From positions 1 to 45,329 of the forward strand of contig JBFRWD010000177.1 of the NCBI GenBank assembly GCA_051439425.1: a DNA stretch of 45,329 bases, written 5' to 3'. Positions 1 through 45,329 of the stretch are shown piece after piece. Position numbers and translations under genes: made by a program. Each line of letters begins with the position of its first letter. Within the stretch, counting starts at the first letter, position 1. The notes beneath the pieces are model-generated. The model did no database searches, was not told where the DNA came from, and worked only from the letters and a program-made list of their open reading frames with translations. The DNA comes from Synechococcus sp. (GTDB taxonomy: Bacteria > Cyanobacteriota > Cyanobacteriia > Thermostichales > PCC-7336).

Positions 1-126
1 CTTTTCTCCTCGTTCGATTGCTTTGAGGACTTTCAGGCGTAGGTCCATGCTGTAGGCGGCTGGCATAAGCGAGATGGCACTCATCAATCCAACCAATATG
101 TCCTAACTGCCTATTCGTTTGCAATA
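1..126 (-). mobile_element. IS630-family element, left end and transposase N-terminus (runs off the window start)
   Basis: The minus strand reads TA-TTGCAAACGAATAGGCAGTTAGGAC, then ATG(66) PAAYSMDLRLKVLKAIERGEK. It has 6 mismatches over 127 nt to the copy at 43929. A TA target is typical of IS630. Confidence 0.9.
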
Positions 127-421
127 GATGACGAGGTGGAGGCGGTGTTTGGGGACAAAGCCTACGATTCTAATGAGCGTGTCCGTCAGCGATTGAAAGC
201 AAAGGGATGTGTTGCGGTGATTCTACCCAAGTCCAATCGCAAATCTCCCCACTCTTATGACAAGCATCTCTACAAAGCTCGTCATTCGATCGAGAACTTT
301 TTTGCCAAGCTTAAGCAGTATCGAGCCATTGCTACTCGCTACGACAAAACCGCTCGTAACTTCCTTGGAGCAATATAGTTAGCAGCTTCCGTTATCTGGC
401 TTAACTGATGGCACGCCCTAG
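127..421 (+). pseudogene. IS5-family transposase C-terminal fragment and right end, interrupted by the IS630 copy
   Basis: Motifs GDKAYDS...YKARHSIENFFAKLKQYRAIATRYDK. A premature TAG at 376-378 is followed in frame by LAASVIWLN-TGA(408), then the terminal sequence GGCACGCCCTAG. Confidence 0.85.
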
Positions 422-682
422 GTGGATTGTCAGTGCGTCTTGATATATTTCAGAGCTCTGCGTAAAAGGATAAGTTGAGATCAGCCTCTACTGGTTGTGT
501 GGTCTAGAAAATGGGCTTGATTGCTAGATGTTTCGCTTTATTGTCAGGCTTTTCGTCCGGTGGGAAGATAATTGAGCTTTCAGACATATCAATGTCGATC
601 AGCTTAATGGTCGCGCTTGGCTTTTGTCTGGCAACTGTGACAAACCCTTTTTAACCGAACCCATTTTCAGACTGATTTATCT

Positions 683-1699
683 ATGACCTCCACTCCAGCC
701 GTCCCGTCACAAACATCTTCTGGGAACACTACCCGAGAGCGTGTCAGCCATTTTTTGCAGACGTTGCAGGACGACATTTGCAACCGATTAGCGGAACTCG
801 ATGGAGAGGCTGAGTTTCGGGAAGATTCGTGGGTTCGCCCGGAAGGGGGCGGAGGTCGCTCTCGGGTGATGGAAGAGGGACGCATTTTCGAGAAAGGCGG
901 GGTGAACTTCTCGGAAGTGGAAGGCACGAAACTCCCTCCATCAATTATCAAGCAGCGCCCCGAAGTGGAAGGGCACGGGTTCTACGCCACAGGCACCTCA
1001 TTGGTCATTCACCCTCGCAACCCGTATGTACCTACCGTTCATATGAACTACCGCTATTTTGAAGCGGGGCCGGTTTGGTGGTTTGGTGGTGGAGCCGATC
1101 TGACCCCCTACTACCCGTTCCGAGAGGATGCCGCTCATTTTCACACCACGCTAAAGGCGGCTTGCGATCGCCATCATGCCGATTACTATCGGGCGTTTAA
1201 GTATTGGTGCGATCGCTATTTCTATCTGCCCCACCGAGGGGAAACTCGTGGTGTTGGTGGGTTGTTCTTTGACTATCAAGATGGCCGCACTGGTCCTTTG
1301 TGTAAATCCAGTGCCCCAAATATTGACGAAACCATCGCTCAATTGTCGATTGGCGAACGCAGTTGGGAGGATATTTTCAGCTTCGTTCAAGATTGCGGCA
1401 ATGCCTTTTTGCCTTCCTACGTTCCGATTGTGGAGCGCCGCCACGAGACCGAATATGGCGATGCTCAGCGACAGTTCCAGTTGTATCGTCGCGGTCGATA
1501 CGTTGAATTCAACTTGGTTTACGACCGGGGAACCATCTTTGGTCTGCAAACGAATGGCCGTACCGAGTCCATCCTGATGTCTCTCCCTCCCCTAGTGCGA
1601 TGGGAGTACGACTATAAACCGGAACCCGGCACCCCAGAGGCCGAGCTGTACGATGTCTTCCTCAAGCCCCAGCCCTGGGCAGAAGGGTCTGTAGCTTAA
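683..1699 (+). CDS. hemF: Oxygen-dependent coproporphyrinogen III oxidase
   Basis: Motifs [37 protein letters not shown] and [16 protein letters not shown]. Confidence 0.97.
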
Positions 1700-1747
1700 T
1701 CAGTTTTCCGGTGTGATAGCCAGTCTTGTGGTAGTTAGGAATTGCCC

Positions 1748-3193
1748 ATGATTACTGCAGCATCTCCCACTGGGGCTTGGTTTCCAGCCATCGATTGCCC
1801 CGCCCAAGAATTCGGCCCGATTTCCTTAAATGCGATCTCGGGACAGATTCCCCCGGACTTAAACGGGCGTTATTTTGCCAACGGGACAGGGCGGCTGCAG
1901 CGCGGTGATGAGCGAGTGGGCCATTGGTTTGATGGAGATGGCGCAATCTTGGGTGTGAACTTCTCAGCAGGAGAAGCAACGGGAGTCTATCGCTACGTCA
2001 AAACGGAAGGTTTTTTAGCTGAAGAAGCTTCGGGCAAATACCAATACGCAGGCTACGGCATGGGCAATAGTGGCCCTATCTGGGAGCGGTTTAGGCCCCT
2101 CAAAAATGCCGCTAATACATCTGTTCTGGCGGTGGACGATCGCCTGTTGGCCCTCTGGGAAGGTGCGGTTCCCCATGCTCTCGACCTAGATACGTTAGAG
2201 ACGAAAGGGCTAGATACGCTGGGGGGGCTCTCTAAAAGCACTCCTTTTTCTGCCCATCCCAAGCGCGATCCGGTAACGGGAGATATCTACAACTTTGGGT
2301 CGAATCTGGGGGCCAAAAACCAGTTGTTTGTATTTCGCTGCGATCGCTTGGGAACCGTCAAACAGCGGGGAACTATCCCGCTCTCTCGCAAAGCCTATGT
2401 CCACGATTTCATTCTGGCGGGGTCCTATTTGGTTTTTGTTCTCTCCCCCGTCACCCTAAACGTGTGGCCGATTCTGTTCAAGCAACGAAACTTTTGCGAC
2501 TGCTTGGAATGGAAGCCTGAATACGGCACCGAGATAATTGCAGTCGATCGCCAATCGCTGGAGGTGGTTAGCCGCACAGAAGCCGAGCCTTGGTACCAGT
2601 GGCATTTTGGCAATGGTTTTGTTGGCGACGATGACACCCTCACCTTTGACACCGTGCGCTATTCTGACTTCCAGACCAATGAATTTTTGCGGCAAGTACC
2701 CACCGGTGTAGCCCCCACCTACTCCCCCAGTACCCTGTGGCAAGTGCAGCTCGATCCCAAACACGGCAAGCTATTGGGCTCTGAACAATTGTGCGATCGC
2801 CATTGTGAATTTCCTACCCTGGCCCCCCACGATGTGGGCCAGCCTCATCGCTACACATACCTCGCCATTCATCCAGACAACGAGACGGCTCCTGGAGAAC
2901 TCTTCCGCGCGATCGGTCGATTTGACCGCCAAGCGGGATCGTTGCAGGCCGCAGATTTTGGGCCAGGGATATATGTCAGCGAACCCATTTATGCTCCTAA
3001 GCCTGGGCCTGAAACTAGAGCCGGGTTTACTACTGGTGGTTGGTTGCTCACTACCATCTACAACAGCTCCCTCCACCGCAGCGAACTGTGGGTCTTTGAT
3101 GCTGAAAGGCTGGATGAGGAGCCGCTGGTTCGATTGGCGTTGCCATCCGTTGTACCCCACGGATTTCACGGCACTTGGCAGCCCAGGCGCTAA
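1748..3193 (+). CDS. Carotenoid oxygenase (RPE65/lignostilbene dioxygenase) family protein
   Basis: HWFDGDG, NAANTSV, SAHPK, HDF, EFP and C-terminal PHGFHG motifs (His ligands for iron). ATG 1748 preferred over TTG 1742. Confidence 0.92.
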   Translation: MITAASPTGAWFPAIDCPAQEFGPISLNAISGQIPPDLNGRYFANGTGRLQRGDERVGHWFDGDGAILGVNFSAGEATGVYRYVKTEGFLAEEASGKYQYAGYGMGNSGPIWERFRPLKNAANTSVLAVDDRLLALWEGAVPHALDLDTLETKGLDTLGGLSKSTPFSAHPKRDPVTGDIYNFGSNLGAKNQLFVFRCDRLGTVKQRGTIPLSRKAYVHDFILAGSYLVFVLSPVTLNVWPILFKQRNFCDCLEWKPEYGTEIIAVDRQSLEVVSRTEAEPWYQWHFGNGFVGDDDTLTFDTVRYSDFQTNEFLRQVPTGVAPTYSPSTLWQVQLDPKHGKLLGSEQLCDRHCEFPTLAPHDVGQPHRYTYLAIHPDNETAPGELFRAIGRFDRQAGSLQAADFGPGIYVSEPIYAPKPGPETRAGFTTGGWLLTTIYNSSLHRSELWVFDAERLDEEPLVRLALPSVVPHGFHGTWQPRR

Positions 3194-3331
3194 GTCTTGT
3201 GGCCTAGCTGAACTGACCGACATTCAACACTACGGCTCGGCGCAGTCAATCTCTCCCAAGCGAGCCTGGAAGGCACCAGAAAGGCTGGGCTAAGCTGGCA
3301 AGAAACTGCCGTTCACGCTGGTTTTCCCTCT

Positions 3332-5299
3332 ATGCGACGTACCGTTGCTTTGTCCTTTGCCCTCAGCCTCAGTTGGATGGGAATGGCGATCGTCCCCATT
3401 ACTCGACAGTCCATCCCCTCCGTACTGGCGCAAACAGCCGTCCCTCAGACACCAGACCCACCAGCAACGAACTCGCAACCAGCAGGTTCACAACCAATCG
3501 GCAGTCGCTTGGGTTGGACTAGCGACTATGCCACGGCGTTAGAAGAGCAGACGGACTTAGTACTGACTGCCGAGCCCTTGGATAGCGTTCTCACTCGCAT
3601 CGAGCTGGCCCAATGGCTGACGGAGTTCTTTAACTATCGAGCAGATCCAGAACGGGCGGTGGCTATTACCGATATGGAACCCGACACCCCCGACTTTTTC
3701 ACGGCTCAGGCGGTGATGCAGGGGGGAATCATGCGAGCCTTCGAGGGGGATCGGTTTCGGCCTGATGGGGATGTGACCAAGCTGGAGGCGATCGCCATTA
3801 TGGTGCGAGCACTCGAACTGCAGCTTCCCAGCGAACGAGTTATCGACCGTTGGCTGGAACTATATGACGACAGCGATGCGGTTCCCGAGGTTGGCTATCC
3901 GTTTATCGCGATGGCTGGGGAGGCTGGTCTGATCGTCAATGTTCCCGATCCCGAGCGACTCAATCCCAACCTAATTCTCAGTCGTGGCGAAGGGGCGGTG
4001 CTGCTACACCAAGCATTGCTAGCCCAGCGGCAGGTGAGCGATATCGATCCACCCATTGCCCAAGTTGTGCCACAGCCTCTGCCGAAACCCGAAATTGCCT
4101 CCATCAGCGTCTCTCCCGAGACCGGCAGCGTTGGACCTGGTGAGAGCTTGATCGTAGAGGTGGAAGGAACGCCCGATGCCCAAGGGGCAATCTTGCTTGC
4201 CGGTTCAATTCAGCAGTCGTTACAAGAAGTAGAACCCGGTCTATATCGCGCAGAATATATCGTGACGCCTCAGGATGCGATCGCCAATCCCTCTGTTGCC
4301 GTCCGCCTCGATCTGAATGGAGAAGTCACCCGCAGCCAGCGTCAACTGCCCGCGCTGGCCTTGGGGAATGCACTAATTCCTACGCCTAACAATTCCACAG
4401 AACCGAATAATCCGGCCTTTCCCAACCCCTCAACCAATCCCCCCAGTAACGCGGCTCCCCCCCCGCCGATCGCCACCAATCCCAGCTTGCCAGCTCGCCC
4501 ACCCGGCACAACACCGGCACCACCTGCTGCTGCCAACGCCCCCACATTTACCAGTATCTTTGTCAGCCCTCAGCGGAATCTGCGAGTGGGCGATATCTTC
4601 ACGGTTGGCATCCAGGGGGATCCGGGAGCTGTTGCTATGTTCGATTTAGGAGAGTTTGCTACCCAGCAGCCCATGCAGGAAATTCGTCCGGGGGTGTACG
4701 AGGGGACTTACGCAATCGCCACCAATGACTTTGCGCAAAGCCCCGAATTAACCGTTACGTTTTCCAAAAACAATCGCGGCACCTATCACGCCGAAGTCTT
4801 CCCTTTTGCCATTAACACCGTCGCATCCGCTCCACCGGCATCTATTCCGCCGGCGGTATCCTCTCCTCCAATTCCAGATCCGGTTCCCCCACAAGCGACC
4901 AACTCTGCACCAGTCAATCCTCCGGCTTCGCCCTCTCCACCTCCAGCTAATTCTGCGTCAGAATCACCCGCTATTCTCGACCCTTCTTCGGGAGGACAGC
5001 CTCTGATTTTCGCATCTTCGTCCAATGCCAACGGACGCGAGTTGCGCCCCAACGATTTTTTGGAGGTCAGAATGCGAGGGGAACAGGGAGCCCGTGCAGC
5101 GTTTAGAATTCCGAATGTTATTCCGGATACCGAGATGACCGAAGTTGCCCCCGGAATCTATGAAGGGCGCATTCGCATCAGCGGTAATACCCCTGCCGTA
5201 CGCAATGGTCTGCTGCAGGTGGTTCTGGAAAAACGTGGCATCAGTACAACACGAACCTTGCCGGAATCCGTCACGATTTCTCCTGTTCCCAATAGTTAG
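3332..5299 (+). CDS. Secreted S-layer homology (SLH) domain protein with Pro-rich linkers and three repeated beta-rich modules
   Basis: Signal peptide; SLH-like FRPDGDVTKLEA and LNPNLILSRGEGA; three E-x-x-P-G-x-Y modules. Confidence 0.8.
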   Translation: MRRTVALSFALSLSWMGMAIVPITRQSIPSVLAQTAVPQTPDPPATNSQPAGSQPIGSRLGWTSDYATALEEQTDLVLTAEPLDSVLTRIELAQWLTEFFNYRADPERAVAITDMEPDTPDFFTAQAVMQGGIMRAFEGDRFRPDGDVTKLEAIAIMVRALELQLPSERVIDRWLELYDDSDAVPEVGYPFIAMAGEAGLIVNVPDPERLNPNLILSRGEGAVLLHQALLAQRQVSDIDPPIAQVVPQPLPKPEIASISVSPETGSVGPGESLIVEVEGTPDAQGAILLAGSIQQSLQEVEPGLYRAEYIVTPQDAIANPSVAVRLDLNGEVTRSQRQLPALALGNALIPTPNNSTEPNNPAFPNPSTNPPSNAAPPPPIATNPSLPARPPGTTPAPPAAANAPTFTSIFVSPQRNLRVGDIFTVGIQGDPGAVAMFDLGEFATQQPMQEIRPGVYEGTYAIATNDFAQSPELTVTFSKNNRGTYHAEVFPFAINTVASAPPASIPPAVSSPPIPDPVPPQATNSAPVNPPASPSPPPANSASESPAILDPSSGGQPLIFASSSNANGRELRPNDFLEVRMRGEQGARAAFRIPNVIPDTEMTEVAPGIYEGRIRISGNTPAVRNGLLQVVLEKRGISTTRTLPESVTISPVPNS

Positions 5300-5300
5300 G

Positions 5301-5341
5301 TAGTGACTAGGGTTGGTGACTGGGATTGTGGTGACTGAGGT
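5301..5341 (+). repeat. Three degenerate 13-bp tandem units (T[AG]GTGACT...)
   Basis: tagtgactagggt, tggtgactgggat, (tg) tggtgactgaggt, immediately after the SLH gene stop. Confidence 0.5.
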
Positions 5342-5463
5342 TGATGGACCGAGGCGAGTGGAAACACTCATCGCTAGTGCAGGTTGAAGCGATCTCAAGC
5401 TTCTACTTGCCTTAATTTCAGACCAAGTCCTAGACTCAAAAGGCGGATTTATGGAACGATTTC

Positions 5464-6402
5464 GTGCCTCACCCTGACGGCCCCTCACAGGCTCTCACTG
5501 TCGAAAGTCCACTGGATTTAGTCGGCAACACCCCTCTAATTCGCTTGCGTCGTGTCACAATCGATTTGCCGCCTTCCGTCAAGATTTACGGCAAAGCAGA
5601 GTGGTACAACCCTGGTGGTTCCGTTAAGGATCGGCCTGCTCTCAACATGATCGAGGCCGGAGAGCAATCCGGAGCCCTCACCCCAGATAAAGTTATTTTG
5701 GATGCAACGTCGGGCAATACTGGGATCGCATACGCCTGGATTGGGGCTGCAAAGGGCTACAAAGTCAAACTCGCCCTACCGTCAAATGCCAGTGAAGAGC
5801 GCAAGAAAATTTTGAGCGCATATGGTGTCGACCTCGTGTTGACCGATCCAGGCGCGGGGTCAGACGGTGCCATCCTGAAGGCAAAAGAGATTTACCAGGC
5901 CAACCCCGAGCTGTATTTCTACCCCGACCAGTACAGCAATCCTGCCAATTGGCAAGCTCACTACAACTCCACCGCCGTGGAAATCCTGCAGCAAACTGAT
6001 GGCAAGGTGACTCACTTTGTTACAGGTCTGGGAACCAGCGGCACCTGTATGGGAGTCGGACGACGACTGCGACAGTTTAACCCTGCCGTTCAAATTGTGG
6101 CCATGCAGCCGGACTCTCCTTTCCACGGATTGGAAGGGCTCAAGCATATGGAAACGGCAATTGTTCCACCCATCTACGATCCGCTCGTGCCCGATCGCCA
6201 AATTGAAATAGGCACCGAAGCTGCTCAAGAGATGGTCAAGCGGTTGGCGCGTGAAGAGGGTCTGCTGGTGGGGATTTCTGCTGGAGCTAACGTGCTGGCA
6301 GCGTTAGACATTGCTCGGGAACTGGAATCTGGCATTATCGTCACCGTACTGTGCGATAGCGCTGACAAGTACCTCTCCGATCGCTTCTGGGCCGAGCCAT
6401 AA
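5464..6402 (+). CDS. PLP-dependent cysteine synthase (CysK/CysM family)
   Basis: VGNTPL, NPGGSVKDR (PLP lysine), ATSGNTG and GLGTSGT motifs. Confidence 0.93.
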   Translation: MPHPDGPSQALTVESPLDLVGNTPLIRLRRVTIDLPPSVKIYGKAEWYNPGGSVKDRPALNMIEAGEQSGALTPDKVILDATSGNTGIAYAWIGAAKGYKVKLALPSNASEERKKILSAYGVDLVLTDPGAGSDGAILKAKEIYQANPELYFYPDQYSNPANWQAHYNSTAVEILQQTDGKVTHFVTGLGTSGTCMGVGRRLRQFNPAVQIVAMQPDSPFHGLEGLKHMETAIVPPIYDPLVPDRQIEIGTEAAQEMVKRLAREEGLLVGISAGANVLAALDIARELESGIIVTVLCDSADKYLSDRFWAEP

Positions 6403-6437
6403 GTGACCGGTCAACACATGGCATAAGGAATACGTGC

Positions 6438-7862
6438 ATGACTCAAAATGCCCTGGCATTAGTGTGGCACCGTCGCGATCTGCGCCTGCACGATAACCCA
6501 GCTCTGTGGCTAGCGACTCAAGGCTACGAGCAAGTTCTGGCTATCTTTATCATCGATCCAGATATTCTCGCTCGTCCGGATACCGCTCCGTGTCGAGTGC
6601 AATTCATGCTGGAGTCTTTGACTGAGCTGCAGGAGAGTTACGCCAAGCTTGGGGGACAGCTGATTATTCGGCAGGGGCAGCCGGTTCCAATACTGCGCGA
6701 TGTGGTGCAGGAGAGCAGAGCTGCTGCAGTGTTTTGGAATGCTGATGTCGAACCCTACGCTGTGGCTCGAGATATTGGTGTTCATGCGGCCCTTGCGGCA
6801 GATGGGATTGCCACTCGTTCCTGCCAAGACCTTTTGCTGCACGATCCTGCGGACATCACCACACAGGCAGGCAAGCCCTATTCTGTCTTCACACCGTTTT
6901 GGCGCAACTGGTCCTGCCACGCCAAGCCCTCCCCGCATCCCGTTCCCGATCGCCTGCAAGCTCCCGAACTCGATTCACTGCCGTTGCCGACCTTGAGCGA
7001 TCTGGGTCTGACGTGTGACCAAGATTTACCCGCAGCAGGCGAAGCTGTAGCCCTCGATCTGCTGGATTCGTTTTGGTCGAGCGGGGCGGTATTCGACTAT
7101 GGCGATCGCCGAAATTTTCCCGCCCTCCCAGGAACCTCCGGACTCAGTCCCCACCTCCGCTGGGGAACATTGGGTACCCGCCAAGCCTGGCAAGCAACCA
7201 TTAATGCCGAGCCCGAAGTACGTAGCGATGAAGCAGAAACAGGCCTGCGTACTTGGCGACAGGAGCTGTGCTGGCGAGAGTTTTACAAACACGTATTAGT
7301 ACATTGGCCGGAACTCGAAACGCAGGAATATCGCCAGTTGTTCCGCACGTTCCGGTGGGATAACGACACCGAACACTTTGAGGCGTGGTGTCGAGGGGAA
7401 ACCGGCTACCCAATTGTGGATGCAGCCATGCGCCAACTGAATCAAACAGGATGGATGCACAATCGCTGCCGGATGATTGTTGCCAGCTTTTTGACCAAAG
7501 ATCTACTGATCGATTGGCGTTGGGGAGAGCAATATTTCATGCAAAAGCTTGTGGATGGCGATTTATCTGCCAATAACGGTGGCTGGCAGTGGAGTGCGAG
7601 TGTAGGAATCGATCCAAAGCCACTGCGTATATTTAATCCTTCTACCCAAGCTAAACGCTACGACCCGGAGGGTGAGTACATTCGCCACTACGTTCCCGAA
7701 CTGGCCGGACTCGACCTCCCCCAGCTACTGGACACCGATCGCCTCTCGGATTCGCAGCGACTTAACCGCGGATATCCTCTCAAGCTCGTGGAACACAGCA
7801 TACGACAACGGGAATTTAAGGCTCGCTATAGCGTCTGTAAAGCAAGTCTCACCGGTACATAG
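6438..7862 (+). CDS. phrA: Deoxyribodipyrimidine photolyase (FAD-binding)
   Basis: WHRRDLRLHDN, TSGLSPHL, GETGYPIVDAAMRQL, WMHNRCRM and NNGGWQW motifs. Confidence 0.93.
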   Translation: MTQNALALVWHRRDLRLHDNPALWLATQGYEQVLAIFIIDPDILARPDTAPCRVQFMLESLTELQESYAKLGGQLIIRQGQPVPILRDVVQESRAAAVFWNADVEPYAVARDIGVHAALAADGIATRSCQDLLLHDPADITTQAGKPYSVFTPFWRNWSCHAKPSPHPVPDRLQAPELDSLPLPTLSDLGLTCDQDLPAAGEAVALDLLDSFWSSGAVFDYGDRRNFPALPGTSGLSPHLRWGTLGTRQAWQATINAEPEVRSDEAETGLRTWRQELCWREFYKHVLVHWPELETQEYRQLFRTFRWDNDTEHFEAWCRGETGYPIVDAAMRQLNQTGWMHNRCRMIVASFLTKDLLIDWRWGEQYFMQKLVDGDLSANNGGWQWSASVGIDPKPLRIFNPSTQAKRYDPEGEYIRHYVPELAGLDLPQLLDTDRLSDSQRLNRGYPLKLVEHSIRQREFKARYSVCKASLTGT

Positions 7863-7954
7863 AGCAGTGAGCACATCACTGCGGACATTTCGGCTATGTT
7901 CAACCCTGACTGCAATCGAAAACCTATGTCCTAACTGAAATGACGCATGCTGTA
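7860..7954. mobile_element. Putative miniature IS630-type inverted-repeat element (91 bp between TA dinucleotides)
   Basis: TA-GAGC-N14-TGCGGACAT ... ATGTCCTAA-N14-GCTG-TA. Same end architecture as the IS630 ends in this window. Confidence 0.5.
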
Positions 7955-8042
7955 TTGTTAACCAACTCGCATTGGCAAGAAGGATCGGAAACAGAACATG
8001 CATTTTTTGCATTTCAGCAGGATTACGGATCCTTAGCCGACA

Positions 8043-8058
8043 TGTGATAGCTGTTACA
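8043..8058. promoter_or_regulatory. CRP/NtcA-family-like binding site
   Basis: TGTGA-TAGCTG-TTACA is one mismatch from TGTGA-N6-TCACA and one from TGTA-N8-TACA. It is intergenic. Confidence 0.35.
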
Positions 8059-8387
8059 CCTCGCTGAGTCGGAGTTGATATGGCAATTCGCTGTAAAGTC
8101 TGGAGGGTTGAGACTGCGAAAATACTTGATTTTCAAGGAAAAGTAGTCAGGGCAGTTTCCATAGTGGATTGCCGATCGCTCTATTTCAGAAGAAAGGTAT
8201 CGTTTGCTTCAAAAAAGTCGGTTATTTTCCAGATGTCTTAATGCTGGCGCTTCAGTTGGTGGGTGGGTCTCCAGTCGCTTGAAAGGTAGACAGGTAATGG
8301 CTTGAGCCGTCACACGTCATCTGAACAGAACAGTAACGGCGATCGATGAGGTTTGTTATGATCGATTTGCATTAGCGATGCAACTGA

Positions 8388-8834
8388 ATGGATTGGCGGC
8401 AGGTTCTGGAACAGTTGGGCGAGCGCCCCCACGATGACTCACTAGGAGCCCTCGAATCGCTGAAGCGCCTGAACGAAACTGTAACCGAAGCTCTACTTGC
8501 TTCCATCAAAGAAGAAACCGAACAAGCCCGCGAGAAAACCCTAGCAGCCCTTCCCCAAGTACTTGCGGCCTTGCATGCACTCGGGGTTAACCCCGTTCAA
8601 GCCCTGCGCCATCAGCCAGAACTAGCCCGCGCCTCCCAGCGCCTGATTTACATTGAAGGCAATCGAGTCGAAGTTCGCGTCAATGACGAACTACGCGGCA
8701 GTTGGAGTATTTGGTCGATCGCCGATTTGAAAGAAGTCTGCCGGTTGGCGGAAGAATTTGATTGCGGGCTAGTCTACTCCATTATTGGCGATCTGGCTGG
8801 CCCAGAAGGGTTTAGCGAAGCCAAAGTCAGCTAG
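8388..8834 (+). CDS. Hypothetical protein
   Basis: 148-aa ATG-started ORF with protein-like composition, directly upstream of the pseudouridine synthase. Confidence 0.7.
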   Translation: MDWRQVLEQLGERPHDDSLGALESLKRLNETVTEALLASIKEETEQAREKTLAALPQVLAALHALGVNPVQALRHQPELARASQRLIYIEGNRVEVRVNDELRGSWSIWSIADLKEVCRLAEEFDCGLVYSIIGDLAGPEGFSEAKVS

Positions 8835-8853
8835 CGCTCTATTCAAATCACTT

Positions 8854-9711
8854 ATGGGAGAGCCGCAACGACTGCAAAAAATTTTGGCTCGCTGGGGAGT
8901 TGCCTCTCGTCGGCAAGCAGAAGTTATTATTCGTGACGGTCGGGTCAGCCTGAATGGTTCAGTTGTTACCGAGTTAGGACTAAAGGCCGATCCAGCAAAC
9001 GATCGCATCACAGTCGATGGTCGTCCTCTAGCTCAATTTGCCTTACCTGCCAACCATCCTGGCGAAGAAGGCACCACCAGTAGGGGGGAGTATGCCACTT
9101 CAGACCCACCCCAATTACGCTACGTGCTGCTCAATAAACCAAGTGGCGTGATATCGACCTGTACCGATCCGCACGGACGTAAAACCGTGTTGGACATCCT
9201 GCCAAGTCAATGGCGATCGCAAACGCGTTGGTTTCCGGTGGGCCGATTGGATGCTGCCAGCACTGGAGCATTGCTGCTGACGAACGACGGTGATTTAACT
9301 CTCAAGCTGACCCATCCTCGCTACCACCTGCCCAAAACCTACCGGGTGGTTGTCAAAGGTCACCCATCAAAAGGGGTTTTACACCAGTGGCGGCAAGGGG
9401 TAGAGCTGGATGATGGTGTAACACTGCCTGCCGAAGTCACACCCATTTCATCACGTTCTCCGCGAGGACGATCGTCCCGCTCCCGCACGCCTGACAATCG
9501 CACAACGCTCAAAATTGTGTTGAAGGAAGGCCGCAACCGACAAATCCGACGGGTGGCGAAGCTGCTGGGGCATCCAGTGTTATTCCTACATCGAGAGGCG
9601 ATCGGCCCTATAACATTGACAGGATTGGCATCTGGCAGCTGTCGGCCTCTGCGTGCCTCAGAAGTGTGTCTGTTGAAATCTGAATCGTCCGAATCTGAAA
9701 CTGGCTTCTAA
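8854..9711 (+). CDS. rRNA pseudouridine synthase (RluB/RsuA family, S4 domain)
   Basis: RLQKILA...SRRQAE S4 domain, LLNKP, catalytic VGRLD and EGRNRQIRR. Start taken at ATG 8854. Confidence 0.93.
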   Translation: MGEPQRLQKILARWGVASRRQAEVIIRDGRVSLNGSVVTELGLKADPANDRITVDGRPLAQFALPANHPGEEGTTSRGEYATSDPPQLRYVLLNKPSGVISTCTDPHGRKTVLDILPSQWRSQTRWFPVGRLDAASTGALLLTNDGDLTLKLTHPRYHLPKTYRVVVKGHPSKGVLHQWRQGVELDDGVTLPAEVTPISSRSPRGRSSRSRTPDNRTTLKIVLKEGRNRQIRRVAKLLGHPVLFLHREAIGPITLTGLASGSCRPLRASEVCLLKSESSESETGF

Positions 9712-10304
9712 ATTAGACCCCAATATTGTTTTGACGCTACGTTGTCTCAGTGTCGCAATGCCATCGCAAACAGACTTTATAGCGCATTCCACTGTAAGGT
9801 CTGGAGTGTTAAGACAGCTAGAATCCCTATCTTGGCAAGGAAAAGTACTTAGGAAACTCTCCATAGCGGATTGCTGAGCACTATACAGTTTCGAGCTGAA
9901 AGACTTCTTTTTGCATGGATAGGCAAAAAACGGTGCTTGAAGCGAACGCGTCTCACCCAATAGAACCTGAGTGGCAAGTGCAGTAAGGTCCAAGGCATCA
10001 TAAGTCTTGCAACGCATCTGTCACGGATCGATACAATTTCCAGCGATCTCTGGTGGGTTTGGCTACCATGTACGACAGAGACCTCCCATCCGGAGGCTGC
10101 ATAGGTTCTGTTCGTTAGCCCTGTTTGTTAAGTAACCCTGAACTGCGGGTTCAATTAGGCGGTTGCTGAGGGGCAATGTATTGGGGACTGAGCCCGAATT
10201 ACTCCTGCACCGCGATGGAGTGGCTTGTACAACACATCAACTCAGTCAACGAATTCTCCTCACCACTTAGAACTCTTCTGTCAACTTAACCCTAAGAGTC
10301 AGGC

Positions 10305-11222
10305 ATGGTTAGCGTTAACTCTACCGATGGCGATTCTCGCTGCGATGATGTTCTTATTGAAATTGGTTCGCTGCTTCGCAAGGCTCGCAGTGCCCAAAGA
10401 GTATCTTACGAAGAAGCCTCGCGTGCGGTTCGCATTCGCCCGGATTTTCTAAGAGGGTTGGAAGCGGGCCAATTGGATGGATTGCCCGAGCGAGTGTACG
10501 TGCGCGGGTTTATCAAAGCATATGCCAACTATCTAGGACTAGATGGAGATGCTCTGGCCAGCCGCTTCGCTAGTGCAGCACAACTGGTTCCACCCCCGCG
10601 TCAACAGAAGCGGCGAAGGCCGGTAGGGATGCAACTTCGACCGGTTCATGCCTGGATTGCGTATGTTGCTCTGGTTGTGGGAGCTGTTGGGGGAATTGCA
10701 GTCTTTTTAGATCGCAACGGTACCTTCGACCTTTCGGGGGCAAGTCCGCAAGCATCGATTCGAAACGAAACGTTCCGAGGGGATGACCTGACTGGCAGAG
10801 GCGATCGCTACGGCAATCAATCGTCAGATCTTGCACTATCCTCCACTACTAGCTCGGAAGATGTGTTTCCGACCCTGCAAGACTGGACTTACATTGAAGG
10901 GGTGTTCCCAGCCCGTGATGATTCCCTGACGGCAACGGCGACCCCCGAAGAAATCGTAGAGGGTTTGATTGTTGGCATCCAGGTGGTGGACGCAGCCTCG
11001 TGGGTGCGGGTTGTGGCCGATCGCGAAACCGTCTTTGAAGGAACGCTGCAACCTGGTTTTGAGCAACAATGGGAAGCCGACGAATCCCTAGTGCTTAGGG
11101 CTGGCAATGCTGGTGGAGTGTTGGTCACCCTGAATAACGAAGATGTCGGTCGTATGGGCGATGCGGGAGAAGTGAGAGAGCAGCAATTTATCGTGGCCAA
11201 TGGAGAAGTCGAAGTTCGGTAG
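10305..11222 (+). CDS. rodZ: RodZ-like protein (HTH + transmembrane helix + DUF4115)
   Basis: IGSLLRKAR...YVRGFIKAYANYLGL HTH, one TM helix, and C-terminal SWVRV...LRAGNAGGV. Confidence 0.85.
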   Translation: MVSVNSTDGDSRCDDVLIEIGSLLRKARSAQRVSYEEASRAVRIRPDFLRGLEAGQLDGLPERVYVRGFIKAYANYLGLDGDALASRFASAAQLVPPPRQQKRRRPVGMQLRPVHAWIAYVALVVGAVGGIAVFLDRNGTFDLSGASPQASIRNETFRGDDLTGRGDRYGNQSSDLALSSTTSSEDVFPTLQDWTYIEGVFPARDDSLTATATPEEIVEGLIVGIQVVDAASWVRVVADRETVFEGTLQPGFEQQWEADESLVLRAGNAGGVLVTLNNEDVGRMGDAGEVREQQFIVANGEVEVR

Positions 11223-11410
11223 CTTGGTCGCGGGGTAGCCGAGCGAATCGCTTGAGAACGTGGCACAGTGGGTACGTTGTTGCCTGCACCAAGTTACGTT
11301 ATGGTATTCTGCTCTGAGCCAGGTTGCCGCTCGGAAGCTTGGAATTTCAGGAAGACCGAACACCTAGGACTGAGGCAATAGATTTGCCGTCAGCTTTTTT
11401 CGAAGTCTAA

Positions 11411-12094
11411 ATGTATCTCTACAAGCAAGTTCGTCCCTCTATCATCGCGTTTCGTCCCAATCGAGAAACGCTGGGGGGAACGGCGTATGCCCTCAACCGC
11501 TCGATGACAGCGGCAAAGACAGGCTCACAAGCTACCGATGGAAATGTACTGATTGACTGTCCGGCCCCCACAGACGACGTATGCAGCTTTTTGGAGGAGT
11601 TGGGAGGGGTGCGGTGGCTCATCCTGACTCATCGCACGGCTATGGGCAAGCCTGGGTCGAGCAATGCTTGCGTGGCAAAGCTGGTACGACTCTTTGACTG
11701 CCAAGTGGTCATCCAAGAACAAGAGGCCTACTTGTTACCCGACTTGCCGCTGCAGACGTTTGGCGATCGCCTCGAACTCACCCCTGATATAGAGGTGCTT
11801 TGGACTCCCGGTCACACGCCTGGATCCAGTTGCGTCCTGTACCGCCAAGACGGTGGCGTCCTATTCACCGGTCGTCACTTATTGCCCAACGAGTCCGGTC
11901 AGCTCGTACCTCTCCGGCAACCCAAAACCTTTCACTGGCCTCGCCAGTTGCGCAGTACCACCCGCCTGTTAAGTGCGATTGACTCTCCAGCTCCGGAGTG
12001 GATATGCCCTGGTGGCAATCTTGGCAAATTGTGGGGGGAAAAGATTATGCAACAGGGTCGTCAACTGCTCGAAGCAGCGGCTCAACTCAGTTAA
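11411..12094 (+). CDS. MBL-fold metallo-hydrolase (cyanobacterial type)
   Basis: NRETLGGTAY, NVLIDCP, LTHR and WTPGHTPGSSC motifs. Confidence 0.85.
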   Translation: MYLYKQVRPSIIAFRPNRETLGGTAYALNRSMTAAKTGSQATDGNVLIDCPAPTDDVCSFLEELGGVRWLILTHRTAMGKPGSSNACVAKLVRLFDCQVVIQEQEAYLLPDLPLQTFGDRLELTPDIEVLWTPGHTPGSSCVLYRQDGGVLFTGRHLLPNESGQLVPLRQPKTFHWPRQLRSTTRLLSAIDSPAPEWICPGGNLGKLWGEKIMQQGRQLLEAAAQLS

Positions 12095-12415
12095 CAACCA
12101 CTCACTTGAGATGCTGGATTCGAGAGTTCAAAGCTAACGTACATTCTGCACCGTCAATTCCCCTTGCTCGCACCGAAAACGATCTTATTTTGACAGTTCT
12201 GTTAATATTTTTTAATGCTTGGTCTACCCTACTAGCGTTCCACCACAATATCGAGGCACGGCACGGTAACGACATCGAGAGCAAATCATGCCAGTAGTAT
12301 TGAAATTTTCTATGGTTTGCATCTACTGATGGCTCGGACAACTGGCTCAAAAGTGCTGTTGCACTTCTGGCTGCGACTCAATGTTTCAAGTTAGGCGTCT
12401 TCATTAGGAAAACCT

Positions 12416-13906
12416 TTGAACACTCGTAATCTCACCGCTTATTTCCCCTCTTGGTGCTCCCTCAGACGGGAGTGGCTCGCTAACCCTAAAGACGATCTCC
12501 TCGCCGGAGCCTTGGTCGGACTAGCGCTCATTCCAGAAGCCATCTCCTTTTCAATCATCGCTGGAGTCGATCCCAAAGTCGGCCTCTATGCCTCATTTAT
12601 CATTGCCGTCATCACGGCCTTTCTCGGTGGCCGGCCCGGATCGATTTCAGCGGCAACCGGCGCGATGGCACTGCTAATGATCGATCTCGTGGCCGATCAC
12701 GGCGAACAAGGATTGCAATATCTCCTTGCCGCAACCTTCCTCACGGGGATATTCCAGGTGATCTTCGGCTTTCTCAAGCTGGGCCGTCAGATGAAGTTCG
12801 TGCCTCGCTCGGTGATGATCGGCTACATCAATGCCCTCGGCATCCTGCTTTTCCTCGCACAGCTTCCCCAGCTCACGGACGTTCCCTCTATGGTTTACGT
12901 ACTGGTGCTAGCGGCTTTAGGTATCATCTACATACTTCCTCGCTTCACAACGGTTGTTCCATCTCCGCTGGTTGCTCTTGTGGTCATTACCGCCGTCGCG
13001 ATCTCGTTGGGCTTAGATGTTCCGACCGTAGGCGATATGGGCCAACTCCCCACCGCACCGCCCGTCTTTGCGCTGCCCAATGTGCCGTTCAACCTGGAAA
13101 CCTTACAAATCATTCTGCCGTATTCGTTCTCCCTGGCTGTCGTCGGCTTAATCGCCTCATTCCTAACGGCTTCCTTGGTAGATGACCTGACAGATACACC
13201 GAGTGATAAAAACCGCGAAGCCAAAGGACAAGGTGTTGCAAACATAGTGACGGCCTTCTTTGGAGGTATGGCTGGATGCGGCATGATTGGCCAATCGGTC
13301 ATCAATGTGCGATCGGGCGGTCGCGGTCGCTTGTCCACATTATCGGCAGGCATTTTCTTGCTGATTGCGATTCTGTTCTTGCAAGACTGGGTCAGACAGA
13401 TTCCAATGGCAGCATTGGTAGCCGTCATGATCATGGTCTCGATCGGCACGTTTCGCTGGTCGTCGTTCACGAATATTCGACGCGTGCCTCGCAGCGAAGT
13501 GGTTGTCATGATCAACACAATGCTGATGATTATTGTCACCCGAAACTTCGCGCTTGGGGTTGGCGTCGGCATTGTGATGAGCACCATTTTCTTTTCTCGT
13601 AAGGTGGCCAAACTGTTTCTGGTCGATAAAGCCTTGAGTGACGATGGTGCTCATTGCACCTACACAGTTTCAGGACAAATTTTCTTTGTCTCTCGTGACG
13701 CGTTTTCAGTATCCTTTGACTTCGATGAATCCGTTGAGCAAGTCACCATCGATCTCAGTAATGCTCACATCTGGGATCAAGGGGCTGTAGAAGTGCTCGA
13801 CAAAACCGTGCAGCGATTCCGTCGTCAAGGGGTTGACGTCACAGTGGTTGGCTTGAACGAAGCCAGTTCGACTTTGTTCAATCGCCTGGCCACCGCGAAG
13901 GGATAA
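12416..13906 (+). CDS. SulP-family inorganic anion transporter with STAS domain
   Basis: [36 protein letters not shown], multiple TM helices and a C-terminal STAS domain. Confidence 0.93.
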
Positions 13907-14107
13907 GCGCACTCCTCAACAATGATCGCAACGCCTTTTCCGAGAGAGCCCATTTCAAAGTAAGGCTGACCAAACACCAGTTCGAGGGAACTCTCGATCG
14001 GGATAATTGCCTCGCATCACAGCGAAACTATTGGGGTTCAAATCTCTTGCTCTCTTCTCCCATGAAGGGTTAGGAATGAGGGTTGTCGAACTCAGATTAA
14101 CTAAGAA

Positions 14108-14752
14108 CTACGCCGCCTTGGAGTTCTCCTGCCATCGGTAATAGTCCTGACAAATATTTTGAGTGAGACGATTGCACATGCGGCGTGCCACCTGATTCAC
14201 CAATGCTTCTGCGACCGATCGCACGCGCTTGCGCGGCAGTAGCTGTAAGAAGCGAGGCAACTCTACTACGATATCGAGATGCAGCGTCCAGAATACTCGT
14301 GTAACAGCAGCTGCTTTTTCTTGCCGTTCTTCCAATCGAAACTCGGAGGAACAATCGACAGAATATGGCAGCTCGTCATCGCCAGGTAACGGGATGGAAT
14401 TCAGGAAAAATAGGCGATCGCCCTTAGACCCTATTTCGATCCCAAAACAGGGTTCCAGCTCAAATCCCAACGCCCCCATTCGGAAAAACTTAAGTTGGTA
14501 AGACTTTGGGGTGAGCGGAGTGACCTTAAGAGGTTTAAAGCAAGGCTCGATCCACTGTTCGTGAGAGCGCAAATAATCGGCAAGTGGAGCCACGGGTGTC
14601 GATAAATCGACCTCTCCGGCTTGATTGGCATAGACCCGTAGGTACCTGCTATCCAGGGCCTCCTGTTCCAGGGCTCCCTTATCTTGAATGCCATTGTCCA
14701 CGGTCTCAAGCACGGAACGATTAGCGGCGGGTTTGGAGCTTGCGATAGACAT
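14108..14752 (-). CDS. DUF1997-like cyanobacterial protein
   Basis: W..CFKPLKV...Y.L...G..GFELEP pattern; C-terminal NQV...RL...I..DY. Confidence 0.7.
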
Positions 14753-15380
14753 CCTTCAGATCTACGTGGTGGTGGGCTAAAGCAACGAGGCAGTGATACC
14801 AAAGGTCGGCTACCTCACCAGCGAGCGCATCAGCGTCATCGTCCTTAGCAGCCATGACGACTTCAGCGGCTTCTTCACCGATCTTCTTTAATATGCCGTT
14901 ATCGCCTTTCTCAAACAACCGATTCGTATAGGAATCTGGCTTGGGATGAGCCTGACGGTCTTGGATAACGGCAAACACCTGCGAGAGGGTATCGGCTGCA
15001 GTGGCCACTTCAGAGGTGGACTGTAGCGGAGTAAAGAAGCAACTGCGCTCGCCAGTGTGGCAGGCAATATCCCCGCTCTGCTCCACCATGACAAGCAAGG
15101 TGTCGCGATCGCAGTCATATCGCAGCTCTCGTACCTGCTGAGTGTGCCCGGATGTGGCTCCCTTATGCCATAACTCTTGGCGAGATCGGCTCCAGAACCA
15201 CGTTTCGCCCGTTTCCATCGTCTTTTGAAGAGACTCCCGGTTCATCCAAGCCACCATTAATACGGTGCCATCCAGATAGTCCTGCACAACGGTGGGAATT
15301 AAACCGCGTTCGTCGTAGACGAAGGAGTCAATCTCGGCGAGCAGCTCAGAGGAAGGGGATGAGATGGGGGGGACGGTCAT
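14721..15380 (-). CDS. hisIE: Bifunctional phosphoribosyl-AMP cyclohydrolase / phosphoribosyl-ATP diphosphatase
   Basis: [35 protein letters not shown] and EVADLWYH motifs. Confidence 0.96.
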
Positions 15381-15864
15381 ACTGCAGACTCAAAACGATG
15401 CTGCGCTGCGATGACAGCGTAGCGCTTCAACATCATAGAACTTGTGGTTGAACAACCTCTACGATGGTGATGGAGATCGCATCTCAATTGCTCGTTATGC
15501 GATGCAGCTAGATAAGAGTGTGTCTGGAGATTGCTCCTCGTTTTGATGCCTAGGCTACCTGTGCTTGATTTCCCCACAGAGATGTCCAGTAGAGTTTGAT
15601 GCGGACCCACAATGCTGTGCGGTCTTGAATATTTCGCCTGTTGGATAATTGGAGTCCCTATTGATAGGACTCTATGTCGCCTAACCCAGTTGGGTATTGA
15701 GGCGCATCATAACTAGGCTGTATCTACCGTCTACTGGAGAGGGCACGGAGCCGAGTTGATATTGAGATTGGATCGCTGGGTGGGAGCGTATGGAATGCTT
15801 TGATGAAGTTTTCTTAAGATGCGCGATACACTTGCATAGTGCGAACTTAACGAGCTACCCCCTC

Positions 15865-16272
15865 ATGTGGATATCTGAGAACTGGTTACAGCAACTTCGA
15901 AAAGTGGCAGCCACTCTGGTTGGTGCAGTCACGCTATTTTGCTTGCTAGTTCCTTTGCTTGCCCCTACCGCTACTGCCGCTGAGCTGATGCTTGATGGCG
16001 ATAGCTATGGAGAGTCCTGGCTGGAGGCAAGCTCTACTGAGAAGTTGGAATATTGCCGGTATGCATTCTCGGCATTTCGGTCGGCACCATCCACCAGCTA
16101 TGTGATTAGCTCTAACGTTCAAGACATCTCCCCTGAAGGCTTTTGTACGCGCCTCGATCAGTTTTATGGATTTGAGGTGAATTTGGACACGCCCCTCAGC
16201 GAAGCAGCGGCGATCGCCCCTTTGCTGTTTGCCGATGTTTCGATGGACTTTCAAGTAGAGCAAGCCCCTTAG
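15865..16272 (+). CDS. Hypothetical exported protein
   Basis: Signal-peptide-like N-terminus ending in ATA-AE, acidic mature part with two Cys. Start ATG 15865. Confidence 0.65.
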   Translation: MWISENWLQQLRKVAATLVGAVTLFCLLVPLLAPTATAAELMLDGDSYGESWLEASSTEKLEYCRYAFSAFRSAPSTSYVISSNVQDISPEGFCTRLDQFYGFEVNLDTPLSEAAAIAPLLFADVSMDFQVEQAP

Positions 16273-16444
16273 CTTGCTGCGCACAGTGCCGGCAGGCTGG
16301 GACAGGAGCACTTGAGCGTACGGCAAGTACACTCAGTGAAGACTCCGACTGGCGGCTCAACTGGAGTTCTTATTCTTCGTTTCGGATCGACTATAAACCT
16401 CTGATTCGATTTCTACCCGTCCGATATCCGTTCTCAACATCTCC

Positions 16445-17257
16445 ATGCTGAAAAAACTGCCCGGTTTCAAAAATCGCAAAAATATCGCTCGGATTGAGAT
16501 TTCGGGGGCGATCGACGGCAAAACACGCACCCGCGTCTTGAAAGCAATTCAGCAGGTGAGAGATGAAGAATACCCGGTGCTGATGATGCGGATCGATAGT
16601 CCGGGGGGCACGGTGGTAGACTCTCACGAAATTTATCGAGCCTTACTAGAGCTGCAGGAAAAGGGCACGAAAGTACTGGCTAGCTTTGGCAATATCGCAG
16701 CTTCGGGCGGGGTTTACATTGCTATGGGGGCTCAGCACATCATGTCGAACCCCGGCACCATTACTGGCAGTGTGGGGGTAATTCTGCGAGGCAACAATCT
16801 AGAGCGCTTGCTGGATAAAGTCGGTGTGTCTTTCAAGGTGATTAAGTCTGGTCCCTATAAAGACATTCTGTCGTTCGATCGCGAACTCACCCCGTCCGAG
16901 CAGCAAATTCTACAGTCGTTGATCGACAGTACTTACAGCCAATTCGTGCAAACCATTGTTAAGGCCCGCAAGCTGAGTTTGGCCGCAGTTCATGATTTTG
17001 CTGACGGTCGGATTTTTAGCGGCGAACAGGCGCAGGAGTTGGGACTGGTGGATCGCCTTGGGACGGAGGAGGACGCTCGTCGATGGGCAGCGGAATTGGC
17101 AGGACTGAACGAGAAGACCGCTAAGTTCGTGGAATTTGGCAAACAAAAAAAGATGGGATTACTGGGACGACTCTTACCCGGACAACAGCTCCTATTGCAG
17201 CGGGCTGAATTCGAGCTAATGACCTCCGGATTACCGCTGTGGATGTATAGTCCTTAG
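16445..17257 (+). CDS. sppA: Signal peptide peptidase SppA (36K type, S49)
   Basis: RIDSPGG, AASGGVY, GTITGSVGV, KSGPYKD and ADGRIFSGEQA motifs. Confidence 0.95.
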   Translation: MLKKLPGFKNRKNIARIEISGAIDGKTRTRVLKAIQQVRDEEYPVLMMRIDSPGGTVVDSHEIYRALLELQEKGTKVLASFGNIAASGGVYIAMGAQHIMSNPGTITGSVGVILRGNNLERLLDKVGVSFKVIKSGPYKDILSFDRELTPSEQQILQSLIDSTYSQFVQTIVKARKLSLAAVHDFADGRIFSGEQAQELGLVDRLGTEEDARRWAAELAGLNEKTAKFVEFGKQKKMGLLGRLLPGQQLLLQRAEFELMTSGLPLWMYSP

Positions 17258-17407
17258 TGGTTTGCAGGCTTGCTATAGAGAGACTCATCACACGGCAAAT
17301 ACATTGCAGCCAGCCTGAAAGAGCGCAAATCCCCATCACTTCTATGGTGACCAAACTAAACAGTAGGTTTACCCTGGCTCAAGCACCGCGCTAGCCCCCG
17401 CGCCCTT

Positions 17408-17971
17408 TTATCTTTCGTTGACCGATCGCAATAGCAGTGCAGGCAGTTGCCCCAGAGTGTGCTCGAATGCACTTGTATCTCCCAACACTCTCGAGACGAT
17501 GAGGGCTCCCTCCACTGCGATCGCGGCTTCTGTGCCTCGTTGTTGAGCCACTTCAGCGGTCAGATTCGCTTCGATTAGGACCTGAGTTACAGCGGCAATC
17601 CAAGCGCGCATCGTATTTTGTAGGGAACCGCGAAATACTTGATTGGCATCTCCCACCGATAAGGCTTCTAACAAACAGGGAGTATTTCCATTGGCGTAAA
17701 ACCTTTGTAGGTTAGCAGCCATTGTCAGCAGGCGATCGTGCGGTGACTCCTGCGGGTTCGCGATGAGCGGAGTCAACACCATCGCGGTAAATACTTGATT
17801 GAATTGTTCTAATACTGCTGCGGCCATGTCTTCCTTTCCCCCACGAAAATGGTGATAGAGACTGGCTTTTCCCAAACCACTGGCTTGCGACAGACGAGTC
17901 AACGTAGCTCCGTCATACCCGTGCTGGCTAAACACTGGCGTGAATTGAGCAATGGCCTGTTCCTTAGACAT
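17408..17971 (-). CDS. TetR/AcrR-family transcriptional regulator
   Basis: VFSQHGYDGATL..LSQASGLGKASLYHHF HTH. ATG 17971 preferred. Confidence 0.93.
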   Translation of the reverse strand: MSKEQAIAQFTPVFSQHGYDGATLTRLSQASGLGKASLYHHFRGGKEDMAAAVLEQFNQVFTAMVLTPLIANPQESPHDRLLTMAANLQRFYANGNTPCLLEALSVGDANQVFRGSLQNTMRAWIAAVTQVLIEANLTAEVAQQRGTEAAIAVEGALIVSRVLGDTSAFEHTLGQLPALLLRSVNER

Positions 17972-18015
17972 TGGCGATTGGGGCAGCTGTGGTGAAGACG
18001 CACTCGTAAATGTCA

Positions 18016-18045
18016 ATTACTAAACCGAACGTTCGGTTTAGTAAT
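18016..18045. promoter_or_regulatory. Perfect 30-bp palindrome, probable TetR operator
   Basis: ATTACTAAACCGAAC|GTTCGGTTTAGTAAT, located between the divergent tetR and S41 protease genes. Confidence 0.75.
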
Positions 18046-18255
18046 CCATACTCAAAGTTTTAACCACAATTTTTCTCTGTAGCTACTGTTAAAACTCGAT
18101 CCAATAAGTTCTGGTGAATTCTGGAATCACTTCTCAGAACAATCGGAGACGACGATCCGGTGATGACACATTCACTATCCGGAGACAAGGTTAATTTCTT
18201 ACCATTTCGTAGACCAGTCTATGGCTACTATGGTGGAAATCTAGCCAACACGCCG

Positions 18256-19491
18256 ATGAACACCCTGTCCAAGTCCCTCCGCATTGCTGCCACGCTAACC
18301 ATGGCCGGTGTGTTGTCTTTGCAGCTCGCCTCCCCCAGCTCTGCAGAACTGCGCAGCAGCCCCAAAGAGATTGTGGATGAAGTGTGGCAGGTGGTGAACC
18401 GCGAGTTTGTGGACGGTAACTTTAACGATACTGACTGGCTGGCTCGCCGAGACGAATTACTGGCACGCGACTATGCTACGGAAGAAGACGCTTACGCCGA
18501 GATCCGAATCGCTCTTTCAGGGTTAGGCGATCCCTTCACCCGCTTTTTAGACCCCGATGACTTTTCTCAGATGCAAATTGAGACAGCTGGAGAATTATCG
18601 GGAGTGGGCATGCAGTTGGGGACGGTTGAGGAAACGGAAGAACTTGTTGTGGTTGCCCCGACAGAAGGGGGACCTGCTGCTGAAGCAGGAATTACAACGG
18701 GAGATATCCTAACGGCGATCGATGGCGAAAGTACAGCCGACATGGATATTAGCCAGGCGGTTAACCTCATTCGCGGTGAGGTAGGTACTGAAGTCACCTT
18801 GACGATGAAGCGGGACACCGAAACGCTTGACTTTACAGTGACTCGTGAAGTGATTGCTTTGCCTGTTGTCACTCACGATATTCGTCAGGAAAACGGGCAG
18901 TCGATTGGTTATATTCGACTATCGCAATTTAGTAGCCATGCGGCAGAGGAGATGCAGGCGGCGTTAGAAGAGTTAGAAGCTGCCAATATTGATGGATACG
19001 TCTTGGACTTGCGATCGAATCCCGGGGGGCTGTTATTTGCCAGCACTGAGATTGCTCGCATGTTTATGAATGATGGGGCGATTGTGTCGGTAGACGATCG
19101 CAACGGCGAGCGCGATGTGATTGAAGCCACCGGTTCCGCTCTGTCGGATAAGCCGCTGGCGGTGTTGGTCAACGGTGCCAGTGCTAGCGCCAGCGAAATT
19201 TTAGCCGGTGCACTACAGGATAGCGATCGCGCTGTTTTGGTGGGTAGCCAAACCTTTGGCAAAGGCTCCGTGCAATCGGTTCATAATCTGTCGGGGGGGA
19301 CGGGGTTAGCTGTCACGATTGCTCGCTACCGCACTCCCTCCGGTCGCGATATCAACCAACTGGGTATTGCCCCCGACATTGAGGTAGAGTTAAGCACCTC
19401 TGATGTCCTACAGCTGAATCTTGACCCGAATAACATTGGTACTCAAGCCGATCCTCAATACGCTGCCGCTATCGGTGCTTTGGGTTTGTAA
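18256..19491 (+). CDS. Carboxyl-terminal processing protease (S41A, CtpA/B/C family)
   Basis: Signal peptide, DPFTRFL, PDZ domain, LDLRSNPGG, catalytic SASASEI and TFGKG. Start ATG 18256. Confidence 0.95.
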   Translation: MNTLSKSLRIAATLTMAGVLSLQLASPSSAELRSSPKEIVDEVWQVVNREFVDGNFNDTDWLARRDELLARDYATEEDAYAEIRIALSGLGDPFTRFLDPDDFSQMQIETAGELSGVGMQLGTVEETEELVVVAPTEGGPAAEAGITTGDILTAIDGESTADMDISQAVNLIRGEVGTEVTLTMKRDTETLDFTVTREVIALPVVTHDIRQENGQSIGYIRLSQFSSHAAEEMQAALEELEAANIDGYVLDLRSNPGGLLFASTEIARMFMNDGAIVSVDDRNGERDVIEATGSALSDKPLAVLVNGASASASEILAGALQDSDRAVLVGSQTFGKGSVQSVHNLSGGTGLAVTIARYRTPSGRDINQLGIAPDIEVELSTSDVLQLNLDPNNIGTQADPQYAAAIGALGL

Positions 19492-19562
19492 AGACGCTCC
19501 AATCAAGTCGAGGCTTCGTTGAATCTTGGGAGCACGTGCTTATATCTTTGGAGACTCTCAGC

Positions 19563-21125
19563 TTAAAAATAGGCTAGTTTGCGGAGCTGGTAGCTGCGGG
19601 CATAAGCCAATGCGATAGTGGGAATTAAGCAGCCAATAGAGATCGCAGCGATCGCGATACCCAGCCAACTATGATCGGCACTAGCGCCACTCACGACTAG
19701 CCACAGCATGTAGTGAAGGAATTGCAATATCAGCAGAATAGTGTCTTGTCGCCGTTCTTTTCCTTTCTTGAAGAGGTCAGCATTATCGATCCCACGGGCG
19801 CTCCACAACCCCATAACGCAAGTACTGGCTGTGGCAATACCGGTAATGATGAGCGTAACCATCCAAGGGACTTCGAGCCAGATGGCAATGCCGATAAAAG
19901 GAAATGAGAGTGCCATTGCCGGTATCCAGGCAGCGAGTAGCTTAGACATTCTCATGGTTGCTGGTGGTACGGGGCAGGACAGGAGAAGCTCGCGAGCTTC
20001 TTCGGCGATCGCCATGCGTCGAATCAGTTGCGAGGCCAGACTGGTGCCAGCATAGAGGGTCAGGCTGGAGAGAAATATCGGGGTGGTGATGGTGTTTCCA
20101 TCGAGCTGACGGGTAAATAAGTGAATGAAGTATCCGTATACCAAGACTTGGAGAACGAGTGAAGCACGAATCGTATTGTCTCGCCACAGCAATCGCCATT
20201 CCTTCACCATAAATAGCCAACTTAAGTTGTCTGAAAATGTCTGTGAACGGGGCTTGTCTAGCGGCGCTTTTTCTTTGGGGCGATCGCGAGTAGGAGCCGT
20301 ACTATTCACAATTGTCCGACTGATGATGCGGGTGGCAGCCATGACGCTGAGGGTGGCGACGCCCGCACAGGCTATGGTGGGGAGTGGTTCCAGGAAAGTC
20401 GTGCGGATCAAAAGATTAGGGATGACGGCAGCGAGGGCCACTAAATACTGACGACCAGGAATATGCTCGTTAACGTTGGCCAAAGCAGGAGCAATGACGT
20501 TGGCAAACAGTAAGTACGTCAGAAAGAAGGAGCCGTTAAAAACCTGCACGAGAAAGCGTGTAGTACGGAATCCCAATCGGCGAATGCCGAGATAAATGAG
20601 CGACATTCCCAGGCTGGCGGTGATTGTGCTAAAAGACACAATCGCCACGTAACCTCCTAAAACCTCCCACATACCTCTAGCTAGTAACAGCACTACAACC
20701 GGTGTAAATAAAACACTCGGTATAGTCGCTAGGTCGATGATGAGTTCCAGTAACTCGCTACAGATCGCTACGGAATTGTGGATGGGGGACGCCAGCAATA
20801 ATTCCAGGTCGGTACTGCTGCCAAATAGTTGCATTCCGCTAGCAAGCACCCCTATGAAGGACAGGCAGAATAAAAACAGCAGGAAAGAGAAGAAACCAGC
20901 ACTCGTCAAGGTTGCCTGCAATTGGGGAATACCTGCTCGTAATTGCTCGGCATCAGGGAGTATTGGGAGTATCGATATCAGTAAGGCCAACATGCCCAGT
21001 ACGAGTACCGAACCGAGTAGGGCCAGCCAAATAATGACGGCCCGATTCTGAGCCCTTTGTCGCCAAGATAATTTGAGTTTGTGCCGTACAAGCCATGGCA
21101 AACTGCCCACTGGAAATACATTCAT
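19563..21125 (-). CDS. Putative ABC-2-type exporter permease
   Basis: Many TM helices, a duplicated LLLA/SxP motif and KEWRLLWRD; downstream of an ABC ATPase. Alternative start at 21167. Confidence 0.75.
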   Translation of the reverse strand: MNVFPVGSLPWLVRHKLKLSWRQRAQNRAVIIWLALLGSVLVLGMLALLISILPILPDAEQLRAGIPQLQATLTSAGFFSFLLFLFCLSFIGVLASGMQLFGSSTDLELLLASPIHNSVAICSELLELIIDLATIPSVLFTPVVVLLLARGMWEVLGGYVAIVSFSTITASLGMSLIYLGIRRLGFRTTRFLVQVFNGSFFLTYLLFANVIAPALANVNEHIPGRQYLVALAAVIPNLLIRTTFLEPLPTIACAGVATLSVMAATRIISRTIVNSTAPTRDRPKEKAPLDKPRSQTFSDNLSWLFMVKEWRLLWRDNTIRASLVLQVLVYGYFIHLFTRQLDGNTITTPIFLSSLTLYAGTSLASQLIRRMAIAEEARELLLSCPVPPATMRMSKLLAAWIPAMALSFPFIGIAIWLEVPWMVTLIITGIATASTCVMGLWSARGIDNADLFKKGKERRQDTILLILQFLHYMLWLVVSGASADHSWLGIAIAAISIGCLIPTIALAYARSYQLRKLAYF

Positions 21126-21194
21126 CCTGCAATCTGTGCTCCCGACGCTTGTATTCAGACATTTCAATCTGTCTCGTCCGTTGCCATTGCCCCA

Positions 21195-21929
21195 TTAATC
21201 TCGGGTTAGGCTGATGAAAATAGACTCCAGTGTGCCGTCGGTAGTACCTGCTTTTTGTGCCAACTCGTCTAGAGAGCCTTCTGCAAGCAATCGACCATCG
21301 CGAATAATCCCGATACGACTAGCAATTCGCTCGGCAATTTCCATGATGTGGGTGGTCATGACGACGCTATTTCCCTTGCGAATAAATTCCGCAATCATGT
21401 CTTTGACCAGCCTGGCCGCCGAAGCATCTAGCCCCAACAACGGCTCATCCAAAATCATCAGGGTGGGTGAGTGGATAAACGCTGCCGCGAGCATCAACTT
21501 CTGTTTCATGCCTCGCGAAAAGCTTTCGCAAAATTTGTCACGAGCATCCCATAATTCCATGCGTTCCAGCAGCTCGTAAGCCTGAGGTTGAGCGACATCG
21601 GGAGGGATACTCCACAAACCCGCCACAAATTCCAGATATTCCATCGGGCGCAATTTGGCATATAGCAGCGGTTCGTCTGGAACGTAGGCTAACGCTTGTT
21701 TGGCTGCCATCGGGGTTTCGGTAATGCTGTGGCCGGCGATCGCCGCATCTCCCGAGTCGGGTTCCAACAACCCGGCAATCATTCGTAACGTGGTGGTTTT
21801 GCCCGCACCATTGGAGCCCAGTAAGGCGTAAAACTCTCCACGCTTAACTTTCAGGTTGAGGCGATCGACCGCTTGTTTATCGCCATACGATTTACAGAGG
21901 TCTTGGATATTGAGGGCAAGGTCGTTCAT
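21195..21929 (-). CDS. ABC transporter ATP-binding protein
   Basis: Walker A GSNGAGKTT, signature FSRGMKQK, Walker B ILDEP. Start MNDLAL at 21929. Confidence 0.95.
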   Translation of the reverse strand: MNDLALNIQDLCKSYGDKQAVDRLNLKVKRGEFYALLGSNGAGKTTTLRMIAGLLEPDSGDAAIAGHSITETPMAAKQALAYVPDEPLLYAKLRPMEYLEFVAGLWSIPPDVAQPQAYELLERMELWDARDKFCESFSRGMKQKLMLAAAFIHSPTLMILDEPLLGLDASAARLVKDMIAEFIRKGNSVVMTTHIMEIAERIASRIGIIRDGRLLAEGSLDELAQKAGTTDGTLESIFISLTRD

Positions 21930-22114
21930 ACGGCAAGGTCGTGCGCACTGCAAAACTGGCATCACCACAGCAAGCGTTCCCCAGACCGAGTGGAGATCGC
22001 CCTACCAGCCTGCTCTCCTGAGGTACATGGCGTCCAATCCCGCGCATACTGTAGGTGATATCACGAATTAACAATGGTGTTGAGTGACAAGTTCACAGCA
22101 GGAGAACATTCCTC

Positions 22115-22504
22115 TTGAGTAAAGAACGGGATGCTGTACTGGCGACAAATGACGCGTTTTACCGAGCGTTTGAGAAACGTAATTTCGAGATGATGGAAGC
22201 CGTGTGGTCGCAGGGAATGTCTAGCTTGTGTGCACATCCCGGTCGGTTGCCGTTGGAAGGGTGGACGAAGATTGGCACGTCTTGGCAGGGTATCTTTCGC
22301 AATATCGACTACATCGAAATCGAAACCGAGATTATGTCAGCGGAGGTGAATGGCGATCTGGCCTACGTTGTATTGGTAGAGAATGTGTTGCAGGTCGTCA
22401 AAAAACGGCGGATTGAAGCGCGATCGCTAGCTACGAATATATTCGAGCGCATGGGTGGGCAATGGTTTTTGATTCACCACCACGGCAGTCCAATTGTTAG
22501 TTGA
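22115..22504 (+). CDS. SnoaL-like / NTF2-family protein
   Basis: NDAFYRAFE...HPG...ATNIFER...W..IHHHGS pattern. Confidence 0.88.
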   Translation: MSKERDAVLATNDAFYRAFEKRNFEMMEAVWSQGMSSLCAHPGRLPLEGWTKIGTSWQGIFRNIDYIEIETEIMSAEVNGDLAYVVLVENVLQVVKKRRIEARSLATNIFERMGGQWFLIHHHGSPIVS

Positions 22505-22547
22505 GTAGCGGGTTTGTTAAGTCGCGGGTTTGTTGAGTAGCAGATTT
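22500..22547 (+). repeat. Three tandem 16-bp units GTTRAGTMGCRGRTTT
   Basis: gttgagtagcgggttt gttaagtcgcgggttt gttgagtagcagattt. Confidence 0.7.
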
Positions 22548-22578
22548 GTTTGAGCCGCGAGCGCGGGAGATCGTAACG

Positions 22579-23070
22579 ATGCGTCGCAAGACAGCCATTC
22601 TAGGCGGTGGAGTAGCGTTATCTTTTGCGCTGATGGGAGTTTATACCGTTCGCGCAGCGCAAAGCCGCCGGTATTACGGGATAGAATCTGCAGAGTTTCG
22701 CAGGACAGACATATCCAGTATGCAAGGGTTGCCATCCATCTCAGTGACAGAACTGCAGGCATTGTTAGACTCCTCAGCCGCTGGAGACATACAGCTGATT
22801 GACGTGCGGGAACCTCGCGAACTGGCGATCGCCAATCTCAATCACCTCGGATTTCAAAACTACCCCCTGGGCTCTTACGAGCAATGGGAGTCAACAATCG
22901 TCGACGAACTCAAACTCGGTGTCCCTACTTACGTTCTTTGCCATCACGGCATACGCTCGGCCCAAATGACAGCCTGGCTACTCAACCAAGGGTTTACCGA
23001 CGTTACCAATATCAACGGCGGTATTGATGCCTGGTCGAATCACGTTGATACCAGCATTCCTCAGTACTAA
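22579..23070 (+). CDS. Rhodanese-like domain protein with N-terminal hydrophobic segment
   Basis: LIDVRE, active-site CHHGIRS and NINGGIDAW motifs. Confidence 0.88.
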   Translation: MRRKTAILGGGVALSFALMGVYTVRAAQSRRYYGIESAEFRRTDISSMQGLPSISVTELQALLDSSAAGDIQLIDVREPRELAIANLNHLGFQNYPLGSYEQWESTIVDELKLGVPTYVLCHHGIRSAQMTAWLLNQGFTDVTNINGGIDAWSNHVDTSIPQY

Positions 23071-23086
23071 TCGCCCGTTCCCTTGC

Positions 23087-24004
23087 ATGCCCATTCCCAT
23101 CGTTTACCACCCGGACTACGTTGCCCCCCTCCCCGACCAGCACCGCTTTCCCATGCCCAAGTTCAAGCTGTTGTTTGACATGCTCGGGCAAGCAGGAATC
23201 GCGAAACCCGAATGGCATTTTTTGCCGGAGATGCCCGATCGCAAGACGCTGCAATTAGTTCATGCCCCCGACTACGTCGCAGCTTACTGTGACGGGACGC
23301 TAAATGCCAAAGCATTACGCCGGATTGGACTGCCCTGGAGTGAAGCAGTGGTGCGGCGCACCTGCCGAGCAATCGGCGGCACCGTGGAGGTGGCCAAACT
23401 AGCCCTCAGGTATGGATTAGCTTGCAATACTGCAGGGGGCACCCATCACGCATTTCCCACATACGGGTCGGGGTTTTGCATCTTTAACGATATTGCGATC
23501 GCCAGCAAAGTCTTGCAGCGGGAGCAACTGGCAAAACGCATTCTCATTGTGGATTTGGACGTGCACCAAGGGGATGGCTCAGCGGTCATTTTTCAAGACG
23601 ATCCCAACGTGTTCACCTTTTCTATGCATTGTCAGGCCAATTTCCCCGGCACAAAGCAGCAGAGTTCACTGGATGTTCCGCTGCCGGTGGGGATGCAAGA
23701 TGAAGCCTATTTAGAGCAGCTGGCCGAACACCTGCCCATCTTGCTCGATGAATTTCGACCCGACATCGTGTTTTACGACGCCGGGGTAGACCCCCACGAG
23801 AGCGATCGCTTGGGCAAGCTGGCCCTGACGAATACCGGACTGTACCGCCGAGAAATGCAGGTATTGAGTAGTTGTGTGGCGGCTGGCTATCCGGTAGCTT
23901 GCGTGATTGGTGGGGGCTATGCCAGCGACATGAACGAGCTAGTTTACCGACACTCGCTACTCCATCGAGCCGCCAATGAAGTCTTTCAGCATTACCGGCT
24001 CTAG
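23087..24004 (+). CDS. Histone deacetylase family protein
   Basis: HRFPMPKF, AGGTHHA, GFCIFND, DLDVHQGDG and GGGY motifs. Confidence 0.95.
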   Translation: MPIPIVYHPDYVAPLPDQHRFPMPKFKLLFDMLGQAGIAKPEWHFLPEMPDRKTLQLVHAPDYVAAYCDGTLNAKALRRIGLPWSEAVVRRTCRAIGGTVEVAKLALRYGLACNTAGGTHHAFPTYGSGFCIFNDIAIASKVLQREQLAKRILIVDLDVHQGDGSAVIFQDDPNVFTFSMHCQANFPGTKQQSSLDVPLPVGMQDEAYLEQLAEHLPILLDEFRPDIVFYDAGVDPHESDRLGKLALTNTGLYRREMQVLSSCVAAGYPVACVIGGGYASDMNELVYRHSLLHRAANEVFQHYRL

Positions 24005-24499
24005 TGGTTTATTCGGCTTGCGATGAGAGCATATCGTCAAGCAGCAACTATTTGGCAGCAAGCCAACCAGCTTTTAAGTCTTTCTGTTCAGCCTTGTTTC
24101 ACTGCGTTACGGGTGGTTTGTCCGTTGCGGCACTAAAACGCGGATCGGGTTGCAGGCCACTAAACAAAAGATCATCTAGATATCTTGTAAGTATTGGGCT
24201 GCATGCAACTGCGATCGTCCGCTGGGAGACAACATTCCATCGTCTCAACATCCCCAATACGTCAGCCTCTGGAAATCAGCGAGGACTCATAGATGAGGAC
24301 GACTCGATTGGAATGATTCTTTAATGGCATGTTCCTGCAGATTTGCAAACCCATGCCTAGCTTGGAAAATTCTCAGCAACATCTCAGGACTGCCAACAAG
24401 CGGTGCTGTAGTTTAGACACCTGTAGGACTGTTGTGTACAACTGATTATCGGTTCGATCTTCATCGATTCGAGTCACTCTCTCAGTTCCTGGCAGTACC

Positions 24500-24832
24500 A
24501 TGACCGACTATTACAAAGCCGAACATCTCCCGAATTTTAGCCACATTGGTGAAGGCAACCCCGAATTAGCAGAACAGTTCTTTGGGTATTACGGAGCTGT
24601 GTTTGCAGAGGGAGCGCTGAGTAAACGGGAAAAGGCGCTGATTGCTCTAGCAGTATCTCATGCTGTGCAATGTCCATACTGTATTGATGCTTATACCCAA
24701 GAATCGCTGCAGCAGGGATCGGATTTAGAGGAGATGACCGAAGCGGTGCATGTGGCATCGGCAATCCGAGGCGGGGCATCCCTGATTCACGGACTGCAAA
24801 TGCTCGATCGCGCCAATCAGTTGAGTATGTAG
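24500..24832 (+). CDS. AhpD/carboxymuconolactone decarboxylase-like protein, arsenosugar-cluster-associated type
   Basis: REKALIALAVSHAVQCPYCIDAY (CxxC); directly upstream of an ArsS-like gene. Confidence 0.88.
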   Translation: MTDYYKAEHLPNFSHIGEGNPELAEQFFGYYGAVFAEGALSKREKALIALAVSHAVQCPYCIDAYTQESLQQGSDLEEMTEAVHVASAIRGGASLIHGLQMLDRANQLSM

Positions 24833-24857
24833 CCTGCTCTTTGAGAGGCATCTTGCA

Positions 24858-26120
24858 ATGGAGGACCAATTGGATAGGTCATTAAGCAACGACAGGGTGA
24901 CCGATATCTCGCAGGTCGATTCCCCCGACAGGTCTTCGCCAGAGTCACAAGGTTCGCCAGAGTCGCCAGAAACACCAGAGTCACCAGAAACAGCCCAGCC
25001 AAAGACTGTCGGACTGGAACCGCTCGCTCTGGACATTCAGGCATCTGGCTCCAACCGAGTGCTATCTCTATTGCGACGGCGATCGCCTCTAGCGGCTCCC
25101 GAACGGCAGCTACAGGACTTAGATGCAGTTGACTTATCCTCAGCGAAGCAAACGGGAGATTTTGCTTGTGCCTTAGCTGCTTGCGAGCACGATCCCCTCG
25201 CTCCCACCCAACTGGAAATTTTCCAAATTAACATCGGCAAGTTGTGCAACATGACCTGCCGTCACTGTCATGTTGATGCTGGCCCCGATCGCACAACAGA
25301 AAATATGGATCGGGTCACAGTAGATGCCTGCTTGGCAGCTCTGGATCGGACGGATGCCCATACGGTGGATATCACAGGCGGGGCACCGGAACTTAATCCC
25401 CATTTTCGATATTTGGTGGACGAATGCGCCCAGCGGGGTAAGCATGTCATCGATCGCTGTAATCTCACCGTTCTGCTATTGCCCAATCAGCAAGATTTAC
25501 CGCAGTGGTTGGCAGAGCGTGGCGTGGAAATTGTGTGCTCGCTGCCCCACTACCGCCAGCGCAACACCGACAAACAGCGGGGGGATGGTACCTACGAAAA
25601 ATCAATCGAGGTACTGAAACGCTTGAATCAGGCGGGGTACGGTCAGGGGGATGCCCGACAGCGTCTCACCCTGATGACCAATCCAGTCGGAGCCTTTCTC
25701 GCAACCAATCAACAGCGGGCAGAGCAGGAGTGGAAGCGAGGGCTAGAGCGCAATCATGGAGTGACGTTCGATCGCCTCATTGCCCTCAATAACATGCCTA
25801 TTTCTCGATATCTGGAATGGCTGGAGCAGTCTGGAAATTTGCAGAGATATATGGAATTACTCGTCAATTCCTTTAACCCCGCTACAGTTGACGGTCTGAT
25901 GTGTCGCAACACGGTATCGATTGGGTGGGACGGCCGGATTTACGATTGTGACTTCAATCAAATGTTGGCATTGGATGCCCGTTTAAGGGACGGCAGCACC
26001 ACAACCATTCATGATTTCAATCCCCAGCAGTTCGCCCAGCGTCACATTGTCACGGCGCGCCATTGTTTTGGGTGTACCGCTGGAGCGGGAAGTTCTTGTG
26101 GTGGAGCAACTGAGGAGTAA
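24858..26120 (+). CDS. arsS: Arsenosugar biosynthesis radical SAM protein ArsS (Cys-rich C-terminal domain)
   Basis: QINIGKLCNMTCRHCHVDAGP (CxxxCxxC), DITGGAPELNP, IDRCNLT, LMCRN, YDCDFNQ and C-terminal HCFGCTAGAGSSCGG. Confidence 0.88.
   Translation: MEDQLDRSLSNDRVTDISQVDSPDRSSPESQGSPESPETPESPETAQPKTVGLEPLALDIQASGSNRVLSLLRRRSPLAAPERQLQDLDAVDLSSAKQTGDFACALAACEHDPLAPTQLEIFQINIGKLCNMTCRHCHVDAGPDRTTENMDRVTVDACLAALDRTDAHTVDITGGAPELNPHFRYLVDECAQRGKHVIDRCNLTVLLLPNQQDLPQWLAERGVEIVCSLPHYRQRNTDKQRGDGTYEKSIEVLKRLNQAGYGQGDARQRLTLMTNPVGAFLATNQQRAEQEWKRGLERNHGVTFDRLIALNNMPISRYLEWLEQSGNLQRYMELLVNSFNPATVDGLMCRNTVSIGWDGRIYDCDFNQMLALDARLRDGSTTTIHDFNPQQFAQRHIVTARHCFGCTAGAGSSCGGATEE
24936..24992 (+). repeat. 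9/18-bp coding tandem repeat (SPE/TPE) in the ArsS N-terminal extension
   Basis: tcgccagagtcacaaggt tcgccagagtcgccagaa acaccagagtcaccagaa aca. Confidence 0.75.
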
Positions 26121-27049
26121 TGGAGAAGCAGGTGATGGAGGTACGAGGTATGGATGACGCCAATAAAGATGGCATGACCGAAGCTGGGTGTGGATTGCCG
26201 CCTCAGCCGCAGTCGCTGAGTAAACAGGTGGTAACGATCCCTGACTCGGTGAACAGTGTTGCCCTCTGCGGTGGGCCTTACAGCAATTTTGTAGCGGTCG
26301 AGCAGTTTTTACAGGAAACGTCGTCACTTGAATGGCGATTTTGCTTGGGGGATATGGGTGGGTTTGGGGCATTTCCCGATCGCACCATCAACCGTCTCAG
26401 GGAAGCGGGCGTCATTGCTTTACAAGGAAACTATGACTATTCGGTGGGGCATGGCGAGCGAGACTGTGGCTGTGGCTATACCGATGCACGCGATCGCCAG
26501 TTCGCCCAAATCAGTTACGACTATACGCTGTCGAAAACATCGGTAGATAACCGCGAGTGGCTGCAATCGTTGCCCCAACTGATTGAAGTTCATTGGCGTA
26601 CCCAGCGACTGCTCCTCTGTCACGGCAGTCCCGACCGCGTCAACGAATTTGTCTGGGAAACAGAGACCGGAGATGCGCAAATCGAACGGTGGCTCGCAGA
26701 GCTTGGCCTGCAGGGGATCTGCGCCACTCATTCAGGCTTGCCTTGGACGCGACAGCTCACGAAAGGTTTTTGGTGCAATGTTGGTGTGTTGGGTCGACCG
26801 CCTCACAACGGTCAGCCCCATGTTTACTACGCTCGGCTGGATTATTCTGCCGCAGTCAATGCTCTTGTGCCTCAACTAGTGCCCATGACCTATGACACTA
26901 GTGCAGCGATCGCTGCCATGCGCTCCGAAGGCTTGCCGGAGGAATTTTGCGACAGTTTGCAATCGGGTATTTGGACGACGTGTGCAGAAATTTTGCCTGC
27001 AACTGAGCGGGAAGTGCGGCCCCGAATCGCGGCAGTTATCCAAACATAG
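26120..27049 (+). CDS. Calcineurin-like metallophosphoesterase-fold protein, Cys-rich, with degenerate motif I
   Basis: LGD, QGNYD and CHGSP motifs; GGPYSN in place of DxHxN; DCGCGY. Its start overlaps the arsS stop (TAATG). Confidence 0.82.
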   Translation: MEKQVMEVRGMDDANKDGMTEAGCGLPPQPQSLSKQVVTIPDSVNSVALCGGPYSNFVAVEQFLQETSSLEWRFCLGDMGGFGAFPDRTINRLREAGVIALQGNYDYSVGHGERDCGCGYTDARDRQFAQISYDYTLSKTSVDNREWLQSLPQLIEVHWRTQRLLLCHGSPDRVNEFVWETETGDAQIERWLAELGLQGICATHSGLPWTRQLTKGFWCNVGVLGRPPHNGQPHVYYARLDYSAAVNALVPQLVPMTYDTSAAIAAMRSEGLPEEFCDSLQSGIWTTCAEILPATEREVRPRIAAVIQT

Positions 27050-27131
27050 CTGCGAGCGGAATGACTCGGACTCGACTCCACTCTGGAGTGGTGTACACAT
27101 CCCCGCACTTTTGAACAAACGTAAGGTGAAC

Positions 27132-28121
27132 ATGCTTAAGTCAAGTGCCAAGAATTCGACATTCTCTCGACAAAGGCCTTCATTCGGATCGGTGCAGCTA
27201 GGTCGCAGTTGGAAGGGAGCTGGCATTGCTGCCATATCGGCGATCGCGCTAGCTGCTTGCGGCGGTACGTCAACGACGACGTCGACAGATACCTCTGGGG
27301 ATGCTGCAAACGCGATCGAAGTCTTGGAATTTGGGGTGGGGCCTTATTTTCCAACTCCCAACGAAACCCGCGAGCAGTTCGAGCCCCTGTTTGAAGCCAT
27401 TGCTGCCGAAGCTGGAGTGGAAGCCAAAGTGGTGGTAACAGAAGACTGGATCGGCATTTCCGAGGCGCTGCGATCCGGCACGCTGGATGTTGCGTGGTTG
27501 GGGCCGTGGGGATTTGTCCTGGCAGAGCACAACGAGCCGTCACTAGAGGCGATCGCCACAGTCAAATACAACGAAGAGCCTATCTACTACTCAATTTTGA
27601 TGGCCAAGGCGGATGCTCCATTCGATTCCTTGGCAGAAGCGATTGAGTTGAGCGCAGCCAGCGACGAACTGCTCTCCCTGAGTCTGGCGGATGTGGGTTC
27701 TACTTCCGGCTGGCTCATCCCCAGTGCCGAATTTTTGGAGCTAGAAGTCGATCCCGAAACTGCCTTTGATTACAGCGAAGGGGCCAGTCATGCAGCCCAG
27801 GCGATCGCGGTACTTAGCGAACAAGTGGATATCGCCTCCGACTTCGACCGCAACTTGGACGTGCTGGACAGCACCGGTCGCATCGAACGGGAAGAGTTGA
27901 AGATAGTCTGGCAGTCCGATCCACTCCCCAACGACCCGATTGTGGTGCGCGGAGGGTTGCCTGAAGAGATCAAGACCGCCCTGCAGGACGCTCTTATCAG
28001 CATTACTCCAGAAGACGCCGAGACTCTCCTACCCGAAAACTACACCGGTTTTATCTCCTCCGACGGCAGCAACTATCAGCCCATTCGCGACGCCGGTTCC
28101 AGCCTCGGTAAATTGCAGTGA
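27132..28121 (+). CDS. PhnD/PtxB/HtxB-family ABC substrate-binding lipoprotein
   Basis: Lipobox LAAC, GSTSG, GASH and PND motifs; SD-like AAGGTG before ATG 27132. Confidence 0.9.
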   Translation: MLKSSAKNSTFSRQRPSFGSVQLGRSWKGAGIAAISAIALAACGGTSTTTSTDTSGDAANAIEVLEFGVGPYFPTPNETREQFEPLFEAIAAEAGVEAKVVVTEDWIGISEALRSGTLDVAWLGPWGFVLAEHNEPSLEAIATVKYNEEPIYYSILMAKADAPFDSLAEAIELSAASDELLSLSLADVGSTSGWLIPSAEFLELEVDPETAFDYSEGASHAAQAIAVLSEQVDIASDFDRNLDVLDSTGRIEREELKIVWQSDPLPNDPIVVRGGLPEEIKTALQDALISITPEDAETLLPENYTGFISSDGSNYQPIRDAGSSLGKLQ

Positions 28122-28987
28122 CGGTTAGACAACCGCCCCTTGTTCCACCCTCTGCCCCCGAAACTGAGGTGCGGCTGAACGATCGCCTGGATGCCATTTT
28201 GACAGCCGATCGCCAGCGCAACCAGGGGGTAGGGGTCTTACTGCGCCGGGGGTTCTGGACGGCGGTGCTGGTGGCAGTACTGGTGGCCAGTGCCCGACAA
28301 GCTGAGGTTTCCCTGGCAGAATTCCTGGAAGGGATTCCCCGGCTCACTCGCTGGGTGTCGGAACTGTGGCCCCCAGACTTTGCCGAGCTACCATCGTTTG
28401 CGGTCGCAACCTGGGAAACACTGGCAATCGCGATCGTCGGCACTCTGGTGGCGGCTGTATCGGCCCTACCCTTATCCCTAATCGTGGCCCGTAACGTTAC
28501 TCCAGTTCAGTGGTTGGGGGCTCCCGTACGAGGGGTGCTAAACCTGTTGCGGGGGATCGACACGGCGATTTTTGCCCTGTTCTTTGTCGCTGTGGTAGGA
28601 CTGGGGCCATTTGCTGGTGTGTTGGGGGTAATGTGCCACACCACCGGCTCGATGGCCAAACTGTATGCCGAGGTACTGGAGACGTTGCCTGCCGAACCCT
28701 TGGAGGCCATGGAAGCGACGGGGACCGATCGCTGGCGAACGATTGCCTTTGCCGTGTTGCCGGAAGCGTTGCCAGCTCTAGTCGGTATTAGCCTGTATCT
28801 CTGGGAAGTTAACGTGCGCTCCTCTGTGATTTTAGGAATCGTAGGGGCGGGAGGCATTGGCTACGAGTTATCCGTCAGCTTGAAATTACTGGATTTTGGA
28901 CGATTAACGACGTTGCTAATCCTGATTTTGGTGATGGTGACGACCATCGATGGAATCAGTGCGTGGTTGCGACATCGTTTGAAGTAA
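28118..28987 (+). CDS. phnE: PhnE/PtxC-family ABC permease
   Basis: ETLAIA, VGLGPFAG, KLYAE, NVRSS..LGIVGAGGIG motifs; GTGA overlap with the upstream gene. Confidence 0.9.
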   Translation: MTVRQPPLVPPSAPETEVRLNDRLDAILTADRQRNQGVGVLLRRGFWTAVLVAVLVASARQAEVSLAEFLEGIPRLTRWVSELWPPDFAELPSFAVATWETLAIAIVGTLVAAVSALPLSLIVARNVTPVQWLGAPVRGVLNLLRGIDTAIFALFFVAVVGLGPFAGVLGVMCHTTGSMAKLYAEVLETLPAEPLEAMEATGTDRWRTIAFAVLPEALPALVGISLYLWEVNVRSSVILGIVGAGGIGYELSVSLKLLDFGRLTTLLILILVMVTTIDGISAWLRHRLK

Positions 28988-29046
28988 CTCTTGGTCATCC
29001 CCAATCTGAATATCCCGGTTGAACTCACAGCAGACTTTCTATCTAC

Positions 29047-29817
29047 ATGTTTCGAATTAGTGGCTTGACCAAACAATATGGCGATCGCACGGTACTCAAA
29101 GATATTGGTGTCGAGATCGCTCCGCGCACGTTCACAGCAGTGTTGGGGCCGAGCGGGGCTGGCAAAACGACGTTGATGCGCTGCTTAATGGGATTGGTGC
29201 AGCCAGATCGGGGAGAGATTTGGTATGGAGATCGCAATATCGTCCGGGCCCGCCCGCAGGATATGCGCGGTATTCGCCGCCAGATGGCGGTGGTGGCGCA
29301 GCAGTTTAACTTGGTGCGTCGTCGCACTGCTCTCGATAATTGCTTAGCCGGACGCTTGCCGGAACTTCCCTTGTGGCGCTGTTTGCTGAGCTGGTTTCCG
29401 CAGCCCCTCAAACGGGATGCCCTAATGGCCTTAGAACGAGTGCAATTGCTGGATGTGGCCTTGCAACGAGCCGATCGCCTCTCAGGAGGACAGCAACAAC
29501 GGGTCGCGATCGCCCGCGCTATCACGCAGAAAGCCTGCATCATCCTAGCCGATGAGCCCATTTCCAGCCTCGACCCAGAATCCGCTCGCATCGTTCTGGA
29601 CTTACTACGTTCTCTGTGCGATCGTGACGGCATCACAGTGATCTGTAACCTGCATCAAGCTTCGCTGGCACTTGACTATAGCGATCGCATCTTGGGGATG
29701 AAATCCGGGCGGTTAGTGTTGGATAAAGCGGCGGCGGATGTGACGGAGTTCGACCTCGATAGCCTGTATCAATCAAGCCAGCAGTGGGCGATCGGGTCAC
29801 GTGTTCTCGGACGGTGA
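29047..29817 (+). CDS. phnC: PhnC/PtxA-family ABC ATP-binding protein
   Basis: [40 protein letters not shown] and NLHQ motifs. Confidence 0.9.
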   Translation: MFRISGLTKQYGDRTVLKDIGVEIAPRTFTAVLGPSGAGKTTLMRCLMGLVQPDRGEIWYGDRNIVRARPQDMRGIRRQMAVVAQQFNLVRRRTALDNCLAGRLPELPLWRCLLSWFPQPLKRDALMALERVQLLDVALQRADRLSGGQQQRVAIARAITQKACIILADEPISSLDPESARIVLDLLRSLCDRDGITVICNLHQASLALDYSDRILGMKSGRLVLDKAAADVTEFDLDSLYQSSQQWAIGSRVLGR

Positions 29818-29922
29818 CTGCAGAGTTGTTTCAGGGGCGAGTTACTGTTAGCGGCGAGCTGACAACGAAACCAAGCGATCTGTCTTCCCCATTTACTCTG
29901 AAGATCGGGTCGATCCCTCACA

Positions 29923-31005
29923 ATGAAACTATTGAACTCGCCTCTCTCCCCTATGACCTTTCCGACCTATACGCCACCGCTGTTCCTGCGCGACGGCATG
30001 GCCATGACCGTCTATGCGGCCCTGAAAACCGGCAAAACCTGGGAGCAGCAGACAGTTGAAGCCGAGCCAGACTACCGAGAGCATATATTCCAAGGAGCTG
30101 GGGAGACGCCAATTTTTGCTTGGGTGGCGATGCCTCAGCGACCGCGCGGCACGTGGGTGGCAACTTACGGAATTACCGGAACGCTGAATAATCAGTGGTT
30201 TTTGCGGGTGTTGGGTCGCAAAGCCTTTGCCCAAAATTACGCAGTAGTGCTGTTTGATTGGCGGGCTCACGGCAAAACCGCAGAATTGTCTCCCACCCTG
30301 ACCTCCGATGGGTTGTATGAGGGAGAGGATTTTGTTTGTATTGCGGAACAGTCTAAAGCGTTGGGATGTCCAGCACCATTTTGGCTAGCGGGTTATTCGC
30401 TGGGGGGACAGTTGGCTCTGTGGGGGGCGAAGGCGTCTCAGAGCATAGACCCGAGCGATCATCCTAATCTGCAGGCGGATGAGATTGGTGGAGCAGCAGC
30501 CATTTGTCCCAGTTTAGAATCTCACCGATCGCTCTCATACTTAGTCAGAAGTCCGTTAGGAAAAAAGCTAGAACAACGGATTGCTCAAGAGCTCAAGAAG
30601 CTAGCCTGGCGCATTCACGATGCCCATCCGGGGGCGCTAGATGCAGCCGCGATCGAGCGAGCGACCAGTATTTGGGGATTCGATCGCGAGCTAGTCATTC
30701 CTCCACTAGGATTTCCCACTGTTGAGGATTACTACGCCGCCACAAGTCCGTTGTATATCCTGCCGCAGCTCGACAAACCCACTTTAATTATCTATGCCGA
30801 GGACGATCCGATGTTCGATCCGACGCTTGTGCCTGATTTGCGCGCAGCTTGCGATCTCAATCCCGCCCTCACTTCAGTCATCACTCAATTTGGCGGTCAC
30901 GTTGGATATATCAGCAGCGCTAACTGTCAGAAAGATGCCGGGGATACCGATCCGTGGTGGGCATGGAACCGGGTTTTAGATTGGGCAACAACGACAGATG
31001 CATAA
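29923..31005 (+). CDS. YheT-like alpha/beta hydrolase
   Basis: FDWRAHG, nucleophile GYSLGG, AEDDP and GGHVG motifs. Confidence 0.88.
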   Translation: MKLLNSPLSPMTFPTYTPPLFLRDGMAMTVYAALKTGKTWEQQTVEAEPDYREHIFQGAGETPIFAWVAMPQRPRGTWVATYGITGTLNNQWFLRVLGRKAFAQNYAVVLFDWRAHGKTAELSPTLTSDGLYEGEDFVCIAEQSKALGCPAPFWLAGYSLGGQLALWGAKASQSIDPSDHPNLQADEIGGAAAICPSLESHRSLSYLVRSPLGKKLEQRIAQELKKLAWRIHDAHPGALDAAAIERATSIWGFDRELVIPPLGFPTVEDYYAATSPLYILPQLDKPTLIIYAEDDPMFDPTLVPDLRAACDLNPALTSVITQFGGHVGYISSANCQKDAGDTDPWWAWNRVLDWATTTDA

Positions 31006-31192
31006 CTTGCTAGCTGTGCCAGTGCCCTCGAAGGACAAACAGACAATCGATTGGCAACTCACACTACATCTTGCTATCCCAATTTAGACTTCAATAGGTC
31101 TACCTAAGACAGTCATTGTCACAAACCAACGGTGACGAACTTAAGGGACCGGTCTGCCAGAACACTGGCCTGTTTATCTCTGCTCGTACTAC

Positions 31193-32251
31193 TTGCCCGT
31201 GCAACGCTCCTTTAAACGCATCATTACTGGAGTCGTCTTCTTTGCCGTTACCAACGTAGTGGCCATTTCGGGGTATGTTGCCGCCGGATGGAAGCCCCTC
31301 GACGCCACCTACATGACCGTCATCACCATCTTTGGTGTCGGCTATGGAGAAGTCCAACCCCTCAGCCCCAAAATGCGGCTATTCACCATTGGCGTTATCC
31401 TGGCTGGATTTTGGTCGGCTGCCTATATTGTCTCGGGCTCGGTGCAATTGCTGGCGGAAGGGGAAATTAATCGAGCGCTACAACTTCGACGCATGGATAA
31501 AGAAATCGACAATTTAGAGAATCACACCATCATCTGTGGCTTCGGTCATGTGGGAGAGATTCTGGCAGCTAAGTTAACGGACGATCGCCATTCGTTTGTG
31601 GCGATCGATATCGACTCCGATCGCGTCGCCCATGCTCGGGAATTGGGTTACTGGGTCCGCTGTGGCAGTGCTTCTGACGAAGAGATTTTGAAATCAGCAG
31701 GGGTAGAGAAAGCCAAAGTCTTGGCCACCGTCCTGCCCGATGACGCCAATAACGTATTTATTACTCTGACAGCCCGTGGCCTCAATCCCGACCTCACTAT
31801 CGTGGCCCGAGGCACCGCCCCCAGCACCGAACACAAGTTGAAGCTGGCAGGTGCCGATCGCGTCGTCATGCCAGCAGCAATCGGAGCCCTACGCATGGCG
31901 CACACCATTACTCATCCTGCCTCTGAGGATTTGCTTTCCAACGCCGAAGGCATGAGTTTTTTAAACGAAGAGCTCGCTCAGCTAGATGCCCGGATTGACG
32001 AGTTACCGATTCCAGGAAATTCGCCATTAGTTGGCAGGACGCTAGAGGACATCGAGCGGCAGTCCAAGGGGCGCTTTATTGCCGTGGCCGTACGACGGGC
32101 TGATGGTCAGCTCATTTCCCGTCCAGAATCAGCCCTGACGCTGGAGCGAGATGACACCATCATTGTCATCGGTCGCAGCGATGCTGTGCCTCAACTAACG
32201 GCCTACTACAACATTCAACGCAAAGCCCAATATCGAGGATCGCGCTTGTAG
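31193..32251 (+). CDS. Potassium channel family protein (2TM + TrkA-N/TrkA-C)
   Basis: Filter-like TIFGVGYGE, Rossmann IICGFGHVG, NVFITLTAR and RCK-C domain. Confidence 0.9.
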   Translation: MPVQRSFKRIITGVVFFAVTNVVAISGYVAAGWKPLDATYMTVITIFGVGYGEVQPLSPKMRLFTIGVILAGFWSAAYIVSGSVQLLAEGEINRALQLRRMDKEIDNLENHTIICGFGHVGEILAAKLTDDRHSFVAIDIDSDRVAHARELGYWVRCGSASDEEILKSAGVEKAKVLATVLPDDANNVFITLTARGLNPDLTIVARGTAPSTEHKLKLAGADRVVMPAAIGALRMAHTITHPASEDLLSNAEGMSFLNEELAQLDARIDELPIPGNSPLVGRTLEDIERQSKGRFIAVAVRRADGQLISRPESALTLERDDTIIVIGRSDAVPQLTAYYNIQRKAQYRGSRL

Positions 32252-32300
32252 GCAAGGCAAGAAATAGAGAGGCGAAAAGAGGGAGCTTCAGGACTTATGG

Positions 32301-32711
32301 TTAGAAAGCCGGGGCTTGCCGGACAAGGAGATTTACAGTGACGCACAGGACTTCCCTTGGCTTGCTCCGAGTTCGCGGGCATTGCACCAGTATAGTATTG
32401 GCCATTTCAGTCAGGACAGAGGTTCCGATCGCAGTCAGGTCTAGACATAGCTGAAATGTTTGCAGTGGTATGGCCACTGCTATAACCATCGCTTCGGTTG
32501 CCAGATTCTCGGTGAGCGCCAGCTTCTCTTCAGTTGTCGTTAAAGCAGGCTCAACGTCAGCGATTCGATCCACCTCCAGTGATTGAAGCTGATGGCCTGG
32601 CAAAGAGGCAGACCAGCCCAATGCAGCAGCAACAGCAATTGCTGCAATGCTCAAATCGATCGCGGCATGCTTGATGTTTGCCGTACCAACCCCTCTGAAT
32701 TCCTTATTCAC
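32301..32711 (-). CDS. Possible hypothetical protein
   Basis: 136-aa GTG-started ORF with an N-terminal hydrophobic stretch; no recognised motif. Confidence 0.3.
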   Translation of the reverse strand: MNKEFRGVGTANIKHAAIDLSIAAIAVAAALGWSASLPGHQLQSLEVDRIADVEPALTTTEEKLALTENLATEAMVIAVAIPLQTFQLCLDLTAIGTSVLTEMANTILVQCPRTRSKPREVLCVTVNLLVRQAPAF

Positions 32712-33413
32712 CCGATGGCAGGCCCGAAACTAATGTTGCCTAGCAGATGCAAATAGCACTTACCTCTGCAGCAGCAGCCTAGCCCCCCAATGAATGTAAT
32801 GATGACCAACCCTGTATGCCGTCAGTTACGAACCTTGGACCACTTCCATTCCAGTAACGTGCCAATCCAGTGACATCGAATACAGAACTGAAGCTACGAC
32901 TAGCCATACAGCTAGATAAAGATAGCTCATGCACCACCCCTCCCTCAGCGGATTGGCGCGCTTGCAAACAAGGAGATTTCCGGCACTTCAGACACCGCTT
33001 ATCGGCCACCGAGCTGGATAGAAACAGCTATTTACCAAAGTAAAACCAGCCTATTAAATGGGTCATCCCATCAGCCAAGAATACTCACTTACGATTCTCA
33101 CACTCTCTTAATTTCTGAAATACTTTGGTTAACTAGCCTGGTACTATCCGACACATACGGTGCGTATCATCTCAGCTTAGATATTGTTGGTTTCCCCACC
33201 TAGGCAGCATGTCTCAGCCGACTGTTCCTGGGTATGCGAACACCATATCGCTAAGCCATCGATGCATGAGGAATTGACGATTGTTTTGCTTGATAACAGT
33301 AGAACAGGTACGTAGAACTACTGACTCGGCAATTCTGTCTGTCTATGGCTGTTCGCCGAAAATGGGTAAAATCCTGTAAAGTTATGTATCTGTCAAATTC
33401 ATCCACGCGGGTG

Positions 33414-34187
33414 ATGAATCTTTTGAGGAGCGAACCATTGCAAACGCTTTCTGCTACCGCTCTCAAGCCCACGACTTGGCGTCGCGAGTCTATCGCTATC
33501 TCGACTCGCATGCTCGAAATGACGTACCGGTCTAGCGGTACCCCTGTTCCTGTTTTGAGAAACATTAATTTTTCTGTCGCCTCTGGCGAAGTGCAATTTT
33601 TGATGGGGCCATCTGGATCTGGAAAGACCACTCTTCTGTCCATCTTGGCTGGCATTCTCACCCCCACTGGGGGCGATGTCGAGTTGCTGGGAGAAACCAT
33701 CACTCGCATGTCCCGCAAACGGCTGAGCCAGTTTCGTCGCTCCAACATCGGCTTTATTTTTCAAGGGTTCAATCTATTTCCCACTCTGACGATTTCGGAA
33801 AATGTCGAAGTGGCCTTGAACCTAGCCAATGTCAAAGGGACTCGCGCTAAGCAACAGGCGCTCTTTCAACTAGAGCGCGTAGGACTGGCTGACAAAGCCA
33901 ATGCTCGCCCGGCCGATTTATCGGGTGGCCAGCAGCAGCGAGTGGCGATTGCTCGTGCACTGGTGAGCAATCCCAAGCTAATCATGGCGGACGAACCCAC
34001 AGCATCCCTAGACTCACGCAACGGTCAGGTGGCGATGGAGCTGTTACAGCGTCTGGCAAAAGAGTCCGACTGTACTGTTTTGGTGGTCACCCACGATCCT
34101 CGGATTACACCATTTGCCGATCGCATCATCCACATGGAAGATGGATGCATCATCGACACGGAAGAACGCTACCCAGCCGCCGCCTGA
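33414..34187 (+). CDS. ABC transporter ATP-binding protein (DevA/LolD type)
   Basis: [39 protein letters not shown] and VTHD motifs. Start uncertain (33345-33510). Confidence 0.92.
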
Positions 34188-35146
34188 CGCTGCCGAGCAA
34201 TTTCGGATAGCGTAGTGTCCACGGAGCGAGGTTGCCACCCTAATTCCCGCCGAGCTTTACTACCATCCACCCGCACGCACCGATCGTAGATGTAGTGAAC
34301 TCGCTCCCGACTGATGGGGGGATTCCAATTTAGGAGTCTCCCCATTGGTGTAAGTAGGTGTCCCAGTAGTCGCACAATCCACCGGGGGGCCTCTGCCGGA
34401 ACAGGGATACCGGTGTGTTTACCCAACAGTTCAAACATGTCCCGCAGAGATCGCTCTCCAGCCGAAATAATGTAGCGCTCTCCGCTGCGCCCCTTGTGGA
34501 CCATCTCAATCAGTGCATCCGCTAAATCATCCACATGCACAATTCCAGTGATGCGATCACCCCCCGGCCACCGCTTGAGCCAACCGGACAAGAAGAGATC
34601 GAGCACCGGCCCAAAGTGGGGATCGTCCGCTCCAAAGATACCGGAGGGCAATGCACTCGCCACCCACAGCCCTCGCGCAGCCGCAGCATCAATTAACGCT
34701 TGTGCCTCGTATTTCGTGCGATCGTAGGCGGAAGAAAACTCTTTCTGCTGACGGACGTAGGTTTCGTCGACCGCTACCCCTGCCGTGTCTCCCAAGACTC
34801 CAATCGTGCTGCAATACACCAGTTTGGGCGGAGTTGATTGAGCGATCGCGGCTTCGATGACTGTGCGAGTGCCTGTCACATTCACCCGCTCCATTTCTAT
34901 GCCATTAACCACCCCCAGATCCACCTTTGCAGCCAGATGAAAGACCGCATCCACCCCATTCATGGCTCGATCGAGAACGTCCGCATCACAAATATCTCCG
35001 TAGGCTAGTGTCAGAGGCAGATTTTGCAGGCGCTCGCAATTGCTGGATGTGCGCACCAATCCCACCACCTCGTGACCGCGCTCTAAAAGCAGTCGTACGA
35101 GATGGGAACCGCTAAATCCGTTCGCTCCTGTAACAAGGGCTTTCAT
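34169..35146 (-). CDS. NAD-dependent epimerase/dehydratase (extended SDR)
   Basis: TGANGFSG Rossmann motif, FHLAA and catalytic YDRTK (YxxxK). Confidence 0.92.
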   Translation of the reverse strand: MKALVTGANGFSGSHLVRLLLERGHEVVGLVRTSSNCERLQNLPLTLAYGDICDADVLDRAMNGVDAVFHLAAKVDLGVVNGIEMERVNVTGTRTVIEAAIAQSTPPKLVYCSTIGVLGDTAGVAVDETYVRQQKEFSSAYDRTKYEAQALIDAAAARGLWVASALPSGIFGADDPHFGPVLDLFLSGWLKRWPGGDRITGIVHVDDLADALIEMVHKGRSGERYIISAGERSLRDMFELLGKHTGIPVPAEAPRWIVRLLGHLLTPMGRLLNWNPPISRERVHYIYDRCVRVDGSKARRELGWQPRSVDTTLSEIARQRQAAAG

Positions 35147-35320
35147 TGACTGACACTCTTATTGGTTTGAGAAACGCGTTCGAAGTGATTTGGAACAGGC
35201 AGTATAAGGATCGGCAATCCGCTATGGAGAGTTTCCTAAGCACTTTTCCCTGCCAATAAAGGATTCTAGCTGTCTCAACACTCCAGACCTTAGAGCGGAT
35301 TGCCATAATTGCAGAACAAC

Positions 35321-36454
35321 TCACAAAAGTTTTTCGTACATGCGGTAGGTTTTGTAAATCTGTGCGCCGGTTGCTTCGATCACTTTGCGAGAGGGCCAAT
35401 TATCCTCGTATACCCACGACAATTCTGCCGATCGATAGGGTCTGCGCTTCTGGGTTGCGCCCGTCATGCCCAAGTGAATCAGAGCAAGGGGAACCATTTT
35501 GCGACGGTACTCGGGCAGCGACGCGATCGCCAATACACGGCCGCGATCGATCTGTCGCCGAAACCAGAGAAACTTGAGAATTCCGATCGCGTTGAGCCTG
35601 CCTCCGACGTGCTTTAAAGGGATGTTGTAGTCCGGCAGCGCCAAAAACAGCCCCACCATCTCCCCATCATCTTCCGCAATCCAGAAAATATCTGGGTCTA
35701 CTAAACTCCGTAAGGACTGAGCCTCCTCCAAAAACTCTGCTTCGCTCCGCTCGGACGAACTCCAATTATTGACAAATGCCCGCGTGAATAGTCGATAGAA
35801 AGCTCGGCAATCTGCGAGAAAACCATCCCCCTTTGTATTCAATGGACGGAAGGTAATTCCTGCTTTCGTTGCAACCCGGTAACCCCGCTCGTAAATGCTG
35901 TCTAGAGGGCGATCGAGAGGTAGGTTATAGGCGTACGCATCCTTAGCCTTTTTCCATCCAAGCTGCTCGAAAAAAACAGGGTAGTAAGCCGGGTTGTAGG
36001 GCGTCATGACATGGGGTTGCAAGTCGAACCCATCGGCCAAGAAGAGGCAGCTGTTGTGGGTGGAAAAATCGATCGGGCCGCGGGCTAGCTCCATACCTTG
36101 GCCTTTCAGCCATGCACAGGCGTCATCTAGTAACTGACCGGCAATATCCAGACTATTAATACACTCGAAAAATCCCACTACCCCGACCGACCGTCCCTCC
36201 CGTTCCACTAAGCGCTTGTTGACTGCGGCCACCACCCGTCCAACTGCTGCCCCAGTGGCATCAACGGCGATCGCCTGGCGCATGTGGCCGTAATGAAAAA
36301 ATGGATTGCTGGGTTGAAACTGCTTGGCAACATCGCTGCGCAGTGGCGGCACCCAGTGGGGGTCGCCTCGATACACTCTGGCAGGAACATCTAGAAATGC
36401 AGCACGATCGCTGTCTGTCTCCACTGTCCGAATGTCGCAGGCTGCCGTTTGCAT
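35321..36454 (-). CDS. GNAT-fold protein of the YghO / bacterial ceramide synthase (bCerS)-like family
   Basis: DPHWVPPL, NPFF, GRV.A, GFFEC, RGP, MTPYNPAYY, LPDYN, AELSWVYEDN and YKTYRMYEK motifs; GGAGG Shine-Dalgarno. Confidence 0.75.
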   Translation of the reverse strand: MQTAACDIRTVETDSDRAAFLDVPARVYRGDPHWVPPLRSDVAKQFQPSNPFFHYGHMRQAIAVDATGAAVGRVVAAVNKRLVEREGRSVGVVGFFECINSLDIAGQLLDDACAWLKGQGMELARGPIDFSTHNSCLFLADGFDLQPHVMTPYNPAYYPVFFEQLGWKKAKDAYAYNLPLDRPLDSIYERGYRVATKAGITFRPLNTKGDGFLADCRAFYRLFTRAFVNNWSSSERSEAEFLEEAQSLRSLVDPDIFWIAEDDGEMVGLFLALPDYNIPLKHVGGRLNAIGILKFLWFRRQIDRGRVLAIASLPEYRRKMVPLALIHLGMTGATQKRRPYRSAELSWVYEDNWPSRKVIEATGAQIYKTYRMYEKLL

Positions 36455-36535
36455 GTCGCCTCCGGTATCTGTGCGGTGATTATCCCTGAATTCAGTTGGG
36501 GGTGAGTTGTGGGGATAGCGAGGGAAGCGATGGCC

Positions 36536-37524
36536 TCAAGCACTAGCCGGTACGGGCGATTTGGACGAATTGGCTTCTGCCATCATGTACTCCCGCGTGT
36601 TGACCATCGCGTCCACCAGGCGATCCATTTGTTGGCGATCGTGCAAAGCGTTAGCGGTAATGCGCAAGCGAGGTTTAGCGATAAACCAAATCGGTGAAAC
36701 CCATACTTGGTAGACATCAAGCATCTGTTGGGCAAACACTTTGGGATTGAGATCGGTTGGTAGGAGGACTGGAATGACGTTGGTTTCCCCAATAGCCTTG
36801 AATCCCGCGTCCTGAAGGCGCGATCGCAGATATCGGGTATTGGCTTGCAAGGTTGCCACCCGTTCGGGATGCTGGCGCACCTGGCGAATACTTTCTAACG
36901 CAGCAGCAGTTGTGGGCGGGGGTAGGGAAATGGTGCCGATAGAGGTGGGAGATACATCCAAAAGTCGATTAGGGCCTGGGAGTGGCTGCTAATCGCTGCA
37001 CCAGCCGATGCCGCAAACTTGGAAAATGTCGTCATGATGATGGGCACCAAACCGCGATCGATCGCCTGTTGGGGGTGCAGATCGAAATGTTCGTAGATTC
37101 CGCCACCGCTGGCACCAATGGCACCGCTGGCATGAGCCTCGTCCATGACCACGACGCTACCGGGATAGTCGGCCATTACATCCAGCATCTGCGGCAGCGG
37201 CACAATGTCTCCATCCATGGAAAAGACAGAATCGGAGATGACCACAATGCGATCGTCCGGTTTGAAATAGCGCTGCAATTTCCGGGCCAAATCGTTCATA
37301 TCGCAATGTCGATACGCCTTCACCCGCACGTTAGGACTGTAGCCAAACATCTTTCCCGAGCGGTTCCCGGCATTGACCACTGCCGACACAATGCAACCGT
37401 GATTGAGCACGTCTGTCAGGATCAGGGTTTCTCGTTTGTGCTCGAATCCCGGTATGGGCATTGCCAAGTGGCAAAAACCATCCATCAATGCCTGCAATGC
37501 CATCCACGCATTCAAGAACAGTTG
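36536..37524 (-). pseudogene. Alpha-oxoamine synthase (Spt/BioF/Kbl-type PLP enzyme), 5'-truncated and frameshifted
   Basis: LNHGCI, YRHCD, VFSMDGD, DEAH, TTFSK (PLP Lys) and RLRIT motifs, split over two frames at ~36960 (1-nt deletion). No N-terminal domain upstream of QLFLNAW. Confidence 0.85.
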
Positions 37525-37697
37525 CTTGATCCAGAGAATCCTCCTCATTACCAGCAGTAGGATATGCACCTATCGCTGGTAGATGGGTCAAGTCTACGGT
37601 CTAAAATCCATGTAGACTCTATATCTATAGCTTATGGCTAATTTTTCTGGATTGACGGCCAGATTTTGTCCGTGGGGTGTTTCAAGGTGAATGCAGC

Positions 37698-38510
37698 ATG
37701 AGAAAGGCAAAACTTGAAATTAATTTTGGCAGATTTCTTGTGCCTTGCAGAGTTTATGGGGAAGCAAATCAAATTATTATATGTATAAGCGGGGCTAAGC
37801 AGACGATGGCCTCGTGGCGTTCATTCATCAGCCATTTTGTTGCAGATTACTCGATTGTTGTATTCGATATGCCTGGGCAGGGGCGTTCTCTCATTATAGA
37901 AGGTTCTCAAGGAGTATCTTTTGAGGAACAAGTTCAAGTTCTGCATGCTGTCATTTCAAAAGTCAGTCAAGATCAAGCCGTTATCATTGCGGCAGCTTCC
38001 TGGGGAACCCTAATTGCTGCTGCTTATGCCGCGCGCTATCCTGACTCTGTCGATAAAATGATCCTCGGTAGCTTCGGTGCGAAGCCAACAGAAGCCATCT
38101 TAGATGTAATTCATCGCGGTCAACAGTTATTCAGGGAAAATCAAACCTCTAAAATTGCACTATTGATGATTGAGAGTTTTGGCCAGCATCTCTCGAATTC
38201 TCATAAGCAACAGATTGTCAATCAGTTTCAAAAAATGAGCTGGGAGCAGTACAAATCATTCTACGAGCACTGCGAGTTCGTCAGCCAAGTAAAAGATATT
38301 GATGAATATATCGACTTGCGAAAGATCAAGGCTTCAACGCTGATTGTAAGTGGTGAGTACGATCCCATCTTAGATCGAGACCACATTATAGAGGCATCCA
38401 GCCACATTCCAAACTGTGAATACAAGATGATCCGAAATGCCGGACATTTTCTACACTGGGAACGAGAAGAAATACTCTATACCTACAGCGAATTTTTATC
38501 TCGAGTCTAG
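37698..38510 (+). CDS. Alpha/beta hydrolase resembling RhlA/PhaG acyl-ACP transferases
   Basis: SGAKQTMASW, VFDMPGQGRS, AASWG (Ser), GEYD (Asp) and GHFLHWE (His); collinear with the RhlA sequence as I recall it. Confidence 0.75.
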   Translation: MRKAKLEINFGRFLVPCRVYGEANQIIICISGAKQTMASWRSFISHFVADYSIVVFDMPGQGRSLIIEGSQGVSFEEQVQVLHAVISKVSQDQAVIIAAASWGTLIAAAYAARYPDSVDKMILGSFGAKPTEAILDVIHRGQQLFRENQTSKIALLMIESFGQHLSNSHKQQIVNQFQKMSWEQYKSFYEHCEFVSQVKDIDEYIDLRKIKASTLIVSGEYDPILDRDHIIEASSHIPNCEYKMIRNAGHFLHWEREEILYTYSEFLSRV

Positions 38511-38535
38511 TCGTTTATCAATTTTTCAAAGTGCT

Positions 38536-39375
38536 ATGCCCGAACTGTCTCTGAGTCCAGTTCCTCGCCTTGAATCTATCACCCGCGAGGAGTTTGAAAA
38601 AAAGTACCTCACCCCCAAACGTCCTGTGATCGTTCAAGATATAGCAGCTCAATGGGTGGCTATACAGAAATGGACACCCGAGTTCTTAAAGTCTAAATAT
38701 GGTGACAAGTTCGTTAAGGTCTACGATTCTAGCTTTGTGAAAGCTGGGAAAAGCTATATGTCTAATGTCGAGAAAATTCCCTTCGATAGTTTTCTTGACA
38801 GTGTTCTGAACGATGATCGAGATTTGCGGATGTTTCTCTACAACATATGTAGAGAAATCCCAGAACTTGTTGATGACATTCAACTGCCGTCATTAGTTGA
38901 TGGGTTGTCTAAGAATTTTATTTTTATGTTTTTTGGGTGTAGGGGATCTGCCACCCAAATGCATTTCGATATCGACATGGCTCACGTCTTTCATACCGTT
39001 TTCTACGGCAGAAAAGTCGTTACGCTATATCCCTACGAACAGGGATGCAATATTTACCGATATCCGTTCACCTGTCGTAGTTATATTGATGTTCACAAAC
39101 CAGATTTTGATCGATATCCTAAGCTAAAAGCCGCTCAGGGATATCGAGTCGAGATCGAACCTGGAGAAACACTCTTTATGCCGAGTGGATACTGGCACCA
39201 CATGGTTTATGAAGAGCCAGGCTACTCTCTTTCGTTAAGGTGGGCACCTCAGTCCTTAGGATTGAAGCTGCGTGGCTACTACAACATATTTGTGATGTCT
39301 GTGATTGATCGACTGATGAATAAGATAAGCCCAGAAATTTGGTTCAACTGGAAAACCGAACGAGCCCGTGTCTAG
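38536..39375 (+). CDS. JmjC / cupin-like Fe(II)-2OG dioxygenase
   Basis: HFD (HxD) ... LFMPSGYWHH facial triad; RPVIV..., KWT.EFL N-terminal pattern. Confidence 0.88.
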   Translation: MPELSLSPVPRLESITREEFEKKYLTPKRPVIVQDIAAQWVAIQKWTPEFLKSKYGDKFVKVYDSSFVKAGKSYMSNVEKIPFDSFLDSVLNDDRDLRMFLYNICREIPELVDDIQLPSLVDGLSKNFIFMFFGCRGSATQMHFDIDMAHVFHTVFYGRKVVTLYPYEQGCNIYRYPFTCRSYIDVHKPDFDRYPKLKAAQGYRVEIEPGETLFMPSGYWHHMVYEEPGYSLSLRWAPQSLGLKLRGYYNIFVMSVIDRLMNKISPEIWFNWKTERARV

Positions 39376-39390
39376 CTTTACCAAAAATAT

Positions 39391-39416
39391 TGCCTGCTCC
39401 AGTCTAGTGGCAGGCA
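39391..39416 (-). terminator. Possible terminator hairpin between the convergent JmjC and pedR genes
   Basis: TGCCTGC-N12-GCAGGCA, followed on the minus strand by ATATTTTT. Confidence 0.35.
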
Positions 39417-39522
39417 TTACAGATACCTTTATGACTTGTGGATGTTACAGATAACCCTCAAGACAAGTGAAAGAGTAGCCTCTTATCGCTGCACAAGAAT
39501 TTGGGATTGGCCAAACTGCTGA

Positions 39523-39798
39523 CTAGGCAGATTGAGACTGGATCTCGCCCGAGTCAAGCGTACAGCAGTTGACATCGTCGAGACAAACCTTACCCCACTG
39601 CAACGCCCAGCGAACGAGAGCCACGCGATTGGCTGTACGGGTTTTCTCTAAAATGTTGCTGATGTGGTTATCTACCGTCCGCTTACTGATTGCCAACTGT
39701 TTGGCAATGTCTTGATTCGTTAAGCCTGTTGCAATGAGTTCCACTACCTGTAACTCGCGATCCGACTAGTTGTCAGTAGAACGGTAGGAAGTTTCCAT
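39523..39798 (-). pseudogene. pedR: PedR-like small LuxR-type regulator with an in-frame TAG at codon 11
   Basis: METSYRSTDN*SDRELQVVELIATGLTN...ISKRTVDNHISNIL...WALQWGKVCLDDVNCC. Confidence 0.8.
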
Positions 39799-40523
39799 GC
39801 TATTGCCAGAACGTAAATATACTCAAAGCCCCTTTGGGACCATTGTAGGGGATCGATTTAGATGTGGCACCTCTACGTAAATATTCCTATCGCGCCTTGC
39901 AGATCGCCCCCAGAGCAGCAAACTCTCAACGCCATTAGGAATAAAGCTTTGGTAGAAAATACCCAACGAGAATCAACCTAGCCTTTCGCACCTTTAGCTG
40001 GAGTCTCCTGAACTACCGTCATTAGGCATAAAACAGCGAAAACAAGCCCAGCGGACTAACACAGGTAACCCCATAACCGCATAATTCAGAGACTCCGTTA
40101 GTGCCATCCCACACGAGTCAACGCGCTATTATCTGGCCGCCTCTCACCCAAAACCCTTTTGTATTGAGAGTGACCCTAGCCGTTGGGAGGAAGTCAACAG
40201 CACAACCAGTCCAGCACGTTAGTGATTGCGACAGGCGGCTGAGTATAAGTTCCCTTAACTCAATAAATGTGTTGGAGGCTACAATCTCCTGACCTCTGCT
40301 TGCATACCCTGATCGAAAACTAACTTCGAATCCCCCAAGGCCTGTGCCAACTTGAGTCGGTAAATCTCACGGTCGATCTGTCTCGTCATGGGGGTGAGAT
40401 AAGTAGACGTCGGTTAGATAGACATCGGCAACGCTGTCGCAATTGCACAGTCTGTGAGATGGACCTTTTTGACTGGCTGCATCTCCATCAGGTTCATGCC
40501 AACTCTAGTGGCTGGGTTTATTT

Positions 40524-41462
40524 ATGAGGCTCGAACAGCTTCAAGCATTTCTCGCAGTGTCAGAATCGGGGAGTTTTCAGCAGGCTGCCCGTCATTGCAA
40601 TATCACTCAGTCTACGGTCAGCAGACAAATTCAGTCTCTGGAAACCCAGTTAGGGCTGTCATTGTTCCACCGCTCGACCCCAGCTAAGCTCACAGTTGCT
40701 GGAGAGCACCTACTGGCCCGCGCTCGACGTATCTGTCAGGAATGGGAAAGTGCCACCCTAGAACTATCAGAACTAGCCGCCGGCAAACAAACCGAGCTGT
40801 GCGTTGCGGCTATTCAGTCTGCCTGCTCAACGTATTTGCCTCCCATCCTTCAGCAGTTTTGTTCCGACTACCCAGACGTACAATTACGAGTCACGTCATT
40901 GGGCAGCGATCGCGCCTTAAAAGTATTGCGGGATGGGTTAGTCGATGTGGCGCTCGTCATGCACAATCGCTGGCTAACCGAGAAAGCCGAGACAAAGATC
41001 TTGCAACTGTACGATGAACCTATTGATGTATTGCTGGCAGCCGATCACCCATTAGCTGAATATGACAGCATTCCCTGGCACGCGCTGGCTAAGTATCCTC
41101 AAGTGGTATTCAAAGATGGATACGGTATGCAACGGCTGGTGCAAGAACAGTTTCAACGGCAGGGATTACAGCTAAAAGCGGCCTTAGAGCTGAATACGTT
41201 GGATGCCTTTCGGGGAGTCGTCAAGCAGGGCAATATGGTGGCATTGCTGCCGCAAGCCGCCACTCTGAACGCGATCGCCGATCCCCATTTGGTGACCCGA
41301 GCAACAGAGACTCCACGCTTGACCCGACAGGTGGCGTTAGTCACCACCCGGGATCGGCTCGAGTTCCCTCCCATCCGCCATTTTTGTCAGTTGGTGCAAC
41401 AGCATCAGACCCTGTTGGAGACCAATCGACCCGAAACAGTCGTCGCCGAGGCTGGAGGGTAG
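40524..41462 (+). CDS. ntcB: LysR-family regulator NtcB (nitrate/nitrite assimilation)
   Basis: MRLEQLQAFLA...GSFQQAA..C..TQSTVSRQIQ and LRVTSLGSDRALKVL; adjacent to a cnaT-like gene, as in Anabaena. Confidence 0.85.
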   Translation: MRLEQLQAFLAVSESGSFQQAARHCNITQSTVSRQIQSLETQLGLSLFHRSTPAKLTVAGEHLLARARRICQEWESATLELSELAAGKQTELCVAAIQSACSTYLPPILQQFCSDYPDVQLRVTSLGSDRALKVLRDGLVDVALVMHNRWLTEKAETKILQLYDEPIDVLLAADHPLAEYDSIPWHALAKYPQVVFKDGYGMQRLVQEQFQRQGLQLKAALELNTLDAFRGVVKQGNMVALLPQAATLNAIADPHLVTRATETPRLTRQVALVTTRDRLEFPPIRHFCQLVQQHQTLLETNRPETVVAEAGG

Positions 41463-41574
41463 AAACCGAGTTTCTGGTAGTGCCGTCATGTCTAACCGTT
41501 CTTTCCAGTCACTGAGTGTATGATTTGCGCTATCCGGTATTGCCGATTCGTTCCACGTCCATAGTCGAGCCTCC

Positions 41575-42654
41575 ATGAGCGATACATTTCGCGATCTGTT
41601 GAAGTTAGTCGGTAGCGGCCCGCACACCGGCAAAAAGCTGTCACGCGGGCAGGCTAAAAGTGCCACGCTAGCCATGCTGAGGGGGGAAGCGACTCCAGCT
41701 CAGATTGGGGCCTTTATGATCGCCCATCGCATCAGACGTCCCACTGCAGCTGAGATGGCAGGGATGTTTGATGCCTATAAAGAGCTAGGCGGGCAGTTAC
41801 AACCGCGGTCCGACGGACAGCCGCCGCTTGTATTCGGTATTCCTTACGACGGCCGAACCCGAACGGCTCCGATTGCGCCCATTTCTGCACTTGTAGTCGG
41901 GGCAGCAGGCTTCCCAACAATTCAACACGGGGGCGATCGCATGCCGACCAAACACGGCATCTGCTTGGTCGAACTGTGGCAACAGTTGGGGGTGGATTGG
42001 ACAGATCTGTCTCTAGAACAGTCTCAGCAGATTTTTGAAACCCAGCAGCTCGGCTTTGTGTACCAACCCCAACATTTTCCTGCAGCCGAGTCACTCGTTA
42101 CCTATCGCGATCAAATTGGCAAGCGTCCACCATTTGCCACGCTGGAATTAGCTTGGACTCCCTACACGGGCACTGCAACAACAATCGCCGGCTACGTCCA
42201 TCCCCCCACCGAAAATTTATTACAACAGACCTGCAAAGCAGTGGGTGGTTTCAATCGATTTGTCGCGGTGAAAGGATTGGAAGGCAGCTGTGACTTACCG
42301 CGCAACCGAACTGGTATCGTCAGTATTGACCGGTTTGACGGCAGCGATCCCGAACGTCTATTGCTGCATCCGCGCGATTTCGGCATGGCAGGAGAGGAGC
42401 TGCCGTGTGTCTCAGGAGAGGACTGGGGACGCTCGATGCAAGCGGCGCTTCGAGGGGAAGCAGGAGACTGGCTGGAGACCTGTGTGTGGAATGGTGGCTT
42501 TTACGTGTGGCTGGCTGGGGGGGCAAGCACGATCGCCGAGGGGATCGACTTAGCCCGAGAGTTACTCGTGAGAGGCAAGGTACTGACACATTTACAGGGA
42601 TTGCAAGCAGCTGTTGACGCAATTCGAAACCAGACTGCGGATGCGCAACTTTAA
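41575..42654 (+). CDS. cnaT: Anthranilate phosphoribosyltransferase-like protein (CnaT/YbiB type)
   Basis: VGSGPHTGK.L, QIGAFMIAHRI, PYDGRTR, IGKRPPFAT and GYVHPPTE motifs; synteny with ntcB. Confidence 0.8.
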   Translation: MSDTFRDLLKLVGSGPHTGKKLSRGQAKSATLAMLRGEATPAQIGAFMIAHRIRRPTAAEMAGMFDAYKELGGQLQPRSDGQPPLVFGIPYDGRTRTAPIAPISALVVGAAGFPTIQHGGDRMPTKHGICLVELWQQLGVDWTDLSLEQSQQIFETQQLGFVYQPQHFPAAESLVTYRDQIGKRPPFATLELAWTPYTGTATTIAGYVHPPTENLLQQTCKAVGGFNRFVAVKGLEGSCDLPRNRTGIVSIDRFDGSDPERLLLHPRDFGMAGEELPCVSGEDWGRSMQAALRGEAGDWLETCVWNGGFYVWLAGGASTIAEGIDLARELLVRGKVLTHLQGLQAAVDAIRNQTADAQL

Positions 42655-42684
42655 CAGCGTTAGCGACCCATCCGAACAACGTAA

Positions 42685-43302
42685 ATGGTGCAAACACTGG
42701 CAGATACTAACGGTGCAAAGACACTTGGGATTGAGGCCATTGTGCTGGCTGGGGGACACAGCCATCGAATGGGAGAAGACAAGGCACTCTTGCGGCTAGA
42801 CGGAGTTCCATTGCTGCAACGGATTTGTCAGATAGCCTCAGTTTGCACGCGGCAAACCTATGTCGTAACTCCGTGGAGCGATCGCTATACACACCTACCC
42901 CTGCCTGCCACCCTCATCGCAGAACCGAACGAAAGTGAGATGGCTCGCGGACCGTTGGCAGGGTTTGCCCGTGGATTACAGGTGGTGCAATCAGAGTGGG
43001 TATTGCTATTGGCTTGTGACCTTCCGTGTTTGAGCGTCGAGAGCTTACAACAAGGCATTGCATGCTTGAGACAAGTGCCTACAGACTCAATCGCGTTCCT
43101 TCATCGCCATCCCAAAGGATGGGAGCCATTGTGCGGGTTTTATCGGCATAGTTGTTTGATTAACCTAGAGGAGGCGATCTCAGGCGGAACGCGTTCGTTT
43201 CAAGCATGGCTTGCCACTCAGGAGATCCACGTTTGGGAGGATGCCGATCCCCGACTATTTATCAATTGCAACACCCCCGAAGAGTGGTCGCAAGTGTTGT
43301 AA
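42685..43302 (+). CDS. mobA: Molybdenum cofactor guanylyltransferase
   Basis: IVLAGGHSHRMGEDKA, GPLAG, LACDLP, EPLCGFY and NCNTPEE motifs. Confidence 0.93.
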   Translation: MVQTLADTNGAKTLGIEAIVLAGGHSHRMGEDKALLRLDGVPLLQRICQIASVCTRQTYVVTPWSDRYTHLPLPATLIAEPNESEMARGPLAGFARGLQVVQSEWVLLLACDLPCLSVESLQQGIACLRQVPTDSIAFLHRHPKGWEPLCGFYRHSCLINLEEAISGGTRSFQAWLATQEIHVWEDADPRLFINCNTPEEWSQVL

Positions 43303-43323
43303 TAACCCTGTAGGGATCGACAA

Positions 43324-43454
43324 TCAGCGGTTACTCGGAACAATCGAGTAACAGCGCACCTCAATGCTTTCGCGTGCAGGGGCATTGGGGGCAATGTTCG
43401 GCAGATCTAAGGCTGTATGCGGGGTAAAGCGGGCACGAGCGCCGCCATCCCAGT
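43324..43454 (-). pseudogene. C-terminal remnant of a CmcJ/NvfI-like oxidoreductase
   Basis: DGGARARFTPHTALDLP..APNAPARESIEVR; cut off by an IS630 end at 43455. Confidence 0.6.
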
Positions 43455-43620
43455 TAGCCATGGCCAAAGAATTAGGACGCAAGGCGAAGAACAGGCTCAA
43501 TAGCATCGCACAAAGAGTCAAACTAATGCTTGCAGCGATGAACTCGGGCTTTAATCCAAGCCCAACAATGCTCAATGTGATTGAGGTCAGGAGAGTAAGG
43601 AGGCAAATCCCAAATTTAAG
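43455..43620 (-). mobile_element. IS630-family 3' remnant (DDE C-terminus and right terminal repeat)
   Basis: LPPYSPDLNHIEHCWAWIKARV...*FDSLCDAIEPVLRLAS* followed by the end TAGC-N14-TTAGGAC (plus strand, from 43455). Confidence 0.8.
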
Positions 43621-43673
43621 ACAGCATTTTGTTGAGGGAATATTGTCCTCGTGGCCGTGGAGCACCTCTTACC

Positions 43674-43835
43674 TCATGCTGCTCGCACCTGTTGCACTTG
43701 TGCACCTGCCAATCCGTAGTGCCGCTCGAAGAGGTATTCGCTGTAGTCAGCGAGATTGTCCAACCAATAGACATTCAGCAGTACCTCCGCAACCAGCCAA
43801 ATTCCAAACCTGAGAACATGATGTCGCCATGTCAT
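43674..43835 (-). CDS. Small (53 aa) hypothetical protein, not in the ORF track
   Basis: MTWRHHVLRFGIWLVAEVLLNVYWLDNLADYSEYLFERHYGLAGAQVQQVRAA with GGAG upstream; resembles a recalled cyanobacterial WLxAExxLN..LDxLADYSE family. Confidence 0.6.
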   Translation of the reverse strand: MTWRHHVLRFGIWLVAEVLLNVYWLDNLADYSEYLFERHYGLAGAQVQQVRAA

Positions 43836-43929
43836 CGCCCGCGTCTCCGTGACGCATCATCGGATGACCCCACATCGAGATACTCTCCAATCGGGGCCCT
43901 CCACACATCACAGGTCGATACCCGATAGC

Positions 43930-44247
43930 TATTGCAAGAGAACAGGCAGTTAGGACATATTGGTTGGATTGATGAGTGTCATCTCGCTGATGCCAGCCGC
44001 CTACAGCATGGACCTACGCCTGAAAGTCCTCAAAGCAATCGAGCGAGGAGAAAAGAAAAGCCACATCAGCCGTACGTTCGGCATCAGTCGCAACACCATC
44101 GACCTCTGGCTCAAGCAACGAGACCAATCGGGCTCCATTGCCCCCAAGTCGTACAGTCGTAGGGGACCAGCCCCCAAGATTGAGGACTTGGAAGCCTTTC
44201 GAGAGTTTGCTACGGCTCACGGCCACCTGACCCAACAACAGATGGCA
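43930..44247 (+). mobile_element. IS630-family element, left end and N-terminal HTH ORF, truncated by IS6
   Basis: TA-TTGCAAGAGAACAGGCAGTTAGGAC; ATG 43990 MPAAYSMDLRLKV...LTQQQMA, then an abrupt switch to the IS6 end. Confidence 0.9.
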
Positions 44248-45073
44248 GGGCTCTGTCAAGGTAACAGGCATGCATCCCAAGCTGGAAGAATAGGAAGATG
44301 GATAATCGACCTGTTTCCTACTCTCGTCATCGCTTTCCAGCTGTAGTCATCAGTTACGCAGTTTGACTCTACTATCGCTTCTGTTTGAGCTACCGAGATG
44401 TGGAAGAACTGCTGGCTCAGCGAGGCATCACAGTCAGCTATGAAAGCATCCGTCGCTGGTGCCACAAGTTTGGTCAATCCTACGCCAATCAACTGAAACG
44501 CCGCTTTGCTCGTGCAGGCGACAAATGGCATCTCGATGAAGTACGCGTCGTCATCAATGGCGAAGTGCATTGGTTGTGGAGAGCGGTTGACCAGAACAGT
44601 CGAGTCCTCGATATGCTGGTGCAAAAGCGACGGAATAAGAGAGCTGCCAAGCGCTTATTCCGGCGTTTGCTTAAAGGACATGGATACGTTCCTAGAGTCT
44701 TAATAACGGATAAACTGAGAAGCTACTCTGCCGCTCATCGAGAAGTGATGCCAAGTGTCGAACATAGACGACACGAGGGATTGAACAATCGAGCTGAATC
44801 TTCTCATCAGCCCACAAGATATCGAGAACATCAGATGAAGCGATTCAAATCTATGGGTAGTAGCCAGAGGTTTCTATCAGCCTTTGAACCAATCAGAGCT
44901 CACTTCTGCCCCAGACGACATTTGATGTCGGCGAATATCTATCGAGAGACGTTGCGATCGCGCTTCCAAACTTGGAACCAGATCACCCTTGTATCTGCGA
45001 CTGCTTGATTGAGGTCAATTGCAGCGGAGTTGCTGACTCGCTGATTGTTTGCCGACTTAACGTGACGAAGCCC
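44248..45073 (+). mobile_element. IS6-family element with a nonsense-mutated transposase (44298-45008)
   Basis: RHRFP...YAV*LYYRF.LSYRDVEE, WHLDE, WLWRAVD, ITDKLRSY and NNRAESSH motifs. Imperfect inverted ends: GGGCTCTGTCAAGGTAA and reverse-complement GGGCTTCGTCACGTTAA. TGA at 44364-44366. Confidence 0.9.
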
Positions 45074-45329
45074 GTTGACCACGAATGACTGCTTGTTGTT
45101 ACCACCTCAACTGTTTTGTATCCATACAGAGCAGCAAGCTTTTGCAGTTCGAAGACGAAAACATCAATGCGATCGCTAACTGAACCTTGACAACTCATCA
45201 TGACCTGGTTGACTGACAAAACATTCGTAGTCGCGATACAAAAAACAGACCGAGCACCACAGTCCTAGCCAACAGTTAAGCGAAGAACTCGCTCGGGACG
45301 AAGAATCTGGAATTCCAATTGAAAAGTTC

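Follow-up and report, generated by a model that had tools for sequence, protein, structure and literature searches.

The window analysed here is a stretch of 45,329 nucleotides of Synechococcus sp. (contig JBFRWD010000177.1), in which six co-oriented genes encode an AhpD-like CxxC protein, the radical SAM enzyme ArsS, a Cys-rich protein with a metallophosphoesterase fold (hereafter MPE-like) and the binding protein, permease and ATPase of a PhnD-family ABC importer (Table 1). The genes are separated by 25, −1, 82, −4 and 59 nt, the two negative values corresponding to stop/start overlaps: TAATG at 26118–26122 (1 nt, arsS/MPE-like) and GTGA at 28118–28121 (4 nt, binding protein/phnE). The first-pass annotation had described this tight packing and overlaps at 26120 and 28118; both are confirmed by the coordinates and family assignments, and conservation of the gene order in four further genomes indicates that the arrangement reflects more than chance. 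None of the gaps within the cluster contains a terminator-like hairpin, and the only one found 3' of it lies at 31156–31169. The six genes thus appear to form one conserved unit, which would be co-transcribed. The α/β hydrolase gene that follows is possibly the last gene of the transcription unit; it lies outside the conserved core and is found downstream of the cluster elsewhere in one genome only (G003). The operator-like repeat upstream of the cluster is the same in G000, G003 and G001, the three genomes of the genus, and two others (G009 and G021) carry at the equivalent position another palindrome, of the type GACATGT..ATGTC.

Table 1. Genes and sequence features of the ArsS–importer cluster and its flanks (coordinates in the window)
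Feature	Coordinates	Strand	Signature or remark
AhpD/CMD-like CxxC protein, 'arsenosugar biosynthesis-associated peroxidase-like protein' (110 aa)	24500..24832	+	TIGR04169, PF02627, CPYC
ArsS radical SAM enzyme (420-aa ORF)	24858..26120	+	TIGR04167, DUF3641, CNMTCRHC
MPE-like: Cys-rich metallophosphoesterase-fold protein, degenerate dimetal site (309 aa)	26120..27049	+	AlphaFold model, Foldseek
PhnD-family substrate-binding lipoprotein, mixed HtxB/PtxB pocket signature	27132..28121	+	PF12974, TIGR01098, 5me4
PhnE-type ABC permease	28118..28987	+	TIGR01097
PhnC-type ABC ATPase	29047..29817	+	TIGR02315
α/β hydrolase	29923..31005	+	PF00561/PF12697
Operator-like imperfect inverted repeat CTGTTGTGTACAACTG	24429..24444	+	~55 nt 5' of AhpD-like gene; putative operator

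The family assignment of ArsS is clear: the protein scores 420 bits against the equivalog model TIGR04167 (cut-off 300), matches DUF3641 (178.9 bits) and the Pfam Radical_SAM family, and displays the radical SAM CX3CX2C motif together with a Cys-rich C-terminal tail, CFGCTAGAGSSCGG. Its conserved part begins near residue 79, and the Pro/Ser/Glu-rich N-terminal extension is shared with G003 only. In Synechocystis, arsS adjoins arsM. The present locus resembles this pathway in having an ArsS of the same family, 67–69% identical to ArsS proteins encoded beside an NF038099-type ArsM, but it differs in its neighbours (AhpD-like, MPE-like and importer genes) and in belonging to a genome where ArsM is missing. 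The AhpD-like protein scores 174.6 bits against TIGR04169 (cut-off 120) and 66 bits against PF02627. Its gene adjoins arsS in 11 of 33 arsS loci and arsM does so in five, the two being found together in none. Note that NCBIfam includes an ArsM/AhpD fusion family (NF041537); its existence leaves room for a role of the AhpD-like protein in serving enzyme thiols instead of reducing an imported arsenical.

The third protein had been called metallophosphoesterase-like, a description that holds for its fold but not for its sequence profile. The matches to PF00149 (Metallophos; 19.1 bits versus 21.5) and PF12850 (18.6 versus 27) both fall below the gathering score, and no NCBIfam model matches at E ≤ 10. 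In contrast, its AlphaFold model (pLDDT 90.6) has a predicted calcineurin-like fold, with 362 PDB matches in Foldseek at E ≤ 0.001, the best being the Ap4A hydrolase SapH (3qfm; E 1e-16, TM 0.82), and with 3rqz and 1nnw also among them. The dimetal site of metallophosphoesterases is built from the motifs D-x-H, GD, GNH[DE], H and GH. In the MPE-like protein the ligand set is incomplete: motif I is replaced by G52/Y54, and motif III reads GNYD instead of GNHD. Compared with SapH/YfcE-type enzymes, it thus retains the fold as well as D78, N104, H168 and H204, but motif I and the histidine of motif III are gone and four cysteines (C75, C116, C118 and C288) have been acquired; the four retained residues and these cysteines are invariant in 33 homologues.

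The gene of the binding protein most likely starts at the ATG at 27132 and not at the listed position 26892, judging from the AAGGTG that precedes this codon and the lipobox (LAAC) that follows it. The protein exceeds the superfamily cut-offs of PF12974 (166.6 bits versus 27) and TIGR01098 (144.6 versus 112) and stays below that of the PhnD equivalog TIGR03431 (165.6 versus 261.1); PhnE and PhnC exceed theirs (TIGR01097, 264.3 versus 216.7; TIGR02315, 282.4 versus 266.1). The nearest solved relative of the binding protein is HtxB (5me4, 199 bits, compared to 62 bits for PtxB), in keeping with its earlier description as HtxB-like, and the mature protein is devoid of cysteines. Pocket positions were counted on the alignment to 5me4 and checked against the D206N/A variants. 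In HtxB, W52, N128 and F158 exclude a third oxygen, whereas PtxB accommodates it with Y55/S130/H160 under a Y208 cap (Bisson 2017). The binding protein keeps Trp52 of HtxB, where PtxB has Tyr55, and the D206–R178 ion-pair cap (as D268 and R240), where PtxB has Tyr208; it has S190 for Asn128 and H220 for Phe158, that is, the Ser and His of PtxB. All five cluster proteins have W106, S190, H220, R240 and D268, and PhnD proteins linked to MPE-like genes (33% identity) show the same W/S/H/R/D signature.

At the level of whole systems, the importer shares its architecture with HtxBCDE of Pseudomonas stutzeri but is linked to ArsS and MPE-like genes and is not accompanied by htxA; likewise, it differs from PtxABC by the lack of ptxD. 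AioX and ArrX (PDB 6esv and 6x6b), the periplasmic PhnD-family components of systems that sense arsenite and arsenate, belong to the same superfamily and illustrate how this fold can be put to use for arsenic oxyanions; however, they are very distant (27 and 22.5 bits) and are sensors associated with two-component systems, with no PhnE or PhnC. Mixed HtxB/PtxB features are also described for the uncharacterised, alphaproteobacterial 'Hybrid?' class (Bradyrhizobium BTAi1, Methylopila, Lutibaculum) of Bisson 2017.

The linkage between the importer and the ArsS module recurs. The six-gene order is found in four of the 33 arsS loci (G001, G003, G009 and G021; two families, three genera, all cyanobacterial). 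The binding-protein clade is present in 19 of 401 cyanobacterial genomes, where it neighbours an MPE-like gene in ten, arsS in six (in two arrangements) and the gene of an ArsR-family regulator in one; among these 19, G292, of a further lineage, has arsS directly abutting the binding-protein gene. MPE-like genes, present in 8 of 61 relatives, adjoin a binding protein of the cluster type in seven of these eight. In non-cyanobacterial metagenomic DNA, 12 of 57 MPE-like loci have an ArsS-family gene immediately downstream, on contigs without PhnDEC, most of them with a VTT/DedA membrane protein and four with a MerA-like disulfide reductase encoded upstream; the MPE-like gene adjoins PhnD–PhnE in four of the 57 and comes after them in three. 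The ArsR proteins encoded beside the importer (L090 and G260) have in common an N-terminal Cys and a C-terminal Cys-Cys pair. Altogether, recurrence in several arrangements supports the view that the importer and the ArsS module are functionally coupled, and the genetic wiring proposed by the first-pass annotation stands, the MPE-like gene being linked to both halves. This coupling is not universal: 7 of the 19 importers have no ArsS, MPE-like or ArsR gene alongside (two of them, in G117 and G367, with a short flank), so that the neighbourhood survey bears out co-conservation only in part. Co-occurrence at the genome level (ArsS in 19 of 19 importer genomes; Fisher p=0.03, with kin that are not independent) is weak evidence, given that ArsS is present in 324 of the 401 genomes.

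Based on these observations, we tentatively favor a model, to which we give somewhat less than an even chance, in which an importer of the HtxB/PtxB branch takes a small tetrahedral or pyramidal oxyanion, most likely of arsenic, into the cell and feeds the ArsS module. The cargo would be arsenite, methylarsonate or dimethylarsinate, with no clear ranking among them, phosphite being a further candidate. The AhpD-like CxxC protein would provide thiol reducing power, either for a pentavalent arsenical or for re-reducing enzyme cysteines, and ArsS would transfer the 5'-deoxyadenosyl group of SAM onto trivalent arsenic (its radical mechanism is addressed in bioRxiv 10.1101/2024.02.01.577332). The MPE-like protein would derive from adenosine-nucleotide phosphoesterases, with cysteines replacing part of the dimetal site, and may either bind the adenosine product that carries the arsenic, or act on it, or pass on the trivalent substrate. 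An arsenic cargo is favored by the packing and conserved linkage of the genes, the ArsR neighbours, the missing phosphorus partners and the PhnD-family precedents. It is disfavored by the phosphorus ligands of the characterised relatives HtxB, PtxB and PhnD, by the lone importers and by the presence of C–P lyase and other PhnD systems in the genome.

The latter points lend themselves to a reading that we consider rather unlikely: the importer would scavenge phosphite, hypophosphite or a small phosphonate and share no metabolite with ArsS, the two being co-located and co-regulated because phosphate scarcity lets arsenate into cells, and the MPE-like protein would be a phosphorus-releasing esterase. 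The similarity of the binding protein to HtxB and to the PhnD superfamily profiles is consistent with this idea, as is the presence of Ser and His, phosphite ligands in PtxB, where the third oxygen would lie; since all residues holding the first two ligand oxygens are typical of the family, a phosphorus ligand would fit, by sequence, at least as well as an arsenical one. The genome also encodes PhnJ and a canonical phnCDE on contig C120, with a true PhnD (325 bits, TIGR03431), and PhnM on C178; imported phosphonates could be processed by this C–P lyase, which, with three additional PhnD-type systems, places reduced-phosphorus use within the repertoire of the genome. Moreover, marine PhnD importers that bind phosphite but have no ptxD beside them are a recognised class (group 3; PMC5700983), and the seven lone importers of the clade would suit an independent function. 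However, oxidising partners are missing. Profile searches confirmed that the window contains no arsM, ars resistance, C–P lyase, ptxD or htxA gene. In the 96%-complete genome there was no match to HtxA (TauD family) and no PtxD candidate, the 2-hydroxyacid dehydrogenases being SerA-like and LdhA-like only; Acr3 is encoded on contig C4. None of the annotated importers of the clade has PtxD, HtxA, C–P lyase or Pho genes beside it. There is no Pho-box-like repeat within 24325–24499 (13 matches in the whole window versus 16.4 expected), and the regulators encoded beside the importer are of the ArsR type. Finally, the MPE-like protein lacks motif I and the motif III histidine expected of an esterase and adjoins ArsS in the 12 contigs without PhnDEC, and in G292 it is ArsS itself that abuts the binding protein.

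A more specific version of arsenic import, put forward by the first-pass annotation, is improbable in our view: dimethylarsinate (DMA) would be imported in place of the ArsM product, reduced by the Cys proteins and made into arsenosugars. Two methyl groups are required for canonical arsenosugars, and a cell without ArsM can obtain them only from outside. The genome, which is 96% complete, indeed contains no ArsM detectable with profiles (NF038099, the arsenosugar type, 25.9 bits at best versus 400; NF040538, 27.2; NF008823, 56.9) or by tblastn with ten ArsM-like ORFs (best 43 bits), nor was one found in G001, G009 or G021, and the ArsS sequence is close to that of ArsM-adjacent enzymes. According to Giovannoni et al. 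2019 (PMC6426599), SAR11 cells take up and oxidise DMA, addition of DMA doubled phnD expression, and the authors suggested that methylarsenic analogues are carried; in that account a PhnD-type protein is likewise proposed for methylated arsenic, but it probably belongs to a different subgroup, and its context is demethylation for energy, with no ArsS link. The pocket speaks against DMA. The argument had been that DMA has the two-oxygen geometry of hypophosphite, yet of the trio with which HtxB excludes a third oxygen only the Trp is kept, and the Ser and His that replace the other two argue against a strictly two-oxygen ligand. Even methylphosphonate does not fit into the small pocket of HtxB, which failed to bind it at 10 mM, and DMA would require a pocket much larger than is known in this family. 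Nor is the idea supported that the importer stands in for ArsM: about 183 of the 324 ArsS-positive cyanobacterial genomes (~56%) lack an arsenosugar-type ArsM, making this the commoner state, and ArsM is absent throughout two families (0 of 6 genomes in f1 and 0 of 23 in f2), so that its absence is a lineage trait. Conversely, ArsM is present in 5 of the 19 importer genomes (Fisher p=0.15), including two with importer linkage (G292 and G193), which argues against complementation, and in G003 the complete six-gene cluster coexists with a divergent ArsM-like methyltransferase. What remains of the earlier interpretation is thus the importer–ArsS linkage and the kinship with HtxB, without the two-oxygen geometry and the replacement of ArsM.

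It is very unlikely that the module handles another oxyanion, such as a reduced-phosphorus species undergoing C–P bond formation, or one of antimony or selenium. Such a role is suggested by a distant MPE-like branch (~45% identity) that in about ten loci has as neighbours a gene resembling flavin disulfide reductases and one for another radical SAM protein, whose best NCBIfam match, the Rv1681 family, stays below cut-off at 103 bits, by the PhnD-type 'Rv1680 family SBP-like protein' of NCBIfam, and by locus L090, where an ArsR-family regulator adjoins the importer and the transporter operon includes a non-ArsS radical SAM gene. One source also names a relative 67% identical to the binding protein a 'putative selenate' binding protein, although the selenate-binding model gives 72.6 bits for our protein, far from its cut-off of 250. 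ArsS itself lies 120 bits above its equivalog cut-off and closely resembles ArsM-adjacent enzymes, and such non-arsenic chemistry is not known. Chance adjacency of two unrelated operons, with internal promoters that could be located in the gaps of 82 and 59 nt, and to which the seven unlinked importers might point, is the least probable reading, because the linkage is seen in four or more gene orders, in cyanobacterial and non-cyanobacterial DNA, and the start/stop overlaps tie both halves to the middle genes.

In conclusion, the conserved ArsS–importer operon suggests that there are microbes in which a small oxyanion, of the arsenic or the phosphorus type, is taken up on purpose to supply the ArsS pathway.

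The cluster comprises six open reading frames on the forward strand of the window and joins two halves: an AhpD-like gene, arsS and a gene for a Cys-rich protein of the metallophosphoesterase fold (hereafter MPE-like), followed by the genes for a PhnD-family binding protein, PhnE and PhnC. The stop/start overlaps read by the first-pass annotation are present at both junctions, as TAATG and GTGA. The ORF of the binding protein, listed from 26892, most likely starts at ATG 27132, since this codon is preceded by AAGGTG and opens a predicted signal peptide with a lipobox; with this start, the intergenic gaps measure 25, −1, 82, −4 and 59 nt. The seven terminator-like hairpins found in the region all fall outside these gaps, the first one 3′ of the cluster lies beyond an alpha/beta hydrolase gene that is kept in one sister genome only, and we infer that the cluster genes are co-transcribed.

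Features of the window and of compared loci (G, genomes; G000, the genome of the window; L, fetched loci; C, contigs of G000)
Feature	Position	Strand	Evidence or remark
Imperfect 16-nt palindrome	24429-24444		see text
Six-ORF cluster	24500-29817	+	ORF listing
Gene 1, AhpD/CMD-like		+	TIGR04169 'arsenosugar biosynthesis-associated peroxidase-like protein', 174.6 bits (cut-off 120); CPYC motif
Gene 2, ArsS		+	TIGR04167, 420 bits (cut-off 300); Radical_SAM and DUF3641
N-terminal extension of ArsS ORF	24858-25090		about 78 residues, Pro/Ser/Glu-rich, SPESPETPESPE repeats; common only to G003; real start codon uncertain
Overlap TAATG	26118-26122		
Gene 3, MPE-like, 309 aa	26120-27049	+	no family above threshold
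Palindromes in MPE-to-binding-protein gap	27075-27105		CCACTC-TG-GAGTGG and GTGTACAC; not conserved in the gap of other genomes
Gene 4, PhnD-family binding protein		+	PF12974, 166.6 bits; TIGR01098, 144.6 bits (cut-off 112)
Overlap GTGA	28118-28121		
Gene 5, PhnE		+	TIGR01097, 264 bits (cut-off 217)
Gene 6, PhnC		+	TIGR02315, 282 bits (cut-off 266)
First terminator-like hairpin 3′ of cluster	31156		
Aminotransferase class I/II gene	36536-37569	-	two adjacent ORFs, 141 and 224 aa; may reflect a frameshift or assembly error
Transposase ORFs, right end of window	43960-45008		IS630-type HTH and DDE (IS240-type Pfam)
Binding protein, C51	L108:4070-5002		above cut-off of 'putative selenate ABC transporter' model, 354 bits
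PhnD-like/PhnC/PhnE/PhnM set, C178	L109:598-4475		at contig start, separate from PhnJ-bearing C120
ArsM-like methyltransferases, 396-427 aa	L177:1943-3226; L178:1758-2948		G002; G003
Cyanobacterial importer locus L090	L090:6981-14355		kinase-like gene (APH/choline kinase Pfam) and 276-aa non-ArsS radical SAM between PhnE and PhnC

Genome comparisons support the view that the importer, a member of the HtxB/PtxB branch, and the ArsS module form a functional unit, working together or at least being regulated together. Of 61 related genomes, 33 have an ArsS above cut-off, and among the 33 arsS loci compared, which come from 32 genomes other than that of the window, four display the full order AhpD–ArsS–MPE–binding protein–PhnE–PhnC: those of G001 and G003, which belong to the same genus, and those of G009 and G021, which belong to another family. 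The complete genome of a further member of the genus (G002) has AhpD–ArsS only. A locus search with the binding-protein alignment relied on two very narrow peptide patterns and returned 10 loci, four being clusters already fetched; the wider picture comes instead from an evenly drawn sample of 401 cyanobacterial genomes, 19 of which contain the binding-protein clade (E ≤ 1e-60). Its neighbours, called by a crude longest-ORF rule with antisense ORFs of GC-rich contigs removed by eye, are (i) the full six-gene cluster (G000, G001, G003, G009 and G021); (ii) MPE–binding protein–PhnE(–PhnC) (G005, G006, G122 and G193); (iii) binding protein–PhnE–PhnC, then a 35%-identical MPE paralogue (G311); (iv) an ArsS of the other clade, 40% identical and lying 27 nt before the binding protein (G292); (v) an ArsR-family regulator immediately upstream (G260); (vi) none of these (G049, G081, G117, G233, G365, G367 and G386, with short flanks in G117 and G367). 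At locus L090, the order is ArsR, phosphate-type porin, binding protein, PhnE, kinase-like gene, non-ArsS radical SAM, PhnC, while loci L091–L093 carry the transporter without these partners. Both ArsR proteins (L090 and G260) have an N-terminal Cys and a C-terminal Cys–Cys pair, a pattern that we take to resemble one class of As(III)-sensing ArsR. L090 also has a two-domain rhodanese on the opposite strand. Kinship of its radical SAM protein with ArsS, or with the radical SAM protein found beside distant MPE-like proteins, was considered and rejected, the resemblance ending at the SAM motif.

The tie between the two halves is the MPE-like gene. It is present in eight genomes among the 61 relatives and adjoins this binding protein in seven of them; in the eighth (G036), its partner is an unannotated 470-aa gene. 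A metagenome scan yielded 57 further MPE-like loci. An ArsS-family gene follows within about 100 nt in 12 of them (43–53% identical; DUF3641 at 151 bits in the single gene scanned), most having a VTT/DedA membrane protein upstream, four a MerA-like flavin disulfide reductase upstream and three a DUF3047 protein downstream. Three other loci display the order PhnD–PhnE–MPE, with a PhnD 33% identical to the window's binding protein and possessing the same W/S/H/R/D pocket residues, and one is a cyanobacterial MPE–phnDEC; the remaining 41, many of them short contigs, have neither an ArsS nor a PhnD neighbour. The AhpD/ArsS/MPE triad is not universal, since no AhpD-like gene was found in the 57 metagenome loci or in the G036 locus (L119). 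In a more distant branch (about 45% identity), the MPE-like gene is preceded by a flavoprotein-like gene and by a radical SAM gene of a different kind, whose product of about 300 aa best matches the Rv1681 family model, below cut-off. Adjacency of MPE-like and radical SAM genes was noted in L127–L134, L139, L166, L170 and L176, and in L146, L147, L155, L156, L158, L162, L163 and L167. Altogether, the neighbours counted in relatives and metagenome loci define a recurring set composed of a thiol/disulfide redox protein, a membrane transport protein, an MPE-like protein and a radical SAM enzyme.

The MPE-like protein scores under the Pfam cut-offs for Metallophos (19.1 vs 21.5) and Metallophos_2 (18.6 vs 27) and has no NCBIfam match, even at E ≤ 10. 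The nearest solved proteins by sequence are 3rqz (E 3.6e-5) and 1nnw (8e-5). An AlphaFold model built from 33 homologues is confident (pLDDT 90.6, pTM 0.88), and its top Foldseek match is the SapH Ap4A hydrolase/phosphodiesterase 3qfm (E 1e-16, TM 0.82 on target), followed by 3rqz, 1nnw and 2gju. In alignments, the D-x-H of the first phosphoesterase motif is changed to G52..Y54 and GNHD to GNYD, while D78, N104, H168 and H204 are retained; four cysteines (C75, C116, C118 and C288) never vary and a fifth (C167) hardly does. As two motifs are replaced while invariant cysteines are present, MPE-like is, judging from the alignments and the model, probably a protein of the phosphoesterase fold whose site has been remodelled and is rich in cysteine. 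Its family counts 1650 proteins at E ≤ 1e-5, and an identity of about 55–63% persists across cyanobacteria, Oligoflexus and Burkholderiales records. Note that the whole family is without an NCBIfam model and that radical SAM genes in general are recurrent neighbours.

The best solved relative of the binding protein is HtxB from Pseudomonas stutzeri (5me4, 199 bits), followed at a wide distance by PhnD (101 and 93 bits), PtxB (62), ArrX (27) and AioX (22.5); on the TIGR03431 (PhnD) model, it scores 165.6 bits, below the cut-off of 261. According to excerpts of Bisson et al. (2017, PMC5700983), HtxB binds hypophosphite at 0.56 µM, with binding of phosphate and methylphosphonate undetected up to 10 mM; the third oxygen of phosphite is held in PtxB by Y55, S130 and H160, equivalent to W52, N128 and F158 in HtxB, and the PtxB Y208 cap becomes a D206–R178 ion pair in HtxB. 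Counted along the HtxB alignment, in which W52 and the D206N and D206A variant chains confirm the numbering, the pocket residues of our binding protein are W106, S190, H220, R240 and D268, all five invariant in the five cluster proteins. Like HtxB, it has the Trp and the ion pair, but N128 and F158 are replaced by Ser and His; like PtxB as excerpted, it has Ser and His at the third-oxygen site, but Trp instead of Y55 and the ion pair instead of the Y208 cap. This mixed signature recalls the description of the 'Hybrid?' class in the same excerpts (three uncharacterised alphaproteobacterial proteins). The two-oxygen geometry that had been proposed to suit dimethylarsinate as it suits hypophosphite therefore does not carry over: going by these excerpts, the trait making HtxB a two-oxygen binder is absent, Ser and His standing in its place. 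By the logic of this predicted pocket, dimethylarsinate is a disfavoured cargo. Nor would the mature protein, which has no cysteine, be expected to bind As(III) through thiols.

If the importer replaced ArsM by bringing in dimethylarsinate, as suggested in the first-pass annotation, the two should be complementary. In the genome of the window, which is 96% complete, ArsM was found neither with three NCBIfam models (NF008823, best at 56.9 bits; NF038099, the arsenosugar-type model, 25.9 vs 400; NF040538, 27.2) nor with ten ArsM-like ORFs of relatives as tblastn queries, which reached 43 bits at best. However, this absence is a lineage trait, since NF038099 ArsM occurs in 0 of 6 and 0 of 23 genomes of families f1 and f2, to which all five full clusters belong. 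The 401-genome sample has 324 genomes with ArsS and 145 with NF038099 ArsM (four of them not on the ArsS list), about 183 of the ArsS-positive genomes (56%) being without it. ArsM is found in five of the 19 importer genomes (G117, G193, G233, G292 and G311) versus 136 of the 305 other ArsS-positive ones (Fisher p = 0.15, related genomes not being independent), which leaves complementarity unsupported. G003 has the full cluster plus a divergent ArsM-like methyltransferase, 27% identical to ArsM over its length; the closely similar enzyme of G002 best matches the arsinothricin-type ArsM model (310 bits, below the cut-off of 500), and neither has a match in the window's genome. Among the 33 arsS loci, ArsM adjoins in five, an AhpD-like gene in 11 and both in none, a suggestive pattern. 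However, NCBIfam includes an ArsM/AhpD fusion family, so that the AhpD-like protein may serve enzyme thiols rather than the reduction of imported arsenicals.

The absences initially listed (arsM, ars resistance, C–P lyase, ptxD and htxA) hold throughout the window, but that of C–P lyase fails genome-wide, contig C120 carrying PhnJ and a true phnCDE. Acr3 is on contig C4. No TauD-family protein (HtxA) and no PtxD candidate were found in the genome; of 2-hydroxyacid dehydrogenases, it has just two clear ones, one of SerA size and the other LdhA/VanH-like and adjoining GAPDH. The conserved core contains no regulator gene. The palindrome upstream of the cluster has one and the same sequence in all three genomes of the genus; a different palindrome occupies this place in G009 and G021. 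A TGTACA core, which the window has both 5′ of the operon and in the gap between the MPE-like and binding-protein genes, was rejected as a shared operator because the gap copy is not conserved in other genomes. No Pho-box-like repeat was found near the cluster in a crude scan (cyanobacterial consensus of two YTTAAYYW repeats with up to 3 mismatches), the window having 13 matches vs 16.4 expected. A promoter scan of the region found one, on the reverse strand, vs 4.9 expected.

The cargo may be a P compound, as the characterised relatives of the binding protein, its PtxB-like residues at the third-oxygen site, the C–P lyase encoded on another contig and the seven importers of the clade that stand unlinked would suggest. 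An arsenical cargo is argued for by the recurrent association with ArsS and its MPE-like partner, the ArsR-type neighbours, the lack of a phosphite- or hypophosphite-oxidising partner and the existence of PhnD-family arsenic binders. It is also consistent with SAR11, where, in excerpts of one study (PMC6426599), phnD rose two-fold on addition of dimethylarsinate (DMA) and the authors proposed that PhnD carries methylarsenic analogues. If the cargo is arsenical, the importer would take up an arsenic oxyanion, with arsenite, methylarsonate and dimethylarsinate as candidates, and the AhpD-like/ArsS/MPE-like module would then build adenosyl-arsenic compounds without any ArsM. Dimethylarsinate would be the sole cargo to give canonical dimethylated arsenosugars in this way; we infer that arsenite is a near-isostere of phosphite, and arsenite and methylarsonate are equally open. 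We regard as possible, although rather unlikely, a deliberate acquisition of arsenic in some cyanobacteria and other bacteria, whereby a dedicated high-affinity ABC importer derived from phosphite/hypophosphite binders feeds the module and adenosyl-arsenic is made without ArsM.

The components are of known kinds, whereas the wiring of ArsS to an importer is undescribed in the literature searched: in a full-text search, with most subscription journals outside its reach, neither a link between ArsS and PhnDEC nor an organoarsenic importer connected to arsenosugar synthesis turned up in any paper. If the arsenical reading is true, this would be the first case of an importer of organic or inorganic arsenic coupled to biosynthesis, and a large unnamed family of Cys-rich phosphoesterase-fold proteins, our second and wider lead, would gain a function as the partner of radical SAM enzymes that form As–C bonds. 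If the cargo is phosphite, the system would represent a new specificity class between HtxB and PtxB, in an operon co-regulating P and As. ArsS is present in about four fifths of the sampled cyanobacterial genomes and more than half of these are without the methyltransferase thought to supply its substrate, so that the accepted arsM-to-arsS route is not the whole story. With an arsenical cargo, arsenic uptake would be a selected trait and not an accident, giving a new view of arsenosugar and arsenolipid production in P-poor waters.

Follow-up and report, generated by a model that had tools for sequence, protein, structure and literature searches.

Gene content of the locus and lesions of the AOS gene

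The window (the whole stretch of 45,329 nucleotides of Synechococcus sp. DNA that was analysed) carries on its minus strand the genes of an extended SDR and a tandem-GNAT protein as well as the remnants of an alpha-oxoamine synthase (AOS) gene, which border on a block of low GC content:

33345..34187, plus strand: DevA-family ABC ATPase, convergent with the SDR gene (NCBIfam TIGR02982, 245.9 bits; the cut-off of 295.8 is not reached)
34169..35146, minus strand: extended SDR of the NAD(P)-dependent epimerase/3beta-HSD type, 325 aa, intact ORF; proposed ketoreductase
35321..36454, minus strand: tandem-GNAT protein of the YghO/bCerS family, 377 aa, intact ORF; proposed N-acyltransferase
36536..36961, minus strand: AOS pseudogene, 3' piece; a 141-aa frame corresponding to the C-terminal third of the enzyme
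36962..36966, minus strand: frameshift site in the AOS gene, one base fewer than in the intact orthologue of locus L002
36967..37524, minus strand: AOS pseudogene, 5'-truncated middle piece within the frame 36895–37569, with the NHGC His, DEAH, and TFSK Lys motifs
37525..39522, plus strand: low-GC block of about 2 kb in place of the start of the AOS gene and the DNA upstream of it
37677–38510: alpha/beta hydrolase inside the low-GC block (Pfam PF00561, 86.4 bits)
38437–39375: Cupin_8/JmjC-like protein inside the low-GC block (Pfam PF13621, 113.1 bits)

A sequence-only reading had described the region as an operon of three co-oriented genes. The frames do lie on the minus strand where it had placed them, but only those of the SDR and the GNAT protein are intact, whereas the AOS gene is split over two frames (36895–37569 and 36536–36961). 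The PLP motif TFSK, which had been noticed in the AOS, is present (MTTFSKFAAS). The presumed end of the operon, position 37524, is the breakpoint of the AOS gene, so that neither the operon nor the working trio it implied can be maintained for the source genome. Promoter and terminator scans performed no better than chance (four promoter-like sites vs. 6.7 expected), no Rfam family was found between positions 32000 and 41000, and no RNA data set was listed as containing the stretch.

The AOS of the source genome is a pseudogene with two lesions, a 5' truncation and a frameshift. In a global alignment with the L002 orthologue, the sole internal gap is a 1-bp deletion near position 36964 (position 5274 of L002), which shifts the frame. 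Homology to the orthologue begins only at its nucleotide 372; about 124 first codons and the upstream region are absent. Consistent with this arrangement, the Pfam and NCBIfam matches of the middle piece begin at profile positions of about 100 to 124, and the 3' piece matches positions 251 to 360 of the 361 positions of PF00155. The homology to L002 ends at 37525 and restarts at 39523, an interval in which L002 holds 746 bp. The 2-kb block that has taken the place of the missing codons and upstream DNA is foreign-looking, with a GC content of 0.42 at positions 38001–39000 vs. about 0.52 in the surroundings; no repeats flanking the block were found.

It is highly improbable that both lesions arose in sequencing or assembly and that the organism itself carries an intact gene. 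The draft genome comprises 182 contigs (96% complete), and the frameshift concerns a single base in a short run of C. However, a separate Logan assembly of sequencing run X1 shows no differences across the frameshift (record 1, 36400–37152) or the junction (record 2, 37123–37753), even if X1, as the only run containing the full stretch, is the likely source run and its agreement is probably not an independent confirmation. DNA syntenic with L002 lies on either side of the low-GC block, which is therefore an in-place replacement and not a chimeric join. Related contigs in runs X2 and X3 have an extra G at 36960 or 36963, that is, they lack the deletion, and related contigs in X2, X3, and X4 depart into unlike sequence at 37512–37525. 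Nor does the source assembly contain a second AOS copy: a 224-aa piece of the AOS matched only itself and the separate BioF and Kbl of this genome, which are encoded on contigs C162 and C75, respectively, the latter beside a Tdh-like gene.

Because of the two lesions and the lack of a further copy in the assembly, the pathway is most likely off in the source genome, with its GNAT and SDR genes remaining intact. With its AOS dead, the locus encodes no working pathway here and probably no longer makes the putative lipid discussed below. The loss appears to be recent, since the dN/dS values of the AOS remnants relative to L002 (0.055 for the middle piece, which is 94% identical to residues 125–310 at the amino acid level, and 0.070 for the 3' piece, 91% identical) equal those of the intact neighbours (0.05 to 0.12; GNAT 0.064, SDR 0.12 at 86% amino acid identity).

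Relationships of the three encoded proteins

For the classification of the AOS, the intact orthologues of L002 and L001 were scored against curated models. All three Spt models rejected them, with 172.5/175.1 bits on the CFB model (cut-off 640), 147.5/153.8 bits on the beta model (cut-off 500), and 104.5/109.0 bits on the alpha model (cut-off 670); for comparison, E. coli Spt reaches 599.2 bits on the beta model. The highest-scoring curated model was BioF (TIGR00858; 215.2 and 234.1 bits, cut-off 426.45); the scores on Kbl (NF005394; 190.9 and 178.8 bits, cut-off 460) and CqsA (NF005526; 83.3 and 92.7 bits, cut-off 428) also fell short, so that an assignment to BioF, Kbl, or CqsA was likewise rejected. 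The AOS is thus a family of its own by the curated models, apart from Spt, BioF, Kbl, and CqsA.

A tree of 44 sequences covered Spt, BioF, and Kbl, whereas CqsA and ALAS were compared by model scores only. The 16 sequences of the AOS family formed their own clade (SH-aLRT 100), from which the BioF and the Kbl sequences each grouped apart; a clustering of the PLP enzyme with BioF or Kbl, named in the sequence-only reading as evidence against a sphingolipid pathway, was not observed. Relative to the split that separates BioF+Kbl, the clade fell on the side of Spt (support 89, not starred), and trees in which it was constrained to join BioF or Kbl were not rejected (p-AU 0.241 and 0.239, respectively). 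The designation Spt-like, in the sense of a true Spt, is therefore borne out neither by the curated models nor by the attachment of the clade. Outside the family, most of the closest sequences belong to BioF and Kbl. In the alignment, the AOS retains the superfamily's His, DEAH, Lys, and Arg positions; it lacks the usual Tyr of the NNYLGL motif as well as the G-S/T-R loop Arg, and contains three insertions. It is distant from every characterized AOS, and the amino acid and acyl substrates are unreadable from its sequence.

The GNAT protein had been called YghO-like, which proved correct. It is a homologue of E. coli K-12 YghO from end to end (28% identity over 377 aa, E 2e-47), and YghO is described in PMC9386255 as the E. 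coli counterpart ("aca" homologue) of the Caulobacter N-acyltransferase CC_1154; the comparison covered E. coli YghO, through which the link to bCerS runs. Homologues from Longimicrobium and Thermodesulfobacteriota are 35% identical to the GNAT protein and 35–36% identical to YghO. The Longimicrobium gene is located between genes for an SDR and an AOS, the latter scoring 508.6 bits on the Spt-CFB model. Among the Bacteroidota genomes with GNAT homologues, no AOS exceeded the Spt-CFB cut-off (best 347–349 bits), which made these genomes unsuitable as a source of labelled Spt references.

With the GNAT protein as query, no Pfam or NCBIfam model matched at E ≤ 1e-3, and the scans assigned this GNAT family to no dedicated curated model. 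PF00583 reached 18.6 bits (E 0.0024) vs. a cut-off of 20.7, compared to 43.3 bits for the Longimicrobium relative. A sequence search of the PDB gave nothing below E 0.95, and the ESM Atlas returned generic GNAT names only. The AlphaFold model (pLDDT 85.7, pTM 0.81) matches tandem-GNAT structures (Foldseek E 3e-14 to 1e-13), with E 1e-13 to 1e-11 and TMq 0.55–0.60 for 2wpw, 7q3a, and MshD, and a tandem-GNAT fold is thus predicted for the protein.

The extended SDR noticed in the sequence-only reading is present and intact, with the motifs TGANGFSG (residues 6–13) and YDRTK (YxxxK). It matches the Pfam families Epimerase (PF01370, 115.6 bits) and 3Beta_HSD (PF01073, 95.8 bits). All NCBIfam scores were below the cut-off, the best being HpnA (192.7 bits, cut-off 367.65), with OleD at 104.7 bits; of the nearest curated families, albeit at such scores, OleD acts on lipid ketones and HpnA and SdmB act on lipids. 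The resemblance of the SDR, a candidate for the reductase of a ceramide-like pathway, to the CerR-type "epi" of E. coli is weak (24% identity, E 1e-16), at a level that extended SDRs generally share. Both proteins have HpnA as their top NCBIfam model, in either case below the cut-off.

The gene set in other cyanobacteria

A search with the GNAT protein yielded 1253 relatives, the top ones being cyanobacterial (64–75% identity). Within the phylum, 40 of 301 genomes (G000 included) have a match, and orthologues with 55–68% identity occur in 23 genomes of the same class. The AOS gene adjoins the GNAT gene in 17 of these 23 loci, the SDR gene in 12, and both do so in nine. Intact copies, which the sequence-only reading had proposed to look for, are found in other cyanobacteria, where the three genes are linked in many cases in the order AOS-GNAT-SDR. 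Among 25 wider loci, all of which contain the GNAT gene, an AOS is encoded in 17, an SDR in 16, an MFS protein in 13, and a Rieske oxygenase in 12; the DevA-family ABC ATPase, whose position is identical in L001 and L002, is a common but inconstant neighbour (eight loci). The usual order is Rieske oxygenase-AOS-GNAT-SDR plus a divergently oriented MFS exporter. The Rieske oxygenase is missing from the window and from L002. No gene cluster for a dedicated ACP or an acyl-AMP ligase/acyl-ACP synthetase was common to four or more of the 25 loci.

As a counterpoint to a lipid module, intact GNAT and SDR genes could mean that both are used without the AOS. They might, for example, acylate and reduce another amine-bearing lipid or metabolite, in which case the locus would still be functional in the source genome. 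The low dN/dS values of both genes (0.064 and 0.12) fit such a role, as do three observations at other loci: L003, a second cyanobacterial locus, likewise has a 5'-truncated AOS next to intact GNAT and SDR frames, L004 encodes the GNAT protein with neither AOS nor SDR nearby, and all six loci of more distant GNAT homologues (L044–L049) are without AOS or SDR within 1.5 kb. However, the dN/dS of the AOS remnants is equally low, so that the intactness of the neighbours may only mirror the recency of the loss. The DNA upstream of the gene set has been replaced, and promoter-like sites are at chance level. Furthermore, in all five genomes tested that lack AOS-GNAT adjacency, an AOS with 69–76% identity is encoded elsewhere, hence the two genes co-occur at the genome level. 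We regard an AOS-independent function as quite unlikely. The module is dispensable, having been lost by inactivation of the AOS in at least two lineages (the window and L003), and these two loci are natural knock-outs for comparison.

The conserved neighbourhood also bears on the nature of the product. Rather than a membrane lipid, the intact module might produce a small amino ketone or amino alcohol with a short acyl chain and an N-acetyl group, which may be secreted; the window would then contain a dead copy of such a system. The MFS efflux-type transporter as a conserved neighbour, the lack of a conserved ACP or acyl-AMP ligase in the 25 loci, and the use of acetyl-CoA by the majority of solved tandem GNATs with a fold match to the model are in line with this possibility, as are the unrejected joining of the AOS with Kbl or BioF (p-AU 0.24 each) and the predominance of these two enzymes among its closest outside relatives. 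On the other hand, the GNAT protein belongs to the YghO/bCerS family, whose studied context is long-chain ceramide synthesis, its fold matches also include N-myristoyltransferase and FemX-type enzymes, and the best curated relatives of the SDR act on lipids. The AOS identity of 69–76% across cyanobacterial families would be more expected of a core component of the cell than of a variable natural product. Taken together, a small metabolite appears unlikely.

Proposed pathway and comparison with known systems

The locus probably represents a conserved, as yet undescribed cyanobacterial module for a ceramide-like N-acyl amino-alcohol lipid, in a copy that was inactivated recently. For intact relatives, we infer the following chemistry, with its step order, its substrates, and the lipid nature of its product. 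The PLP-dependent AOS would join an amino acid and an acyl thioester to a 2-amino-3-keto compound, the new amine would be acylated by the YghO/bCerS-type GNAT protein, and the 3-keto group would be reduced by the extended SDR. This would yield a ceramide-like lipid of the N-acyl amino alcohol type, which the Rieske oxygenase may then hydroxylate and the MFS protein may move. In the source genome, the AOS step has been lost via the 2-kb replacement and the 1-bp frameshift. The original proposal of a sphingolipid or related amino-lipid pathway is upheld as far as the YghO-type GNAT protein and the AOS-GNAT-SDR linkage in cyanobacteria are concerned, but not for the source locus with its dead AOS, nor with an Spt as judged by the models; the term sphingolipid for the module product is used by analogy. 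More tentatively, many cyanobacteria may make an undescribed ceramide-like lipid (N-acylated, possibly hydroxylated 2-amino-3-hydroxy) with a backbone formed by a new AOS family from an amino acid that is maybe not serine; in that case, a foreign 2-kb insertion and a frameshift would have abolished the pathway only shortly before the state seen in the window.

To our knowledge, sphingolipids are not an accepted component of cyanobacterial membranes. The literature searched contained no paper linking cyanobacteria to bCerS, in agreement with the earlier statement that such a pathway is not an established cyanobacterial capability. The sole genetic and lipidomic test in this literature was negative: according to PMC8895605, Nostoc punctiforme is without sphingolipids and only one AOS was found there, and it is on the latter ground that this organism probably lacks the module. 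The module offers specific genes as candidates behind the scattered reports of cyanobacterial ceramides (cited in PMC8895605) and indicates strains to examine. As a family in its own right, the AOS could extend what is known of the chemistry behind amino-ketone lipid backbones.

With BioF and Kbl, the AOS of the module shares the fold-type I AOS superfamily and the catalytic His/Asp/His/Lys/Arg positions, but it attains only about half of the respective cut-off scores (215–234 vs. 426 and 179–191 vs. 460). The capnine/sulfonolipid route, which involves a cysteate-C-fatty acyltransferase and a reductase, is a precedent for Spt-like chemistry on other amino acids: its AOS couples a fatty acyl thioester with an amino acid different from serine, and the product is subsequently ketoreduced and N-acylated. 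The match of the AOS to the solved cysteate-C-fatty acyltransferase chain 28eh_A (94 bits) is weaker than those to Sphingobacterium Spt (123.9 bits) and Kbl (113.8 bits), and nothing in the module points to cysteate. The Rieske oxygenase and the SDR of the relatives match the models of the sterol C-4 demethylation pair SdmA/SdmB best or second best, yet the scores are far under the cut-off (232.8 vs. 600 and 123–155 vs. 600), and AOS and GNAT have no role in sterol demethylation. The pair was rejected as a marker of sterol or hopanoid modification based on these scores and the absence of the oxygenase in the source lineage.

The proteobacterial dihydroceramide pathway of Caulobacter crescentus and E. 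coli B comprises Spt, AcpR, AasR, CerR ("epi"), and bCerS ("aca"; CC_1154/CCNA_01212, YghO in E. coli), as given in PMC9386255 and PMC11087976. The module differs from it in the AOS, which is a separate family with its own clade, and in the SDR, which is only 24% identical to E. coli "epi". Moreover, Caulobacter and E. coli have a dedicated ACP and an acyl-ACP synthetase, both encoded in the E. coli locus (L019), whereas the module is without these and instead includes a Rieske oxygenase and an MFS transporter. Three enzyme types are shared, namely a PLP-dependent AOS, a tandem-GNAT N-acyltransferase of about 380 aa, and an extended SDR, and the module order AOS-GNAT-SDR fits the sequence of acylation before reduction that is proposed for Caulobacter in PMC11087976.

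Structure of the locus and decay of the alpha-oxoamine synthase gene

The sequence-only reading had proposed a trio of co-oriented minus-strand genes, and three reading frames are indeed located at 34169–37569. The frames of the extended SDR and of the YghO/bCerS-type tandem-GNAT protein (GNAT) are intact, whereas the alpha-oxoamine synthase (AOS) gene is split and is a pseudogene. The features of this part of the window are as follows:

34169–35146, minus strand: SDR, 325 aa, intact frame, N-terminal TGANGFSG and YDRTK motifs
35321–36454, minus strand: GNAT, 377 aa, intact frame
36895–37569 (224 aa) and 36536–36961 (141 aa), minus strand: AOS, one gene split across two frames
37677–38510, plus strand: alpha/beta hydrolase in a low-GC block, on the strand opposite to AOS
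38437–39375, plus strand: Cupin_8/JmjC-like protein in the low-GC block, overlapping the hydrolase by 74 nt
39523–39744, minus strand: LuxR/GerE-type HTH frame, 73 aa (PF00196, 57.7 bits), syntenic with 3599–3967 of the intact reference locus L002

The SDR matched the Pfam families Epimerase (115.6 bits) and 3Beta_HSD (95.8 bits); its best NCBIfam models were HpnA (192.7 bits, cut-off 367.65), SdmB, and OleD, every score being below the cut-off. The GNAT gave no Pfam or NCBIfam match at E ≤1e−3, with PF00583 remaining sub-threshold. The TFSK lysine motif described earlier for the PLP enzyme is present in the AOS remnant (MTTFSKFAAS), and profile matches to the remnant start only at about position 100–124 of 361–395.

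The closest relative found, L002, belongs to a metagenome-assembled genome titled Cyanobacteria bacterium J06642_12. Downstream of its intact AOS (450 aa) come the GNAT (89% amino acid identity to that of the window) and the SDR (86%). Both loci also share a convergent ABC ATPase. Window positions 37525–36563 correspond to 4713–5676 of L002 at 86% DNA identity. Since the AOS gene of L002 starts at 4342 and homology begins only at 4713, approximately 124 codons have been lost from the window together with the upstream region. The next syntenic block, the LuxR-type gene, follows after 746 bp in L002 but only after about 2 kb in the window; its 73-aa frame may correspond to the C-terminal domain of a regulator that is longer or has been truncated. 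The extra DNA has a GC content of 42% versus about 52% around it, and this two-gene block (37600–39500) took the place of the AOS 5′ end. No repeats flanking it were found in the window. The remaining AOS sequence displays a single internal gap relative to L002, one base missing near 36964.

Both lesions were reproduced without differences in the Logan assembly of sequencing run X1, in which one contig spans 36400–37152 (frameshift) and another 37123–37753 (junction). This assembly is separate, but the data are not independent because X1 is probably the source sample. In runs X2 and X3, relatives' contigs have one base more than the window, at 36960 or 36963, and contigs in X2, X3, and X4 diverge into unlike sequence at 37512–37525. 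Contigs 95–97% alike to the low-GC block are present in X2.

No spare AOS copy was detected in the 96% complete genome, in which the 224-aa piece matched only itself, BioF (contig C162, 380 aa), and Kbl (contig C75, 407 aa), the latter adjoining a Tdh-like SDR. On C75 (17–3344 of locus L014), Kbl forms a row of three with the Tdh-like extended SDR and a threonine dehydratase-like gene; this is the ordinary threonine-degradation AOS locus of this genome.

With its first step dead, the locus in the window is a relic. The dN/dS values relative to L002 are 0.055 and 0.070 for the AOS pieces, and those of the neighbouring genes are 0.064 (GNAT), 0.12 (SDR), and 0.05 (ABC gene), which indicates that the loss of AOS is recent. 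Decay may simply not have reached the intact GNAT and SDR so far, or these genes may serve a different purpose.

Distribution of the module in cyanobacteria

Intact copies, which the earlier reading had suggested looking for, were found in other cyanobacteria. Among 8000 candidates scored, 1253 GNAT relatives were obtained at E ≤1e−3; the best 120 share 64% to 75% identity, and those carrying names are cyanobacterial. Synechococcus sp. PCC 7336, Allocoleopsis franciscana, and Mastigocladopsis repens are among the named organisms with this GNAT. A GNAT match at E ≤1e−20 was detected in 40 of 301 sampled genomes of the phylum, the window's own genome included. Orthologues with 55% to 68% identity occur in 23 genomes of the same class, versus only 26% to 34% in 16 genomes of other classes. 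Within 1.5 kb on either side of the 23 orthologues, AOS is adjacent in 17 loci, SDR in 12, both in nine, and neither in three. Five of the six genomes lacking an adjacent AOS were searched, and all five have, at another place in the genome, an AOS of 69% to 76% identity whose frame is open.

A wider clustering covered 25 loci (the window, L001–L004, and L050–L069) and recovered GNAT in 25, AOS in 17, SDR in 16, a divergent MFS transporter in 13, a Rieske/VanA_C oxygenase immediately upstream of AOS in 12, and the ABC ATPase in eight. The oxygenase and MFS genes are absent at the locus in the window and in L002, and the best Rieske protein in the window's genome shows only 36% identity. In L003 (3132–5699), from a metagenome-assembled genome of Oscillatoria sp. 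SIO1A7, AOS is likewise 5′-truncated (residues 1–181 are in no frame). This is a second, independent case, so that AOS decayed at least twice. A B12-binding radical SAM gene separates AOS from GNAT there and is itself split into two overlapping minus-strand frames (4049–4924 and 4875–5699).

No description of the module was found in the literature searched, as a full-text search for bacterial ceramide synthase together with cyanobacteria yielded one paper (in two versions) in which "cyanobacteria" occurs once, in the reference list. According to PMC8895605, no sphingolipids were found in Nostoc punctiforme, whose single AOS is a BioF that does not form 3-ketodihydrosphingosine; second AOS genes were noted in other cyanobacteria.

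Family placement of the alpha-oxoamine synthase

The assignment of the PLP enzyme as Spt-like is not supported by curated models. Intact AOS orthologues scored below every NCBIfam cut-off:

NCBIfam scores of intact AOS orthologues (model: bits; cut-off)
BioF: 215–234; 426
Kbl: 179–191; 460
Spt-CFB: 172–175; 640
ALAS: 154–167; 339
Spt-beta: 148–154; 500
Spt-alpha: 105–109; 670
CqsA: 83–93; 428

The three Spt models thus gave 105–175 bits against cut-offs of 500–670. For comparison, E. coli Spt reached 599 bits on its own model, 219–428 bits on the other Spt, BioF, Kbl, CqsA, and ALAS models, and 128 and 127 bits on two further listed models.

Among the matches listed from a search against 1.84 billion representatives, seven full-length members of the AOS family (P0121, P0122, P0124, P0125, P0127, P0129, and P0130) scored 234–590 bits, accompanied by fragments, above a plateau at ≤165 bits. 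The 81 of 150 listed proteins with 340–480 aa were scanned with NCBIfam: the seven members had no match at E ≤1e−95, and the plateau proteins were mostly BioF and Kbl above the cut-off, with a few Spt-like ones below it. In a tree of 44 rows, the 16 AOS rows formed one clade on a long branch (SH-aLRT 100), and BioF (10 rows), Kbl (11), and Spt-like proteins (7) each formed one group. The split that separates BioF+Kbl from the remaining rows, with a support of 89 (not starred), leaves the AOS family on the side of Spt in this tree, whose rows all come from these four groups. The phylogeny hence places the enzyme in a clade apart from the BioF and Kbl groups, but constraining it with either was not rejected (p-AU 0.24 each).

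Judged by sequence comparison, the AOS represents a separate family. It retains the catalytic His (NHGC), DEAH, the Lys (TFSK), and the C-terminal Arg; NDVLGL replaces NNYLGL, the G-S/T-R loop is without Arg, and three insertions are present. The best solved relative is Spt of Sphingobacterium (123.9 bits), narrowly ahead of Kbl (113.8 bits).

Relation to bacterial ceramide synthesis

Where the module is intact, its AOS would act together with the linked acyltransferase of bCerS type and SDR of keto-lipid type to yield an N-acyl 2-amino-3-hydroxy compound. A ceramide-like product of this kind is the simplest reading of the intact module, in which the amino acid, the chain lengths, and even the lipid nature are presumed. 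Tailoring is the likely role of the Rieske oxygenase, and transport that of the MFS protein.

The proposed similarity of the GNAT to YghO was confirmed by a whole-length alignment with the E. coli protein (28% identity, E 2e−47). In PMC9386255, yghO (ECD_02850) is listed as "aca", the homologue of CC_1154 from Caulobacter, and it belongs with spt, acpR, epi, and aasR to a dihydroceramide cluster of five genes; the E. coli locus L019 is an example of this cluster. The spt cluster is missing from E. coli K-12. In L019, a second lptF/lptG pair flanks the cluster (1313–3459); the title of a 2026 preprint connects paralogues of LPS transport with the transport of sphingolipids in Caulobacter. Spt, bCerS, and CerR are described in PMC11087976, where acylation is proposed to precede reduction. 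The AlphaFold model of the window's GNAT (18-row alignment, pLDDT 85.7, pTM 0.81) matched tandem-GNAT structures in Foldseek at E 3e−14 to 1e−11, including MAB_4324, MshD, and the clavulanic-acid pathway protein 2wpw. The SDR, however, shares only 24% identity with E. coli Epi (E 1e−16).

GNAT homologues also occur outside the cyanobacteria. A Thermodesulfobacteriota genome (L075, G304:C303:51829–53010) contains an Spt-like match (549 bits, Spt-CFB model) in an 829-aa open frame of about twice the normal length, which may encode a fusion protein. The Longimicrobium homologue is 35% identical to the window protein and 36% to YghO, and its gene lies in the row SDR-AOS-GNAT, the AOS of which reaches 508.6 bits on the Spt-CFB model.
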